DNA of 64,000 nucleotides from Trypanosoma brucei (Eukaryota), in assembly GCA_000002445.1 (NCBI GenBank), contig CM000207.1, positions 1,504,001-1,568,000 on the forward strand, written 5' to 3'. A program made the position numbers and the translations under genes. Positions 1 through 64,000 of the stretch are shown one piece after another (the stretch's first letter is position 1; each line of letters starts with the position of its first letter). Under the pieces are notes generated by a model that made no database searches, was not told the origin of the DNA, and saw only the letters and a program-made list of their open reading frames with translations.

Positions 1-626
1 GGTTGGAACGATCACCTTCAACAAATGTTAGAAAGGCCCCGAACCAGTTCCGCTCACTACATGATTATCGCATAAACGGCGATAAACGGCTTAACTACGG
101 AATCTAACCATATCGGTGTTCTTTTGTTGTTAAGAGTTTGGCAGCGCGGTATTTTTTTGCCACGGACATTTACCCTCTGCAATTGGAAAGGGAGGAGAGT
201 TTCGCCTCGGACACGACGACGAAGCGACAAGCAGCGACACGCGCGTAAGAAAAGGCAGCGAGAAACACGTAAACTTGATATTACATCTTACATGTGCTTC
301 GATCAGGTCCGAAACAACAGCAGCATCCTCAAAATCACAGTCACCACAATACTTCCCTACGAAACATCCAAGAATAACAAGGGAAAAACGAAGCAAATTT
401 GAAACTACCAACATTATCATACATATAATCTGTTTCCCTAACTTCGGATGCGCAGAGTAAGCATCTTCACTGACACCTGCAATAACACTCGGAGAACCAG
501 CATCAATGCAATAATATTGACAATAATTAAAATAATAACGGTGTAATAATATAATAGGGAAATAAACACAAAGAACGGAAGGTACGAGGGAGGGTGTCGA
601 AGAAAAATGTGCCACACGAGGCACCG

Positions 627-1691
627 TCACGAAAACATCTTCTTCAAACCGGAAGCCAACTTGGCTGTACGAGCCTTTTCGGCCTCTTTTGCTTGCTGCA
701 GCTTCGCAGCAACCTCTGTGTTTTGCGGGTCTAGTGCCTTCGCCTTCGAAAGGTCTGCGATTGCAGATTCAGGGTCACCTGACCCAAGGCAGGCAGTTCC
801 ACGTCGAAAAAGAGCCTTGACGTTTGACCCATCGATATCAAGAACCCGCGTGGCGGCATTGCGCGCATCCGACCACCTGCTTAGCTTCACTGCTGATGCT
901 GCCGCATTGTTGTGGCAAGCAATCAACATTTCATTAATAGTCCCCTCATTTGCCGAGGTTTTATTGACGGCTTTGAGATACCGAGTTACTTTCGCGTACT
1001 TCTCCATGGCGTTCTCGTAGTCGCCACCCTTGAACAGATTGTTTCCAATTTGCCGTATCTCTTCCCCTGCTCTCACGAGTTCCGCATCACTCAGTGCGGG
1101 AGAACAATCCTCCGGATAGTCCGGATATTTGTCCCCACCGACTTGCTCCACGGGATCGGGAAGTGATTCCATTACCCCACAATCAGCAATTACACAGGGT
1201 TGAAGAGGGGTGTCATTGGCACCTGTTTCAACGTACTCCAACGCGCGTACCGTGTTCATTCCGCGCACGACTTTTCCGAAAACTACATGCCGGCCAGTAA
1301 GATGGTGCGCAGGGTTTACAGTTATGAAAAATTGGGATCCATTGGTGTTTGGTCCCGCATTTGCCATGGCTAGTAAGCCGGCCTTATCACATGGCATATC
1401 AAAGTTCTCGTCGTCAAAACGCTCACCGTAAATGGATACCCCACCTGTGCCATTGTGCTTTGTAAAATCACCCCCCTGAATCATAAACCCGCCGATAATC
1501 CTGTGAAATGTACTACCCTTGTAAGTCATTGGTGTGTCCGTCCCTTCAACGACCTTCCCTTCGTTACCGGTACAAAGTGCCCGGAAGTTAGCACACGTCA
1601 AGGGAGTCACATCATCGAAAAGCTCCAACACAATCTTCTCTCGAAGCGGCTTCCCACCGATGGTTACTTGGAGCCAGCAGAACTTGCCCAT
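627..1691 (-). CDS. CYP40: Cyclophilin-40-type peptidyl-prolyl cis-trans isomerase (cyclophilin domain plus C-terminal TPR repeats)
   Basis: The 354-aa ORF starts with ATG. It carries the cyclophilin core motifs (FHRIIGGFMIQGGDF, GPNTNGSQFFIT, HVVFGKV). A ~150-aa TPR-like C-terminus follows (KALFRRGTACLGSGDPESAIADLSKAKALDP). Confidence 0.85.
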   Translation of the reverse strand: MGKFCWLQVTIGGKPLREKIVLELFDDVTPLTCANFRALCTGNEGKVVEGTDTPMTYKGSTFHRIIGGFMIQGGDFTKHNGTGGVSIYGERFDDENFDMPCDKAGLLAMANAGPNTNGSQFFITVNPAHHLTGRHVVFGKVVRGMNTVRALEYVETGANDTPLQPCVIADCGVMESLPDPVEQVGGDKYPDYPEDCSPALSDAELVRAGEEIRQIGNNLFKGGDYENAMEKYAKVTRYLKAVNKTSANEGTINEMLIACHNNAAASAVKLSRWSDARNAATRVLDIDGSNVKALFRRGTACLGSGDPESAIADLSKAKALDPQNTEVAAKLQQAKEAEKARTAKLASGLKKMFS

Positions 1692-2288
1692 ATGTTCGTG
1701 TGGTACGCGCCTTGATGCTCAACTTTTCCTTGCGTCGCGCAGAAAATAAAAAAAAAAACTACAACGCAAGAGGAATTAAGGTGATCCTAAAAAAACGCAT
1801 AAAGGGTGATGACTATCCAATCTTCGCGGAGCGTCCACACTTTTTGCCGCACCACTCTGAGCGCAGGTTAAGCATGAAATTTGGGCAGGGATAATCATTT
1901 GCAAACGTCTCCACTAGAACCCTGTAAAAACAACTTTTACCCCCTTTTGCTGCTGCTGTAGTCTACAGAAAAGTCGAAAAGCTGAACACCACGGAAACAC
2001 CTGATAAAACGCGTTACATTGTCTCTAAACATGAAATACCACCCCCTTTAATTGTTTACAGTCAGATTATTGGTGCGGACAGCACTAACGCTTTGTCACA
2101 ACCCTTTCCTGACCGCTCTGCTACACCGGGAGCAGCAACGCGCACTAGGCTGTCAGCACCTCCGTCCCTTTCTACACGCTCCCACACATCTATAGACAAA
2201 CTCTTCATTCTCTTTGCGCTGCTTCATTCCATGTCATGTTTGTTCTCTCCTCCTCCTGTAACCATCAACACGCCACAACATCTAAAAT

Positions 2289-2747
2289 CTAAAATACGTT
2301 AACTGTCATAATGGCATAGTATGTAAGGGAAGCCAAAAGAGCTGCGATAACCTCATATCCCACATCAGCCGCAAGCAGTGGCAAGGGGCGCTGGTGTTGA
2401 ATAGATAAGTGTTGGCTCACGCACGAGATCCCTGCAACAAGCAACGCCGCATTCTGGTAGTCATGTAGCGAATTTCCCTTGCATATGCCAACAATTGTGG
2501 CGATGAAGACGATGCGGAAGCACGCCGAAAGTAGAGTAACAATCCAGTGAACGTAGGGAGGGTATCTCTGCAGAATATGCTCCACTCGACGGACGCCCTT
2601 ATCGGCAGCAAGGTGATAGTCCACTATTGTTTTCACAATAAGTTTGTACCACAAGGCAGCAAAAGCGACCTGAACGACAGATGCAAACAGAACAATACAG
2701 GGATTAACCTCCTTGATGGACTGTATTAGGGTTGTTTGAAGCGACAT
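2289..2747 (-). CDS. hypothetical small multi-pass membrane protein (about 4 predicted TM helices)
   Basis: The 152-aa ORF starts with ATG on the same strand as all neighbouring genes. It has four hydrophobic segments of ~20 aa. I recognise no family. Confidence 0.4.
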   Translation of the reverse strand: MSLQTTLIQSIKEVNPCIVLFASVVQVAFAALWYKLIVKTIVDYHLAADKGVRRVEHILQRYPPYVHWIVTLLSACFRIVFIATIVGICKGNSLHDYQNAALLVAGISCVSQHLSIQHQRPLPLLAADVGYEVIAALLASLTYYAIMTVNVF

Positions 2748-3140
2748 TCTTTCCCAGTACCAAGCAGCTGTAGGGTAGGGACGCGTGCGCGCTACAAGTT
2801 TGTAGTTTGATTAATGATGCTGTCGCTTCACGGATTGAGAAACACACGATACGAAAACAGGATGAAATGCGGGCAGAGTGAAGCAACACAACAAGCGTGT
2901 AATGACGAAAAGCATTCTGGACAACCGAATTGGGAGGGGGCGTGATTGAACATTGAAATGAAAAAGTTTTGATGATAATGTGGTGGTTTGACCCACCAAG
3001 GCTATCGTACATAGTGCGGCACGCTCGTGAGTCTCTCACACGACACACTCACCCACATGCGTGTAAAATCTAAGGAACCCCTTGCCCCGCTCACGTGCAC
3101 ATCTCTTTCCTGTGGCAAACGTCAAGGCCGCCAAAAACTA

Positions 3141-4208
3141 CTACACATTATTCTTCTTTGCATCCGCGTCATTCATAACGGGTATCAGAGAAATAAGACG
3201 TTTCGCGAAACTTCTTTCCAGGTCAAACCAAAGCGTGAATTTATACAGTTCCCCTTCCCGTACGCACTGAGACGCCGAGGGATCATAACAAAGCTTCCCA
3301 TCTGGCAACAGATCACGGCTAATGAAATCTCTCTTTGACACAAAGAGCACATCCTTAAGCCGATCCTTTGACGCTTCGATGAGGGCCTCGTCAACAGACT
3401 CTTTGGCAACAGGTTGCTTGAAACGTAGCAACATGTCAATTGCACAACCCTTTGTTACCGGAACCTGAAAGGCGCTTCCGGTAATTCGCGACGAAAGAGT
3501 GGGCATCAGTTTGCAAAATGTAGTCATCCCAGTGTGCGCATACGGTGTTATACTATCCAACGTCACCCGGGTCTGCCGCCAGTCCTGCGAATTTGCTGAT
3601 CTGGCTGCATTGGGCTCTACCGGTTGGATGGCATGGATGGCTGTGTACGAGCAATCCTCCACGCCAAAACTCTCATGCAAAATGCGGATAAATGGGGCAA
3701 GAGCCACAGCGAGCGGAGCCCCAGAGCATATGATGGGTTGTATCTTCGAAAGATCAGAATCGTTTACCCCAGCAACGATTGCCGGCGCATCACCGCTCTG
3801 TCCGGCAACGAGGACACCACGCGCTCCAGAAGTCAAATGCCCCCAACAGCGGTCGCGTGTGGAAGTAAACCCAGTACATTCCACCACGTAACTCACACCG
3901 GCGTCGCGCCACGCAATATCCACAAGATCGTGCTTCTGCGTAACACGTATCCTTTCCGTTCCGCGGTAGAAAATGTACTCACCAACCACAGTAAGAGACG
4001 CCTTGTCTTCAGCAGAAAGCGGGCTCTCGTTCTGCAGCACATACAACACATAATTGATACTCACAGAGAAATCGTTTACGGCCACAACTGTTACTTGAGG
4101 CTCCGTCATTGATGCAAACAGAACGGCTCGCCCAACAGCTCCAAAGCCATTGATACCTATGGGTATAGGCAAGGGAACTTCACTTATCTTGCTCGTTTCC
4201 GCCTCCAT
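3141..4208 (-). CDS. divergent glyceraldehyde-3-phosphate dehydrogenase-like protein (possible pseudoenzyme)
   Basis: The 355-aa ORF starts with ATG. The N-terminal Rossmann motif GINGFGAVGRAVL matches GAPDH INGFGRIGR, and VAVND is present. C-terminal GAPDH-like blocks are present (HTGMTTFCKLMPTL vs TGAAKAVGKVLPEL; WFDLERSF vs WYDNEWGY). The active-site region reads IICSGAPLAVALAP instead of the canonical SCTTNCLAPLAKV. Confidence 0.7.
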   Translation of the reverse strand: MEAETSKISEVPLPIPIGINGFGAVGRAVLFASMTEPQVTVVAVNDFSVSINYVLYVLQNESPLSAEDKASLTVVGEYIFYRGTERIRVTQKHDLVDIAWRDAGVSYVVECTGFTSTRDRCWGHLTSGARGVLVAGQSGDAPAIVAGVNDSDLSKIQPIICSGAPLAVALAPFIRILHESFGVEDCSYTAIHAIQPVEPNAARSANSQDWRQTRVTLDSITPYAHTGMTTFCKLMPTLSSRITGSAFQVPVTKGCAIDMLLRFKQPVAKESVDEALIEASKDRLKDVLFVSKRDFISRDLLPDGKLCYDPSASQCVREGELYKFTLWFDLERSFAKRLISLIPVMNDADAKKNNV

Positions 4209-5796
4209 CAGTATACCTTCGGGCGGTTCCGTACGGCTTCCCTGTTTGTGCTTCCGGCTTCAGTTGGGACAGATAGGAAAGAAAAATACAACTAACAATG
4301 TAGAGGTAGAACCCGCAATGAAAGGAATGGTGCCAAGAAAAAAAAACAAATCTACATATCGGCGGTCGCTGCATTCACATCACAGCACATGCATCTAATG
4401 TGGTGTCCGTTCCAGATGGAGGCCACTTAAAATGCACTCCGATTACCGAGTCCAATACACAGATTAGAATAATGCAAAATAAAACGTCCTGTTCCCGTTA
4501 GTTGGTTAAGCAAAAAAAATTTTTAACATCTGACCTTTCAGTTCGCGAATGGAAAGAGACGACCTATAAAAGTACAGTCTAGTTTACCTTGTGACGCACA
4601 GTGATCAGTGCAGAACGAGCACAAGTTTCACGTTATCCGCCGTGTCGCTTAACTGCTTAACCCCATTTATATAGAGAGTTCTTCATAATTCAACCTATTT
4701 GCATGGGAAACATGGGTTCGCGTAAGGGCCCCGACCATTATTGTCCATGCTTCTCCGATTGTACAAACACAACTGCATCCAAGTACAACCAGTTACAAGC
4801 AACTGGGACTTGTAGCCGTTTGGTCGCGGATTCTTTTCGCATATAAACATCGCGAAAGTTGCAGTAAATCGGACAAAACGACTACACGCACGTATATGTT
4901 GATTCCTATTATAATTACCACACTTGCCGATACGACTTAACTGGAGTCAGTTTGACATTCCTTGAATTCTATTTGGAGAATACGCTTTCCTGAACCGATA
5001 ATAAGACGCGGAAGTACACGCCCGTCAACGTCACAGACGGCACAAATTCTGTCTTGCTCTATATGCACCTCGGCTGCCGTCAAGAAAACTTATCGACAAC
5101 AACAGTAGAAGGACTTACACTTTCCTTGCACTGCCATGATCGGTTATGTGTCTGCAGCAAATGCTTAGCTGTTCCTAACATGGCGCACCCTTTCAACACC
5201 AACTCTTTGGTTTACCCGTTTTTAAAAAAGGAAAAAAATCATGTTTCAATGAGCGGTGTTATCTGTACAATTCTCTGACCCAGGTAGCGATACCTCCGTT
5301 TCCTGAACCACACGCGTTTCACAACTGCATTATCTCCTCCACATGGGGACTCTGAAATGCTCTTCGCGAGGCCGTGTCCCAAGAGAACTGGTGGCCCTCT
5401 CTCTCTCTTTCTCAAAGCTGTTTGCGATGCGTGGATCACTGCCCTATGGGTGTTCTCACACCAGTAAGCCTATGTACCCCGAAAGTCCCATGCCCTTCGT
5501 CGACGACGAATGCAGTGCGGGGGTTTGAATTTTAAAAGATAAAAGAGATCCCGCAGAGGAGATTAAGTCAATTCAAAACAAGAATGGAAATGAGGCTCAA
5601 CAAAATAAGCTACGCGATCCTCATCTATAGAAAAAAAAATCTGTATCCTACCAGGACGAGCCTTCCTGTGCACCAATAGGGACTGGGAATAAAGAAGTTA
5701 AACAGTTTCACTTTTTCGTTTTCGCTGCGCAAATGCTTGTATGTCTGTGACTTCAACGTGAATGCGTTTAGGGAAAAACAGATGTTTTACCACCCC

Positions 5797-6213
5797 CTAT
5801 TCTATAAATTTGTTGTATTCATCGGCAGTCATAAGCCCCTTTGGTATCTCGTCACACTTAACCTTGACAAGCCAGCCATCGGCCTCCGCGGAGCGATTAA
5901 TCAGCGACGGCTCATCCTTTACTTTCTCGTTAACCGCATGCACGACACCGGTGACAGGACAGTAAACATTGCTTGTAGCCTTCACACTCTCCACCTCTCC
6001 CAGCATATCTCGCTCTGTTATTTTATCACCAACATTTGGCAATGCGACGTAAACAACGTCACCAAGGTTCTCCTGCGCATGCGCCGTTATACCAATGGTC
6101 GCAATGCCGTCGCCATGCTCTACCCATTCGTGGCTATCCGTGAAGAAACGGGTGGTGTAAAAGCGAATAGTGGCCGCCACGGTGGCTGCTGGACAAAACA
6201 GTGCGCGACGCAT
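5797..6213 (-). CDS. GCVH: glycine cleavage system H protein (lipoyl carrier), mitochondrial
   Basis: The 138-aa ORF starts with ATG. It has the H-protein signature HEWV and the lipoyl-lysine motif in LGEVESVKATSNVYCPVTG. The N-terminus is R/T-rich, like a mitochondrial presequence. Confidence 0.85.
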   Translation of the reverse strand: MRRALFCPAATVAATIRFYTTRFFTDSHEWVEHGDGIATIGITAHAQENLGDVVYVALPNVGDKITERDMLGEVESVKATSNVYCPVTGVVHAVNEKVKDEPSLINRSAEADGWLVKVKCDEIPKGLMTADEYNKFIE

Positions 6214-7507
6214 TGCTTAATGTCCCTCTTTTTCTCTGTTGTTCCTTTTTGTGTTATACACTACCTGCCAAACAGTGTGGGTAATACAAAAGGAAACAAT
6301 AACCATTTTACCGAGACAGGAAAATAATTCCACAAATAAGGACGATCAAAACTATTACTTTCCATTTAAAGCTGACCGCTTCTGCGGAACATTGCTGAAA
6401 ATGGTCTGAGAAAAAATGAATAAACCGTCGAAAAATGGGCCTGTACAGCTCCAAATCTTCTCATCGCGCAAGTCAACACAGCTCCCCTTGGTTGGGTAAG
6501 TTTCACCGTTCAAAGAAAAAAAAATGGGCTAAACATGGTGAACGATACCACATACGAAAATGAACTTCCGTACGTCCTCTCACTATATCGATCAGTAGTC
6601 ACTATAAAGAGCAGCTGTGAAAGTTGTCTCACACTTTCCTTCGGCCATCCATAGAAGATGAACAGTTTTTTTTTTAAAAAAAAAAGCGATGTCCTACGAT
6701 GTGTTCCCCACCAAAATATTACAGGTATTGGCTTATGTTTCCTTCGTCTAATATACCATCGACCACTTTCACCTCTTCGTCGTGCAGATAGTATCCTCCT
6801 CTAATACGCCACCACCAGGTGCTGCACCCATCATGAATTCCTCAAACGGTCAACAACTGCGTTGGAAGCTGTTGCAGTGGGTTTAACTTGGTGAATATCA
6901 GTGTACAAAATTTGTATTTTGATCCAGTTATACCTTAGTTTAGTACAAGGAGCACGCGTCTACGTTGGGCAGGAAAGCGGTCGCCGATACTTCGACACGA
7001 GACGTACTGCCATCGATTCTTCTGCCTAAAGAAGTTTTTTTTTGTAAATTCATCCTCTCGTCACAATCGCTGGGATGTGTTGCAAGCACGCAACTCATTT
7101 CTCCTCCGAGCAGATGCCACCATCTACCCTTAATTGGGCACGCAGTCCGCAGGTCCAAATATGTTTAGGCAATTAGCATCCAGCACGTGATCGGCAGTAT
7201 CCAACACGATCTAGGACATTTACCTACATACTGTCGCTTACTAGGGTTTACCAGATCGACAATAATAAGAAAAACTGAAATTACACAATTTCAAAGGAGG
7301 AAAACATGCTTTGAAACGTTTATTTACCGCGGAGTGGAGACGATCAAGTGCACTGGAACTGAAGGCGTCGTGGAAAATAGTACCTGCATATGTGTATGCG
7401 CAAACCCACATACACAGAGAGAAAGGTGCTAATAGTAATAATAATTAAAGGAAAAAACAACCCCTCACCAGCAAGGTGGCAAACACGCAGCACGTAAAAG
7501 CGATACC

Positions 7508-9670
7508 TCACAAGTCTCCCTTGACAGCATCGTCGCTGCCACTTGTGGTGTTCGTTGTATTCTTGTTTTTACCGCTATTCTTAACAAGTTCCTTCAAAGT
7601 GGCAAGTTTATTTTCATATTCTTCTTTACTACATGATTCATTGCTTCCATCGCCATCCTCCAGCCACTCCTGCGCTTCCGCTAATGCATTCTTCAATGAG
7701 TTTACTTCTTCTGGAGTATAGGGTTCTAACGCTGTTGTATTCTCCAAAATGCCCTCCGTCTTTGCCCAGAAAAGATATGTTTCCAAATTATTCTTTGCAG
7801 TTGCTGCCTCATGCTTCTTTCTTTCCTTTTCCAGTAACTGAAATATTTTAACCCTTGAGTTATTCAAAAGCTCATAAGATAGTGGCTCTGGGTTAGTAAA
7901 GGTAACCCTTGCCGATAGTCTAGCTGATTTTCGTTTCATCTCAACTACATATCCGCTTTCGTTGGAACTATTAGAATCGGCCTGTACCCCGGTAGTTTTT
8001 GTGCTCGAAGAAACATTCACAGCATAGCGGTAAAAAACGCCTGCCTCCTCAACTTCTAAAAGGCCAGATTCATTGAAACGAACCTGAATGCGAATAATGT
8101 GGCTGTTGTTTGTGTGGTTAAGTTTGGGTTGAAAGAACCCAAGCCTTTCCAATGCCCCTTTCACACCAGTGATATTAACGTTCCCGATACGCGCATCTGA
8201 ATCGAAGAGTTGAATTGAAAAATCATCAGTGCGATTCACAGTTATGCTCCATCTTGACCCAATGATGGGGTTGTTGGCGAGCATTCTCTTTGAGTTCGAA
8301 GAGTTCTTCACCTCTGGACTGACTGCGAATAAAAACGTGTATGGGACGCGCTCAATTATCCGGAATGAGTGGGGGCGATAATGTGGAGACAGCCGAAGAG
8401 CATAATATGCAGCACCCATTGCGGCAGCTTCGTCTGAATTTAAAGTTCTATTCACCTCCTTCCCCCAAAAGGTGGATAGGTCACTTATTATTTTTGGAGT
8501 TCGTGAAGCGCCACCCATCATTTCAAAGGCATCAATGTCCTTCAAAGTCAGAGATGACTTCGTCACAGCTTCCTGAGCTACACGAGGAAATCGTTTGAGC
8601 AACTCGGAGCAGTTTGTTTCGAATTCTTTTCTTGAAACCTCTGTGCTAAAATCTCTATCGGGGGCAATACCTTCAACCGTGACTGGAGTCTTGCTATTAA
8701 CAGAAAGAACCTCCCTAGCCCTCTTAGCTGCCCGAAATAAAGAAAACTGAGCCTTTCTCTGAGAAACCGTTGATCCACCCAGTACCGGCGAAATCTTCAT
8801 TTTAGAAATAGCCTCTGCTTCGATACCCTTTGCAATGCATGAATCCAGTGCTCTACCGCCTAAGGTTGCATCAGAAACTATACCCATCGTTGTTAGTGTT
8901 CCAAAACTCTCGACGTTTTTCGTCCTCTTCCCCTGTTCTTGAACTGGTGGAGAAAATTTATATACACCAACTTCTGTGTGTGTGCTACCGATGTCGTAAA
9001 CAAGGAGATGAACGGTCCTGTTCCCGAATCCTCTGCGACGCACACCGTAATATAAGGCCGTGGCAGTGGTACTGTGCAACAAACCCAACGTATTAATATG
9101 GACCAAGCGCGCAGCTTCCAAAATAGTTTGTCTCCTCCCCAGCGATGAATGAAAAGGTAAGGTGATAACCACATTTTGGGGGTTTGGCACACCGGCTTTT
9201 TCAGAGATACTTCGGCAGTAGTTTAGCATCATGGCATAAATTTCCTCAGCCGTGTATGTGTCATTATTGTCTTCAAATCTGAATCCAACCGTACCCCGTT
9301 CCTCCGGATGTGGGTCGAATTCACATTGAAGTTTTTTGAAGTTCGCAAAGTCAGACGAATTGTAAGTAATACCAACCAGGTGATTGATCATCGCTATCAT
9401 ATTGGTAGGGAAGCGAGCCGCCAGAGACTTTGCTTGAGCACCTATTGATCTCTCTCCATTCCTGAAACCAATATAATTGTCTGTCTTTCGATGGGACTGC
9501 TCGTTTAAAATTATGTCAACGTTTACTCCATTTATAGGGCCTGCGACCTCAATGTAATCTGAGCCAAAGTCAACCCCTATAACATTAGCAGAAGTTACAT
9601 CGTATCCGAAAGCTGCGGTTAAAAGAAAGGCCACAAGCATCCGCCTGATTTCATTTGCAAGCACTCTCAT
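7508..9670 (-). CDS. GRP170: ER-luminal HSP70-superfamily chaperone, GRP170/Lhs1-like
   Basis: The ORF track starts at a GTG (9676); the first ATG gives MRVLANEIRRMLVAFLLTAAFG, a signal peptide. It is followed by the HSP70 ATPase N-terminal motif IGVDFGSDYIEVAG (cf. IGIDLGTT). At ~720 aa it has the long substrate-binding insertions typical of the Hsp110/Grp170 class. The C-terminus ends ...KGDL, an xDL ER-retention-like tail. Confidence 0.65.
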   Translation of the reverse strand: MRVLANEIRRMLVAFLLTAAFGYDVTSANVIGVDFGSDYIEVAGPINGVNVDIILNEQSHRKTDNYIGFRNGERSIGAQAKSLAARFPTNMIAMINHLVGITYNSSDFANFKKLQCEFDPHPEERGTVGFRFEDNNDTYTAEEIYAMMLNYCRSISEKAGVPNPQNVVITLPFHSSLGRRQTILEAARLVHINTLGLLHSTTATALYYGVRRRGFGNRTVHLLVYDIGSTHTEVGVYKFSPPVQEQGKRTKNVESFGTLTTMGIVSDATLGGRALDSCIAKGIEAEAISKMKISPVLGGSTVSQRKAQFSLFRAAKRAREVLSVNSKTPVTVEGIAPDRDFSTEVSRKEFETNCSELLKRFPRVAQEAVTKSSLTLKDIDAFEMMGGASRTPKIISDLSTFWGKEVNRTLNSDEAAAMGAAYYALRLSPHYRPHSFRIIERVPYTFLFAVSPEVKNSSNSKRMLANNPIIGSRWSITVNRTDDFSIQLFDSDARIGNVNITGVKGALERLGFFQPKLNHTNNSHIIRIQVRFNESGLLEVEEAGVFYRYAVNVSSSTKTTGVQADSNSSNESGYVVEMKRKSARLSARVTFTNPEPLSYELLNNSRVKIFQLLEKERKKHEAATAKNNLETYLFWAKTEGILENTTALEPYTPEEVNSLKNALAEAQEWLEDGDGSNESCSKEEYENKLATLKELVKNSGKNKNTTNTTSGSDDAVKGDL

Positions 9671-10216
9671 AGCCACACTTGGACCTTATTGGAAAAGCGG
9701 TGGGAAAATAGAAACACTTTAAGGGAAGTTGTCCCGCAACTGTTAAACCAGAAGGAAAAGGTAAGTACTCCCAATACTGGTTCTGACATTATTGTCTCCT
9801 TTCCCCTCTGAGACAAATGCACGTACCCATGAGTATTGCTCTGCATCGTACAGGACCATAATATATGCATATATATACACAGTTATGAACTCGTCACTAT
9901 AAAAGAAACCCCCCGTTGCAGCACATATGAAACAATATGCAGACGTAAATAAGTATATATATACGTCCCCCCCCCAAAAAAAAAACACCAGTAGACCGTA
10001 GTGGTTATGGTGCAAAAAAGAGCACATTGACGCTCTACAGACAAATTATCTACAAAAGATCTCTATACCCAAAACATTTAATATTTTTTTAATTTCTTCT
10101 TTGCAAAAACAGAAAAAAAGCTGAGTGAACGGGACAAATTACCACGCATAGGATAGTAAGAGGATAAATAAATGAGACGGAAAAAACGGAGAACGAACCG
10201 ATAAAAAAAATCCTCT

Positions 10217-11665
10217 TCATCTCCTCTGCGTAGCACACCGCGGGGCAATGGGGGCTTTCTTTGATGATGTCATGACTTTGCGCCCCTTTGTTCGAGCATC
10301 CACTATTTTTTGCCACACAGACGTATAGATCTGTTTGGCGCCTTTCTCGCTTATTTTCGCATGAGATTCCATTATGCGACGGATGAACTCTGCCTCAGGA
10401 ATATGAACAAGGGTACGACCATCTCCTTCAGGAAGAATATATTCTGGGTTGGTAATCCGACCTCTCGAGCACCGACATATAAATGCCAACGCTTGCTCCC
10501 TGTCAAACCCATTTGGATCGTCGGGGTCATCAGCAACAATACGTGCTGGAACGGTTACCGCAAGCAAGGAGGCGTACCTCAATGTGTTTATTGTATGTCT
10601 AGAATCTCTCAACAGAGGAGAAACACATGCTATTACTACCGTCTTCGTTGGTCTCTTCACAGCAATTTCAAAACAATCACGCAGTAATAGTGTTAAAGGC
10701 GATCTTCTAAATGGTATATGCAGGTGACTGGTGCTTGTCGCTGCCATTGCTCGCGCCCGGATGCATTCTTTCAGCGTCATAAGTGAGGTGTTGATGAACT
10801 TTGCTTCCATTTGTCTTTCCTTATCATGTGTAGCGCTGTCCGCTGTGTTCTCACTTCCGGCAAGATCCACAATAAATAACTCCCCTGGTTTAACCCACGT
10901 GCTGTTCTTACAAATTATTTGTATGCAGGTAACCATGTGGCTGCGGGAAGAGACTTCATTTCTCCCTGTTGCCTTTGTCATCCTCTGGGATGCCGCCTCT
11001 TGGAACACAGCTAATAACATTTCATCATTAGAACATTCAAAACCATCTGTTCCACGGATCTTCAACTCACCAGATATATCCTCAACTACCTGAACCTCTG
11101 AACCGGTCAGGAGATCAATATTTTTGTTTGCTTGTATCTCAATAACTGTAATGAAAATGTTATGTGAAGCAAAGTAAGGAGCCAGATCCCTTGACATAAG
11201 GCCAACAATACCCAACGTCGTATGCGTCTTACCACTCCCTGTTTGTCCATAGCACAAAACACAGGTCGAGGCACCCTCAACCGACAAGTGAACGAGAGGT
11301 GCACATGACTCCATGTATACGCGTTCGGTGTCATCCCCTCCGCAAAAAACTCCGTCGAGAGTTACGCTGTGTGGCTCGATTGTGCACTGTCCAGCTAGTG
11401 AAATTTTGGGGGACATTACAACAGGATCGCGATACCCGTCCACTTTACGAATGATACTTTTGCTATTCATGTCTTCTTGGTCGAAAGGTATAATTGGACG
11501 ACATCGGACAAATATTCTAGAGTCCTGAGAAGTGAAAAGTTCTTTAGGGTCCATAGACGGGCGGAGCTTCTTCTTGACAACCTCAGGCACCTCGGAGGTG
11601 TTGAGCAAGCGTTGAAACTCGGCACATTTGGTACCAAGTTCAGCCACTAACGGTATGTTGGGCAT
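10217..11665 (-). CDS. kinesin-13 family motor protein (MCAK-like microtubule depolymerase)
   Basis: The 482-aa ORF starts with ATG. Motor motifs are present: P-loop GQTGSGKTHT, switch I SSRSH, switch II VDLAGSE. The kinesin-13 signature LKECIRA and FRRSPLTLLLRDCF are also present. Confidence 0.8.
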   Translation of the reverse strand: MPNIPLVAELGTKCAEFQRLLNTSEVPEVVKKKLRPSMDPKELFTSQDSRIFVRCRPIIPFDQEDMNSKSIIRKVDGYRDPVVMSPKISLAGQCTIEPHSVTLDGVFCGGDDTERVYMESCAPLVHLSVEGASTCVLCYGQTGSGKTHTTLGIVGLMSRDLAPYFASHNIFITVIEIQANKNIDLLTGSEVQVVEDISGELKIRGTDGFECSNDEMLLAVFQEAASQRMTKATGRNEVSSRSHMVTCIQIICKNSTWVKPGELFIVDLAGSENTADSATHDKERQMEAKFINTSLMTLKECIRARAMAATSTSHLHIPFRRSPLTLLLRDCFEIAVKRPTKTVVIACVSPLLRDSRHTINTLRYASLLAVTVPARIVADDPDDPNGFDREQALAFICRCSRGRITNPEYILPEGDGRTLVHIPEAEFIRRIMESHAKISEKGAKQIYTSVWQKIVDARTKGRKVMTSSKKAPIAPRCATQRR

Positions 11666-12479
11666 TTTACTTGCTACACAACCTTTAGACCAAAAAAACC
11701 TGCGGTAAGAGTTGCGGGATCCCTACTTATCTGCTATAGAACCTAACGGTGGAACATGAAGAAAGCGAGCATTTATTCGCGCAGTCAAGCTATGCCACAA
11801 GTGGTTTCAGAAACAAAAAACCTCCGCCACAAGAATGATGATATCAAACCGTGCGGCCGCAAAGTCACTGCAACAACAACCTAGTTTTTTTTAAAAAAAA
11901 AAAGACAAACTAAGTCAATAAACGAATCACGCAGCTCTCTTTCTCTCTGTCGGCTCAGCCAAAGAGTTACGAAAAAATGCTTTAAGATATGCACAAAGTA
12001 AAATTGTTTAACTGCGACCTGAGAAAAACAAAGTTCCACACGAAGGCATAAGTTGAGAAATACGTGAGAAACAAAGTAAGCATAAGACCAACAAACCGTC
12101 GTCAGGGGAAATTAAAGATAAAAACGGAAGGTGGGAACAGTTCTTTGTATACATTACCAACCAACTTTAATTGACGAAAAGATTTACAAACACATGCCTT
12201 GTTTCCAAAGGGAAGGGTGACAAAAAACAGTGAGCTCACACTCCACCATCAAAAAAAAAAGATAAAACAAACTCCAACCCACAGCAACTTCCGATCCCTT
12301 CAAGTCTGGCCGCCTCTCCGAAGCCAATCTAAAATGTACAAGATTCGTTAAGCACCTCCTTCCCTGTGACGAGCTCAAGCACACACGAAGAGCATCGAAA
12401 CTAGGAAATCATGCAAAAATAATAAATTCACGATGAGTAGGTAAAAGCGGAGAAACCATCAATATTAACCGAACAAGCG

Positions 12480-13460
12480 GTGTCACAGGGGCTAAAGGCC
12501 GCACGGTTTGGCGACCGCAAGTCGCGCAGACCATCAGCAGCAATCACCACTCAAGAAGGTATACGCCGAGGGCCCGTCACAAGTAGCCACCATTTGGCAG
12601 CCGTGCGAACCTTTAATTGTTGCGAATGCGGCGGCCGGCCGCCCGCATGCACCCCGGGCCCCGAGCATCAGAGCAGTCGGATGGCCGCCCAGCATCGAAG
12701 AGAAGGCCGGTGGCAACACCACCCACTGTCCCTGGCGACGGGGGACGCCATTTTCGGATCCTCTCGCCCCCTGCGCGTCCTCTCGGGTATCGACGGCATC
12801 CTTTATTGCGATATGGGGACCGGGGAGGGACAATGAACGAAATACCCATTCAACACTTTCCTCAACGCGTGGAGAACGGTGACGGGACCAAATGCAAAAA
12901 AAAAAAAAGAAGAGCGCACACTAACCACATGATGCGGGCGCACGGCGTCGGCGGAACCGCCTGCACGGGGTGGGGGCATAGCGGCAGGGAATGGCGTAGG
13001 CGTCGCGAAAGATCTAAGGGCAATAAGATGTGTTGAAGTCAAACCTGCCGAACGCCTGTTCAATCGCGAAGACCAGACAACATTCGTGTCAACATATTTC
13101 CACAAATCAACTATCCTTAACCAATAACGGCTGAGGACGTTGAATTCGACGGAGGGCCGCTCATTGTGGTGTGGACATGAGTTCCCGCAGCCGACCGTGG
13201 AACCGAGCCACCGCTTCTGGAAAAGCAGTCGAATGCGCGGTTCGATGGCGCCCGAGAGGGGAAAAGAAGATCACCGGAGTGCAGCTCTTCCCTCGCATTA
13301 CTTAGACACTGTATGAAGTAGGAGGGGCTGTGGTGGAGGCGGAAGAAAGGTAGCAGCAGCGGATTCACCGGCAACACACACAGGGCAAACGTCAGCGGAG
13401 GCCGCGACGGGCCCATTCTGGTCACAACCTCCAGCGCATCATTCACACGTAGCAAGACTG
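12480..13460. other. GC-rich (~60-65 percent) non-coding island with overlapping short ORFs in several frames on both strands; includes 12-nt perfect palindrome GCGGCCGGCCGC (12631..12642)
   Basis: Base composition departs strongly from the AT-rich flanks. No ORF has a recognisable protein motif. Open frames overlapping on both strands are what GC-rich non-coding or structured-RNA sequence produces. Confidence 0.4.
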
Positions 13461-14049
13461 ACCCGAACAGCTTGGCAATAAAGCGGTGTGCAAGAATTGC
13501 AGAAAAGATACGGGTGGTTCCTAAGGCGGAGCGAGTGGGAGAAGCTAAACCATTTTATAATCCACACTAAGAATCAAGGCACAAAAAAAAGCATCTCCCG
13601 TGGGGGAAGAGCGTGTTGACGACATTTTCCCGGCCAAAGGGCCCAACCTTATCGACCCAACAGCAGAAAAACTTTCTAGCACCTCGAAGAAGCAACAACG
13701 GTGGGCAAGGTGAACTCAGCGGTGAAAGAAACGACCCCAAGGCAACACGAATACAAAACAGAAAAACTGGAAGAGGCCGAGGCAGGAATGTGAGACCTGG
13801 CTGCCGCGGCACTTGCACCACGGACGTTGAGCACATTAGTTGTAGGCGTCAAAGAGCAGAAGCCAACAAAACGGCGGTAAGCAGATGCTGTTGCGGAAAT
13901 GTACTAAAAGAGGCTCAGAAAGATACGGCGAGCTCCGAGGGTGGAATTATCAGGGGTAACAAACTATAAGTCTAAGTTGTTTGATTACGGAGGAGCGGAG
14001 GTTGACACAGAGTGACGTATACGCTGGAACTGCACCTAGAGAAGATTGC

Positions 14050-15030
14050 ACACACGGAAAGAAATTGTGGAACCTTGTTTGGAAAGAGAGGAAATGCTTC
14101 GTGAGGTTTTATAATCACCGCGTGGAACACGGCGGAATACCCGGGCGGGGGTGAGAAGGGCGGTAAAACATCACTCTCGGGAGACAGAAAAAGCTTGCAA
14201 AAGAGGCGGCGGCAGCCCGAGAAGCGGCCCTTAGAAGTGTTTTCTCCAAGTCGATGAGGGGTTGATTGGCAGGACACTGAAAGGTCACTTTGATCGGTTG
14301 CTTACATCAAAGAAACCGCCGTTTATGCCAAAGCACCAAGCAGTAGACACCAAGTTTTTGACGTTTGGTGAAACAAGGTGGAGAAATGGGGAGACAGCAA
14401 CTGCTTTCATGGATCGTGCAAGAGCGACCGGCTCAATGGATCGTCGGGGGATCACTCACTGTGGTTTTAAATCGCTGCGATGCGCATCTCCGCTTAGCGA
14501 GACGGATAGGACAGTTGCCGCATAATCGAAAATCCAAAATGAAGATGAGCAACGCGTAGCCAGGAGATTTCCTCGACCTTAGGGGTGTGGCGGGAATTTG
14601 TCCTCGAACCACTTCTGGTCGCTGTGATAATGGAAGCATAATAAGAGGCACTGATCGGAGCACAGGGATTAAGCATACCTTCCTTGCAAACGGTCCAATC
14701 GTCATACGCGCCGGCAGAGGTCTAAAAAAATTTTGAGCAAACGCCACGGAGGGAGCCTCGGTTGTGTGCCAATGAACGGTCGAAAAGACCTTTCGTGGAA
14801 ATTTCGGCTGAAGAGGAATGCACATGCTTCGGGATCATTCACGGCAACGCCTAGAAGTCCCATACATATAATAGCTGAAAGAAGGGCCCCAAAATTTCTG
14901 GACTTAATACCTAGTAGGGTTAGGGGGGGGGGCACGGAGGGGCCGCGGGGGATTCACGAAAGAAGCTACGAAAGCTAAGGGTCATCCCCTGAATGGCGGT
15001 TGGGTTGGGAATCGCTACGGTAAACTTAGG
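14050..15030 (-). ncRNA. candidate telomerase RNA (TER) locus; boundaries approximate
   Basis: The region lies in a 6-kb gene-free interval and is transcribed in the same direction as the unit. It contains an exact telomerase template-like 11-mer on the transcribed strand (see feature 14914..14924). I could not delimit a box C/D domain or the exact ends by eye. Confidence 0.25.
14914..14924 (-). other. telomerase template-like sequence 5'-CCCUAACCCUA-3' (1.8 telomeric repeats), preceded on the RNA strand by a C9 run
   Basis: The plus strand reads tagggttaggg followed by g9. The minus-strand RNA would therefore read CCCCCCCCCUAACCCUACUAGG. An exact 11-mer is expected only ~0.03 times by chance in 2 x 64 kb. 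Confidence 0.4.
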
Positions 15031-17759
15031 TTGTTCTTATGTCTTACAGGGGGGAATTGTGCCATGGCATAACTTTCCGGCTGTATTCGTCATCGACTTC
15101 ACAAAAGTGTTCGAGGAGGCGTGCTGGCAGAGGTTTTAGACACAGTAAGTGGAACGCCTAAGTTAGCAGATGGGGAAAACATAGTGAAAGAGGCCAGTCT
15201 CATGCCAATAGTGGGCGCTAAAAACTAAAGAAAGGGCACTGGGCTCCATTATGCCACTCCAGATGAAAGGAAATACCTTTTGAGTAGACCCAAGAAGCGG
15301 GCTTACACGGGATAACGGTGCCTGTTGGAGCATATTCAGGTGTGTGGGTGGGGGGCAGAGAAGTGTCGTGGTATGTTCCGTCGATGGGAGGAACTGCTTG
15401 AGAGGAAGCGTCTCATGTTGATGGAGAGGTCCCTCTTCAGTTGCATGACGCACGAGGGACTGAAAGTGAACGCCTTTGAAAATGGAAAACACACGGAAAC
15501 AGTGAAGACCGCGATAAGCTTTAGGGAAGGTGGCTGTTAGCATTGCCGGGACCCTCTTTCAGCGGTTGTTAGTATTAACAGTTAAAATGGTCTGGGTTTG
15601 GAAGTTGAGTCTTGTGTTAGGATTAACGGTCATGCGGCTATATATATACATATATATTTTTACACGCATTAAACATTCCTCAACACCACTCCCCCAAAGG
15701 TTCCACGTGCCCTTTAGACTCGGCCTCCCCCCCCCAAAAAAAGCATTCCCCAAAACAGCTTTTCACCTTTATTTGTTTGACACATGCACCACGACGATTT
15801 TCCTCTTCTCTCCTCATCTCCGACGCGCTTCGATCAGTTTGTCCATTACCCTACAAATCTCGTCTCAACAGTTATTTGGTGATTCGCATTAATATCCGGA
15901 ACCACGTTAATGCAAACTCACCCCCTAAGAAATGAATTAAAAAAAACTCGCTGCATATTACCTCCCCCCTAGCTCACGTGAACTCCTCAAAAAGATTTGA
16001 TGCCCATGCGGAACTTGTGGCGGTCAGTTCTTCCTTTAGTCTTCGTAGTGTTACCGGCTGTCGTACCGCCGTCCCGCTAAAAGCAAATATTTTAACCAGC
16101 AACACCTCCTTCTCTACCCATCGTCACATTTGCTCCACTTGCCTCACGCACGGTAGCGGTTTGGGCCGCCTTTTCGAGAGAGTGTCGACGCTGCTGAACA
16201 AATGGGTTTCACCACTTGTGCGATAATTCCCATAGCGAGCAGCATTTTGAGTGTTGCTTATTTTTCATTTCCCAACCCGCTAGCGTCCGCACAACTTTTG
16301 ATAGTGCTTTTCGAATCTTGCTCGAGAAACAGATCTGTCGTCACCCTGTTCGGAGCCCTCGTGCACGCGGGCTCCGATGCGAACGCTAAGAAATGTGCGG
16401 ATGCATCTCGACGCGTTGATAATTGCAACTTGTTTCCTTTTGGGTTTGCTGCCGCAAGCTGGGGAGCTGCTGCACTACCTAACGAATTCTGTGGATCCCT
16501 GTTTGGAAGTCATCTTAACAGCGGGTTTAAGCGCCAAACATCTCACTACATTGCATGCGCCGTTAAGCCCCCAATCTCGAGGAAAAACTGCGGCGACAAC
16601 TAAAACTGCCTTTTCACGAGGTGTGTGTATGAACAACGCTTTTTGGTGGAGGCGTTAGGTGTGGAGGCCCGGGAGTGCTCTATAGAAGCCACTTCCCATA
16701 CGCCTCCCCACACGTACAATGCCGGATCCTTCAGGTTATCACAAGAGCAAACCACTATGATGCTACCCGGCACGGTCATACACGCTGACGGCCACCACAA
16801 AAAGGTCGAAAAAAAAAACTTCTTTTTCTCTTGTTGTGACAGTTTCTTTATTGCTCTCCACTCCCACCCTCAGAAGGAACTCGCATTGCCGTTAGGTCAT
16901 CACTTCCAATCTGGTTCCTAACTTAGCAGCGCCACCCATATCATTCGTTGCTGAACCCCGGGAAAGTTGGAACAAGCACCTAAGCAAACAAAATGTAGAG
17001 GGCATACGGTAACTACCTTCACTACTTGCTTCAGAGGGGTTCTAAGAGAAATGGAAAGAGGGAAGTGGATTTGTCGTGTATTCATCTGCAAGGCGTTTGT
17101 GTTGAAAAGGCCATTTAACACTGGTTGTGGGAAAACAAAGACATGCCATCTAATGGTACGCAATCATGTATCAACCGTGGCGAAACAGAGCCATCAGAAT
17201 ACTCGATGGCCACACACAAGGATGCAGTTGTGTGAAAAAAAAACGGAGGGATCTAATGTGAGAGGAGCGAAATAACGGTAGAATGGCATTTGTTTATGCA
17301 TCCACGCAAAGGCATGTTCGGTTCTTCGGAATCTGCAGCCTTCATTTTTCTGCTGTGAGAAGCTGGAGGAATCATGTCTCATTCTTTATTCCTTTCCCCC
17401 CCTTATTTCCTTTTTCCTTTCGGTATAGCATGGCTTCAGACTGCCTAACTCTTTGCTTCATCATTTGCTTCTCCATGTTTCACATTTTGCGCAGGCTAAA
17501 CAACAGCCGCTTCCCATTTATCTAAGTTCAACGAAAATACATGTGCGCCAACAACGAACATTACATTACATTAGGGATGGAAACAGGCCCCTCCTTCCTT
17601 TCTCCTCCCCTCCACAATACATACATTGGACATTACGACTAGAATTGAAAGGATAATATATATATATATATATACTTTTCTGTGTATCTCTTTCTCTCCT
17701 TGTCTACTTTTATACACTCCTTGCTTTATCAGCTTAACAGCAACGGAACGACGAGACTA

Positions 17760-18698
17760 TCACATGAGGCATGACTCATACGTCGGGACCATGTATTTAA
17801 TGTTGATGTACGCGTCCTCCCCACCGTATTGTTCGAGCAAGTGAAGTGTTTCATTTACCAAATCACTAATGTTTTGCCTCTTGGTTTGGGAATAGTCAAT
17901 TCGGTCGCCTATGTTCTTGTTTCGGTTCTTGTAGAGATTGAACACCGGAAGGATCTGCCTGTAATACGGCACGAGTGCCTGACCAACAAAGTCGGCGCTC
18001 TCCACAAGTTTCTGAAGAACCTTGAGGACGTTAATGATAACAGTTGGGTGTCGTGTATTTAGCGCTGTTTTGATAGGCACAATGAGTTGAGGGATGGTGG
18101 GAAGAATTTTATCTCCTCCCCTCTCAAGTAAGTCATAGCAGCCCTGCAGGGCAACAAATATGAATGGTTCCTCAAGTTCTCTAAGTCCATCGAAAAAAAT
18201 AGGAAGGAAATGATGATAATCTAGCGAGGACACATTCAGCCGCCACGAAAGCGTGCGTGAGGCGCCTTGCTGGATTGTCAGCGGCAAGTCTCCCCTCACA
18301 TAATAATTTCTGAACTCAGTAGGCGGGATGACACGCTTTCTATACGCACCAGCCTTCTCCGGTCCCTTTGGGTCGCCGAAGCAACCAATTTTCAATGACT
18401 GACGGAAACCGTTGTTTTTAAATGTGCTGAATGTCATACCTCCCGTGCCTGTGTGTCCTACCAGGATTTGCTTAGGGCGCTGATCGCTCTCCGTATCTTG
18501 TTTGCCCCGTTTCTGCACATCGGCTGACGCCGGCTTCGTCGCCGGATCCCCTCGCACCACACAGCCCTTTTTTGTGACTGTTATGTCATTCTTGATGCCA
18601 TAACCCGGCGGGAAGGGGCCAAAGGGACTTTCTGCGAGTTGCGGGACGAGGTCCCTGTCGCGCAGTAGTTGCTTCCGCTCCTTTCGTGAGAACGCCAT
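17760..18698 (-). CDS. PACRG: Parkin co-regulated gene protein (PACRG), axonemal doublet-microtubule inner-junction protein
   Basis: The 312-aa ORF starts with ATG. It has long collinear identity blocks with PACRG: LDYHHFLPIFFDGL, GGDKILPTIPQLIVPIKTALNTR, LKVLQKLVESADFVGQALVPYYRQILPVFNLYKN, GDRIDYSQTKRQNI, INIKYMVPTYESC. Confidence 0.85.
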   Translation of the reverse strand: MAFSRKERKQLLRDRDLVPQLAESPFGPFPPGYGIKNDITVTKKGCVVRGDPATKPASADVQKRGKQDTESDQRPKQILVGHTGTGGMTFSTFKNNGFRQSLKIGCFGDPKGPEKAGAYRKRVIPPTEFRNYYVRGDLPLTIQQGASRTLSWRLNVSSLDYHHFLPIFFDGLRELEEPFIFVALQGCYDLLERGGDKILPTIPQLIVPIKTALNTRHPTVIINVLKVLQKLVESADFVGQALVPYYRQILPVFNLYKNRNKNIGDRIDYSQTKRQNISDLVNETLHLLEQYGGEDAYINIKYMVPTYESCLM

Positions 18699-18806
18699 TG
18701 CACTTATGTTTCAACTGCTTTGCTTAAGTTAATCCTATCACCGTGCTAACTACGAAAACGGATGAAATCAGGCAGTTGAACACTAATGACAGTGGTTGCC
18801 GTTCCC

Positions 18807-18846
18807 CCCCCCCCCCAATTCCATGCATGGAAATGGGGGGGGGCAA
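18807..18846. repeat. C14 / G10 inverted repeat flanking a palindromic core (ttccatgcatggaa); potential hairpin, i-motif or G4-forming element
   Basis: The sequence is ccccccccccccccaattccatgcatggaaatgggggggggg, in the spacer between PACRG and the coiled-coil gene. Further G-runs lie at 18941..18965. Confidence 0.6.
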
Positions 18847-19200
18847 AGAGCAAAAACTGTGTGACAACACCGCCAGGCGGGTGTGATGTCTCATTTGTCA
18901 ATGTTTCAGAGGAAAAAGAAGGGGAAGTTCTACCAGATGGGGGGGGGGAGGGGGGAAATGGGGCGTTTCTGGACCGCGCCAGTTCACCGCACTTCGGGCC
19001 CTTAACTCAGATCCTTCCCCTCCCTTGTGCCCCATTTACCCGAGAAAAGCGAGTCAGTTACCAACTAGGAAAATTTGCAAGGAAATAGGAACCATGTCTT
19101 TGATTCCCATGCAGCAATGTTACTGGTAGCAGCAGCAAGAAAAAAAAAAAATGACTGCGTAACGACACAGACCAAAGAAACGGAACAAAACTAAGTGAAT

Positions 19201-20670
19201 TTACACACAACCAAAGTCACTTTTGTTTTTCCCTCGTTTACCCGAACGAAGCGTCTGATGCTCCGTAGTCTCCTGCTGATTTTGAATAAACTGCGACATT
19301 TCACCGAGTTGCTTGTGCTGTTTTGTAAACAAGCGAAGTATTTTTTCATCGCGTCTGAGTTGAGTGGAGCCGCGGACCCAAGAAAGCCACAAGTGGAAGA
19401 TATTAGACCTCATGTTTTTCCGCGTGTCTTGCTGAAGCAGCTGTGCAAGCGCCTTCCAAACAGACCTGGAACCAGTCCTCTCCGGGAGCACAGCGCTGGC
19501 GGAAGAAAATTGTGGCACCGATCTCCTATCCTCATCCTTAATACTCTGTCGTAGCACGTTAGAGTAACTGCGGATGTCTTGACTCATTTGCTTTACTTGG
19601 TCCCCAACCTTGTTTACAGTGTTGGTGAGAACTCGCTGCTCGCCATCGAGTTCCGCCAGTTTGGACGCATGGCAGTCGAGTTCAGCATCATGCCGGTGCC
19701 AGTCTGTTCGCAGGACATTTATCGTCTCTTCAATCACAGCAATTTCCCTACGAATGATTCCCAGCTCTTCCTCACCAGAAGTTTGCGCCGCTGCGGGATC
19801 ATCCCACTTGCATTGTGTCCCTTCGCGGTGTTGGGAGAGAGTGACTGCGTCTGCGGCGTACCGCTCCGTAGGCGTATCGCCAACGCTCGCCATCTCTCGT
19901 AGATTCCGGCCATTATGGAGTACGGTGGCCTTTAGGTTCTGCAGTTCCTCGGAAAGCACTGACTCACGTTCTGATAGATACCTTATCTTCTCGACTGCAC
20001 ACTCCATGAGCGCGAACCACTGCCCTCGTTCCATTTCATGTGTCTCTCTTTCCAAGCTCAAACCCTCGGAGAGTTGGGTTAACGCTTTCAGGACCTCCCG
20101 TGCTAAATTAGTTGCGCCCTCACCTCCTGCTGAACGCCCTCGGCACCCTCCCGTCAAAGTTTCTAAGGTGTCCTCGACATTCAAAATCCGATCCTGTAAT
20201 TGCCTTGCATACCGCTTTACTTCACGGCGACTTGTTGACTCTCTTAGAACAGACTCCGCCAGTAGTGCTTCCAGTCTGGCGGCCTGTTCCTCTTGTCGGC
20301 GCCAGAGCAACCCAATGTAGGAAGAATCACTATCCAGCACTGGCTGTGACGGTAACCCGGCACCGGCGTTACGAATTTCTTCCCTCACCTTCCCAATGAT
20401 GTAGCGCTCAAACTCCATGAGGTGATTCTGGAGGGAAGTGACGTCCATTGCGGCGTCCGTGGTTAAGCTATCTCCCTGCCGCGTCAGTTCTTCTGAGCGA
20501 ACAAACTCCGCGACGTCTTTCTGTATCCTTTCGCAGAAACTGCTGGACTGCCGTGCCTCGATACGAACTTCATCCAACGATTCCCGGAGCGACCTAAGTT
20601 CTTTGTACATATCCAAATTTACGAGATCCCAAACATTATCCAGCTGGGTGGAACCGGAGACTTCCTCCAT
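19201..20670 (-). CDS. hypothetical coiled-coil protein
   Basis: The ORF track begins at a GTG (20769); the first ATG (MEEVSGSTQLDN) gives 489 aa. The sequence is E/R/L/Q-rich heptad-like throughout with no catalytic motif. It is on the same strand as its neighbours. Confidence 0.5.
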   Translation of the reverse strand: MEEVSGSTQLDNVWDLVNLDMYKELRSLRESLDEVRIEARQSSSFCERIQKDVAEFVRSEELTRQGDSLTTDAAMDVTSLQNHLMEFERYIIGKVREEIRNAGAGLPSQPVLDSDSSYIGLLWRRQEEQAARLEALLAESVLRESTSRREVKRYARQLQDRILNVEDTLETLTGGCRGRSAGGEGATNLAREVLKALTQLSEGLSLERETHEMERGQWFALMECAVEKIRYLSERESVLSEELQNLKATVLHNGRNLREMASVGDTPTERYAADAVTLSQHREGTQCKWDDPAAAQTSGEEELGIIRREIAVIEETINVLRTDWHRHDAELDCHASKLAELDGEQRVLTNTVNKVGDQVKQMSQDIRSYSNVLRQSIKDEDRRSVPQFSSASAVLPERTGSRSVWKALAQLLQQDTRKNMRSNIFHLWLSWVRGSTQLRRDEKILRLFTKQHKQLGEMSQFIQNQQETTEHQTLRSGKRGKNKSDFGCV

Positions 20671-21130
20671 TACTGTTCCTCCTCCTTTCTCCTTTTCTGG
20701 ACATTGAATGCAGAAGCTCGAGTTATATAAGTGTTTGTGTATTTTGTGCTCATTTCGGATGTAAGACACGTAACGACAACGTGTTTTTTTTTTGATCGTT
20801 CCCGATAATCAGTTGCGCCGACAGTGCGCAAAGGGATTAGAAGAGAAGACGACAATCCGTTACGCCGCACGCACAGGGTGAAAATTGCGGTAAAAGGTGT
20901 GGGAGAGTAGAAGAGAAGAGGTGACATATTGCGAAGAGTGGATGTATTAAACGGTTTGTATGGGAAAAGATAGAAAGTAAATGCAGTTTGTGTTTTCTGT
21001 CGCAGTAGGAGTGTTCCTATTAGATAAAAAGATTTCGACGGCGGAAGGTGAGTATTTACAAACACCAGCTCACGTTCCCTTCACTAATTCTCTCCTTCCC
21101 TTCCTCCTCTCTTTCTCCTCCTTCTCCCCG

Positions 21131-21213
21131 GAAAGAGGAAAACGAGTGGAAAAAGAGAGGAGGAAGGAGGGGAGGGGGGGGGGAGGAAAGAAGTGACGAA
21201 AAAAAAACAAAGG
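21131..21213 (-). promoter_or_regulatory. polypyrimidine tract on the transcribed (minus) strand upstream of the coiled-coil gene; candidate trans-splicing/polyadenylation signal
   Basis: The plus strand is almost pure purine: gaaagaggaaaacgagtggaaaaagagaggaggaaggaggggagggggggggg. Confidence 0.3.
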
Positions 21214-21446
21214 ATACAAATATATACGTATATGGGGATTATGCACAAAATAGGAAGAACACTCACCGCCACTACGGGCAGACCGTCAGAGGGAAACGCA
21301 ACCAAAAAAAAAAGTGGAGGGAGATGTATCCCTTCCCCCCACTCCCATGTGGACACACACGGCTACAGCATTCTTTCTCCACAAACTCACTGTACAAGAA
21401 AAAGAAAAAAGAACGAGGACAAAATCAATAAAATCATCTATATGTC

Positions 21447-23063
21447 TCACGAAGAAAGTGGTATTTCATTTAATACTTCACGCACCTCTTCACCGACGGG
21501 GCCCTTCCTCTTCCCCAGTTTTTGTACTACCGAGGCAACGGCGTCAAACTTGGCACTGAGTTCGTAATACTGCTCCATTGTCAGGCTCGTTGAATTTTTT
21601 TCTCCATTGCGAAATGATGGGGCTTGACGACGTGCCTCATCTAACTTGGGGCGGAATTTACTGCTCATACTTTTGAGTACTTTGAGGGCCGCCAGCAACT
21701 GATTCTCTCGTTCACCGGCCAGTGCATACATTACAACATCAAGCAAATCAGAAAGATTACTTAAAGTAATGCGCTCTTTCATCCGCAAATGTTGCATGGC
21801 ACCGAGGAAGTCCGCAGTAACTCCGTAGTCTGAATTCGTGGTGTATAACTCCTTAAGATACACCAGTGCCTGCTGATTGTCTTGTACCCAAAGCGCACGA
21901 AGGACCCGCAGATGTGTAAGTCGCTGCCGCAGCACAGACACTGTCGTAACGCTTGAAGTCAATAAATCATCCATTTGTAGTTCGCCCGACTCACCGGTGT
22001 GGGATGCCGCGGCCACTTGTGAAGGCGAGCGGTGCAGCCGTTGATGTGCGGCGCGAAGAACAGGTACAGACATTTTAGCATTCTCTTCCCCCCTATTAAA
22101 GGAAGGAGGATCCCTCTGTTGCGATTTTACCGTCTTCTCTATTGGGGGGATGGTGAGTCCGCCGTCAGCGAGAGGTACACGGCCCATGACCGCTGTTTGC
22201 CCACTAAACTCCACAAACAGTGCCTCATCCGTATTCGAAGAATAGTTCAGGTCACCGATTATGTTCCACTGCGATTCAATTATTGGGGCGAAGCTATCAC
22301 TCATCATGTCGAAGTCATACACTCGAAGAATGTGAGACGCCGCGACAAGCATCCTCTTTCCTGACAGATACACCGCATCAACAGGCGTGTCAAGGCACTT
22401 GCTTTGGAATATTTTAGTGAAACCTTCTAACTCCCAGAAAGAGACTGAACCATCACTGCTTCCCACGGCTAAATAGTATCTCTTTGGGTGAAAACAAATT
22501 GATGTAACGGGTCCAGAATGCGCACGGAACTCGTGCATCTCCTTTCCTGACTGCAGATCGTACAGGCGAACCACACCGTCAGCACAACCACTAACGCACC
22601 AGCGACCACTTGGGGAGAACTCAGTGGCACAGAGAGGCGCTTTTGCCTCCATATGCGACCGAACACAACTCTTTTTTCGTGTGTCCCAAACGCGAAGAAC
22701 GGAATCTCGCGAGCAGGTGGCGATGACATCCGTGTGTGGGTGAAAATCCACTCCCGTTACCGTCGACTTGTGACCGTCACCGAACGTGCGCACAACCCCT
22801 TCAGTAGTCATATCCCACAAGTGCAAGCTGCCCTCATCGGTCCCACCTACCAGGCGCCTTTGCTGAGGATCGAAGGCAATAGATGTTGAAGGTGAGCAAC
22901 CTGCACTCAAAAGTACCGTTCGGGAATAGTCCTCAAAAGGATACACATGCACCCCACCGTCCCTGCAACCCAGTCCCACCAGCCGGTTCGCGCTGTCAGG
23001 GCTAAAACGCGAGTGGTACACCTGACATGGAAGTTGGAGTGTCATCGAATCGATAACTGGCAT
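21447..23063 (-). CDS. katanin p80-like WD40 regulatory subunit
   Basis: The 538-aa ORF starts with ATG. The N-terminal WD40 propeller repeats include LHLWDM, LRVWDTR, VRLYDLQ, VSFWELEGF. The C-terminal con80-like segment LRQRLTHLRVLRALWVQDN resembles KATNB1 LRTRHKNLDTVRAVW. Confidence 0.6.
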   Translation of the reverse strand: MPVIDSMTLQLPCQVYHSRFSPDSANRLVGLGCRDGGVHVYPFEDYSRTVLLSAGCSPSTSIAFDPQQRRLVGGTDEGSLHLWDMTTEGVVRTFGDGHKSTVTGVDFHPHTDVIATCSRDSVLRVWDTRKKSCVRSHMEAKAPLCATEFSPSGRWCVSGCADGVVRLYDLQSGKEMHEFRAHSGPVTSICFHPKRYYLAVGSSDGSVSFWELEGFTKIFQSKCLDTPVDAVYLSGKRMLVAASHILRVYDFDMMSDSFAPIIESQWNIIGDLNYSSNTDEALFVEFSGQTAVMGRVPLADGGLTIPPIEKTVKSQQRDPPSFNRGEENAKMSVPVLRAAHQRLHRSPSQVAAASHTGESGELQMDDLLTSSVTTVSVLRQRLTHLRVLRALWVQDNQQALVYLKELYTTNSDYGVTADFLGAMQHLRMKERITLSNLSDLLDVVMYALAGERENQLLAALKVLKSMSSKFRPKLDEARRQAPSFRNGEKNSTSLTMEQYYELSAKFDAVASVVQKLGKRKGPVGEEVREVLNEIPLSS

Positions 23064-23100
23064 ATTTTCGGTCTGTTCCTACTTTCGTTAGTAATGACAG

Positions 23101-23180
23101 AGAAACGAGACAAACACAATAGGGAAGAAGGAGCGGGGGTAGAGGGAAGGGGGGAGAAAAAAGAAAAAAAAAAGAAGCGA
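23101..23180 (-). promoter_or_regulatory. polypyrimidine tract (minus strand) immediately upstream of the katanin p80-like gene; candidate splice-acceptor signal
   Basis: The plus strand is a purine run: agaaacgagacaaacacaatagggaagaaggagcgggggtagagggaaggggggagaaaaaagaaaaaaaaaagaag. Confidence 0.3.
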
Positions 23181-23676
23181 CGGGCGCTACATTTAGGGGA
23201 TTCAACAATACAGGACGAGGTTGGAAATGGTGCAACTCCCCCACAGTGCGGGGAACACCGAGTCCACAAGGCGAGTGTACCTGTTTGCATGTGCCAACCG
23301 TCTACATAAAGAAGTATATGCCCTGCGATCGCACAACCTCTGAAGAGGGAACACGCGGGGAATGAGCGCTAGCGAGGTCAACCGCGGCATTTTATTGTTG
23401 ATGGTTGAAGCAAATAAAGCTACCACAGATGCCAATTTCGCCAGTGATCCAGAAAATATAAAGAGGGTAAATAACAATAATTACACTGTGTGCGTCTTCC
23501 TGAGCGTATAAATGTGTGGCACCCACCCCAAGTTATTCCCCACACTTCGTGGCCCCACCCGTCTGTGCAATGAGGAGCGGGGGTTGAAGCAATGCAAACG
23601 ATTTGGATTGCTGGTTATATGATGTAGACTCAAAAAACAGCAGTGCCATCGTCGCCTCTCCCCCCTCCTGAAGAAG

Positions 23677-25023
23677 TTAAGCAGTGTAGTACTTTCCTTG
23701 AGGGAGCCTAATTGCAAAAAACTTACCTTCCTCGACTTCTCCCTCATCTGTTGCGTGTAGTAATTCGAAACATGGAACGCAATAGGGACAGGGGCTCTCA
23801 GGTGAAATTTCATCATTGTAACACACAACTGTTGCTGGATGACTCCTACACAGGCGACATCGCACTACACGGGTCGGAGTCTTCATCACACGCTGTGGGT
23901 ACGCTGCCCTCGTGTGGTCATCTCGATCAAAACCACGTAAGCTAGTGACTGAACTAAGGTAAAAGTAATGGTTGCACCATCCGAGGTGTCGCATGACGCC
24001 ATACTCACCCAACCGCAAGTTAAGATCTCCAAAGGTAGTCTGTGAAACGTATTTGACGGGGCAGTTTCCAAACGCGATGTTTTTCTGCCTTGTTTCACCC
24101 TCCGTACTCGCGCCTTCTCCACAGGGATCGAAGTGCCGGATGGGTGCCGTCAAATCTTCATAGTCCTCCCCACCCTCTCCTGCGTGGCGATTGTCAACGT
24201 AGAAGGTACCTCCAATAAAGAAAAATGCATTCTTTGAAATGTTCACTGGGATACAATTACGGCAGACAAAAGTGTCAAGCAGGGTGCCTAAGCTCTGGCA
24301 CGACAGTACAGCCCATGTTTCCTGAGGCTCTGTAGTGGACCCAGGTGTGAAGAAAGTAAACTCCCAACGGTGCGAGTGTTCAGTCAAACAAAAATCTTCC
24401 GAGGTGTCGATAACGTTATGACGTAAGCTCGCTGCGATGCCCTTGTTTGGGTAGCGCGGCTCCGCTTGGCGGAAAAGCTCGCTATTTCCCTCATCCATTA
24501 CCTTTAGACGAAGCTTTCGTCCGTCGTACTCTTCGTCAAGTTGCTCTCGTAGCCTCTTCACCGGTTCTAAGTCCACGAGAAACTGCAAAAGAGCAGGTCG
24601 CCGCTCGCACTCACTGTACTCTTCCCTAACACGGGCCAGTTGGCGCTCGCCTTCTTCTTTTACTTGGGTTACAATCCTCTCCATTTTGGACAACACTCTG
24701 CGGGTGGGGAGCTCCGGTAGGTTTGGCCCTTCCTCTTCCAGGAGCCTATCTAACCTTGCCTCCAGTTTACGCATCGCATCCTCTGCCTCACCAATTGTAA
24801 AGAAGCAACCATAAGGGTTCCCCCGCTCGCTCAGGGTCTGTGGCAGATGGACAATAGTGCCTGCAGGCAGTTTGTCACTAATTTTGTAGACATCAAGTTG
24901 TGGGTTCCGCCGGCGTATGTCTGTGAGAGTAACAGCTGTGTGCGCAGCGACATTGGCAAGTGTCGTTTCCTTCTTATTACCTACTTGAAGGGAAAAAGGG
25001 TCCACCAATTGTTTAGGAGGCAT
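23677..25023 (-). CDS. SNAP50: snRNA-activating protein complex subunit SNAP50 (SNAPC3) homologue
   Basis: The ORF track starts at a GTG (25047); the first ATG (MPPKQLVDPF) gives 448 aa. The C-terminal zinc-binding domain is collinear with SNAPC3: GDLNLRLGEYGVMRHLGWCNHYFY and RCRLCRSHPATVVCYNDEISPESPCPYCVPCFELLHATDEG (cf. human CFVCKMY...DPCFFCDVCFRMLHYDSEG). Confidence 0.65.
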   Translation of the reverse strand: MPPKQLVDPFSLQVGNKKETTLANVAAHTAVTLTDIRRRNPQLDVYKISDKLPAGTIVHLPQTLSERGNPYGCFFTIGEAEDAMRKLEARLDRLLEEEGPNLPELPTRRVLSKMERIVTQVKEEGERQLARVREEYSECERRPALLQFLVDLEPVKRLREQLDEEYDGRKLRLKVMDEGNSELFRQAEPRYPNKGIAASLRHNVIDTSEDFCLTEHSHRWEFTFFTPGSTTEPQETWAVLSCQSLGTLLDTFVCRNCIPVNISKNAFFFIGGTFYVDNRHAGEGGEDYEDLTAPIRHFDPCGEGASTEGETRQKNIAFGNCPVKYVSQTTFGDLNLRLGEYGVMRHLGWCNHYFYLSSVTSLRGFDRDDHTRAAYPQRVMKTPTRVVRCRLCRSHPATVVCYNDEISPESPCPYCVPCFELLHATDEGEVEEGKFFAIRLPQGKYYTA

Positions 25024-26164
25024 TTTTTTTTTTTGGCACCTCCCCACTCCACCTCCCCGCTATCCCTTCTAACACCTTTACGCTCCGCCACTCACTCGCG
25101 TAGGTCCTATTGCTACTGTTGGTATTCCGCGGAGGTGGTAAAATCAAGAGAAAGAGGAAGCAAAGACGGGTTTTAGGTACGGAGAGAAATTGTGTATAAA
25201 CAGGGTGATGCATGTACTAAACTCATCTGTCGCCTCGTGTTCAGGAACACATATTCGGCCCTATAGCCCCAATTGAACCCACGGCCCATGACTTTCATCA
25301 GGTCTGCGCCGTCACACACACAAAAAAAAACGAAATAAATCAGGTGGGTGCTCTAATGCGAGTACGTCACGGAAAACACATATAGTACAAAAGAGGAGAA
25401 TGGGCCAGAAGAAGGATTGGAGGAGAGGTAAAAAGAGCAGAGTTTGCGGTAAGACCATCAATCTTTTTCTTTTATGCGTTCCCTTCCCTTATGTGGATCA
25501 CCGTCTTCATTCCCCATGGCCACCGGCTATGTTCGCCGCCGTCGCCGCCCCCACCCCCTCCACAACTCAGCGGTCACTTTTTTTTTTTTCGTCGCACCTG
25601 TGCAACCAGGGACAAGTGCAGCCGACTATCGGTTCTAACGGTGTTAACAAACACCCCCAAAACAAATAAACAAACAAGCGAAAGGCAGCGGGACATTTGG
25701 CTGACTTTAATTTATCTTTTCCCTCAAGTTGCTCTCGTCCTTCCGTCTCGTTTCTCTCTGTTTCCCAACGTACCGCTTCCCCTCCTTCCCAACTCCCACT
25801 TCATTTCTTCTTCACTTCTAAATGCTATCAGGCACCTTCCGCAGGTTCTTCTTCATTTCCAGTGTGATAGCGAGAGTTCAAACCGATCATTGCTAAAGGA
25901 AGCGTTTCCGTCACGAATCCCCCCCCACACACTTACAGAGGGTTAACGACAGAACCCTCGTGGTTCAGCTGCGTGCCTCTTTTTTTTTTCTCTTTATCGT
26001 TGAAAACCGCTGCGTGACGAAACAAATCCGAAGGAAAATTTCTTTCGGGGAGATAGCGACGTATATTTGCTGCTGAAACAATCTGAAAAATCACCGAGTA
26101 AATCAAACCGAGAATGTACAGGTGTTTCTTTTTTTTTTCTTCTTTCCTTCCTTCGGACCAAACC

Positions 26165-26971
26165 TCAAGCGTGTAAATTGTTAAGATAAAAGTCTACGAG
26201 CTGATGCCGAAAAGACACATTTTTGAGGATGTTTACTCTCCCCCTCGACCGAAACAACTGCACACAGCTGATTGGTCCCATGTGATAATACTGCATTAAA
26301 TAGGCAATGCAAAGTGTGACGCTGCGGTTGACGCCTGCGACACAATGAACGTATACTCGGTGACCGTTTCGCAGCGCGTCGGTAACAATCTCTGCAAATC
26401 GATCATAACAATGAAAAATAATCAAATAATCGCTACAGTCCTCTGCGTAGAAATCATGTACTACAAATCCCGTGGGTAAAACGACACGCGTGTCAAGTTC
26501 TCTCGCACAGCAGTTGATGATGACATCAATGCCCTCCCGTTTCAAGATCTCTAATATTTCCTCATCTGGGAAGCCACCAACATAAAGACCATCCATAAGG
26601 GGCGTCACATCAGGCGTTATGTGCCTGAAAGGGTCCATTTTCATTATTGAGAGCTCGGTGTCAAGGGCGGCGCGGAGCTGCAATTCCTCCTTCATAACTT
26701 GTGGAGTGCTGAGTGCAGCCTGCAACTGAGTCGAACCCACTCGTGACGCTTTAGGGGTCAAAAGCTGAGTTGGACGGGCCTCCGCCGCCATTGCATTCCA
26801 CTCTGGCTGCACCCAACAATCCAGAGGCGTGTGGCCATGACATGATGGTCGAGGCGTTGGAGGTGAGCAGCTCACCTCCGTTGGGTAGTCAAACAGCCTG
26901 TGGTAACAAATAAATGGCGTGCCACCGGGGGAGGTGCTGTCGCGTGAAGGCGAGGCGGAGGGAGTGGCCAT
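26165..26971 (-). CDS. dual-specificity protein phosphatase
   Basis: The 268-aa ORF starts with ATG. It has the catalytic P-loop VHCVAGVNRSVTLCIAYLM (HCxxGxxRS). Confidence 0.75.
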   Translation of the reverse strand: MATPSASPSRDSTSPGGTPFICYHRLFDYPTEVSCSPPTPRPSCHGHTPLDCWVQPEWNAMAAEARPTQLLTPKASRVGSTQLQAALSTPQVMKEELQLRAALDTELSIMKMDPFRHITPDVTPLMDGLYVGGFPDEEILEILKREGIDVIINCCARELDTRVVLPTGFVVHDFYAEDCSDYLIIFHCYDRFAEIVTDALRNGHRVYVHCVAGVNRSVTLCIAYLMQYYHMGPISCVQLFRSRGRVNILKNVSFRHQLVDFYLNNLHA

Positions 26972-27544
26972 GTTTCGCCACAGGCCCTGTGTACGGGAAC
27001 AGCTCCTCTGTTAATTATATTTATGTATCTTCTTTGTTGTATGATAATATTAGTAATCTATTTAAAGTTACTTGCTCTGTTCCTTTCCTGCGACAGTTTG
27101 TGGTTGCTTGGGTGACCCGTCCAACAGAGGCACAAAACCTTCCGCCAACTTTGCACACCGACTAGTAAGGACAAACCAGAAGGAGGAAATACTGTTGAGT
27201 CCCCCCTCCTCTACTACTTAAAAAGTAAGTTGAATGGTTCACATAAAATCGTGAGGCAAAGATGAGGGCTCGCAGTTCCAAGGGGAAAACAGTGAGGCGT
27301 GACAAACAAGCGGGTAAAAACACATCAACATGGGCCGGTGAAGGAGGCTTGCGTAACGGCGCATAGGTTTCTTGGGAGGTATAGTGATATTTTGCTTGTC
27401 GGATGATTTCGTGCCAACAACGCGCCATAGTAACACGAGACCTTATTGCTTTTAAACGAACGAGGGTGCTTTGGATGGAAATGTAGGAAGCTGAGGGTGC
27501 TTGTCGAGAACGGTAGATCGATGAACCTACAAAACCACTTCCTA

Positions 27545-27880
27545 TTACAGTTCGTGCATCATGTATATCCGTGCCTTTTTCCGGTGCTTTGGACTCAGTT
27601 TCCGTATGGCTTTATCGTTTTTGATCTTCTGAACCACCATGTTTTTCTTCTCGTTTTCTGCTTTCCGGTCCAAGTTCGCCTTACGGGACTCGCGTGCCCG
27701 CTTCTCTTCGTTGTTTATCTCGTCACGAAGCTTAGTTGACAGCTCACGCACCCGCTGAAGACGCTCCTTCTTTCTTTGTTGTATCTTGAAGGCACGTTCC
27801 GCTTCTTTCGGGTTCCTAGCTCTGGAACGCTGCGGCTTCCTCGGAGTCTTCCCAAGTTTGCGCTGCTCTAACTTCGACAT
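27545..27880 (-). CDS. small lysine/arginine-rich coiled-coil protein (nucleolar Cgr1/rRNA-processing-like; tentative)
   Basis: The ORF track starts at a TTG (28045) and its N-terminal 55 aa are Cys-rich low complexity. The first ATG gives a 111-aa very basic protein (MSKLEQRKLGKTPRKPQRSRARNPKEAERAFKIQQRKKERLQR...). The start coordinate may be off by 1 nt. Confidence 0.35.
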   Translation of the reverse strand: MSKLEQRKLGKTPRKPQRSRARNPKEAERAFKIQQRKKERLQRVRELSTKLRDEINNEEKRARESRKANLDRKAENEKKNMVVQKIKNDKAIRKLSPKHRKKARIYMMHEL

Positions 27881-28607
27881 GCTTTCCCCCCTTTTTTTCG
27901 AGACGCTGATGCGATTCGCTTTGGTACGAATGAAGGAACGCGCAACACTGATGAGGCGTGTGCCACCGCCATGGGAGATACAAACAGGAAGAAGAGGGAG
28001 CGTACAACGACAACAGCAACAAACACATGTATACACATACTTCAATAAATAAATGAAACAGGCTTGACGCCATGAGTGTTACGAGGCGTAAGGTACTTCC
28101 AGAAGTGTCAGCAAGCCAAGGCGCCATCAAGCGGTCTCGCTGACAACAAGAACAGTAAATTAGACGGCCCTGTGGAAGGCCGTACGGTTTTTTTTTTGAT
28201 TCTTCACAATGTCTTAACCGTAATACACGCGGTGCATTACGACCTTACCTGTTCGGCAGTTGTAAGGTGTTATACCCTGGAGGAGGGGGGAAGGGCCAAA
28301 AAAAAAAGATTTAATAAAAATCTATTCACCACTGACAAGCACCTCCAAGAGAAATGGTGCTCCCTTATTCCCAATTTACTCTTCCTACCGCATTGCTTCC
28401 CCTCGTCAAAGGGGTTCCTGCTCCCTTTTTGGCCGTCCATTCCCCAGTCTGTATTATCGCGTTCTTTCCACCCGGACGCTTCCCATTGAACAGCAGGCGA
28501 TTCTGGGGAAACCTTTTCGCACGTAAGTGTCGTGCGACAACCAAGTGAGAGAGCAGTAGCCGACGCAGGAACAATATTATCAATTCCCCCAACATCACTA
28601 CACTTCC

Positions 28608-30080
28608 CTAGAGCCGGCGCAGGCTGGCTTTCAGAAGTCGCTTTTCATTCTTGGACCCAACCTGCATTTGCAGGTAATTCTTATACATTTTCTTATATAC
28701 CGCTTCGATCTCGGGTCCCATGGCATCCACGATATCGTTGGCCCGCTGTGGTACTGTTGTGAGTTTCTGAATGTGGTTCTTCACCTGCTTATTGTCTCCC
28801 TCAAAAACCAAGTGCAGCAGGTCGCGCACCTCCTCATGGAGGTTCATAAGTTTGCGTGCGCTGGGAACGCCACTTCCGACCTTCTCCAGTAATTCCTCTA
28901 GTGCCTTGTCGATCTCTTCGATATGAAGAAAGAGGAAGTACGAAATGACTTTGTACTCCGTGGGAGACGCTAGCTGTAACGTGCCTTCACCTTGGTGGTG
29001 CCCCAAATGGGCTGCGTCGTACTCGTCCAGCAGCCGGACACCGTTTTTTACCAAATATTCATGGAGAACTTCGATGTCGCTGTCGTCGAAGAAGTTTCTT
29101 AGGAAGGTAATGTTCTTATCAATCTCCACACAACGTGTAATGAAGTCTGGGTATGATGGAAGGTTCAGCGAGGCGTTTTCGTCTGTGTTTGGTGGCAGCA
29201 TACCCAGAGAAACCAGTAACCTGACAAGGTAACGACGTGAATCACGCCGTTCAACATACTTTTGATCCTCCGGAATTCCCAAGTGCTTCAGAAAACTTTC
29301 TAAACGCTCCCTTCCTCGTTGAATGTGCCGCAGTTGTTGTGAAATACCTCCTTGATCCCTGAAATTGTACCATATGGCTACGGGAACGGCGACAAGAATG
29401 CCAAGGAGACCAAATAGGACAAGCCCATCGTGTTCTCGGGAAGTGAGAAAACGCGGCAGAGCAACCCCGACAGTGAACTCGTGAGTGTTTTTTGCCTCTT
29501 CCTCCTCGAATGCTTCCCTGTCCACGAGAGCCTTGTATGCTCGACGGACTTGCACATAAATCAAACGCGCCTCCTCAGTTTTATTGTGATCGGGGTGATA
29601 CCGCCTCGAGAGCATTCGATAAGCCTTTTTAATTTCTCCTGTTGAGGCGGTCGTCGACACTCCAAGAATGGCATGGGCATCGAAGGTCAATGTGACGTAC
29701 ATTGCGGAAGAAAATAGAACAACCCAAAGCCAGAGGATAAAAATCTTCGGCCGGATGATGAAGCGGAGGAAGCGAGGGAGTAAAGAAGTGAAGAAAAAAT
29801 GCTTCTCCTTGATGCAGATACGGGCACCCACAGGTAGCATCGAGGGTTCTGTTAGTATCTTCGCTGCGACAAGAGGCACGTATATGATAGATTTCCACAT
29901 ATCTTCCAGTGGGTTGTTCATCATCCTTTGCCTTTTACTCGGTGTTGTATAATATTCAATGATACTCCGCACGTGTCTGATCACCCAAGGGATGTACACG
30001 ATGGTTACGATAACCGACACAATGGCGAAGCAGAATGAAATGAAGCTTTCATCACTTCCACCAATTCCACTTTCCACCAT
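28608..30080 (-). CDS. DnaJ (J-domain) membrane protein with Sec63-like topology
   Basis: The 490-aa ORF starts with ATG. The order is TM1, TM2, J-domain (ILGVSTTASTGEIKKAYRMLSRRYHPDHN...VRRAYKALVD, with the HPD motif), then TM3. This matches the Sec63 luminal J-domain arrangement. The C-terminal half is soluble. Confidence 0.55.
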   Translation of the reverse strand: MVESGIGGSDESFISFCFAIVSVIVTIVYIPWVIRHVRSIIEYYTTPSKRQRMMNNPLEDMWKSIIYVPLVAAKILTEPSMLPVGARICIKEKHFFFTSLLPRFLRFIIRPKIFILWLWVVLFSSAMYVTLTFDAHAILGVSTTASTGEIKKAYRMLSRRYHPDHNKTEEARLIYVQVRRAYKALVDREAFEEEEAKNTHEFTVGVALPRFLTSREHDGLVLFGLLGILVAVPVAIWYNFRDQGGISQQLRHIQRGRERLESFLKHLGIPEDQKYVERRDSRRYLVRLLVSLGMLPPNTDENASLNLPSYPDFITRCVEIDKNITFLRNFFDDSDIEVLHEYLVKNGVRLLDEYDAAHLGHHQGEGTLQLASPTEYKVISYFLFLHIEEIDKALEELLEKVGSGVPSARKLMNLHEEVRDLLHLVFEGDNKQVKNHIQKLTTVPQRANDIVDAMGPEIEAVYKKMYKNYLQMQVGSKNEKRLLKASLRRL

Positions 30081-30370
30081 TGTTTCTCGTTACGTTGTCG
30101 TGGCAATATAATTCTTTTTCTTATCCTTAGGTAACTTATTTCCTCCTGCTTATATCTTTTGGTTAATCCTACCCTTTGGAAATCTTTTATCCCTCGTATT
30201 TACTGAATCTTCGTGTAGCCTTTAAGGGTTCAGCCACCTTTCCTTTAAAAATCGCAAACCAAAATATATTATGACCGCAAATCCCACTAATATATAAGGC
30301 AAATGGGGGCAGAAATGCACAGCTGCAGTGTCAAACGGTTCTCCGTCGCGCGATTGCGAACTTCCGCACC

Positions 30371-30372
<2 letters not shown>

Positions 30373-30402
<30 letters not shown>
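30373..30402. repeat. (CA)15 dinucleotide microsatellite
   Basis: Read directly from the sequence; it lies in the Sec63-like / pseudokinase spacer. Confidence 0.9.
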
Positions 30403-30404
<2 letters not shown>

Positions 30405-30758
30405 ACAGAATTGATGACGAGGTTGATTACGCAGAAGGCGCTCACCCAACACGGCCGGAGACAGAAAGTGTATTGGGCACGATTCGGAGCGGCAAACCCG
30501 TCCATATTAATTCAGTCCTTCCAAACCATGTCACTTGCCAACGCCGGCATGTCATGGGGAAGAATGAATGGAATACGAAAACCTCATGAAGTGTGCGGCG
30601 CTTTCTCGAGACTTCCCCGCCAGCGGTACCGCCTTCTCTGGTGGTTGAGATAATCTCCTCTTTAGAGTGGTTGAAGGAAACACACCATACGATATCACAC
30701 CAACCCGCAGTAGTAAAGTAAGTAGTGGCATTGGGCGACATTGAAATAACCAAGAGCA

Positions 30759-31562
30759 CTACGGTTCCTCATCGGCTTCCTCACTCTCCTCCGTCTCTTC
30801 CTCCTCTTCTGCAGTATCATTCTCTTTTTTCTCCTCTTCTGGTTCACTTTCTTCCTCATCCTCTTCTTCCTCCGTGCAACTCTTGTCAAGTCCGTCCCTG
30901 TTAGTAAGTAACGGATGCATTATGAGTTCCGCTATTGTCGGTCGAGCGTGTGCGTCTTCCTGCAGACACTGCATGACAAAGCTCACAACGGAAGAGCTCA
31001 ACGACGACACCTCCGGTGAGATGATGTCCAACTCTACCAGGTCCTCTGTTTCATACACCTTCCCTGCCGGTGCAACAAGTTGCAGCAAAACAGCCCCCAG
31101 ACCCCATATGTCGGCGCTGTAATCAAACGGCGATGCCCGCATTATTTCCGGTGCACAGCAGCGCCACACTTCTTGCCCTACATCACTGGAAGGATCAAAC
31201 AAGTCTATGGTGAGAACTTGCTGTAGCAGAACGATCCGCCCAGATGCACTATGCCGGCGCAACACTTCAGGGCGGAGGTGCCCATGGACTAATTTACGCA
31301 TGTGCAGGGCGTGCAGCGCCCGCATCAGTCCCATTATGACCATACACGCATCTTCCTCCCCCATCGGAAGTTCAAGGGGCTCTAGAATACCGTCAGTGGG
31401 CTCCTCTGCGGTAACAAGTAGATAACGTGGTGAGAGCCGCGCTTCCTTGTACCTAACCATCGAGTCGACTGAAGGCCACTGGTTTAGTTGTTCGATTCTC
31501 CGCTGCACTACCTTCACCTTCTCAACAAAAATGTCATACTTTTCTATCTTGATGTCCAGCAT
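30759..31562 (-). CDS. protein kinase-like domain protein, probable pseudokinase with acidic C-terminal tail
   Basis: The 267-aa ORF starts with ATG. It retains kinase C-lobe blocks: LHMRKLVHGHLRPEV (degenerate HRDLKPEN), CAPEIM (APE), DIWGLGAVLLQLV. There is no glycine loop or VAIK lysine. The last ~45 aa are almost all E/D (EEEEDEEESEPEEEKKENDTAEEEEETEESEEADEEP). Confidence 0.5.
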   Translation of the reverse strand: MLDIKIEKYDIFVEKVKVVQRRIEQLNQWPSVDSMVRYKEARLSPRYLLVTAEEPTDGILEPLELPMGEEDACMVIMGLMRALHALHMRKLVHGHLRPEVLRRHSASGRIVLLQQVLTIDLFDPSSDVGQEVWRCCAPEIMRASPFDYSADIWGLGAVLLQLVAPAGKVYETEDLVELDIISPEVSSLSSSVVSFVMQCLQEDAHARPTIAELIMHPLLTNRDGLDKSCTEEEEDEEESEPEEEKKENDTAEEEEETEESEEADEEP

Positions 31563-31895
31563 AGGCAGCTACACAAGTCCTAAACATTCACGTACGTTAC
31601 TCAAGGACAGGTGTCCACAGGAAGCACCGAGAAAGGGGAAGCATTGACGTGGTCACTTCTCTCACTGTTGAAGCATCAGAACATTTAAGTTATACGTCGC
31701 ATTCCGAGTGTCTAATTCGGGTGTGTGTAGCTCACTACGCTTCGATACAGGCTAAAAGGACACGTGTTGTGTCCGCCTCTGCGCTTACCGGCCCTCTTTT
31801 AATAACAATCAAAACACTATAGGAGAATCATCCTCTCGAAAAGGCGTTTAACCTGATTATCACTCGTACCCCGTACCACACAAAACACTGATTCC

Positions 31896-33170
31896 TCACG
31901 AGCGGACCCTTGTTCCCCCTGTATCCTTCAGTGCGCCATCCTTTCCGCTCTTACAACTTTTATCACCAAAGCAGCTGTTGTCCGGAATGAGATCCTCCTC
32001 TCTAAATTCAGCACGATGCGCCTTCCATCCCGGTGCTGCAAAGTTTAGCCCCTTTCCAAATGACACCCTTTTCTCCGAGGCCACTGAAGCGGGGGAAGAA
32101 ATCCTTTTTTTACCGTATCCCATGGCACTTTGTGCACCCCCAAACCACACTGGAGCGACTGGTGGCTGCGGCGGCCGAGATATGTTTTCCTCCTCCACAC
32201 TGTCAAAAAGATGACTTACGTAGGGGAACTGGACGGACATGCGGGTGTAAAAACCATCGTCAGTGTAGGAGAACTTGTTAGTGTCTGCCTTCCCTTCAGT
32301 TGGGAAGTTGAAGAAGCTGCGGAATTTGTTTGAACGGAGAAGGATTGGCTGAAGCAATCCAACCAAGCCCATACCTAGAAAATATAGGCAAACTCCAGAG
32401 CGGAACTGTAACGCAACCGGGAGAACACAAAGACACCCAAGTCGGGCACCCCATACAACGTTTGACATCCACCCCGTCTTCAGTTCTTTACTAATCGATA
32501 ACTCAAAGTTGGCCAAAGTTAAACCGCAGAATGCCAGCGGTAAAATACCATACGGATCAGGCATTGTCAGCGAGGTGCACCACAGAAAAGGTGAGGTACC
32601 GAACTCCAGGTACGGATTCTCGCAGAGCGACTTCGCTTGAAACATACCAAATAATACAATTGGGGAACCGAGTATTGACGACAGACACTGCGCATTTGAC
32701 GTCTTTTCCTCCGCAAACACACGGCGTCGCTCACCTTTCAGTGCGGTTGCTGCCAACTGGATATCAAGGGATGTGGCCCCTTCACTGTGGTACACGCGTT
32801 GGTACGCCTCATGAGGGGTCTTCAACTTACAAATTGCTTTTCGCATCCGCTCCGACGCGCGCTCACCATAGAGCGAAAAGCCCAATGTAGCGACACGGCA
32901 AAGGACACCAAGAAGAAGGATGGCCTCCGGGGCCCCTAAATTCAACCCTTCCTGGAAACTGACGAACATGTTTGTGATGAATGCAGGTTCTTGTGAAGGT
33001 GCGATGCCCACATCTGACACCCCGAACCAGTGGCAGTTCCATATGCGATCCAAATAGTCAAAGTATGTTACCCGTTCATTGGACGATACAGTGCACCTGC
33101 TGGTGAGGATTGGAGTGCAGAACACCGGCATCGCCCTTTGCACTGTGGAGCTTCGAACCAATTTCCGCAT
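31896..33170 (-). CDS. mitochondrial inner-membrane insertase, Oxa1/YidC/Alb3 family
   Basis: The ORF track starts at a TTG; the first ATG gives MRKLVRSSTVQRAMPVF, which is presequence-like. The conserved YidC core is present: MPDPYGILPLAFCGLTLANFELS (cf. DPYYILPILMGVTMF) and GVCLYFLGMGLVGLLQPILLR (cf. LVLYYIVSNLVTIIQQ). Confidence 0.6.
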   Translation of the reverse strand: MRKLVRSSTVQRAMPVFCTPILTSRCTVSSNERVTYFDYLDRIWNCHWFGVSDVGIAPSQEPAFITNMFVSFQEGLNLGAPEAILLLGVLCRVATLGFSLYGERASERMRKAICKLKTPHEAYQRVYHSEGATSLDIQLAATALKGERRRVFAEEKTSNAQCLSSILGSPIVLFGMFQAKSLCENPYLEFGTSPFLWCTSLTMPDPYGILPLAFCGLTLANFELSISKELKTGWMSNVVWGARLGCLCVLPVALQFRSGVCLYFLGMGLVGLLQPILLRSNKFRSFFNFPTEGKADTNKFSYTDDGFYTRMSVQFPYVSHLFDSVEEENISRPPQPPVAPVWFGGAQSAMGYGKKRISSPASVASEKRVSFGKGLNFAAPGWKAHRAEFREEDLIPDNSCFGDKSCKSGKDGALKDTGGTRVRS

Positions 33171-33553
33171 GACGGCTGACAACGCAAGAGCATTGGTGTT
33201 TGTTCATGTGGTATATTTACCAGTACATGGCAACCAGTCACGCAACCAATTACGGTGGAACGCATACACGAGGAGATAAAAGAAAGACAAATGAAGTATT
33301 ATGCGCGTGTTTGTTTGTGCATATGTATGTATAAGAGTGACAGTAGATCAGTACCCAGTTGCACCACGGAAAGGCAAACCATCTCCCCTCTACAATGCTC
33401 ATCCTTTGCCACTAATATGTACGTTCGCTTTTATCACATCTCGCTTCTCTTCCTGACGACCCATCCCGTTTTCCATCCCCCTGGTCTTCATGTCACATCC
33501 CTCAAGACACCGTTGAACAAGGGGGAAAAAAAGGGAAGATGAATAATCGTTGC

Positions 33554-33997
33554 TCACTTGTATGCTACGAGTGCTGGGCGCAAGTGCACATCCAGCCTCC
33601 GCTGCACCGCCGCCGTTTTCAATTTGAGGAGACCCATTTCCACTTGATAGCCTACCAGGCACAGAATAGCTTTTCCACCCACCGACATGGCGCAGAGTTT
33701 CTTACTACCGAAATCGATCAAGACTTGCTCCAAAGCTTCAGGTTCTAATTCATTTGTTATCTTGCTTTTTGCCAAGTCATTTTGGGCGCTTGCACGCCAT
33801 ACGTTTCCTATGGCAGCAATGATCATGGTTCGTTCCCTTGAGTACGAGTATTCTTCGCTGCTTGATGCAGAGGACAACAGGACACCTTCTTCGTCGAGAA
33901 GAAGTGCCGCCAAAATACCACTCCCCACGGCGCCATGCAGACACTCATTAACTACTGCCGCTTCAAGCATAGCTGTTTCTCCGGCTTTCCGAGACAT
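33554..33997 (-). CDS. Roadblock/LC7-domain protein, LAMTOR2 (p14)-like
   Basis: The ORF track starts at a TTG; ATG candidates are at 33997 and 33970. It is collinear with LAMTOR2: GSGILAALLLDEEGVLLSSAS (cf. GGVQSTLLLNNEGSLLAYSG), AAIGNVWRASAQND (cf. AAIASNIWAAYDRNG), LIDFGSKKLCAMSVGGKAILCLVGYQVEMGLLKLKTAAVQ (cf. [41 protein letters not shown]). Confidence 0.5.
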   Translation of the reverse strand: MSRKAGETAMLEAAVVNECLHGAVGSGILAALLLDEEGVLLSSASSSEEYSYSRERTMIIAAIGNVWRASAQNDLAKSKITNELEPEALEQVLIDFGSKKLCAMSVGGKAILCLVGYQVEMGLLKLKTAAVQRRLDVHLRPALVAYK

Positions 33998-35176
33998 TGA
34001 TAATGAACTGCAGCCCACAAGCAACTATATGCGTTGTACGCTTTCGTGTATCCTTTGGTGTATGTATGTGCCCACGATAATTGTGTTCGACTCCTTGCAC
34101 AGCCCTCTGGAATTAAAATTAAGGAGAGGGGAAAGACAGCTGAGCCTCCTGTCTCAAAAAATAAATTGACCGACAGTGTGTGTGTGCGTGTGAGAAACAG
34201 CAAATGTCGCGTGCAGGTCAAGTTAGTGGTGCCAAAACCGTGTAAGAAGTAATACGCTATACGCAAACGAACGAATGAACGAACTGAGCTACAAAGAATA
34301 GGGAGGGCGTGATGGCAATGCCACCGAGCTTACTCTTCTCTTTCGTCCCCCTGGTCCTACGCGCGTGTATTACTTATGTTTTCCTTTTCGTCCCGCCAGT
34401 CGCCCCCTCACAAAATAAAAATCCTTCGGGACCATCACCCGGTAACAAATAACCTGTGCCCCTCCTGCGATATTGAGTGCAGCTCTCACACGGACCCCAC
34501 ATGTCTTAACCACACGCCCACAGATATCTTAACCGACCGAACGCTGCACTAATGGTGCGAAGTTGCAGAGAAAACAAAGAGAAAAGGGAAAACAAATGCC
34601 ATCCAACACGTGACCAATGATCTCAATGGATTTTACTTGTTTCCAATAGGGAAGCTACCTCCAACCCTCTCCTTGAAGACAATGGTCTAGGCAATCAAAA
34701 GGAAGACACAAGCAACGCAATCAGATGTGTAGAAGCACCCTGTATAAATGCAGCTGCGGGTCTAGCTCATTTTGAGAGCCTGTCCGTACTGTCACGAATA
34801 ACTGTTGTCGAGTTTCTCTTTTCCCCTCATTGCCGTACATACACACTGAGGCCTTTTTTTGTTTGCCCTTATGTGCACCACTCGATGGCTACATCAATAC
34901 GGTTTTAGCCAAGAGTCGAATAGTTTATTCACAACAACCTGAATGAATAAAATAATAATAATAATGAGCCTACTGTATTGTATTTGGGGTGGCAACACAT
35001 CCCGCTTGCATACTGCGTTCCTTTAGTTGCTTGGTCGTCCTGTTCTGTTCCTCATGCCAGTCGATCTTGCGGCTGTTTTATCTCTGCACGCCTTGTCGTC
35101 ACACCAAGTCATGTAGCCAGACTGAAGCGCTCCATGACTGAACCAAACTGAGGATGGGATGTGACACTCACATCCT

Positions 35177-36124
35177 TCAGTTCTTGAAAAATACAACTGG
35201 TTCTTCTAAAGCTGCCACGCACTTGAACGGCAAGTCGTGGGCAAAGTCTTGAGGCACATAGCGGGACGGCGGCGGCATGCTTCTGTCGAGCAAATCGAAA
35301 GTCGCGAGGAATGAAGCAACCAATGACCCGTTGAACAAACGGAACGTTTTATCAGGTTCGACGAAGGTAGCCAAATGCTGCTTCATCACCTCCATCTCCT
35401 TCAGTTTTTCCTTTTGCCCATTTATGGCGGAGTTTGACGCACCGCTTTTAATCATCTGGTAGATCTTACACCTCTGGCGGCACATATCCACCACACATTC
35501 ATAGTGTTTGTGCTCCCGATTGTACCGCATACTTGCTGAGAACAAATACCACGGATGGGGTTCGAGTTTCTGAACCTCCTCCGCGAAGACAGATGCAACC
35601 GCTGCATTGGGCTTGCGTCCAGCATCCGCATCGGCTACAACGAGCCTCCTAAGCGCAATACCACGCGGCATTCGATCTTTGATAAACTTTTCCAAGCTCA
35701 ACACATGAGCTCCCGTGAAATCACTGAAGAAAACATGGGGGACTCCCTCCTTTACCCAAATGACCCCAACATCATCCCACGAAGACTTCAGCAGAACCTT
35801 CGACAGAACACTGTACAGTTTGTGGCCCCAAGTAGGCAGCGTGTACCACCGATTACAGATTGCGATAACATCACCTGTTCGGAACGCACCCGGTGGTAGC
35901 TCTGTCACTTCCCACGTCGCACGATAGTACATGTCCCTTCCCTCAGCAACAATTAATATTGATATGGGAAGCGCCTGCAACACCGCCTTGAGATGGACAT
36001 GTAGTTTCTGCCGCCGCGATAACTTTGGGCCAATGCTCGCCATAATAGTAGCGCGGCGAACGCACAGGGCCCTACAAATGTTGGGGATAGGGACAGAAGT
36101 AAAGCAAGAGAGAAAGATAAGCAT
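35177..36124 (-). CDS. hypothetical protein
   Basis: The 315-aa ORF starts with ATG (alternative ATG at aa 28, MASIGPKL). It is co-directional with its neighbours. I recognise no family. Confidence 0.4.
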   Translation of the reverse strand: MLIFLSCFTSVPIPNICRALCVRRATIMASIGPKLSRRQKLHVHLKAVLQALPISILIVAEGRDMYYRATWEVTELPPGAFRTGDVIAICNRWYTLPTWGHKLYSVLSKVLLKSSWDDVGVIWVKEGVPHVFFSDFTGAHVLSLEKFIKDRMPRGIALRRLVVADADAGRKPNAAVASVFAEEVQKLEPHPWYLFSASMRYNREHKHYECVVDMCRQRCKIYQMIKSGASNSAINGQKEKLKEMEVMKQHLATFVEPDKTFRLFNGSLVASFLATFDLLDRSMPPPSRYVPQDFAHDLPFKCVAALEEPVVFFKN

Positions 36125-36266
36125 TTCTTTGAGTGAAAAGGCAAGAGTACCAGACAGATTAATGGCGATGTTGCTCCTGATTCCAGTCCATCAGCTTTCG
36201 ATGAAAGAAAAATTTAAAGAATGGTAAGAGTACGGCAAAGTGTAGACGTGCATTTGTGCATACTGC

Positions 36267-37337
36267 CTACTTGCCACTCTCCGACAATCCGTATGTGACC
36301 AACGCCTCGCCCGCCTTAACGATATCCCCTGGTTTAACCGCTACTGACGCAGTTTTTGGAATGTCCAAAACCAGCACGACGGAGGAACCCCAGTAAAAGG
36401 TAGAGAGGAGGTCCCCTTTTTTTGATGTGGCCGCCCTGCTATAACACCTGTGTACAGCGTATTCCGGGGGAGCTAAAAAATTTGTTTTGATGCGTTGATC
36501 CAAATGCAGTACGATACGCCCAGTTAGTGTGCCGCCCACAAGGGCCAACCCCATGTTCCCACTGGCACTGTGCTCGTCAGTCCAACTTCCAAGGAGAACC
36601 ACCCGCTCGTTTAATGGAAGGACAGAGGGAATCCAGTGATATCCCGCCGGTGTGTGCGGTAGTAAAGCACCGGGTATATACACGACTTCCTTACAAGTAA
36701 ACAAACACGGCGTTACCACATGATGATAATCTTGGGTTCGCAGATGTAAAGCAACAGCAATCCGCCGATTCCCCTCTGCCACGGTTCCCAGCGGGCTATG
36801 GAAAAGCCGTCTTACGCTATATGTTACTCCCTTAACCTGCAGCAACTGATCGTCTACCACATCCTCCTGGACTGAGAGCACAACACCATCGGAAGGCATA
36901 ACAACAGGTGACGTGGCAACTCGTCGCTCGCCATCTTCCCACCTACGAACGAAGAATTCTTGCAGTGTTTTATATTCCCGTTCTTTTCCCCGCGGCGCAT
37001 CCATACCGTACCACCAAATGATTGCCGCAATAACTGCACGATGGAAAGAAGACGGCAAACATTCATTCTCACTTATCCTTCCGCAGATGTGCGAAATATA
37101 GTTGAAGGGGAAAAGCATTAGCATCTCCAACATTCCAACAGAACACAAGCGAGTTCCCCCCTCGGGGTGACGTGTTGCCTCCCATGCGGCAAGTTGGTAC
37201 CGCCCACCGACGTAAACTGCGCCACCAATGATCGCACCACCAAAGAGGTAGTGATACAACCAGCGCCGCATCGGGTTTGTGAAGGGTCTCGTTGTGTCAT
37301 TCTTGTAGAACCGCAGTTGTCGTGTGAGCGAAGCCAT
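36267..37337 (-). CDS. PSD: phosphatidylserine decarboxylase proenzyme
   Basis: The 356-aa ORF starts with ATG. It has an N-terminal TM/mitochondrial targeting region. PSD blocks are present: FFVRRW...PSDGVV, LHLRTQDYHHVVTPC. The C-terminal FYWGSSVV matches the autocatalytic LGST cleavage site. Confidence 0.7.
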   Translation of the reverse strand: MASLTRQLRFYKNDTTRPFTNPMRRWLYHYLFGGAIIGGAVYVGGRYQLAAWEATRHPEGGTRLCSVGMLEMLMLFPFNYISHICGRISENECLPSSFHRAVIAAIIWWYGMDAPRGKEREYKTLQEFFVRRWEDGERRVATSPVVMPSDGVVLSVQEDVVDDQLLQVKGVTYSVRRLFHSPLGTVAEGNRRIAVALHLRTQDYHHVVTPCLFTCKEVVYIPGALLPHTPAGYHWIPSVLPLNERVVLLGSWTDEHSASGNMGLALVGGTLTGRIVLHLDQRIKTNFLAPPEYAVHRCYSRAATSKKGDLLSTFYWGSSVVLVLDIPKTASVAVKPGDIVKAGEALVTYGLSESGK

Positions 37338-38256
37338 GAAAGAATCAGTCCCTTTTCTGTTTTAGTTGCTTTCTTCCAGCGGGTCCTTTAGTATTTAACA
37401 AGGTGTGGGAGATTCCCCTCACTCCTCACCCAAGTTTTCTCGTTAGACCACCGCTGGGTGCTCTACCATCGTAAAAAAAAAAACAAAGTTAAAGAAAGAG
37501 ATACTGGCGGACGCACATTACGTATTTATGTTTAGGCGTATGACAGCTCGTCGGAATATATATGAGAATATGAAAATATAAGATCAAATGAAAGCAGAAA
37601 CTTACTCCACCAGGAGTATCTGAAATGTGAAGTCCCTGGTCAGTTGGAGGCGCTGTATCGGCCCAAATTTGCAAAACAAAAATCAAACAGTAACTTGAAG
37701 GTACGCCGAATAGCAAAGGAATAAGATGCACCAACAAATAATTTAAAAAAAGGATTTCACCGATAACCAGCTCATTATGTTAGAAAAGGTAAACATAACC
37801 ATAACACTAAAAGAGAGAATCATCTCAACAACCCCTTTCTTCGCTTAAGTTTGTCCGTAGATCATTGCCCTTTAACGTGGCTGATTTTGTAGTTAATTAC
37901 ATTTATTTACAATTATTTTTCCTCTTTTAAAAATATTCATTTATGAGTTATATCAATACTTCCCCCCTCCCATCCTAACGGCCACCTTCCTCTTTCCTTA
38001 ACGGGCGTCGCCGTTGCCATCAGGGAAGTGACACCTTAGTTACCGGGGAAATGGGGTTCCATCAGCAGCACAGCCGTGAGCCAACAGAAGGTCAAATTGA
38101 AAAAAGAAAAGCTAAAAACAGAGATATAGCAGCTTGGTAGACAAGCAGGGGATCCCCAAACCCTAAATTAATAACGAGACAAACGGAAATGCGTGACTAT
38201 CAACAGTGCGTGTGAATAACAAAATTGGGAGTAACGGGCACAGGCGAACTCCCGTG

Positions 38257-41200
38257 TTACTCACCGTCACGAGCGAGCAGCCGCTTGACAACGTAGCTAG
38301 TGATTGGCCAGAGTCGCTGCTGGTCTGCCTCACAAAGACTTGAAAAGCCTCGTATTGTCCCCGCGCAATATGATGAACCGCACAGGCAAACAAAAGGGCT
38401 GTTCATTACCCACTCTGTAGTACAATAGTTGAATGTAACCATTTCCCCTTTCGAAATTTCCCTCAGTGTCACAAACCGAAGTCTGGTCTTCTGTTCATTT
38501 ACCTCAACTTGCACATTCGGGTCACAGTGGTGAGCAATGCACTCCGCACCCTCACCAAAGAGAAGGTGCCTACTCTCACCCACACAAATGGTGTACATTG
38601 TGGGAAACGGGACAACAAATCCAGACACATCAAAAAGGACGACCCCCTTCTTGATGAATGTGCTTGCATAGGCCGTCTGGCCCATGTCTCCGTTCTGACG
38701 GATTTCAATTAGGGGTGATGTTGACTTAACAGTCCAGCCATCGCGCATGGCCTGCGCCCGCACGGGAGGTTCACACAAGTAAAGGTTTTGTTGCTTAGTG
38801 TCCTCTTCCATATGACAGAATCCGAGGCAATGCTGAGAGTACGCTCGAGGAAATAGTGGTTTCATATCATATACGAAGTAATTCATATTAACCGTTAATA
38901 GTTCACCCGCTTCAATGCTGCGCAGCGCCAGGAAGCGGCCTTCCACCAGCACGGTGTTCCCTTCCTCCTTATGTTGAATGATGTACCCATTTTCACCAAC
39001 TGCAACCTGTACTGGTTGAATGTCAATGTTCGTGCACTCCAATAGCACCGTTTTGCGCGCGACAGGGCTCACCGCGTATAACATTCTTGACTGATTGACA
39101 TCCAGGACGGGTGGTAGTCTTACAGACGCAGTTAAGCCGGCCAGTCGACGCATTGCAGGCGTAATGTACCTTTGAAGCATGGACCGCTGCGCGCTTGAAA
39201 GGAATTTGAACCCACGAATATTGTGCAAGCAGCTGGAACTATTACACTTACATTGGAACGGGCTGTGCAGCTCCCATTCTGTCGTCACGAAGTTCGCCGT
39301 CACGACCTCCCCGACGGCGATGTCTCTTATGGTTTCAAACTCTATCGCCTCATTTAAAGCATCCACGCGTATACAAGTGTTTGGATCGCAACTGTGGGAC
39401 ACGAACTGCGCACCGCCAGAGGGAAGGAGGTGTCTGCGTTCCCCCAGTTGCAACGTGAGAGGCGTTGGGAATGGCAAAGAACGTCCCTTTGTGGCGAGCA
39501 AGCGAGTGCCGGCCGCAACGCGAGTTTTGGCAATAACCTCCAAGCCGGCAGTGCAGCTGCGGAGTCCAATAAGCTGAGAGTCAGAGCGACTTGTGAAACC
39601 ATCCCGTATTGCAGCAGCGCGCACGTCCGGCTGCGCGAAAACGATTAGTGCCTCCTTATCTTGCTCATCCAACCATTTGAAACCTCGAACCTTGTGCGGC
39701 TGAGCAAAGCGGCAACACTTGCACTCGATCTCTTCTGGAAGCGAGTAGCTCAGGCAATTAAGGTTAACGTTTAGTTCATCACCGGCAGAAACAGTACGTA
39801 GCAGTACGACCCTCTTCTCAATGAGCGCCGCGGTTGGAGAGCAGTGGTGTTTGAGGCGAACTCCATCAATGTAAACGAAGTTGTCTAAAACTTCCACTGC
39901 TGAGTATTCGATGACGACTGTCCCTGCCACCATTTCGGTTGCCACATGTACCGTCCCCTCGTCGCATACCATAAGCCTTTTGGAAGCAATCTGTATCCAG
40001 GCACCTTTTGGGTTACTTTGAGTGTCCGCCACAAGGGACTTGATTGCTGTGGATGTCACGTTCCACAGCTTCTGACGCGCGTCATTGCCAAGGTGTTTAA
40101 ACCCCCCTATCCATCCGTAACATTTTTGCGATCCGCAGACACACATGAAAGGGTACTGCATATCCCATTCCGTCGTGAGGTAGTTAAATGATATGACCTC
40201 ACCTTTCCGAATATCTCGCAATGCAATGCACTCGATTGTCCTCGCAGTGTTGTCTGTAAGAACGCGTGTGTTTGGGTCGCAGCTGTGCGCAAGACACTGC
40301 GCTCCGCCACCAAAAAGAAGATGCCGCCTGTTGCTTAGAAGAATGGTATGCATAGTGGGAAAGGGTAAGGTAAGGCCATTCACGCGAAAGAATCGGGTTC
40401 CCTTTTTAATGTCAGACTTTGCGAATGTCGACTGCCCCATTTGCACATCCGCCTTCACTTCCACAAGTGGGGAAGAACTTTTAACGAGGAAACCATCCAA
40501 AACAGCGGCCTCTCGAACATGTGGGCTCGCACAAATCAGCTCAGCATTCTTCATCTCGTCAGTGAGGCCTTTGAAGCCGCTCACTTCTCCAACGCAGTGT
40601 TCTCCTTTGCAGTTGCACTTAAATGACGTAGTAGTGTAGCAAAGGTGGTTGATGTTGATTGTTACAGCTTCACCACGCAGCGAAGCCCGGCGAAGAACAA
40701 CACTTCGCCCCAGCAAAACAGCGTTGGCAAAGCACGAGTGCTTGACGCGTATATCATCCAGTGCAACCTCATCACCAATTACCTGAACGTCTGTGACGTT
40801 GAAGAGCTTAACCCCAGACGTCGTGTCACACATTAACCGAAGCTCCCCCGATGTCTCGTGAATAGAGATAAGCGAGTCATCAAGGGATGCCAACACACCA
40901 CGGCGTTGGCGCGAAAACATAGACTTCACTCCCCTTGCTGCGTGCGGCCACAAACGTAGTTGGGCCCTTGCGTCAAGATACCGAAAACCTCTGATAAGGC
41001 CATAGCAGTTAGCAGTACCACAGATGCACCTGAAGGAGGATGCTAACTCCCATTCAGTAGTGAGGTAGTCGTAAGTTAACATCTCGTCCAGTTTAATATC
41101 ACGCAGCGACAGGCAGTATCCGCTCTTTGTGGACCTGTCCATAACAACACGCAGGTTAGGTTCACAACTATGTGCGATGCAGCGTGCCTGATCCGTGAGA

Positions 41201-42606
41201 AAAAGATGCTCGTCATCCCCAACGAAAATTGTGTGTTTGGTTGCGAAGGGCAGTACCACGCCTCGCAGATCAAACACCTGTGTACCCTTGGGGATGAAGT
41301 CGCCGGCATAAGTTATTTCACCCATTGTTGGGTGCCTCCGTGTCACTGCCAGAGAATTACTGGAGCTCCAGGGACAGCCATTCTGCAGCGCCTCCAGAAA
41401 CACGGGCTGTTGTGTGAAAGGCAAGAGCTGCTTCTTTTCCTCATCACTGAGCCCACGAAACCCTCGAACGGTATTTGAGCATTTCGGGGAACCACATTTG
41501 CATTCGAAAGGCGCAGGAAGCTCATATTGAAGTGTGGAGAGGTTGAGAGAGAGTTGGTCCCCAGGTTGAAGCATCCGTAGCGACACAAGCCTGCCATCAA
41601 GAAGAACTGTATTGGCATCACAGCTGTGCGCAATGGACAAGCTGTCAATGACGACTCGGTGCGGGCGTATATCAAATCTGTCTACCTGCAACAGTACCGT
41701 GCCCGGTGGGACAAACTGCTGGGTGGCGATCTTACCATCAGAGGTCAAAGTAAGCACCGTTGACTTCTGCAGCCCAGCGAGTGATGCAGTTGGGGGAACC
41801 ACCGCACTGTGTCTCTCCTTGATGGCGGCACACACACTCGGCAATAGTTGCGCTTGCTGCTCTGATCCAAGGTGGCGAAATCCACGGATAATACCGTAGC
41901 ATGAAGTAGTCTTGCAGGCGCAGGAGAATGGATGCGCGATATCCCACTCGGTGCACAGGAAATTGCGTGTGAGTTGTTCTTCTTTTTCAATAGCTCGCGT
42001 AGCAACAGCGGATATGGTTGTTCCACTAATTTCAAGTTGAACGTTTGGTTGGCAAGAATGCCGGACGAATTCCACACAACAAGAGGGTCGCAAGTACTTC
42101 TTACCGGGTAGTTCAATTGTACCTTGTGCAGGGAACGGCAGAAGAAGCGCTGTACTAGTGAATACGATGCTTCCTGCTTCGTGACTGCAAGTTGCTAGGG
42201 TTGCAAAGCCAGAGTCTGGCTTCCGTACGATTTCCACACTCTTTTGGCAACAAGTGGCGATGAACCCGTCCGCAAGTGCCTGTTGGCGTACCTTCTCATC
42301 TGCGTAGGGAAATAAACGTTGTTGCTCGTCTTCTCTAGCGTTTTTGAAAGTAGAAGCAGCGGAGCCCTGAGGAAGCCTTGCGCCGTCATATATCACCAAA
42401 CAAGGGTTGACCACCACAAACTCATCTTTATTTATCTCCTGCGTGGCGATAAGGAAGTTATTAATGATGGTTGCGTTAAATTCTTCGCCTAGTGCTACGC
42501 GGCGTTCGTCATCCAGGACAAGTTCGCCGTTCCCAAATGTATAGTTTGTGGGAATAGGGCATATCACCTCACCGATCTTGAAGCAGAAATTGGCTTTCAT
42601 TACCAT
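38257..42606 (-). CDS. giant poly-SET protein: about 8-9 tandem SET + post-SET methyltransferase-like modules
   Basis: The 1449-aa ORF starts with ATG. The SET C-terminal motif xHSCxPN/AN occurs 8 times (RHSCQPN, AHSCDAN, AHSCEPN, KHSCFAN, AHSCDPN, KHHCSPT, SHSCDPN, AHHCDPN). Each is followed by TTEW and a post-SET cysteine cluster FxCxCGSxxCxGxIRGFxxL, e.g. FSCACKTTSCYGIIRGFRHL, FECKCGSPKCSNTVRGFRGL, FRCICGTANCYGLIRGFRYL. Modules alternate between two subtypes (LPFPT...HSCxPN and HSCxAN...LxxNxxxLxY). Confidence 0.75.
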   Translation of the reverse strand: MVMKANFCFKIGEVICPIPTNYTFGNGELVLDDERRVALGEEFNATIINNFLIATQEINKDEFVVVNPCLVIYDGARLPQGSAASTFKNAREDEQQRLFPYADEKVRQQALADGFIATCCQKSVEIVRKPDSGFATLATCSHEAGSIVFTSTALLLPFPAQGTIELPGKKYLRPSCCVEFVRHSCQPNVQLEISGTTISAVATRAIEKEEQLTRNFLCTEWDIAHPFSCACKTTSCYGIIRGFRHLGSEQQAQLLPSVCAAIKERHSAVVPPTASLAGLQKSTVLTLTSDGKIATQQFVPPGTVLLQVDRFDIRPHRVVIDSLSIAHSCDANTVLLDGRLVSLRMLQPGDQLSLNLSTLQYELPAPFECKCGSPKCSNTVRGFRGLSDEEKKQLLPFTQQPVFLEALQNGCPWSSSNSLAVTRRHPTMGEITYAGDFIPKGTQVFDLRGVVLPFATKHTIFVGDDEHLFLTDQARCIAHSCEPNLRVVMDRSTKSGYCLSLRDIKLDEMLTYDYLTTEWELASSFRCICGTANCYGLIRGFRYLDARAQLRLWPHAARGVKSMFSRQRRGVLASLDDSLISIHETSGELRLMCDTTSGVKLFNVTDVQVIGDEVALDDIRVKHSCFANAVLLGRSVVLRRASLRGEAVTININHLCYTTTSFKCNCKGEHCVGEVSGFKGLTDEMKNAELICASPHVREAAVLDGFLVKSSSPLVEVKADVQMGQSTFAKSDIKKGTRFFRVNGLTLPFPTMHTILLSNRRHLLFGGGAQCLAHSCDPNTRVLTDNTARTIECIALRDIRKGEVISFNYLTTEWDMQYPFMCVCGSQKCYGWIGGFKHLGNDARQKLWNVTSTAIKSLVADTQSNPKGAWIQIASKRLMVCDEGTVHVATEMVAGTVVIEYSAVEVLDNFVYIDGVRLKHHCSPTAALIEKRVVLLRTVSAGDELNVNLNCLSYSLPEEIECKCCRFAQPHKVRGFKWLDEQDKEALIVFAQPDVRAAAIRDGFTSRSDSQLIGLRSCTAGLEVIAKTRVAAGTRLLATKGRSLPFPTPLTLQLGERRHLLPSGGAQFVSHSCDPNTCIRVDALNEAIEFETIRDIAVGEVVTANFVTTEWELHSPFQCKCNSSSCLHNIRGFKFLSSAQRSMLQRYITPAMRRLAGLTASVRLPPVLDVNQSRMLYAVSPVARKTVLLECTNIDIQPVQVAVGENGYIIQHKEEGNTVLVEGRFLALRSIEAGELLTVNMNYFVYDMKPLFPRAYSQHCLGFCHMEEDTKQQNLYLCEPPVRAQAMRDGWTVKSTSPLIEIRQNGDMGQTAYASTFIKKGVVLFDVSGFVVPFPTMYTICVGESRHLLFGEGAECIAHHCDPNVQVEVNEQKTRLRFVTLREISKGEMVTFNYCTTEWVMNSPFVCLCGSSYCAGTIRGFSSLCEADQQRLWPITSYVVKRLLARDGE

Positions 42607-43415
42607 TTCTCCTCGCTCTTAGTTTATCCGTTACGGCAGCCTAAGCTACCCCGTTTTCAAATGCTTTAAAAGGAACCAAAATACCGAAAAATAAACAAGA
42701 AACAACACTGATAGGACGCAATATTACACCTAGGTTGTACCACCACGCACCGTGACCTTGTTGTCGTTCGTTTGCTTTAGCTTCTTAACTTCCTTTTGTT
42801 ATTTATTATCTTACTCCTTGGAGGGCGCCTCTCCTTCCTCCCTTTTCTGCTCGTCTCTTTCTATCCCTGATTTTAAATAACAAAACGATCGATACTGTCG
42901 CTTCACCGAGTCTAAACCCTATTGCAAAGGAATGAAATGAGTTCAAAGAGATCATGAAAGAAAAATAGAGTTCCAAGAAGCGTCTAAAAGTGCAGATAAC
43001 GATGTTGAGCAGAAATGACGATATATGGGGTTGGATTCTCGTTCACATTTTTGTGTTTTCTGCACTGCAGATGTCCCGGCAAACCATTGTTTGACCTAAC
43101 GGGAAACGTTCTTTTTATTTGTTTACGCGTGGTGTTCAACACGACGCTCCAGCAACAGCAACGGACCACACACATACACACACACACAAATATATTTTCC
43201 ACAACTTTTGTCTACGATGTGTGTGTGTGCTCCCATCTTTCGGTATGAACATGGAGTTCAGCGGCGTAGTGCGCCTACACACACACGTTCTGGAAAAATA
43301 GGACCAAGTGAAACTAGACGTACAAACTTTTACAGAGATGTAACTACCACCCGCTCCTGTTGGAGTCACGTGAAGGAGCTCTGGTGGCACCAGAACGCTG
43401 TGGCCGAACACAGCA

Positions 43416-45881
43416 CTAATGGGGTGGCTCCGCGTTGAGGGCGCCACAAACAAGCGCTGCGCCGTGGCATCTACAATAGGCAGAACGTTCATTAGTTGTG
43501 TTAATGACTGATTGTGCCACCTTGCTGTGACGAAATGCGACGTGGAGCCGCATGGGGTTATCGGGATGAAAGTAAGTGAATACTACACTGAATGGCGTCC
43601 TAGAAAGGGCCGCCTGTACATAAACAGTCGGCATGGGGAACAGCACGGGCTCATTGACAATGTCTGCAGCGGAAGTTGACTCCATATCTCTGGGTTCCAC
43701 GAAAATGATCTCTGTCTCTAAGAGAAGCATGTTCATTGGCTTTCCAATTGGTACTACTTTTGAAGCTTTCCCAGGAGGTACAGCTACTTTTACAAGCTCG
43801 CAGCGAAACCGCGTTGTGGTACTTGATAGCCTGCCCACGGAGGCACCGACGCGGTGCTGAACTCCGTACTTCCTTAATCGAAGTATGAAACTGTCTTCTT
43901 GTTGCATCGTGTCATACAACATCCGGCGCACGCTTGCCCACATCATAAACTCTCTATCCTTCTGTTCTGTTGGACTGTGTGCAGCCCGGTGGTGGTACGA
44001 GACGAGGTCCCCAATCACCCCCTGCACATCAGCTAGCCGCTGCGGATGAGAAGTAAGTTGCCGCTGACAGCACAACCGCTCCGTTGAGGAGTAGCCACCA
44101 TACGGCAAAAGCGGAAGGAGCAGCGCCACCTCTCGGCCGAGTTTATCAAAGGAGTACTCCACGCGGGGCTCTGCCCCATTACATACGCGCTCCATCTCAA
44201 GAAAAAGGGTTTCGCAGGCCGACCGAAAGCAGTCTTTATTAGCCATTAATAAGCCCCGGTTCCCGCTGTTTTCATCGCTTCTACAATCCTTGCGACGAAT
44301 TAAGGTGTCGTAGTACGCCAGTAGCCGGCGCCTTAAAACTCCCTCGCAAAGGGACGCCAAAGCGACAGAAACTGTGCGCCGCTCTCGGGATTCTGGCACA
44401 AAAGTTTTTAGAAGGTTTAACGATAATTCGAACGCGGACAGTCGTGTCAACAGACTACACGTAATAAACCTGTAAAGTGCACCCACCAAACAAATACACC
44501 ACGGTTCCCGATGCGCGGTGCTTCCCATGCTGCTCTTCACATCCCTCAGGAACGTTTCATAGGACGGCAAAGCATCCACCGCCGTGCCCATACAACACTC
44601 TGCCGGGTCTTTGTCTCCGTCAAGCTGCTTCTTGGAGGGGGAAACCTCCACTTCGTTGTCGTCTCGGTTGCTGATTCGATCAGCAGTGCCGATTTCATTG
44701 CACAATCTCTCATCACTCATGTTTCCCCGCTCGTTGAATGCCCCAACATTCACGATCGCTCCAAGCAGGACAACACCAGCAGAGAGACAATGCATACACC
44801 CCTTACTAAGGATGCGCCCAAGTAAACACTCAGCGGGGTCTGAACCCTTAGGACCGAGCAGTCCGTCGAACAGCACTTGGTGGATCCTGTTTTCTTTCCC
44901 CAGGAGAAGCCACCGAGTAATCACACAGAGTGCAAGAGCGGGTTGCATAACAGGAGCGAATGCTGACCTCGTTACGGTTGAAGACTTCATTGGTGCCTCA
45001 ATCAAGGCCAGAAGAGGGTCAATGATTCCCGTCACCAGCGCAGGTCTGAGTTCCCTCTCCACAACCGTGGAAGACACCGCGAAGAGGTCGTTCACATAAA
45101 GTAAGTCATCCAACACATCCTCCGTCAGGCTTCTTATAGCGTCTACAGTGGGAAGTGGTGTTGCATCATCAGCATCACCAACGGCGTCGTGGTAGCGGTT
45201 CACTGCCTCCGAAAGTATCCCAATCTCAAGCCAAACATGTTTCGATATGATTCGAAGAATGTCTGGAAGGGCCTTCTCCATAAAAGACGTCAGAAACGTA
45301 CTCTGAAGCCGCGCAACGCTAATTACCACTTGCCTGGCGGCTCCACGGGCCATACGGTCGGACGTGTTGATCAGCTTGGCCGCGTAGTCAAACAAGGGGA
45401 ACACACCCAGCTGTCGGATGAAAAAGAATTGAACCGTGGTTTCATCACATCGCAGCGCAAGCGACTTCAAGAAAGATACATATACCGATAAAAGTTCATC
45501 GTCATTTTCATTCAGGTCAATGGATATCATCTTGTTAAGGTGATTTTTACTGCAGATATAATAAACGTTCTCCTTCATTGTAAGGTTGTGCAGCATCAAG
45601 GTAACAAAACGAAGCACCTCCGCTTTCACATTGGACGGTGACTCCACGTTTGTTACTATACTTTCCAGCGTGGTTATCATGTCTAGCTCAAGAAAAACAT
45701 CAAATGACGCATTGTTTTTTTTGTCGCCCCAGATTATCGCCTGTGCAAGCTCGCGCAAGATTTCAGAAATATTGTTGGTGGTGAAGGCTTGTGACTCATC
45801 TGTGGTTTTCAATGCCATACAGAGACGGCTGACATTTTCCTGAGAAAACTTTTCGTAGCTTTGGTTCTTAGCTTTCTGCAT
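43416..45881 (-). CDS. CLEC16A-like protein (FPL-domain family)
   Basis: The 821-aa ORF starts with ATG. Its N-terminus is collinear with human CLEC16A: ILRELAQAIIWGDKKNNASFDVFLE (cf. ITEILIWGDQNDSSVFDFFLE) and LLSVYVSFLKSLALRCDETTVQFFF (cf. IMAYYISFLKTLSLKLNNHTVHFFY). Confidence 0.7.
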   Translation of the reverse strand: MQKAKNQSYEKFSQENVSRLCMALKTTDESQAFTTNNISEILRELAQAIIWGDKKNNASFDVFLELDMITTLESIVTNVESPSNVKAEVLRFVTLMLHNLTMKENVYYICSKNHLNKMISIDLNENDDELLSVYVSFLKSLALRCDETTVQFFFIRQLGVFPLFDYAAKLINTSDRMARGAARQVVISVARLQSTFLTSFMEKALPDILRIISKHVWLEIGILSEAVNRYHDAVGDADDATPLPTVDAIRSLTEDVLDDLLYVNDLFAVSSTVVERELRPALVTGIIDPLLALIEAPMKSSTVTRSAFAPVMQPALALCVITRWLLLGKENRIHQVLFDGLLGPKGSDPAECLLGRILSKGCMHCLSAGVVLLGAIVNVGAFNERGNMSDERLCNEIGTADRISNRDDNEVEVSPSKKQLDGDKDPAECCMGTAVDALPSYETFLRDVKSSMGSTAHREPWCICLVGALYRFITCSLLTRLSAFELSLNLLKTFVPESRERRTVSVALASLCEGVLRRRLLAYYDTLIRRKDCRSDENSGNRGLLMANKDCFRSACETLFLEMERVCNGAEPRVEYSFDKLGREVALLLPLLPYGGYSSTERLCCQRQLTSHPQRLADVQGVIGDLVSYHHRAAHSPTEQKDREFMMWASVRRMLYDTMQQEDSFILRLRKYGVQHRVGASVGRLSSTTTRFRCELVKVAVPPGKASKVVPIGKPMNMLLLETEIIFVEPRDMESTSAADIVNEPVLFPMPTVYVQAALSRTPFSVVFTYFHPDNPMRLHVAFRHSKVAQSVINTTNERSAYCRCHGAALVCGALNAEPPH

Positions 45882-46283
45882 GTATGGTTCTTGATCGAAG
45901 AAGGAATAATGGAGTTATCCACGTAACTCCGCGGAAAGCTAAGAAGTAGGTGTAGCGGCAGGCCATCCTTCACACCACGGGGGTTATTAAAGAGATGTGA
46001 AAACAATAGGCAAATAGCGTATTGTGATCAATAATTTCCATGATGTTCGATAGTCCCGCAGATGAAGGTGAATCAAACTTCCGACAAAAAGAATTTATAC
46101 TTTTAGAATTGCTCACCGATAATGTGCAATAACACAAACTGGGCGAGACAGATGACAGCAAAGTTAGCACGCACAAACGGAAGCTGGATGCGTTTAGTGC
46201 TTAATGCTATGACCATTCCACCTGGAGCTCGCTAACGGTTCAATTATTTCAGGTCTTCTCTCCACATGTTGTTTTCAAAAATT

Positions 46284-48092
46284 TCAGCACATACTTGGGG
46301 TACTATCCGTGGTTGTGGCCCTACCTTCATTTCCGTCCAAAAGACGCAACAATAACAGGGCCCTCGCAACGTGCTCCCGTCGCGATCGGCGAGACACAAG
46401 GACGTGGTGCACCCCCGCCATAACAACTTCGGCGACACCCGTATTGAAGAAGTCAACAAACCCAACAAAGAACATTGATTCCGGGGCTCTCAGGCATTTG
46501 CCAATACCAAAAGTATCGTCTTGCTCATTCCACACGACAGACGCGATCAACTGGCCCATTGTACTGACCACAAATTCCACGCGTCCCGGTGACTCAGGCA
46601 CAACGGCTATGCTAAGCAAACCGCTACTAAGCACATGACCCGGGCCGTACATTGCCTTAACTGTGCTGTCCCCACCGGTATCACCACGATCATTAGTTGG
46701 CGGGGTGCAAGTACCATCAACATCCTCCCCAGCCAAGGCATACCGCTGCCTGTGCCGACAAAACACTATTCGACCCGGTGGGAGATCCGAGGAGGATTTG
46801 GAGCAATCGGAAAATTGACTTGCACTGCACTCACCCGAACCAAAAGTGATATCGTTTCCGCTGGCATCTGGTTTGCTTGCGGTATTCAAAATCCCCCATG
46901 ATAGTGTGATGAACTGCTGCACATCAGGAACCATCTGAACGGTGGATGCATCACCGTTTACGTGGCGTATGACCATGATGTAACCCAAACTATCCAGAAC
47001 AACAAGACTCATTGGTACGAACTTACCGCTTTCATTTCGCGAGGTATATACCGGGCTGTTGTCCGACAACACCTTCAGCCGCCGTTGCAACTGTTCCACT
47101 GCATCGCTACCACATGGCACCACCTGGGCTTGCGCATCGGAGCTTTCCACGAAGGCGACGTCGGCTATTGGACCTCTACTACGACGAACGACGCTACTTC
47201 TGCCGTTGTACATTATAATCACACGACCTCTGGTTGTACCCATTGCTGCAACCGCGCAAGGTGCTTCCCCCTGTTGTTTCTGCACTGTTAGAGCAGATAC
47301 GATACCACCGCACGACGGACTAACTAACCACGGAGCAGTACACGGTGGTGCATCGATAAGCCACATTGCCTCTAAGCTGCGTTCCTCCGTCTGTCCGGGA
47401 CGGAAGTGGACAAATGAGAAACACCCGTTAATGACATTGTGTGGGTCCCCCGGCGTAAGTACGCGTTGATTGCGCCTTTTGTTGGGCCCGGTACTCGCCT
47501 CTTTCCGCTGTTCATCATGGTAGCAGCTGCAAAGCACAACGTATTCTCCGTCTTTCGCTGATACACTGAACAGTGGATTGTAGAAGAGCCGGACGAGGCG
47601 CTGTCGGTTTCTTTCCTTAAAAAAAGTGGTCTCATTCGCCACGACGATGGGATTGTCTGGTGCAGAGAGGGTATCCAGCAGCGAGAAAAATAACGTCGTG
47701 ACGTGGGGTTGCTGCTGATGCTCGTGGCTGCTTTCCCATGCAACAACAACATACGTTGTATCAGGGACAGTGTGCTCATGCTGCTGCGTAGAATCTGGTG
47801 TGCCGGGTGGACCATCTTCCCCAGCCCCTGGAAGAAACGCAACGATGGAAGTAATTCGCACGTGACCTTGTTCGACATTAGGTGACCACAATTTTACAGA
47901 GATGATGGTCCCATCGCGTTTTACGATGTCGGGCCCCAGCAGATGCACTTCGGTGTGTGATGCGATAACGCAACAACTGAAACCACTGAGACTGCTCGTG
48001 TCATATGGCACAATCGCAGCGCACCCAACGCATGTGGTGCCGGGAATGTCCATGACTTCACCGCACGTTAGCGGCAGCGATGGCGCATCCAT
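46284..48092 (-). CDS. hypothetical protein (Cys-rich N-terminus; no recognised domain)
   Basis: The ORF track starts at a GTG (48107); the first ATG (MDAPSLPL) gives 602 aa. It is co-directional with its neighbours. Confidence 0.45.
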   Translation of the reverse strand: MDAPSLPLTCGEVMDIPGTTCVGCAAIVPYDTSSLSGFSCCVIASHTEVHLLGPDIVKRDGTIISVKLWSPNVEQGHVRITSIVAFLPGAGEDGPPGTPDSTQQHEHTVPDTTYVVVAWESSHEHQQQPHVTTLFFSLLDTLSAPDNPIVVANETTFFKERNRQRLVRLFYNPLFSVSAKDGEYVVLCSCYHDEQRKEASTGPNKRRNQRVLTPGDPHNVINGCFSFVHFRPGQTEERSLEAMWLIDAPPCTAPWLVSPSCGGIVSALTVQKQQGEAPCAVAAMGTTRGRVIIMYNGRSSVVRRSRGPIADVAFVESSDAQAQVVPCGSDAVEQLQRRLKVLSDNSPVYTSRNESGKFVPMSLVVLDSLGYIMVIRHVNGDASTVQMVPDVQQFITLSWGILNTASKPDASGNDITFGSGECSASQFSDCSKSSSDLPPGRIVFCRHRQRYALAGEDVDGTCTPPTNDRGDTGGDSTVKAMYGPGHVLSSGLLSIAVVPESPGRVEFVVSTMGQLIASVVWNEQDDTFGIGKCLRAPESMFFVGFVDFFNTGVAEVVMAGVHHVLVSRRSRREHVARALLLLRLLDGNEGRATTTDSTPSMC

Positions 48093-48460
48093 GCAGTTGT
48101 GAGGCACCGCAGCCCGCTAATTGGTCTTGAAGGTTTTATACGTATTTCCCCCCTTACTGTCAGCGTTAGTACAGTTTCCAAAAAAGGGAACTCAGTCGAT
48201 GCAAAGGGAAAGTAATAAGCGAAATAGACCACAAAATAAACACTTCCATCCCGGGAAAAATTAGTATTGACGTCGGCTCAACGAGCAACAACGATATTAG
48301 AGGAGTTTATAAACAGCAGACTTTGGTACAAAGGCGCTACACAATGACGTCACATGATTCACGCTAAAGCCATGCGACTTTTGCTCATGCCTACGGTTAC
48401 TAACATCACTTTCCCCATCCATTCATCCATCCATAATATAGCACCTCGATTCACATACGC

Positions 48461-49138
48461 TCACCAGATATGGGTCTTTCCACACCGTAACTTTACTAAT
48501 TCATAACCCTTTTCATCCAGACTTTCCCTGATGTGTGCGAGAGCGGCGCGTTCTCTCCTTTCCTGTAGGAGAAAAGCCAGTTTATCTCCAGCCTCTTGGA
48601 TATGAGCCAGACATGTGTTCCACCACAGTTTCATCCGAAAACCAGCTTCAGCGTGAAGCATGACGGTTTCATCAAGAATCCGCGCTCGCTTGCGGTCCAA
48701 TTCCAGTTCATGCTGCTGCATCTTCTTTTGTAACTCTGCAAACGAACTAGGGGCTGTGAATTCCGGCACGATATTTGGCCGTGGTTGTAATGCCACTCGA
48801 TTTGACTCTATGATCCGCTGCAAATAGAGGTTTTTATTCCCATCCTCCAAGCTTGTGCTAATAGACTTACTTAACAAGTAATAAGCTGTTCCTATTGTCG
48901 TCGCCCCAACAAACATGGAAGCCACAAAAGCCTTGAGGCGCTTTGTGCTCACAAATGGCTTGGGCTCTACATACGGGAGCAGTAATTCTGGGGCCTCAGA
49001 AGCGGTCGGAGTGTAAACCGCTACTCTCTCACCTGTTCTTTCTGTACTTGGTGCATGTGCTCCATCTGATTTTACGGTAGGTGTAGTTGCTTGTTTCTTC
49101 ACGAGTGCTACGAGGACAATTCTTGAGGAATGCAACAT
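48461..49138 (-). CDS. hypothetical single-pass membrane / coiled-coil protein
   Basis: The 225-aa ORF starts with ATG. It has one hydrophobic helix (FVASMFVGATTIGTAYYLL) followed by a charged coiled-coil-like C-terminus. Confidence 0.4.
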   Translation of the reverse strand: MLHSSRIVLVALVKKQATTPTVKSDGAHAPSTERTGERVAVYTPTASEAPELLLPYVEPKPFVSTKRLKAFVASMFVGATTIGTAYYLLSKSISTSLEDGNKNLYLQRIIESNRVALQPRPNIVPEFTAPSSFAELQKKMQQHELELDRKRARILDETVMLHAEAGFRMKLWWNTCLAHIQEAGDKLAFLLQERRERAALAHIRESLDEKGYELVKLRCGKTHIW

Positions 49139-49578
49139 TATAGCCGGTCCCTACGTACGCTTTGTTTTTCTCTTTTAAGTGAGTGCGTGTGCGTACGTGG
49201 AGAAAGCAAGAGCGGTGGGTAACACAAGTAGAGAGATTCCAAACGATAGTCACGATGTAAGAAAAACATTAATAAAAATAACGCACATCACAGAAGCAAT
49301 GAATATACAGCGAACCCCGCCAGCAACGCGTTTCCCCCCTTTTCGCTTGGGCGTTATGCTCGTGTATGTGACGTCGTGTTTACACACACACACACACAGA
49401 AAGAGTAGGACTTATGTACAGGTTTGTGGCGCATCTTCCGCTCACACGCCACGGTCGACCGGGGGTCACGGTGTTGTGCGTGTGGGCTCCCAGTAGAGAA
49501 AGAGTTTTACGCTTGACGAAACGGTGATGATAGGAGCCGGGTGTCTGCATGCGACGTCTTCCCTCCTCTTCTTTTTGT

Positions 49579-49827
49579 TTAGAATTCCCATGTCTGTCGG
49601 CACATGGGGCATTCCGTGTTATCTTGCTCACGCTCAGCCCACCTTTCAATGCAATGGATGTGGAAGGTATGAGTACATTTCCCCGTAACAATGGGGCAAT
49701 CCTCCCCAGGGAAGCGGCACTGTGGGCAGCACGCCTCGAACTGCTGGCGACAAATGCCGCATGTGTCGTCCCGACAATCCCACACCCAACGGGCTACGAA
49801 GTGGGCACTCTTCACTTTTATATCCAT
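49579..49827 (-). CDS. APC11: anaphase-promoting complex subunit APC11 (RING-H2 finger)
   Basis: The 82-aa ORF starts with ATG. It is collinear with APC11: CGICRQQFEACCPQCRFPGEDCPIVTGKCTHTFHIHCIERW...CPMCRQTWEF (cf. [41 protein letters not shown]...CPMCRQEWKF). Confidence 0.8.
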   Translation of the reverse strand: MDIKVKSAHFVARWVWDCRDDTCGICRQQFEACCPQCRFPGEDCPIVTGKCTHTFHIHCIERWAEREQDNTECPMCRQTWEF

Positions 49828-49881
49828 CGCCGAAGCTAAACCTCCCTTTGCTCTTCCTTCGCTGCACAGATATATACGTTA

Positions 49882-49908
49882 ATATATATATATATATATA
49901 TATATATA
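49882..49908. repeat. (AT)13-14 dinucleotide microsatellite
   Basis: Read directly from the sequence; it lies in the spacer upstream of APC11. Confidence 0.9.
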
Positions 49909-50593
49909 CGTTTACGTGCACACGGGATTTGTTCTGTCAACCTCAAGTTACTGAGATTAGTTAAAGTGTCGAAACAAAGCACAACGCAACCATAGTTGTT
50001 GGTAAATAAGTTAAATAAGCGACGCAGTTGTGAGCGGGAAACAAGAGGAAAGCGAGTTCACGTAAATACCTGAGGTTGCTGCCTTTGGAGGTTTTTTTTT
50101 CGCAGCGGCGCCCCCCCCCCCTTTCTCCCATATATGAGAAGACGGAAAAACGGCCCAGAACAGAACGTCTGCGCGCAAATGCACGCGTGTAAAGGGTTAA
50201 AGGCAATGATGATAAATATTCACCACAAAGTATTAGGGGGGAACTGGTGCCTTCACCACACACAGGGCAAATAAAAACCTCCGTTTCCCGCCAACTTCCA
50301 TTCTCCGAATGCACATTAAAAAAGTAACAGTGATGATGACGAACGCACATGTGAATTGTACACACACACACACAACTACGTTTGCTGCACGAGCTTTGTG
50401 TGATCAAAGAGTGGATTATATGTACTACATTATGTTAGGGAGTTGAATACCCTAGAAAAGAAAAAGAAAAAGAAAAAGTTCAACCGTCTCCGGATAGCAC
50501 AACTCCTATCTACCGCCATCCAGTTAGTGACTCCGCAGAAAGAAGGTCATCATTTCCCTTCCGCTTTCACCTCAGTTTGGCCCTTCACTGCGG

Positions 50594-52615
50594 TTAGTCA
50601 GCCGCATCATACACCATGTAGTGGATCTGTTCCACTTCTCGGTTGTTATGAGACGTGGTTGAGTTATGAGTTGGAACACTTAGCCGTTCTGTTTTCTCTT
50701 TGAGGCTCTGGTCTCGGTTTGCTGCTATCAACTCACCAATGGTGACGTTGCGTGTCAAGAGAATATCTTTCTGACTCGCACGGGTTTTCAGTTGCATGCG
50801 AAGGTTTTTCTTCATGGTGCATCTCATTGTCGCTTTCTCCCGTGAGGTAATGCCGTCTGGGGCATACACGCTGGGGTAAAATGTTCCTGTTTCAGGAATA
50901 GCTTTAATGCAGCTTTCCACTACCTCTTTACTCGGCATGGGTGGCAGAAATGCTGCGACCAATTCCACGACACAAAGCAGAAAAAGGACAGACGATAGCA
51001 CAAGTTCCACAGGCCATGGACCAGGGCGCACCACCTCAATAATGTAATTGGGACAGAAGCGCTGCGCCATCATGCAGGAAAGAGCGTCACCATCACCAAA
51101 GAAAGAGCAATCAATTTTGTGTCGAGAGTGGGATAGAATAAAAATGGTGTAAGCTGAGAGCACGGCGGCGGCTGCCGCCAACAAAATTTGCACACACATT
51201 ACGACCATGTGAAAAAGTGGGCGCGATTTTACCGCAAGCGACCGTGCAGTGAAGTAACCCACCAGCAATGTTGCTACTGATGCGAGGAGCATGCAGCACG
51301 TCGCTCCCACAACAAAATGCCCCGGAACGGGCGCGTTTCCAAAAAGGAAAGCGGTATGAACTTGGGCCAGCGCCGTGTTGTTATTGTCATCACAGAACGT
51401 CTGTTCACAGTACTCATCCGATATGTTATGATCTGCAGAGCCTGAGCAGGTATTTGATGATGCATCACGGCAACACGACCCCATGGCACTACGAAGGTAA
51501 ACGGTAAGAATCACACCGAACCCCGCCCCCAGGATAGCTACCGGGAAAGCAACTAACAGGCGGATACGGTTGAGACGAAAACGCGGGTTCAACCCACGAA
51601 GAAGAATATCAAAAAATTGGATGTCCAAAGGCCTAATGTTCGGGTACCTCATTCCTTCAAAAGGTGACTTTCCTTCGGGCGTGTCACTCCCCTCGTGACT
51701 CTCAGTCACTTCATCCTTATATCCCTTCCAATCGCTTACTCGTTGCGGTTTGTAAACAGTCCGGCTATTTGCTCGGCTGTCAGCAGGCGAGTCGTAGCCA
51801 AGTGCACCCAATGTCAAACTTGCACCGTGTGTTATCGAAGCATTGCAACCATCGAGTAGTAATGTATCCTCAGGGATAAAAGGTAGTGGACTTGCATTTC
51901 CTTCACCGTTATCCCCCACTTCCTCCTTCTCCTTCTCGAGCTCAGGTGCAAGTCTAAGGGGACACCATGAACCATCGCCGTGGTCAAACTCTAATGCAAG
52001 GAGTGTGCGGCCCCCATCGCCTGGTCTCCTTGTTGCTTCCGCCGCTGACAACTCTGTGCGGGGAGTAAATGAACTTCTTGACCTTACCGCCGAATACACC
52101 GCGACCCTCGTCCTGTCTGGAGATAACACCACAACGTCAACTTGCATCTCATTAAGAAACTTGAAGAAATGTTTTAACTGCAACTTTACTTTTTTGCTCA
52201 TTCGTCTCTCATCTGCACCTGCGAGGAATCGCGCCTTTACGGCATCAATGATATCTCCGCAATGATCCACTGTTCCCCACAAACCGAATGATGTGGCCAC
52301 GATGACGTTATTTGACCGTAATGCGCATCTTTGAAGGTCGCTGCATTTCAGCGCCTCCACCAGCGGCGGGTTCGTTACCCCACTGCCGACACTCATCCCT
52401 CTTTCCCCATCTTTTTCTTCCTTTGTCAACCTTTTCAGTTGATCGAGGAGCTCGCTTGAGATCGGGTGAAGAAACACAAACTCCGAACTGAAGTCCAACT
52501 TCCCCAGACCCACTCTAAAGCCCTTCATGTGTTTCGTTCCATAGGCATCGGTGGGAATGAGTGGGGTAAAGTCCTGCAAGTGGTTGCGGACGGAAGGGAT
52601 GACGTCTCCTTCCAT
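50594..52615 (-). CDS. hypothetical multi-pass membrane protein (soluble N-terminal half, about 4 C-terminal TM helices)
   Basis: The ORF track extends to 52714, but its first 33 aa (MLYIYIYIYISFFF...) are a translation of the (AT)14 microsatellite at 52684..52711. The first in-frame ATG after that (MEGDVIPSV) is at 52615 and gives 673 aa. The C-terminal half has four clear hydrophobic helices. Confidence 0.5.
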   Translation of the reverse strand: MEGDVIPSVRNHLQDFTPLIPTDAYGTKHMKGFRVGLGKLDFSSEFVFLHPISSELLDQLKRLTKEEKDGERGMSVGSGVTNPPLVEALKCSDLQRCALRSNNVIVATSFGLWGTVDHCGDIIDAVKARFLAGADERRMSKKVKLQLKHFFKFLNEMQVDVVVLSPDRTRVAVYSAVRSRSSFTPRTELSAAEATRRPGDGGRTLLALEFDHGDGSWCPLRLAPELEKEKEEVGDNGEGNASPLPFIPEDTLLLDGCNASITHGASLTLGALGYDSPADSRANSRTVYKPQRVSDWKGYKDEVTESHEGSDTPEGKSPFEGMRYPNIRPLDIQFFDILLRGLNPRFRLNRIRLLVAFPVAILGAGFGVILTVYLRSAMGSCCRDASSNTCSGSADHNISDEYCEQTFCDDNNNTALAQVHTAFLFGNAPVPGHFVVGATCCMLLASVATLLVGYFTARSLAVKSRPLFHMVVMCVQILLAAAAAVLSAYTIFILSHSRHKIDCSFFGDGDALSCMMAQRFCPNYIIEVVRPGPWPVELVLSSVLFLLCVVELVAAFLPPMPSKEVVESCIKAIPETGTFYPSVYAPDGITSREKATMRCTMKKNLRMQLKTRASQKDILLTRNVTIGELIAANRDQSLKEKTERLSVPTHNSTTSHNNREVEQIHYMVYDAAD

Positions 52616-52683
52616 GTAACACTGTACGATAGAACAAACAAGGTGCAAAACCAATAGAGAAATAAAGCAGATGAAGAAGAAAG

Positions 52684-52711
52684 ATATATATATATATATA
52701 TATATATATAA
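52684..52711. repeat. (AT)14 dinucleotide microsatellite
   Basis: Read directly from the sequence. It creates the spurious N-terminal ORF extension described for feature 50594..52615. Confidence 0.9.
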
Positions 52712-52918
52712 CATATATAAAGAAATGAAAATGGAAAATACAAGGTAACGAAGGTTTCACAAGGATTGGATTTGCTTTCGGTGCACCGTTTATGCTGTAC
52801 CAACGAAAGGTGAGGAAGAGGAGGAGGAGGGAAGAGGCAAAAAAGTCGGGTGTTGTCACTGGCAACGCAACATTAACGTGATGGCATCAGTCAATACTCA
52901 CTCGCGCGACACCACTTT

Positions 52919-53395
52919 TTACGCATCTTCTTCCTCGTTATCATCCTCCTCAATCGAGCCGGAGACACTCACTGCCTCATCTTCTGATATTTCATCCCCA
53001 ACTGGGTACGTTGTTAGTGCAACGACGTCAGCTACCAGCTGTTTGAAGGAATCGAAGTCTAATGCCCCAGCGATATACCCTGTGCAGAGGTATCGGCAAA
53101 AATCCTGCGGTTGCTGCCACTCCTTCATCACTGCCTCAGCAAGTTGCTCTAATGACACTGCAGAACCTGAAGCTGCCTCTCGCTCACCAAACGTTTCAAG
53201 TATGGTATTTACTAGTGCACCGTACCGTTTGAATAGGGAGAAAAACTCCAGTGCCTCAGAACTGTCGTTGGCTGCCTCCAGCCGCTGGACGATATTATAT
53301 TCTTCAGAAAAGAAGTTTCCAATGGCGTCTGTGTTAGCTCCCTCACCAAAGAAGGCATCAAGGCGCTCCAACAATTCATTTCCCTCTCCCTGCAT
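52919..53395 (-). CDS. small acidic protein, ARL2-binding protein (BART/ARL2BP)-like (tentative)
   Basis: The ORF track starts at a TTG (53431); the first ATG gives 158 aa. It has a helical core with F/Y spacing like BART (FFSEEYNIVQRLE; ALDFDSFKQLVADV, cf. FTDFLAFKEMFLD) and an acidic tail EDEAVSVSGSIEEDDNEEEDA. Confidence 0.4.
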   Translation of the reverse strand: MQGEGNELLERLDAFFGEGANTDAIGNFFSEEYNIVQRLEAANDSSEALEFFSLFKRYGALVNTILETFGEREAASGSAVSLEQLAEAVMKEWQQPQDFCRYLCTGYIAGALDFDSFKQLVADVVALTTYPVGDEISEDEAVSVSGSIEEDDNEEEDA

Positions 53396-54365
53396 TCCTC
53401 TTGTCTGTAGTGTTTCACCGCACCACCGCAACTTGGTATGAAATTGATTATTGTGTTGCTTTCTTATCCAAACTTAGTTCACTACGCGGTTTCTCCTTCT
53501 TCTATTTCCACACTGTGCCGCTGATGGGAAAGGAAATAAGGGAGCAGGGAAGGAGAGGCAAGACAAAATGTACAAAAAGAAACACTATGGAAGGTATTAA
53601 TGTCGGGGCGCACCGGCAAAGCGCAGAGCTGAACTCCTCGCCACAGTTCGGCGTGAGGGACCGACGCCTGTGGCAAAGTGTTTAGAGGGAAATGCCTCTG
53701 GCCCCTCCCCCCATCCAACTCATGAACAAAAATTAAATAAAACGAACAATAGAAGTAATAAATAGGTAATAGTTACGGAAATATATGTGGGTAGATAATT
53801 AGAGATGGAGAGATCGAAACGAGGATATCTACCCCCCGCCCCCAATGTTCATGAGTTTCCGAGAGTTGGGAGTAATATCTCGCACGCGAAGGAAACAAGA
53901 GGTTGCTGTAAAACGGAATGAGAGGTAATAAGGGGAGGGGAAAATAATAAATAAAGGCAGCGCAAACGAGATATAAGAACAACATATTTTGTCTCATCAC
54001 TCCCACTGCTCAGATCGGCCTTCCGCCTTTCCCCCATCCGATGCCACACCGGATATTTACCCCATTGTTCTTTCCCATTCCTAATACTTTTGGGCGCCTC
54101 TTCTTCCCTTCTCTACCGGTTCTCCCATTGGTTTCTTTCTTCTCCTATTTTCTTCTGTCATTTGTTTTGTTCCTTGTTTATTTCCCTTTCATTGTTTGTT
54201 GTTGCTGTTGTTATAAAGAACGTTTAGTAGTAGTTCTTGATACGGGCACGTATACCTCTTCGGCTTTCTCCTGTTAATTGTTAGGTGAGGCTGAAGAGGA
54301 GACCGCCGAGTCGTTACCTCGTACGTTCCTTTTACGTTCCCGTGCTGTACGCGCAACTGCGCGTA

Positions 54366-54872
54366 TTATTCCTCCAAATCCTTCAAGTCCGCTGGTGCAT
54401 CCTCCTCCTCATCATCCGAATCGTCATCCATGGCTCCCATGTCCATACCTCCCATATCCATACCTCCCATGTTCATCATGTTGGAGAGGTCTCCATAGTC
54501 GCCAAATCCGGCGGGCACCTCATCCGCCTCGTCTTCATCCTTCCACAAATTCCAGTCAACAGAGAGCCAATTCTTTGTGCTGCTCGTTGGTTGGTCCACC
54601 AGCTTGTTCCAGTACCCTTCATCCTTTTTCGCCGCGCATACCTGAATGGACACGCCTAGCACCTTGAAGCTGGACTTCTCCGGCACAATTTCCTTCAGAA
54701 GGGTTATTTCATCCTTCAACTCGTGTGGCTCGCTGGAGCGCTGCGTGACGCCCTGACCGCTGATTTTGATCGTCTTGTCGGTGAAGGTGATGTTAACATC
54801 CTTCGCTGACGCCACCTGGAGGGTGATGTACAACTTATCATTGCGCTCTGCCCACTTGGTTGGAATGTGCAT
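54366..54872 (-). CDS. p23: HSP90 co-chaperone p23 (CS domain)
   Basis: The 168-aa ORF starts with ATG. It matches p23: WAERNDKLYITLQVASAKDVNITF (cf. WYDRRDYVFIEFCVEDSKDVNVNF), NWLSVDWNLWKDEDE (cf. NWLSVDFNNWKDWED), MMNMGG, and an acidic D/E tail. Confidence 0.85.
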   Translation of the reverse strand: MHIPTKWAERNDKLYITLQVASAKDVNITFTDKTIKISGQGVTQRSSEPHELKDEITLLKEIVPEKSSFKVLGVSIQVCAAKKDEGYWNKLVDQPTSSTKNWLSVDWNLWKDEDEADEVPAGFGDYGDLSNMMNMGGMDMGGMDMGAMDDDSDDEEEDAPADLKDLEE

Positions 54873-55740
54873 TTCGTTCCACTGGAAGGAGTAGAAAATG
54901 AGTAAGGGTTGTGTAAAATGTAACCTTATTACAATTGATTAAAAAACACAAAAACACACATACGTACGCACAGTGCAAAAAAAGTGAAACATACGTTCGG
55001 CGTGACATGAAGGCATTGTGCGCGTATGCGGAGGAGAAAGCATAGAAGTTAGAGAATAGAAAGGGGAGAAGTCATAGCGGTTGAGTTAAAACGAAATGTA
55101 TCAACAGATGCACATGTGCAGAATCATATGTTAATGTTTAAGCCGACGTGTCTATATGAATAAATGTTTATTCATATGACGTTACTGTTACACAGATGAA
55201 CAGTGCTTATTCGTCAAGTCACCAACAAGTGAAGGAATTAAAAGAGAAGTGGGAAAGGGACACCACCCGGGGCGGTTATTCTCCTCAACCGCCTTATTGA
55301 GAAAAACATATTCTCCTCGTTCGGTCACTTGCGTCTTCTTTCTCTCTCTTTCTTTCTCTCCCTCCTGTTTTCTCATCATTTCTTCCTCCATCTTGCCCCC
55401 TTTTCACTTCTGAATGCAACAAAAACCGTCAACTCCCTCCCTCACCTTCGCACAATTAATTCATCACAGATGTATAAACTGTTACGAACAGAAGGGGAGA
55501 GGTGATGATAAGGAGGATAAGTGCAAGAAATGGAAAGGGAGGGAAAAAGTCATGGTAGCGCATCCAACTGCGCCGACAAATGCGCGCGTCCACTCCCGTA
55601 TTCAAACCTCCTTCATGCTGTGTCTTTTCACAACTGTGCTTTGAAAAAGTAAAAAAAAAAGCTATGCACGCTCCCAAAGCTTCATTTATCTTTTTCTTTC
55701 TTTCTGTTGCGGCTAACGTTGGTCCATATGAGCATCACAT

Positions 55741-55968
55741 CTATTCCTTTGGTACTTCCCGAATGTACAACACATTATTGTTACGCAGCAGCATGTCTCC
55801 AAGTTCCGTCTCCTGTTTTGCCTTTTCCACTGCATCACGCAGTTGCAAATTCATGTACGGATCACAACTGACAAGTGTACCAACATATACGGGGCCCCAT
55901 TTACTCTTCACATGGACTGTGTTACCCACCAAACTTGCGAGAAACGCCGCCGGTACATTTGCATCCAT
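55741..55968 (-). CDS. SmF: small nuclear ribonucleoprotein Sm-F (Sm fold)
   Basis: The 75-aa ORF starts with ATG. Sm1/Sm2 blocks are present: [30 protein letters not shown]...[13 protein letters not shown] (cf. SmF [26 protein letters not shown]...LIRCNNVLYIRGV). Confidence 0.75.
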
Positions 55969-58900
55969 TACTTTCTTATTTAATTTTAAATTTGCACCTT
56001 CTTACTATTTTTTTTTTATCTGTATGTTTGTCCGTATGGTTTGATTTCTTTTTCCCCTTCCCTCCGTAGGCACACCGGCTGAAAATTACAACGATAATAA
56101 AGTGGAGTAAAAAAAAAGAAAGAAAGTAAAGTCAGAAATTGGCCGCAATAATAATAATAACGAACAACAACAACAGCAACAAAAAAAAAATAATTAAAGA
56201 CAAAAACAACATATAACCATGGAAATTTTGGGACAGATGTAAAGAAAAGATATTTAAAAAATTAAATTAAAAAGAATAGCTCCACAAGGGAAGAATGCGT
56301 ATCAGAATAAAAGGTACACAATACCAATTCTCCTAACGGACGAAACCACATCAAAAACATTCCTCCCTCTCTCTCTTTCTCTCACATTTTATCCCAACTA
56401 ACACATAACATAACAATACGTAAAATATTGTACGACATTACGTAGTTGTGACACCTTTTCATGTTGTTGCGATGCTCGCAAAACTCCTATTGTTTTTTTT
56501 AAAAACATTATGCCATGATTTTTCCTTTCCTATCCTATCCTATTTATTTAATTATTTTTAAGTTGTTGCTTATCATAAGGTGATATTATTCCCTTTCAGG
56601 CGCATTCGACTCCTTCAGAAAAAAGAAAATGAAAAAGAAAGAATGTGAGTTCAGCAGTACAGGACGAAAGTAAGAGCACGCAGATAATTGAATTTATTTT
56701 TTTATTTTTAAAGAAAAATAATAATTGAGAAACTCAACGGTGAGATATTTTTGAACAAAAACATTTCAGTTGGAAATAAATTCGAAAGAGTTGTTCGTTC
56801 ATTTTCTTTTTTTTTCCTTTAAAATGACCTTTTTCGTGTTCCCCATTTTTAATTTCCTTCCTTCCACTGTTTTTCTTTTTTCCTTTTTCACTTATCTATC
56901 TAATTTTGATCTTCTTTAGGTTTACAACAAGCGGAAAGGAATTCACATGAGGAACACACTCCCCCCCCCCAATACACCACACACACACAAAAAAAAAAAT
57001 GTAAATGTAAATATCACGAGTTGAAAGCGGTTCCGCAATGGAGATTGTAAGAGGTGTAATTCCAATAAAACAGAACGAACCAAAGGGAAGTTTGAACGGT
57101 GTCCATACGGTGTTATTAATGTTGCTTTTATAGAATTTGAAAGTTAAATAAATAAATAAAAAGACGGAAGAGAAGTTGAAAGAGTTTTCTTTCCTTTTTT
57201 TTGTAAAAAAAAAAAGGAAAAAGAAGAAAAAGAACCACACTGGGGAGGTGGGCGACGGTGTTTTACTTTACTGTACCCCTTCCTGCTATTTATTCCCTTC
57301 ATTGTTCCTCTCATCACAGTTTGTAATAACGATAACAATAACAATACAAGTAAACATGATAATGATAAGTGAATCAATATCTCTTCTCAAATAATATTTG
57401 TGTACAAATAAAATTGATGAAAGCAAAAAGAAAAAAAAGAAGGGGAAAAAGAGGAAGAAAGAACCTATACAAGAGTCACCAGGTAGTAAAGCTTCAGTGC
57501 ATTCTTTTTGTTTTTTCTTCTTTTTTCTTTTCTTTTAAAAAAAAAAAACGCCGGAAAAAAAATGTTGTTGAGGTGACTTCCACATTTTTCATCGTTTTGT
57601 TCCCCCCCCCCCGTAATAGATAAAACACACACACACACACACTTTCCCCCGTCTGTTATATTTATTTATATAACTCCATTTGAACACTCGTTTATATGTG
57701 CCAATATCTTCTTTTTTTTTTTCTCGTCCTCTCTTCACTCCATATTTTGGTCCTCACACCGCCCCTCACCTTCTTCGTAGCAAAACTAAAAACAAAAAAG
57801 AAAAACAAAAAAAAAAATTTGGTTCGAAAATGAAAACTTAATTTAATTTAATTTAATTTGCAAAAACAAACAAACAATAAAGAGATAAACCCTTTTGGGC
57901 AGCATTATCGATGAGAATAATACTAATAATAGTAATAAGTTTTCTCATCAATATATGTAATAGCAGCGGAATATGATATAATGGTACAAAGCGAGTGCTG
58001 TATCATTTCAAAAAGTGAATATATATATATATATATATTTATAATGAAAAACAAAAACCGAAGAAAAATTAATGGCAACGTGTGACCTCTTAACCACTTT
58101 TCTTCATTTCACTCAAAACTTTCACTCATTTCTTCCCCCTCCTCCAATACATCCACACACAAGTGAAAATTAAAAAAAAAAAGAAAAAAAGAGGAAATAT
58201 ATATATAACGGATCAAATAAAGCAGCCAAACAGCACCAAAGAAAAGTAAAAAAGAAAAAAAAAGAATGTTTTATTTCATTATTACCTGCTGCCGTATCAT
58301 CCACCTCCTCTTATTTTTCTTTTTTACAATTTTCGTTCCTCTTACATGAGAGGTTGTTACACCGAAAGTATAAACAAAAAAAAAAGAAAGAGGGGTTTCT
58401 CTTTTGTGTGAAAATATAAATACGGAACGTCAAAAATAAATAATTCGATTGAAGCAAAGTGTTTGAAGGAGAAACAAAAACGAAAAGTAGAAAAAGCAGC
58501 ATTCATCCAATAATCCAAAAAGCGTTTTTGTATAAGTCAGAAGAGAACAGAAACTGGGAAAATAACTGTTTGTTTTTTTTTTTCCTTTCTTCTCCTTTTC
58601 AATTATATTCTATTAAAATGTTGTTATTGTCAAAGTTCCCTTTTTTTTTTATAGAAAAAAATTTCCATCAGTACAAATGCAAAATGACAACGGCAACATC
58701 ACGAACAGACACCCAAAGGAGGAAAATTGTGATCGGTTAAAAATGCGATGAAAATTAAAAAAAAAAATTCTCCCACTCTGTTTTCTTTACTTTCTTCTTC
58801 TTCTCGTCACGCCTTTTAAAAAAAAAAAAGAACTATTGGTGTTTGCTCTTTTCTAATAATAATAATAATTATTATTATTATTTTGGTTTATATTCCCCAC

Positions 58901-59164
58901 TACTTCTTTATATTCATTCACTCATTTTTATTACCTCCCCCTTATTATAATAATTAGTATTATTATTATTATTATTATTTGCCTCCTCTTTGTGGTGCAT
59001 TTGTAATTGCAAGTAGCCAACACCACCACCACTACCACCCTTCTTTTTTTTTTCCTTCTTTTTTTCCCCCTTTTTTTTTGTTTCCACCAGTTTGTGTAAG
59101 TTCCAGTTCCCTCATGCAATATTTTTCCCAGACATATTTTTCTTTTCTCTTTCTTTTGTCAAAC

Positions 59165-59198
<34 letters not shown>

Positions 59199-61866
59199 AA
59201 ATATGTGCTTGAGCATTTGGATACCGCGTGCAGTGGACAAAACAGCGCTAATGTTACAACTAAGGAAAAGTTGGAACGCATTGAGGGGAGGAAAAAAAAA
59301 TTTTTTTTTTTAAAAAGGAAGAAACCGCAATAAATAAATAGATAAATGGAGATTGTTTTTTTTTTCCTCCTGCTTTAAAAATCATTCACTTGAAAATTTA
59401 AATGCGTGCTCGTGTGCGCTGAGAAGCAAAAAGAAAAACAAAAAAAAAAGAAAAGAAACAGATTAATTTTTTTTTTAAAAAAATGAGAACTAGTGGAAGA
59501 AGAGGAGAATAAAAAGGGACGAGGGAGTATAAATTAAACAGAAATAAATTGTTGATTCATGCTGAAAGACAAAAAAAAAAAGAGGGAAAAGAGGACCGAG
59601 CAATACGCGTGTAGAATTTATACACAGCATACATAAATATAAAACCAGTACAAAAATAAACATAATGACAAAAATAACTGTAGCAATAAAAGCAATCACC
59701 ATCATATTCAGTTGTGACTTCAGCAAAATTATTACGTTCTTCTCTTTTTTTTGTTTTTCCTCCATTTTATTCGTTGCTTTGTTTTACATTTCTTTGTTAC
59801 ATTCTTTTTCTTTTCTCCCTCTAACGGTTACCGTGTCCGTTACCTTTAAAAAGAGGAAAAGAAATCAAAAAAAAAAAAGTTGAAAGAAACCGCAAACGAA
59901 GTCAAGACATTTATAACCAAAGAAAAAAAAATGAAACTTTTTTTTTTTAAAAAAAAGATAGGTACCACTAGCACTGGAAGTATAGAATAAAAAATATATA
60001 AAATACGTAGCACTATTCATTTTTCCTTTTTTTTATTCTCATAATAATCAAAAATAAACAATAATTTTCTTCTCACTTTGTAACGAGAAGAAAGAAGAAA
60101 AAAAAAAACAAAATCGCCCCACAGTTCATCCATAATGGAATGGATGGTAATAAAAGGGGCTGCAGTAAAAAGAAAAGGAAAAGAAAAGAAGAAAACAAAA
60201 CAAAACAAAAAAGCAAATTTAATATAACTTCCCCATGATTCCTTTTTTTTCCCCCTTTTCTTTATTTCTTTATTTGATTTTGTTTTGCCACACGCAATTC
60301 CTCATTTTACTTTCCTTCTCCCATTTCCTTCTTTTCATCATTTGTATTCATTAATGAAAGTTTAATGAATACAAAAGCGTAAAAAAAAAATAAATAAATA
60401 AGAAACAAGAGATTAAAAAAAAACAAAGAAGGGGAAAGGAAAGGAAAGGAGAGGAGAGGAAAAGAAATGCAACAAAATAAATAAATTCGTAACAAAGAAA
60501 GTAAAAAAAAAAGGAAACCACGTACTAAAAGAGACGTCACTAACACCACTGTCAATAAATAAGCACAAAGATATAAAACTATATAGTGAATATATATATA
60601 TATATAGGTATATACAAATATACATATGACCAAAAAGGAGAGGGGAAGAAAAGAAAACAGCAGAAAAATAATATAAAAGAAAAAAAAATTTTAATGCGTG
60701 CACGCGCGAAAACAAAACAGACGAAATGGAAAAAAGAAAAAGGAGCCAAGAGTTCTCTGGGAATAAAGTTCCAAAATCTTCAGCAGCGAAAAAAAAAAAG
60801 AAGCAGGAATGACGGAAGGAGACCGCCTCAATGCTTCATCTCTACACACTAATAAACGGTGACTTTTTTTTTAAAAAAAATTACTCTTGTGTATTCTTTT
60901 CAATTAAGTCTTTGTGTAGGATAAATAAATACGTGCGGAATATATGTTTATTTTGCGTATAATTATGCTGCTGAATTTACTCTACCCCCACTTCGCTTCA
61001 CTCGCTATTTTTCCAGTCTGTATTTTATTTCATAGTACCTTTGCCCCTCCTTTTTTTTAAAAAAAAGGGTCATCTGCTTTTAGCTTTCTCGCGTTTTTTT
61101 TAAAAAATTTTATTTCCTCTCAGTTTCTAATTTTTTCCCCTCCTTTCTTCTTCTTCTATACATTTGTTTTTAATCCTTCCCTATTTGTGGCATTACTGCA
61201 CATTTTCCTTTATATATTTTCCCCTTTAAACTAATCCTGTTTGCTTGTTGTTGTTGTTGTTTTTTTTTTTTACCACCTGAATAGATCATCGTTCGATGGT
61301 GAGCCCATTACTTCGCACTATCAAAAAAATGCCACTAAAAAACCAGCAAGGAAAAAAAATTAACAACAGGGGCACGCCACAGTATTTTAAAATATATTCA
61401 CATAATTTTCCTTCATTTTTTCCTTTCCCGTTTCTTTTTTTTTTAAATTCTCTCACACTGCTCGTCTCAGTTCGTCAATTTTTTTTTTCGCTCTTCTTTC
61501 CATTTAACTCCTTTTTTTTTTACTTTTCCTCCTCCCTTTTTTCTTTTTTTATTTCTAACATGCCACACCTCTCAAACGGCTATGATTATCATTGTGATTC
61601 TCTCCTTTTTACTATACCATCTTCATAAATGGAACAAAACAAAACAAAAAAAGTGAAAATAGTGAAGTAACGAAAAAAAAAAGTAAAAAAAGAATGAACT
61701 GACTTTCACATCATCATATGTACTTGAAGCATGAACCATTTTGCCTTTTTTTTTTTGCATTGTCTCTTTCTCTTTCTCTTTGCCAAGGGCCTTCATGTGA
61801 AGAAATGTTTTTTTTTCCTTCTTCTTCTTCTTTCTTTCTTTTTTTTTTACTTTTTTTTTTTCCACA
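55969..61866. repeat. ~5.9 kb low-complexity gene-free tract (alternating poly-purine and poly-pyrimidine blocks, poly(A)/poly(T), (TA)n, (CA)n, (AAT)n); probable giant 3'UTR/intergenic region downstream of the CCCH zinc-finger gene
   Basis: Every ORF in this span translates to low-complexity K/F/L/S/E strings; none has coding character. Examples are (AT)12(GT)5 at 59165..59198, (AAT)n near 58861..58980, and C10-11 runs at 56961 and 57605. Confidence 0.7.
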
Positions 61867-62244
61867 TCACTTGGCTACCCACTCATTAGGGTCCTCACCA
61901 TGAGAGAATCGACAGTTGCGGCGGTTGCAACGACTTCTTAAATGATGTCTGCAAAGGGAAGACGGAGACACCTTCGAATTCCCTGCTGCCGGTTCCACTG
62001 AAGCCTCCTTCGTGTAACCATCGCCACTCGTCCCAAGGAGTAGAACAGTAGTCGACAGATTATTGTTAGGCATCATAAGCGGCCGCACCACCGGCGGGAC
62101 GGGAACCGCAGCCCACATGTAAACGCATTGAGGAACGACTGGAGATGTTTGTGGTGGGGTTGGGGGAAGCGGGTTATACATCATGGGTGCCGCAAGAAAG
62201 AACGGTTGTGTCGGCTGAGGTTCTGCTGCACTGGGGAAGATCAT
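61867..62244 (-). CDS. small CCCH-type zinc-finger protein (proline-rich N-terminus, single C-x7-C-x4-C-x3-H finger)
   Basis: The 125-aa ORF starts with ATG. The C-terminal finger is CRHHLRSRCNRRNCRFSHGE. The N-terminus is Pro-rich (PLPPTPPQTSPVVPQ). Confidence 0.6.
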   Translation of the reverse strand: MIFPSAAEPQPTQPFFLAAPMMYNPLPPTPPQTSPVVPQCVYMWAAVPVPPVVRPLMMPNNNLSTTVLLLGTSGDGYTKEASVEPAAGNSKVSPSSLCRHHLRSRCNRRNCRFSHGEDPNEWVAK

Positions 62245-62963
62245 GTTACTGGGTTTCTGTTTCGCTTTGCTTTGCTTTGCTTTACTTTCCTTGTTGTTGA
62301 TGTTTATGATGCTGTCGGGAGAACTCTCCTTCTTGCCCGTTTGCTCCTTTTGGAAGTTGCTCTTGATGAAGCGTCTTTTGTAAGTAAACGCCCCAACGAA
62401 AGATATGAATATATATACCAGTTGATCTCTTTTTTATCCCCTCGAATCAGGAATGGCTCGTCCACGTACTACAGAAATATCCTTCAGTCAAATGTAGTAT
62501 TGCAGCAATGTCGCGCTCTTTCTTTTCCCCTTGCGGTTGAACTTCAACGCCGTCGAAAATGAAAGAAATAAGGTAGTGGAATGACATTCCGTAATATAAG
62601 AGTACCGAGCATAACACAGATACATATACATAAAGAAAGTGGATAAAGGAAACATGGGAATCTCGAGACATTGCATGAAACAACAAACAACCCTTCTCCC
62701 CATCACACACACACACACACCCAAACAAACAAATATACAAATGAGGGAAAATAAGAGCATACACCAACCACCCACTCTCTCCATTTTGGGGGGACTTTTG
62801 ACTACAGTTTCCCAAAAAAAAAAAAGATAAATGGGAGAAACGAAGTGTTTTAGCAGCCTCTCGCGACAAGCCTCCAAAGGGGACCAAAAAAGTTATAGCA
62901 CTTTGCGGGTGTCGGGTGGCAGGGAGAACAATGCTTAAAAAAAAAAACAGCCAATACGATTGG

Positions 62964-63539
62964 TTATGATGACGAAGGCACTTGCATAACAAGAAGCCGC
63001 CGCGTTTCCTCAAGTTGGCGTCGAAGTTGGTTTGACAACATATTCCGCTGACGCACGTAAAGTAGCGCATCGTGCAAATCTTCATTTATTGCAGCAACCT
63101 TCGCTTCCACGGCGCAATCCCGGAATGGCAGTCGCGTAACCGTGCGCCGCACCGTTGCCGCCTCCTCCTGCCGCTTTTGCTGCTGGCGCTGGCGCTGGCG
63201 GCTGAGAACTCGGGCATGGGCCTCCAACTTCGAGGCGAGGCGGGACGCTAAAACATCCTCATCGACGCGGTTGCGTTGTTGAGAGACGGATGAAAAGCAA
63301 CTGTCACTGCTTATGCTGCTCCGTCTACTTCTTTCAACCGCTACGCCATCACCACCACATTTCTTTAAAGCTCCCAACATTCGCATGTAGAAGCACTCCG
63401 GGAAGTAAGCGTCGTCATTGTTGCTATCCGCTGCATCTTCAACCGCGCCACAGGGTTCACGGGTGAAAAGCGCTCGAACCTGCTCACACCACACTATGTA
63501 GCGCTCAGTCTCGCTCATCGTAGTGGGGGGTTCCCTCAT
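62964..63539 (-). CDS. hypothetical protein
   Basis: The 191-aa ORF starts with ATG. It is co-directional with its neighbours and has an R/Q-rich coiled-coil-like C-terminus. Confidence 0.4.
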   Translation of the reverse strand: MREPPTTMSETERYIVWCEQVRALFTREPCGAVEDAADSNNDDAYFPECFYMRMLGALKKCGGDGVAVERSRRSSISSDSCFSSVSQQRNRVDEDVLASRLASKLEAHARVLSRQRQRQQQKRQEEAATVRRTVTRLPFRDCAVEAKVAAINEDLHDALLYVRQRNMLSNQLRRQLEETRRLLVMQVPSSS

Positions 63540-63583
63540 TTTACATTAATTCACTTATCCTTTTGTTTTTGTTTTTTTTTTTC

Positions 63584-63601
63584 GTGTGTGTGTGTGTGTG
63601 T
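63584..63601. repeat. (GT)9 dinucleotide microsatellite
   Basis: Read directly from the sequence. Confidence 0.85.
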
Positions 63602-64000
63602 ACGTGTGTGTATGTAGCGACGCGTTTATGTGTGGTCCCCTTTACGGTGACACAAGTGTGCAAAGTGTTACCTTCGTTCACTTCCTTCTACGACCTTCAC
63701 CAACTTGGAGAAATGGAAACTCAGATAATTAAAAAAAAAAAGCATCGCATCAACTACACGTGTTGCAGCATTAGTGTTTGTGCCAACACATTTGCCTCGT
63801 GGGCAGAAGCGCCACGAGCGTCCACATTTAGAGTTAAATCAATAATAAACGATTATATATTTATTTATGTTTGAAAGTTCGTTTGTTTGTTTTTGCTTCG
63901 CCCACGTCACGCCAGAGTCCAGCCCGAATAGCGGGTCACAAATCCTAACAATTGGGCCCGAGATCCCTCCACCTCACACTCTACAATGACCCTCTTTTTT

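Follow-up and report, generated by a model that had tools for sequence, protein, structure and literature searches.

SET28 of Trypanosoma brucei consists of five tandem units, each pairing a probably inactive SET-like module with a SET domain

RESULTS

A single unbroken ORF encodes ten modules

In the window, a 64,000-nucleotide stretch of T. brucei DNA, positions 38257..42606 of the minus strand form a single unbroken ORF of 1449 aa plus stop. Its product is identical in sequence to Q38DZ4_TRYB2 (Tb927.9.10100; Q38DZ4; XP_827306.1), listed as "SET28" in supplementary table S1 of Staneva et al. 2021. SET28 is thus a catalogued gene, but our literature search found no paper that describes its five-unit layout or discusses its architecture, and returned no enzymatic, SAM-binding or substrate data for SET28 or its orthologues.

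All motifs quoted in an earlier note on this DNA are present in SET28. We counted eight H[SH]Cxx[NT] motifs, five TEW motifs, seven CxCx4C...GF clusters and eight GF[RKS]xL anchors, with a spacing that alternates between ~140 and ~158 aa. Cutting at the anchors yields nine modules, all alignable over their full length, in the strict order A-B-A-B-A-B-A-B-A, in agreement with the two alternating subtypes proposed in the note. The N-terminal 90 aa represent a tenth module, a truncated B-type domain designated B0. HHalign comparison of the N-terminal profile with B profiles gives a probability of 97.5-98.3% (E 8.6e-12 to 2.4e-14) over B columns ~46-140; the B HMM matches aa 1-90 of the orthologues with 16-30 bits, and the T. 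brucei segment is matched by the B4 model alone, with 8 bits. Since B0 is the tenth module, the repeat unit is B-A, present exactly five times. The chain starts with B0 and ends with A5, and stand-alone B-A, four-unit and GNAT-B-A proteins exist (see below), which likewise identifies B-A as the unit. The tandem two-domain unit of the earlier note therefore stands, but its count of 8-9 modules in about 4.5 units does not. The note had also described the modules as SET C-terminal cores; the SET motifs are indeed there, but the modules (A ~158 aa, B ~90-140 aa) are more than cores, namely complete SET domains of about 140-158 aa. Overall, SET28 comprises ten modules in five B-A units, where B is probably an inactive SET-like module and A probably an intact SET methyltransferase domain:

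38257..42606, minus strand: whole SET28 ORF, 1449 aa plus stop; exact match to Q38DZ4
42337..42606, minus strand: B0, aa 1-90; truncated degenerate B-type pseudo-SET without N-terminal helices, HSC motif and zinc cluster
41869..42336, minus strand: A1, aa 91-246; SET/post-SET; RHSCQPN; Pfam SET E 5.2e-9
41449..41868, minus strand: B1, aa 247-386; pseudo-SET; HSC and CxCx4C kept; NL, no TTEW, LPFPT loop deleted; no Pfam SET match
40975..41448, minus strand: A2, aa 387-544; intact SET/post-SET; AHSCEPN, DY, TTEW, CxCx4C; Pfam SET E 1.4e-6
40564..40974, minus strand: B2, aa 545-681; pseudo-SET; HSC and CxCx4C kept; NI replaces NY; no Pfam SET match
40090..40563, minus strand: A3, aa 682-839; intact SET/post-SET; Pfam SET E 3e-9; best BurB match
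39670..40089, minus strand: B3, aa 840-979; pseudo-SET; HHC, CxC...PH (Cys3His-type ligand set); NL replaces NY
39199..39669, minus strand: A4, aa 980-1136; SET/post-SET; NF replaces NY in T. brucei; Pfam SET E 3.3e-6
38809..39198, minus strand: B4, aa 1137-1266; degenerate pseudo-SET without HSC motif and zinc cluster
38335..38808, minus strand: A5, aa 1267-1424; intact SET/post-SET; AHHCDPN, FNY, TTEW; Pfam SET E 1.1e-8
38257..38334, minus strand: C-terminal tail, aa 1425-1449 plus stop; by alignment, equivalent to the helix found after each post-SET region

A modules have the features of live SET domains

The Pfam SET model matches SET28 with E 6.6e-44 in five stretches, which are the five A modules (27.9-37.7 bits each, at a cut-off of 22.4 bits). 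The motifs that face SAM and substrate (MGQ, LPFPTxY/HTI, xHSCxPN, FNY-TTEW and the Cys4 zinc site) are retained in these modules in nearly identical form, and each module belongs to the widespread 'NY-x-TTEW ... PFxCxCGxxxC' type of small SET/post-SET domain. Their best PDB match is BurB of Burkholderia thailandensis (9l4t/9l4v), a small SET/post-SET methionine S-methyltransferase. A3 aligns with 9l4t over aa 724-848 (E 4.1e-15, about 33% identity), the alignment reaching the tail-equivalent segment 'LGNDARQKLW', and BurB also leads the Foldseek structure search (TMt 0.70, 31% identity for A3).

In all 13 species, A2, A3 and A5 have His-Ser/His-Cys, Pro-Asn, Asn-Tyr (T. brucei A2 has Asp-Tyr instead), TTEW and all four zinc cysteines. 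A5 is the most conserved module (40% invariant columns; T. brucei and L. infantum are 64% identical), and A3, with 35%, is one of the two most conserved. Judged by sequence, this looks like the pattern expected of live active sites, as opposed to B modules under relaxed catalytic constraint. A1 and A4 deviate. In A1, NF replaces NY in T. brucei only, and Gly or Ser occupies the position of BurB His72 in all species; in A4 this His is lost in Trypanosoma, with Tyr at the position in most Leishmaniinae. Because both modules in T. brucei have Phe for Tyr and have lost the His72 equivalent, fewer than five A sites may be fully active there. In BurB, the Y124A mutant is nearly inactive and Y124F retains >60% activity.

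The match to BurB raises the possibility that SET28, too, is a small-molecule methyltransferase, acting on methionine, another amino acid or a thiol, with the array raising the local concentration of active sites. BurB grips its substrate via main-chain contacts, so that a similar pocket would be compatible with the sequences of A modules, and the conserved NY-TTEW-PFxCxC signature reaches from bacteria to Capsaspora and Mesostigma, a breadth that would fit a small substrate common to all of them. Nevertheless, we consider this explanation unlikely. BurB is the sole solved member of its branch, so being the best match says little about the substrate. It also differs in the substrate strand, which reads STEDVLM as against TTEWDMxxPF, and two of its SAM contacts, Arg133 and His138, are not conserved in SET28 (Tyr818 and Val823 in A3); the other structural neighbors are all protein-lysine methyltransferases. 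Moreover, there is little apparent reason why a diffusible substrate should require a multivalent chain of 1449 aa with scaffold modules.

B modules are very probably pseudo-enzymes under constraint

None of the B modules is matched by Pfam SET. All lack the catalytic Tyr (L, I or M at this position in all 13 species), the TTEW motif and a loop of ~10 aa. The corresponding HHalign gap removes the LPFPTxYTIxL segment aligned to BurB residues 65-76, in which Arg70 and Thr73 contact Met and His72 contacts SAM. The relationship to SET domains is nonetheless clear: the 37 PDB sequences matched by a B-only profile are all SET enzymes (best BurB, 1.5e-4), and so are the top 50 Foldseek matches of the B1 AF2 model (pLDDT 85), headed by BurB (E 4.5e-6), with NSD2, ASH1L and SETD2 also among the top folds. 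The model thus suggests that B modules keep the SET-like beta core, and the view of the repeats as SET/post-SET folds, put forward in the earlier note, holds for both types. Having lost the aromatic residue of the active site along with the TTEW strand and the substrate/SAM loop, B modules are very probably pseudo-enzymes.

At the same time, B modules are under constraint, as indicated by their identity between T. brucei and T. cruzi (49-56%, compared with 47-50% for A1, A2 and A4) and by the invariant zinc ligands kept in B1-B3. Even B4, degenerate in every species, is conserved as a module in all of them (NMNFFVYDM...FPR). It corresponds to the one degenerate copy that had been noted earlier, but it is not the only one, as B0 is truncated as well. 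Checked module by module, A keeps the active-site motifs and B has lost them in all 13 species; this contrast favors a mixture of dead and live SET folds over the other option in the note, a processive multi-site methyltransferase.

Could A modules be inactive as well, making SET28 a mainly non-catalytic scaffold whose A and B modules bind protein, SAM or methyl-lysine in the manner of MLL5 or SET-24? Half of the modules are clearly degenerate, the canonical NHSC Asn is replaced with A, R or S in every A module, and A1 and A4 show additional decay in T. brucei. Inactive SET proteins are a known category, and RIT-seq detected no fitness loss (Staneva et al. 2021); the function of SET28 is therefore not essential in culture. 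However, the active-site and zinc motifs of A2, A3 and A5 are retained in all 13 species, and no part of the protein is better conserved than A3 and A5, as expected of live sites. On balance, a mainly non-catalytic role seems improbable to us.

The array is ancient and conserved across kinetoplastids

A modules share 32-48% identity with each other (BLASTP E 4e-28 to 4e-58) and B modules 22-32% (E 2e-7 to 5e-21), whereas A and B match across the C-terminal ~68 aa; these similarities lie far above chance. At the profile level, B1-3 and A are aligned over 137 columns with 99.4% HHalign probability (E 5.5e-22). B4 is related both to A (96%, E 4e-9) and to B1-3 (99.5%, E 2.6e-23). B modules are thus old, SET-derived duplicates of the same domain as A. 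At the DNA level, TRF found no tandem repeat in the gene; direct repeats are short only (60-76%, spaced 864-891 nt), and third-codon-position identity between modules (23-35%) is saturated. A two-domain unit was amplified, and its copies are ancient, as the earlier note had surmised from their divergence.

Orthologues of 1444-1510 aa are present in 12 other species; they are collinear, each module being positionally orthologous, and the five-unit layout with a truncated first B and a degenerate fourth B is the same in all 13 trypanosomatid orthologues. An identical or near-identical protein of 1447-1449 aa occurs in T. b. brucei, T. b. gambiense and T. equiperdum as well as in independent Logan assemblies. 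Bodo and Trypanoplasma have partial arrays. The B-A layout is conserved across kinetoplastids. Environmental relatives include complete stand-alone B-A proteins (P0032, P0037), a complete four-unit protein (P0218) and GNAT-B-A fusions.

These data also bear on whether SET28 might be an artefact, that is, a repeat that was assembled wrongly or collapsed, or an ORF that arose by chance. We found nothing in support of this, and the results refute it: synonymous sites are saturated between copies that form no DNA-level tandem repeat, the same protein recurs in four Trypanozoon assemblies besides the Logan ones, the orthologues are collinear, and the tagged protein is seen in cells.

SET28 is cytoplasmic

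SET28 is expressed, and the YFP-tagged protein is cytoplasmic in bloodstream forms (Staneva et al. 2021); TrypTag likewise reports a cytoplasmic signal in procyclics. This localization is difficult to reconcile with SET28 acting as a chromatin writer whose several catalytic heads would methylate lysines at several histone sites. Its gene has appeared in a list of putative chromatin factors, and both the Pfam SET match and the structural neighbors NSD, ASH1L, SETD2 and MLL, all histone enzymes, point that way. However, our domain search found no reader, AWS/pre-SET or other chromatin domain, and the closest relatives are small stand-alone SET proteins of the bacterial type. We therefore regard a chromatin role as very unlikely.

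DISCUSSION

The architecture of SET28, the homology and fold of its modules, their motif losses, conservation and the localization of the protein are established, and they can be compared with several known systems. BurB resembles A modules in domain size (about 160 aa), xHSCxPN, the aromatic D/N-Y residue, the CxCx4C post-SET region with the subsequent helix and the LHT/MHT loop His. BurB also forms oligomers, dimeric in the crystal and tetrameric in solution, which parallels the paired modules of SET28. On the other hand, BurB, which belongs to a bacterial secondary-metabolite and DMSP pathway, has one domain of 172 aa, whereas SET28 has ten domains in one eukaryotic chain, half of them degenerate. 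BurB, the closest characterized relative, methylates a small molecule, free methionine, which counts against a protein substrate.

Closer in sequence are small SET proteins of the 'TTEW type' that stand alone in bacteria, archaea and some eukaryotes, such as a Stellaceae bacterium 'SET domain-containing protein-lysine N-methyltransferase' and Capsaspora CAOG_00526. They share FNYLTTEW(D/F)M..PFxCxCGxxxCxGxIxGFxxL and the ~150-190-aa domain with A modules, but are single-domain and have the canonical NHSC Asn, whereas kinetoplastid A modules have AHSC and the LPFPT loop and always stand behind B. We found no functional characterization of these relatives. The family is large (the A-module profile has 7818 matches at E<1e-3, of which 1864 reach E<1e-10), and tandem A-A and 4xA proteins occur in it. 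Mesostigma viride Mv09622, with four tandem modules in 1415 aa, and environmental A-A proteins of ~300 aa resemble SET28 as tandem duplications of a small SET type. However, NHSC, FNY, TTEW and the zinc cluster are present in each of their copies, so that all of them look live and no dead partner alternates with them, and these duplications are probably independent of that in SET28.

Inactive SET folds have precedents in MLL5/KMT2E, C. elegans SET-24, SUVH9 and the SET-like domain of TTLL12, and paired SET domains in G9a-GLP dimers. These are single SET domains in nuclear chromatin proteins, paired in trans, in contrast to the alternating cytoplasmic array of SET28. Parallels also come from trypanosomes themselves, where AdoMetDC/prozyme and PRMT1 ENZ/PRO (10.1101/776112, PMC6221367) combine a dead and a live paralogue of one fold in SAM-related enzymology. 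In these pairs the polypeptides are separate and activation has been shown biochemically, whereas SET28 joins its partners in cis, five times over, and activation of one by the other is a hypothesis.

We lean, with modest confidence, towards SET28 being a multivalent cytoplasmic methyltransferase with built-in pseudo-enzyme partners; its catalytic activity, the dead status of B, B-A packing and the substrate class are what we infer. The AlphaFold model of B2-A3 (pLDDT 93.1; five models 92.6-93.1; no low-confidence linker) predicts one confident body, and its pTM of 0.87 suggests rigid packing of B against A. Small SET enzymes of the A-type family probably act as homo-oligomers, and the B-A unit may be a fused and asymmetric equivalent of such a homodimer. 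The dead B half would support or position the live A half, as an in-built counterpart of the trypanosome enzyme-prozyme pairs, and five such units per chain would make the methyltransferase multivalent. The near-identical active-site motifs of A modules suggest that the same chemistry is applied several times, most probably lysine methylation of a non-histone protein substrate.

Tandem architecture of SET28

SET28 (Tb927.9.10100) is encoded by one single ORF, and the protein is identical in sequence to Q38DZ4_TRYB2 / XP_827306.1 of Trypanosoma brucei brucei TREU927. The proteins that cluster with it are 1447-1449 aa long and belong to T. b. gambiense, T. equiperdum and independent Logan assemblies. 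The gene and its two neighbours occupy the following positions of the window:

36267..37337, minus strand: downstream neighbour, phosphatidylserine decarboxylase (TIGR00163, E 2e-36) with a WGSS self-cleavage-type motif
38257..42606, minus strand: SET28, 1449 aa
43416-45881, minus strand: upstream neighbour, an 821-aa ORF with no NCBIfam match

An earlier note on this DNA had described the protein as a row of 8-9 tandem SET modules of two alternating subtypes, derived from a two-domain unit amplified about 4.5 times. All the motifs that it quoted are present: H[SH]Cxx[NT] occurs eight times, TEW five times and CxCx4C...GF clusters seven times. The GF[RKS]xL anchors recur at intervals that alternate between ~140 and ~158 aa, and cutting the protein at these anchors yields nine modules alignable end to end in the strict order A1-B1-A2-B2-A3-B3-A4-B4-A5, so that the two alternating subtypes are real. 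The A modules (~158 aa) are of the SET/post-SET type, and the B modules (~90-140 aa) are SET-derived. Identity is 32-48% among A modules (BLASTP E 4e-28 to 4e-58) and 22-32% among B modules (E 2e-7 to 5e-21), BLASTP matches between A and B being confined to the C-terminal ~68 residues; the repeat is far beyond chance. For a comparison of A and B trees as evidence of unit duplication, the modules are too diverged, their pairwise identities carrying too little information.

The count, on the other hand, had to be revised. Residues 1-90 of SET28 align with the C-terminal two-thirds of the B profile, and a profile of this region matches B1-3 (HHalign 97.5%, E 8.6e-12) and all B modules together (98.3%, E 2.4e-14); the B HMM scores 16-30 bits on the N-terminal region of SET28 orthologues. 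We therefore dropped the idea that these residues are an extension of A1 and placed them in the B type as B0, which begins directly at the beta core of that type. With B0 as the tenth module, the array reads B0-A1-B1-A2-B2-A3-B3-A4-B4-A5. Thus, the tandem two-domain unit stands, but there are ten modules, forming exactly five B-A units.

The duplications are ancient. TRF found no tandem repeat in the SET28 DNA, which holds just short direct repeats (60-76% matching) spaced 864-891 nt apart, the length of one B+A unit, and third codon positions are saturated, with 23-35% identity among modules. Both observations rule out a recent duplication or a collapsed-repeat assembly artefact, in agreement with the earlier view that the copies are old.

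A modules are SET domains of a BurB-like branch

The Pfam SET family (PF00856) matches SET28 in five stretches, with 149 bits (E 6.6e-44) for the protein as a whole, and A1-A5 taken singly score 27.9-37.7 bits each, the cut-off being 22.4 bits. A SAF match in Pfam is a weak chance match of 12 residues, and NCBIfam has no model for either A or B modules. The best PDB match of the A type is BurB, a small SET methionine S-methyltransferase of Burkholderia thailandensis (9l4t; E 4.1e-15, A3 residues 724-848), with KMT2, ASH1L, SETD2 and EHMT well behind it at E 1e-6 or weaker. When the AlphaFold2 (AF2) model of B2-A3 (pLDDT 93) was submitted to Foldseek, the top matches of this predicted structure were BurB, NSD1, ASH1L and MLL1, the match to BurB having E 8.4e-10, TMt 0.70 and 31% identity. 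BurB is thus the closest solved relative of the A modules in both sequence and fold, and SET28 is a member of the SET superfamily, in the small BurB-like or "TTEW" branch.

B modules are SET-derived and likely pseudo-enzymes

Taken singly, B1-B4 give no SET match in Pfam, and the NtA and KH_6 matches of isolated B modules (E about 0.2) are noise. Nevertheless, they are homologous to the A modules over their full length. The B1-3 profile built from 13 species matches the all-A profile over 137 columns (HHalign 99.4%, E 5.5e-22), while B4 reaches 96% (E 4e-9) against A and 99.5% against B1-3. Searching PDB sequences with a B-only profile returned 37 matches, all of them SET methyltransferases with BurB first. 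The AF2 model of B1 has a pLDDT of 85.3, rising above 89 across the beta core, and Foldseek places BurB on top for this predicted structure (E 4.5e-6, TM about 0.55), all of the top 50 matches being SET enzymes. The original proposal of a SET fold is therefore upheld by Pfam, HHalign, the B-only profile search of the PDB and Foldseek alike.

What the B modules have lost is equally consistent. In all of them, and in all species, Leu, Ile or Met occupies the position of the active-site Tyr, TTEW is missing, and a deletion of ~10 residues takes out the LPFPTxYTIxL loop. Retention of the other motifs is graded. The post-SET CxCx4C cluster, invariant in A1-A5, is also invariant in B1 and B2, as is His-Ser-Cys in these two; B3 keeps H-S/H-C and has CxC...PH, a Cys3His-like ligand set; B0 and B4 have neither the HSC motif nor zinc ligands. 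Between T. brucei and T. cruzi, B1-B4 are 49-56% identical, and A1, A2 and A4 are 47-50% identical. With conservation on par with that of A1, A2 and A4, the B modules cannot be regarded as decaying linkers.

Active-site residues

Residues known from the BurB structure (PMC12542666) were transferred to A3 by sequence alignment.

Correspondence between BurB and A3 residues
SAM gate: BurB Arg42-Gly43-Ala44; A3 Met723-Gly724-Gln725
Substrate and SAM loop: BurB Arg70 / His72 / Thr73; A3 Thr751 / His753 / Thr754, within LPFPTMHTI
BurB His93; A3 His774, in AHSCDPN
BurB Tyr124; A3 Tyr809, in FNYLTTEW
BurB Cys-rich post-SET; A3 CxCx4C

In A2, A3 and A5, all mapped positions are kept in 13/13 orthologues, the His72 equivalent being His or Tyr. 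The latter position is Gly or Ser in A1 of every species; in A4 it is lost in Trypanosoma and is Tyr in most Leishmaniinae. Across A1-A5, the motif R/A/S-H-S/H-C-x-P-N has invariant His, Cys, Pro and Asn, with the leading Asn of NHSC replaced throughout. Conservation within the protein peaks in A3 and A5, where 35% and 40% of columns, respectively, are invariant, against 11-21% elsewhere. The side-chain SAM contacts of BurB are shared in part: His93 is conserved, His72 varies between modules as described above, and Arg133 and His138 correspond to Tyr and Val in A3.

In the other 12 species each of the five A modules has the active-site Tyr, which belongs to the ELxF(D/N)Y motif, and T. brucei has it in A2, A3 and A5. 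T. brucei is the only one to have Phe instead in A1 (within aa 212-222) and A4 (within aa 1102-1112); both positions are Tyr in T. vivax, T. cruzi, T. grayi and every member of the Leishmaniinae examined. In BurB, Y124F retains >60% of activity, while Y124A is nearly dead (PMC12542666), and therefore Phe in A1 and A4 of T. brucei need not inactivate the site. The substitution may represent lineage-specific relaxation or altered product specificity. Overall, the residue patterns argue for A modules that are catalytically competent and B modules that are conserved pseudo-enzymes.

Distribution and evolution

We found 13 full-length SET28 orthologues of 1444-1510 aa, from sources including T. vivax, T. 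grayi, T. cruzi, Leishmania, Leptomonas and Lotmaria, all with the same ten modules. For each module, the same-position modules of other species make up 73-100% of the top 12 matches; such position-by-position orthology means that the array predates the trypanosomatid radiation. Partial arrays were found in Strigomonas, T. conorhini, Bodo saltans and Trypanoplasma (Cryptobia) borreli.

Beyond this group, an exhaustive search with the A-module profile collected 7818 proteins at E<1e-3, 1864 at E<1e-10 and 47 at E<1e-30. Most are metagenomic single-domain SET proteins of 150-190 aa, named examples coming from a Stellaceae bacterium, Capsaspora and a Woesearchaeote; the single-domain relatives have in common the signature FNYLTTEW...PFxCxCGxxxCxGxIxGFxxL. 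Matches of ~300 aa with two stretches could not be taken as such for an ancestral unit, since several lie on contigs of ~1 kb and may be fragments. Completeness of the ORF within its contig was checked for four environmental relatives. Three are stand-alone B-A ORFs of ~300 aa, complete within their contigs (P0032, 306 aa; P0037, 292 aa; and P0061). The fourth, P0218 (L006, 1181-4633), is a complete protein of 1150 aa with four B-A units, in which the first B is truncated as in SET28 and a degenerate B precedes the HHC-type last A. The copy number of the B-A unit thus varies between lineages, and its occurrence in one, four or five copies identifies B-A as the evolutionary unit.

In four further proteins of 521-579 aa (P0047, at L004 8001-9740; P0039; P0214; P0215), an Acetyltransf_3 domain (RimJ/RimL-type GNAT) is fused to one B-A unit. 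Such a fusion would be a combined acetyl- and methyl-transferase and a paralogue of SET28. Around P0047, genes for a proteasome ATPase, an E2 enzyme, a kinase, an ABCD transporter and NOG1 share its strand, and this cluster of eukaryotic housekeeping genes looks like a kinetoplastid polycistron; it is from such gene context that we infer where the environmental B-A proteins belong taxonomically.

Tandem fusion without dead partners also occurs. Mesostigma viride, a green alga, encodes a 1415-aa protein (P0024, Mv09622) with four tandem TTEW-family SET/post-SET modules and a distant fifth; NHSC, FNY, TTEW and CxCx4C are found in all of the modules, which all look live. The same is true of every copy in several environmental A-A tandem proteins. 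The algal tandem is probably an independent amplification, and SET proteins of this branch seem to have undergone tandem fusion repeatedly.

Localisation, genomic setting and prior description

Q38DZ4 is listed as SET28, with the domain entry "SET", among the 29 putative SET proteins of Staneva et al. 2021 (PMC8559703). It is cytoplasmic both in bloodstream forms (YFP tag) and in procyclic forms (TrypTag, N-terminal tag) (PMC8559703). SET28 is expressed, cytoplasmic and dispensable in culture screens. A literature search by gene ID, accessions, the name SET28 and tandem or multiple SET domains returned it only in this catalogue table. Accordingly, the protein is already catalogued, but its alternating pseudo-SET/SET array, its unit structure and its one-, four- and five-copy relatives are without description in the literature searched.

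The setting of SET28, between the phosphatidylserine decarboxylase and the 821-aa protein, is that of a eukaryotic polycistron, where neighbouring genes say little about a DMSP or malleicyprol pathway. The decarboxylase gene agrees with a place of the window on T. brucei chromosome 9. Two other regions of the window stand apart from the genes around them. Positions 56000-62000 (~6 kb), between flanking genes that are both on the minus strand, have a G+C content of 0.29-0.32 against about 0.48 elsewhere, no ORF of at least 200 aa and many short low-complexity tracts of poly-T, poly-A or purine-rich sequence; candidate explanations are a chromatin boundary, a degenerate element and long UTRs. 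Positions 11700-17700 (~6 kb) likewise contain no ORF of at least 200 aa, inside an otherwise dense minus-strand gene array. This stretch has no tandem repeats, and its 12-16 kb part shows a strong A-over-T skew (0.31) with a positive GC skew; very long UTRs or the remains of a retroelement might account for it.

A fused asymmetric SET dimer as a possible mechanism

For SET28, a role as histone lysine methyltransferase or chromatin writer was rejected on the grounds of its cytoplasmic localisation in both life-cycle forms. A BurB-like small-molecule substrate is a possible alternative to a protein one: BurB is the closest solved relative, and this enzyme, the only studied member of the TTEW branch, methylates a metabolite, not a protein. 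However, the structural neighbours of the A and B modules other than BurB are all lysine methyltransferases. By analogy with them, SET28 would most likely methylate lysine in a protein that is cytoplasmic and not a histone. The motifs lining the active site are near-identical in A2-A5, and in A1 of most species as well, so the five heads probably share one reaction and one type of target site; five substrate specificities, one per A module, are less likely for the same reason. SET28 would then be multivalent rather than multi-specific.

As for the B modules, the AF2 model of B2-A3, built like the B1 model from an MSA of kinetoplastid modules only (26 sequences each), has a pLDDT of 93.1 with no segment <70 and a well-ordered linker, and five of the five models are identical in quality. 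The pTM of 0.87 for this two-domain chain, from which domain placement was judged, suggests that B2 and A3 are held in a fixed mutual orientation. The viral SET protein vSET works as a dimer. BurB crystallises as a dimer and forms tetramers in solution (PMC12542666). Recurrent tandem fusion fits a SET domain that works in pairs. Considering the BurB oligomers, the recurrent fusion and the confident B2-A3 model, each B-A unit is best read as a fused, asymmetric SET dimer, in which the dead B half would support or position the live A half.

Such an arrangement would make B-A a cis analogue of the enzyme-prozyme pairs of trypanosomes, which regulate deoxyhypusine synthase among other enzymes. In the pairs described for AdoMetDC and PRMT1 (10.1101/776112, PMC6221367), the partners act in trans, whereas the two halves are joined in cis in SET28. 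The likeness lies in the pairing of a live domain with a probably dead paralogue that shares its fold: B matches A at HHalign 99.4%, and its catalytic motifs are lost in all species. Taken to its full extent, our proposal is a 'cis-prozyme array', in which each dead B is an obligatory built-in activator or positioner of the adjacent live SET domain, the five units form one multivalent methyltransferase acting on a conserved cytoplasmic target, and copy number (1, 4 or 5) has been tuned between kinetoplastid lineages. We advance this combination tentatively and regard it as rather unlikely to hold in every part. It would have a homodimeric enzyme of bacterial type become fused and turn asymmetric.

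Implications

Few methyltransferase folds have been studied as thoroughly as the SET domain, which, to our knowledge, almost always occurs once per protein. SET28 has ten SET-type domains in one chain, with a strict dead-live alternation that all sampled trypanosomatids keep and that Bodo and Trypanoplasma show in part. Its architecture is specific to the parasite lineage, and its value as a direct drug target is doubtful because it is dispensable in culture screens. The module boundaries and the residue map provide direct handles for mutagenesis and for comparing the enzymology of B-A with that of A alone. SET28 also points to a large, almost uncharacterised branch of 'TTEW-type' small SET proteins in bacteria and protists. 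More generally, it is a natural experiment that shows how oligomeric enzymes can give rise to pseudo-enzymes that are then kept. To the enzyme-prozyme regulation of AdoMetDC and PRMT1, SET28 may provide a counterpart in fused form; if true, the cis-prozyme array would carry this principle of trypanosome biology over to SET enzymes and would replace pairing in trans by pairing in cis.
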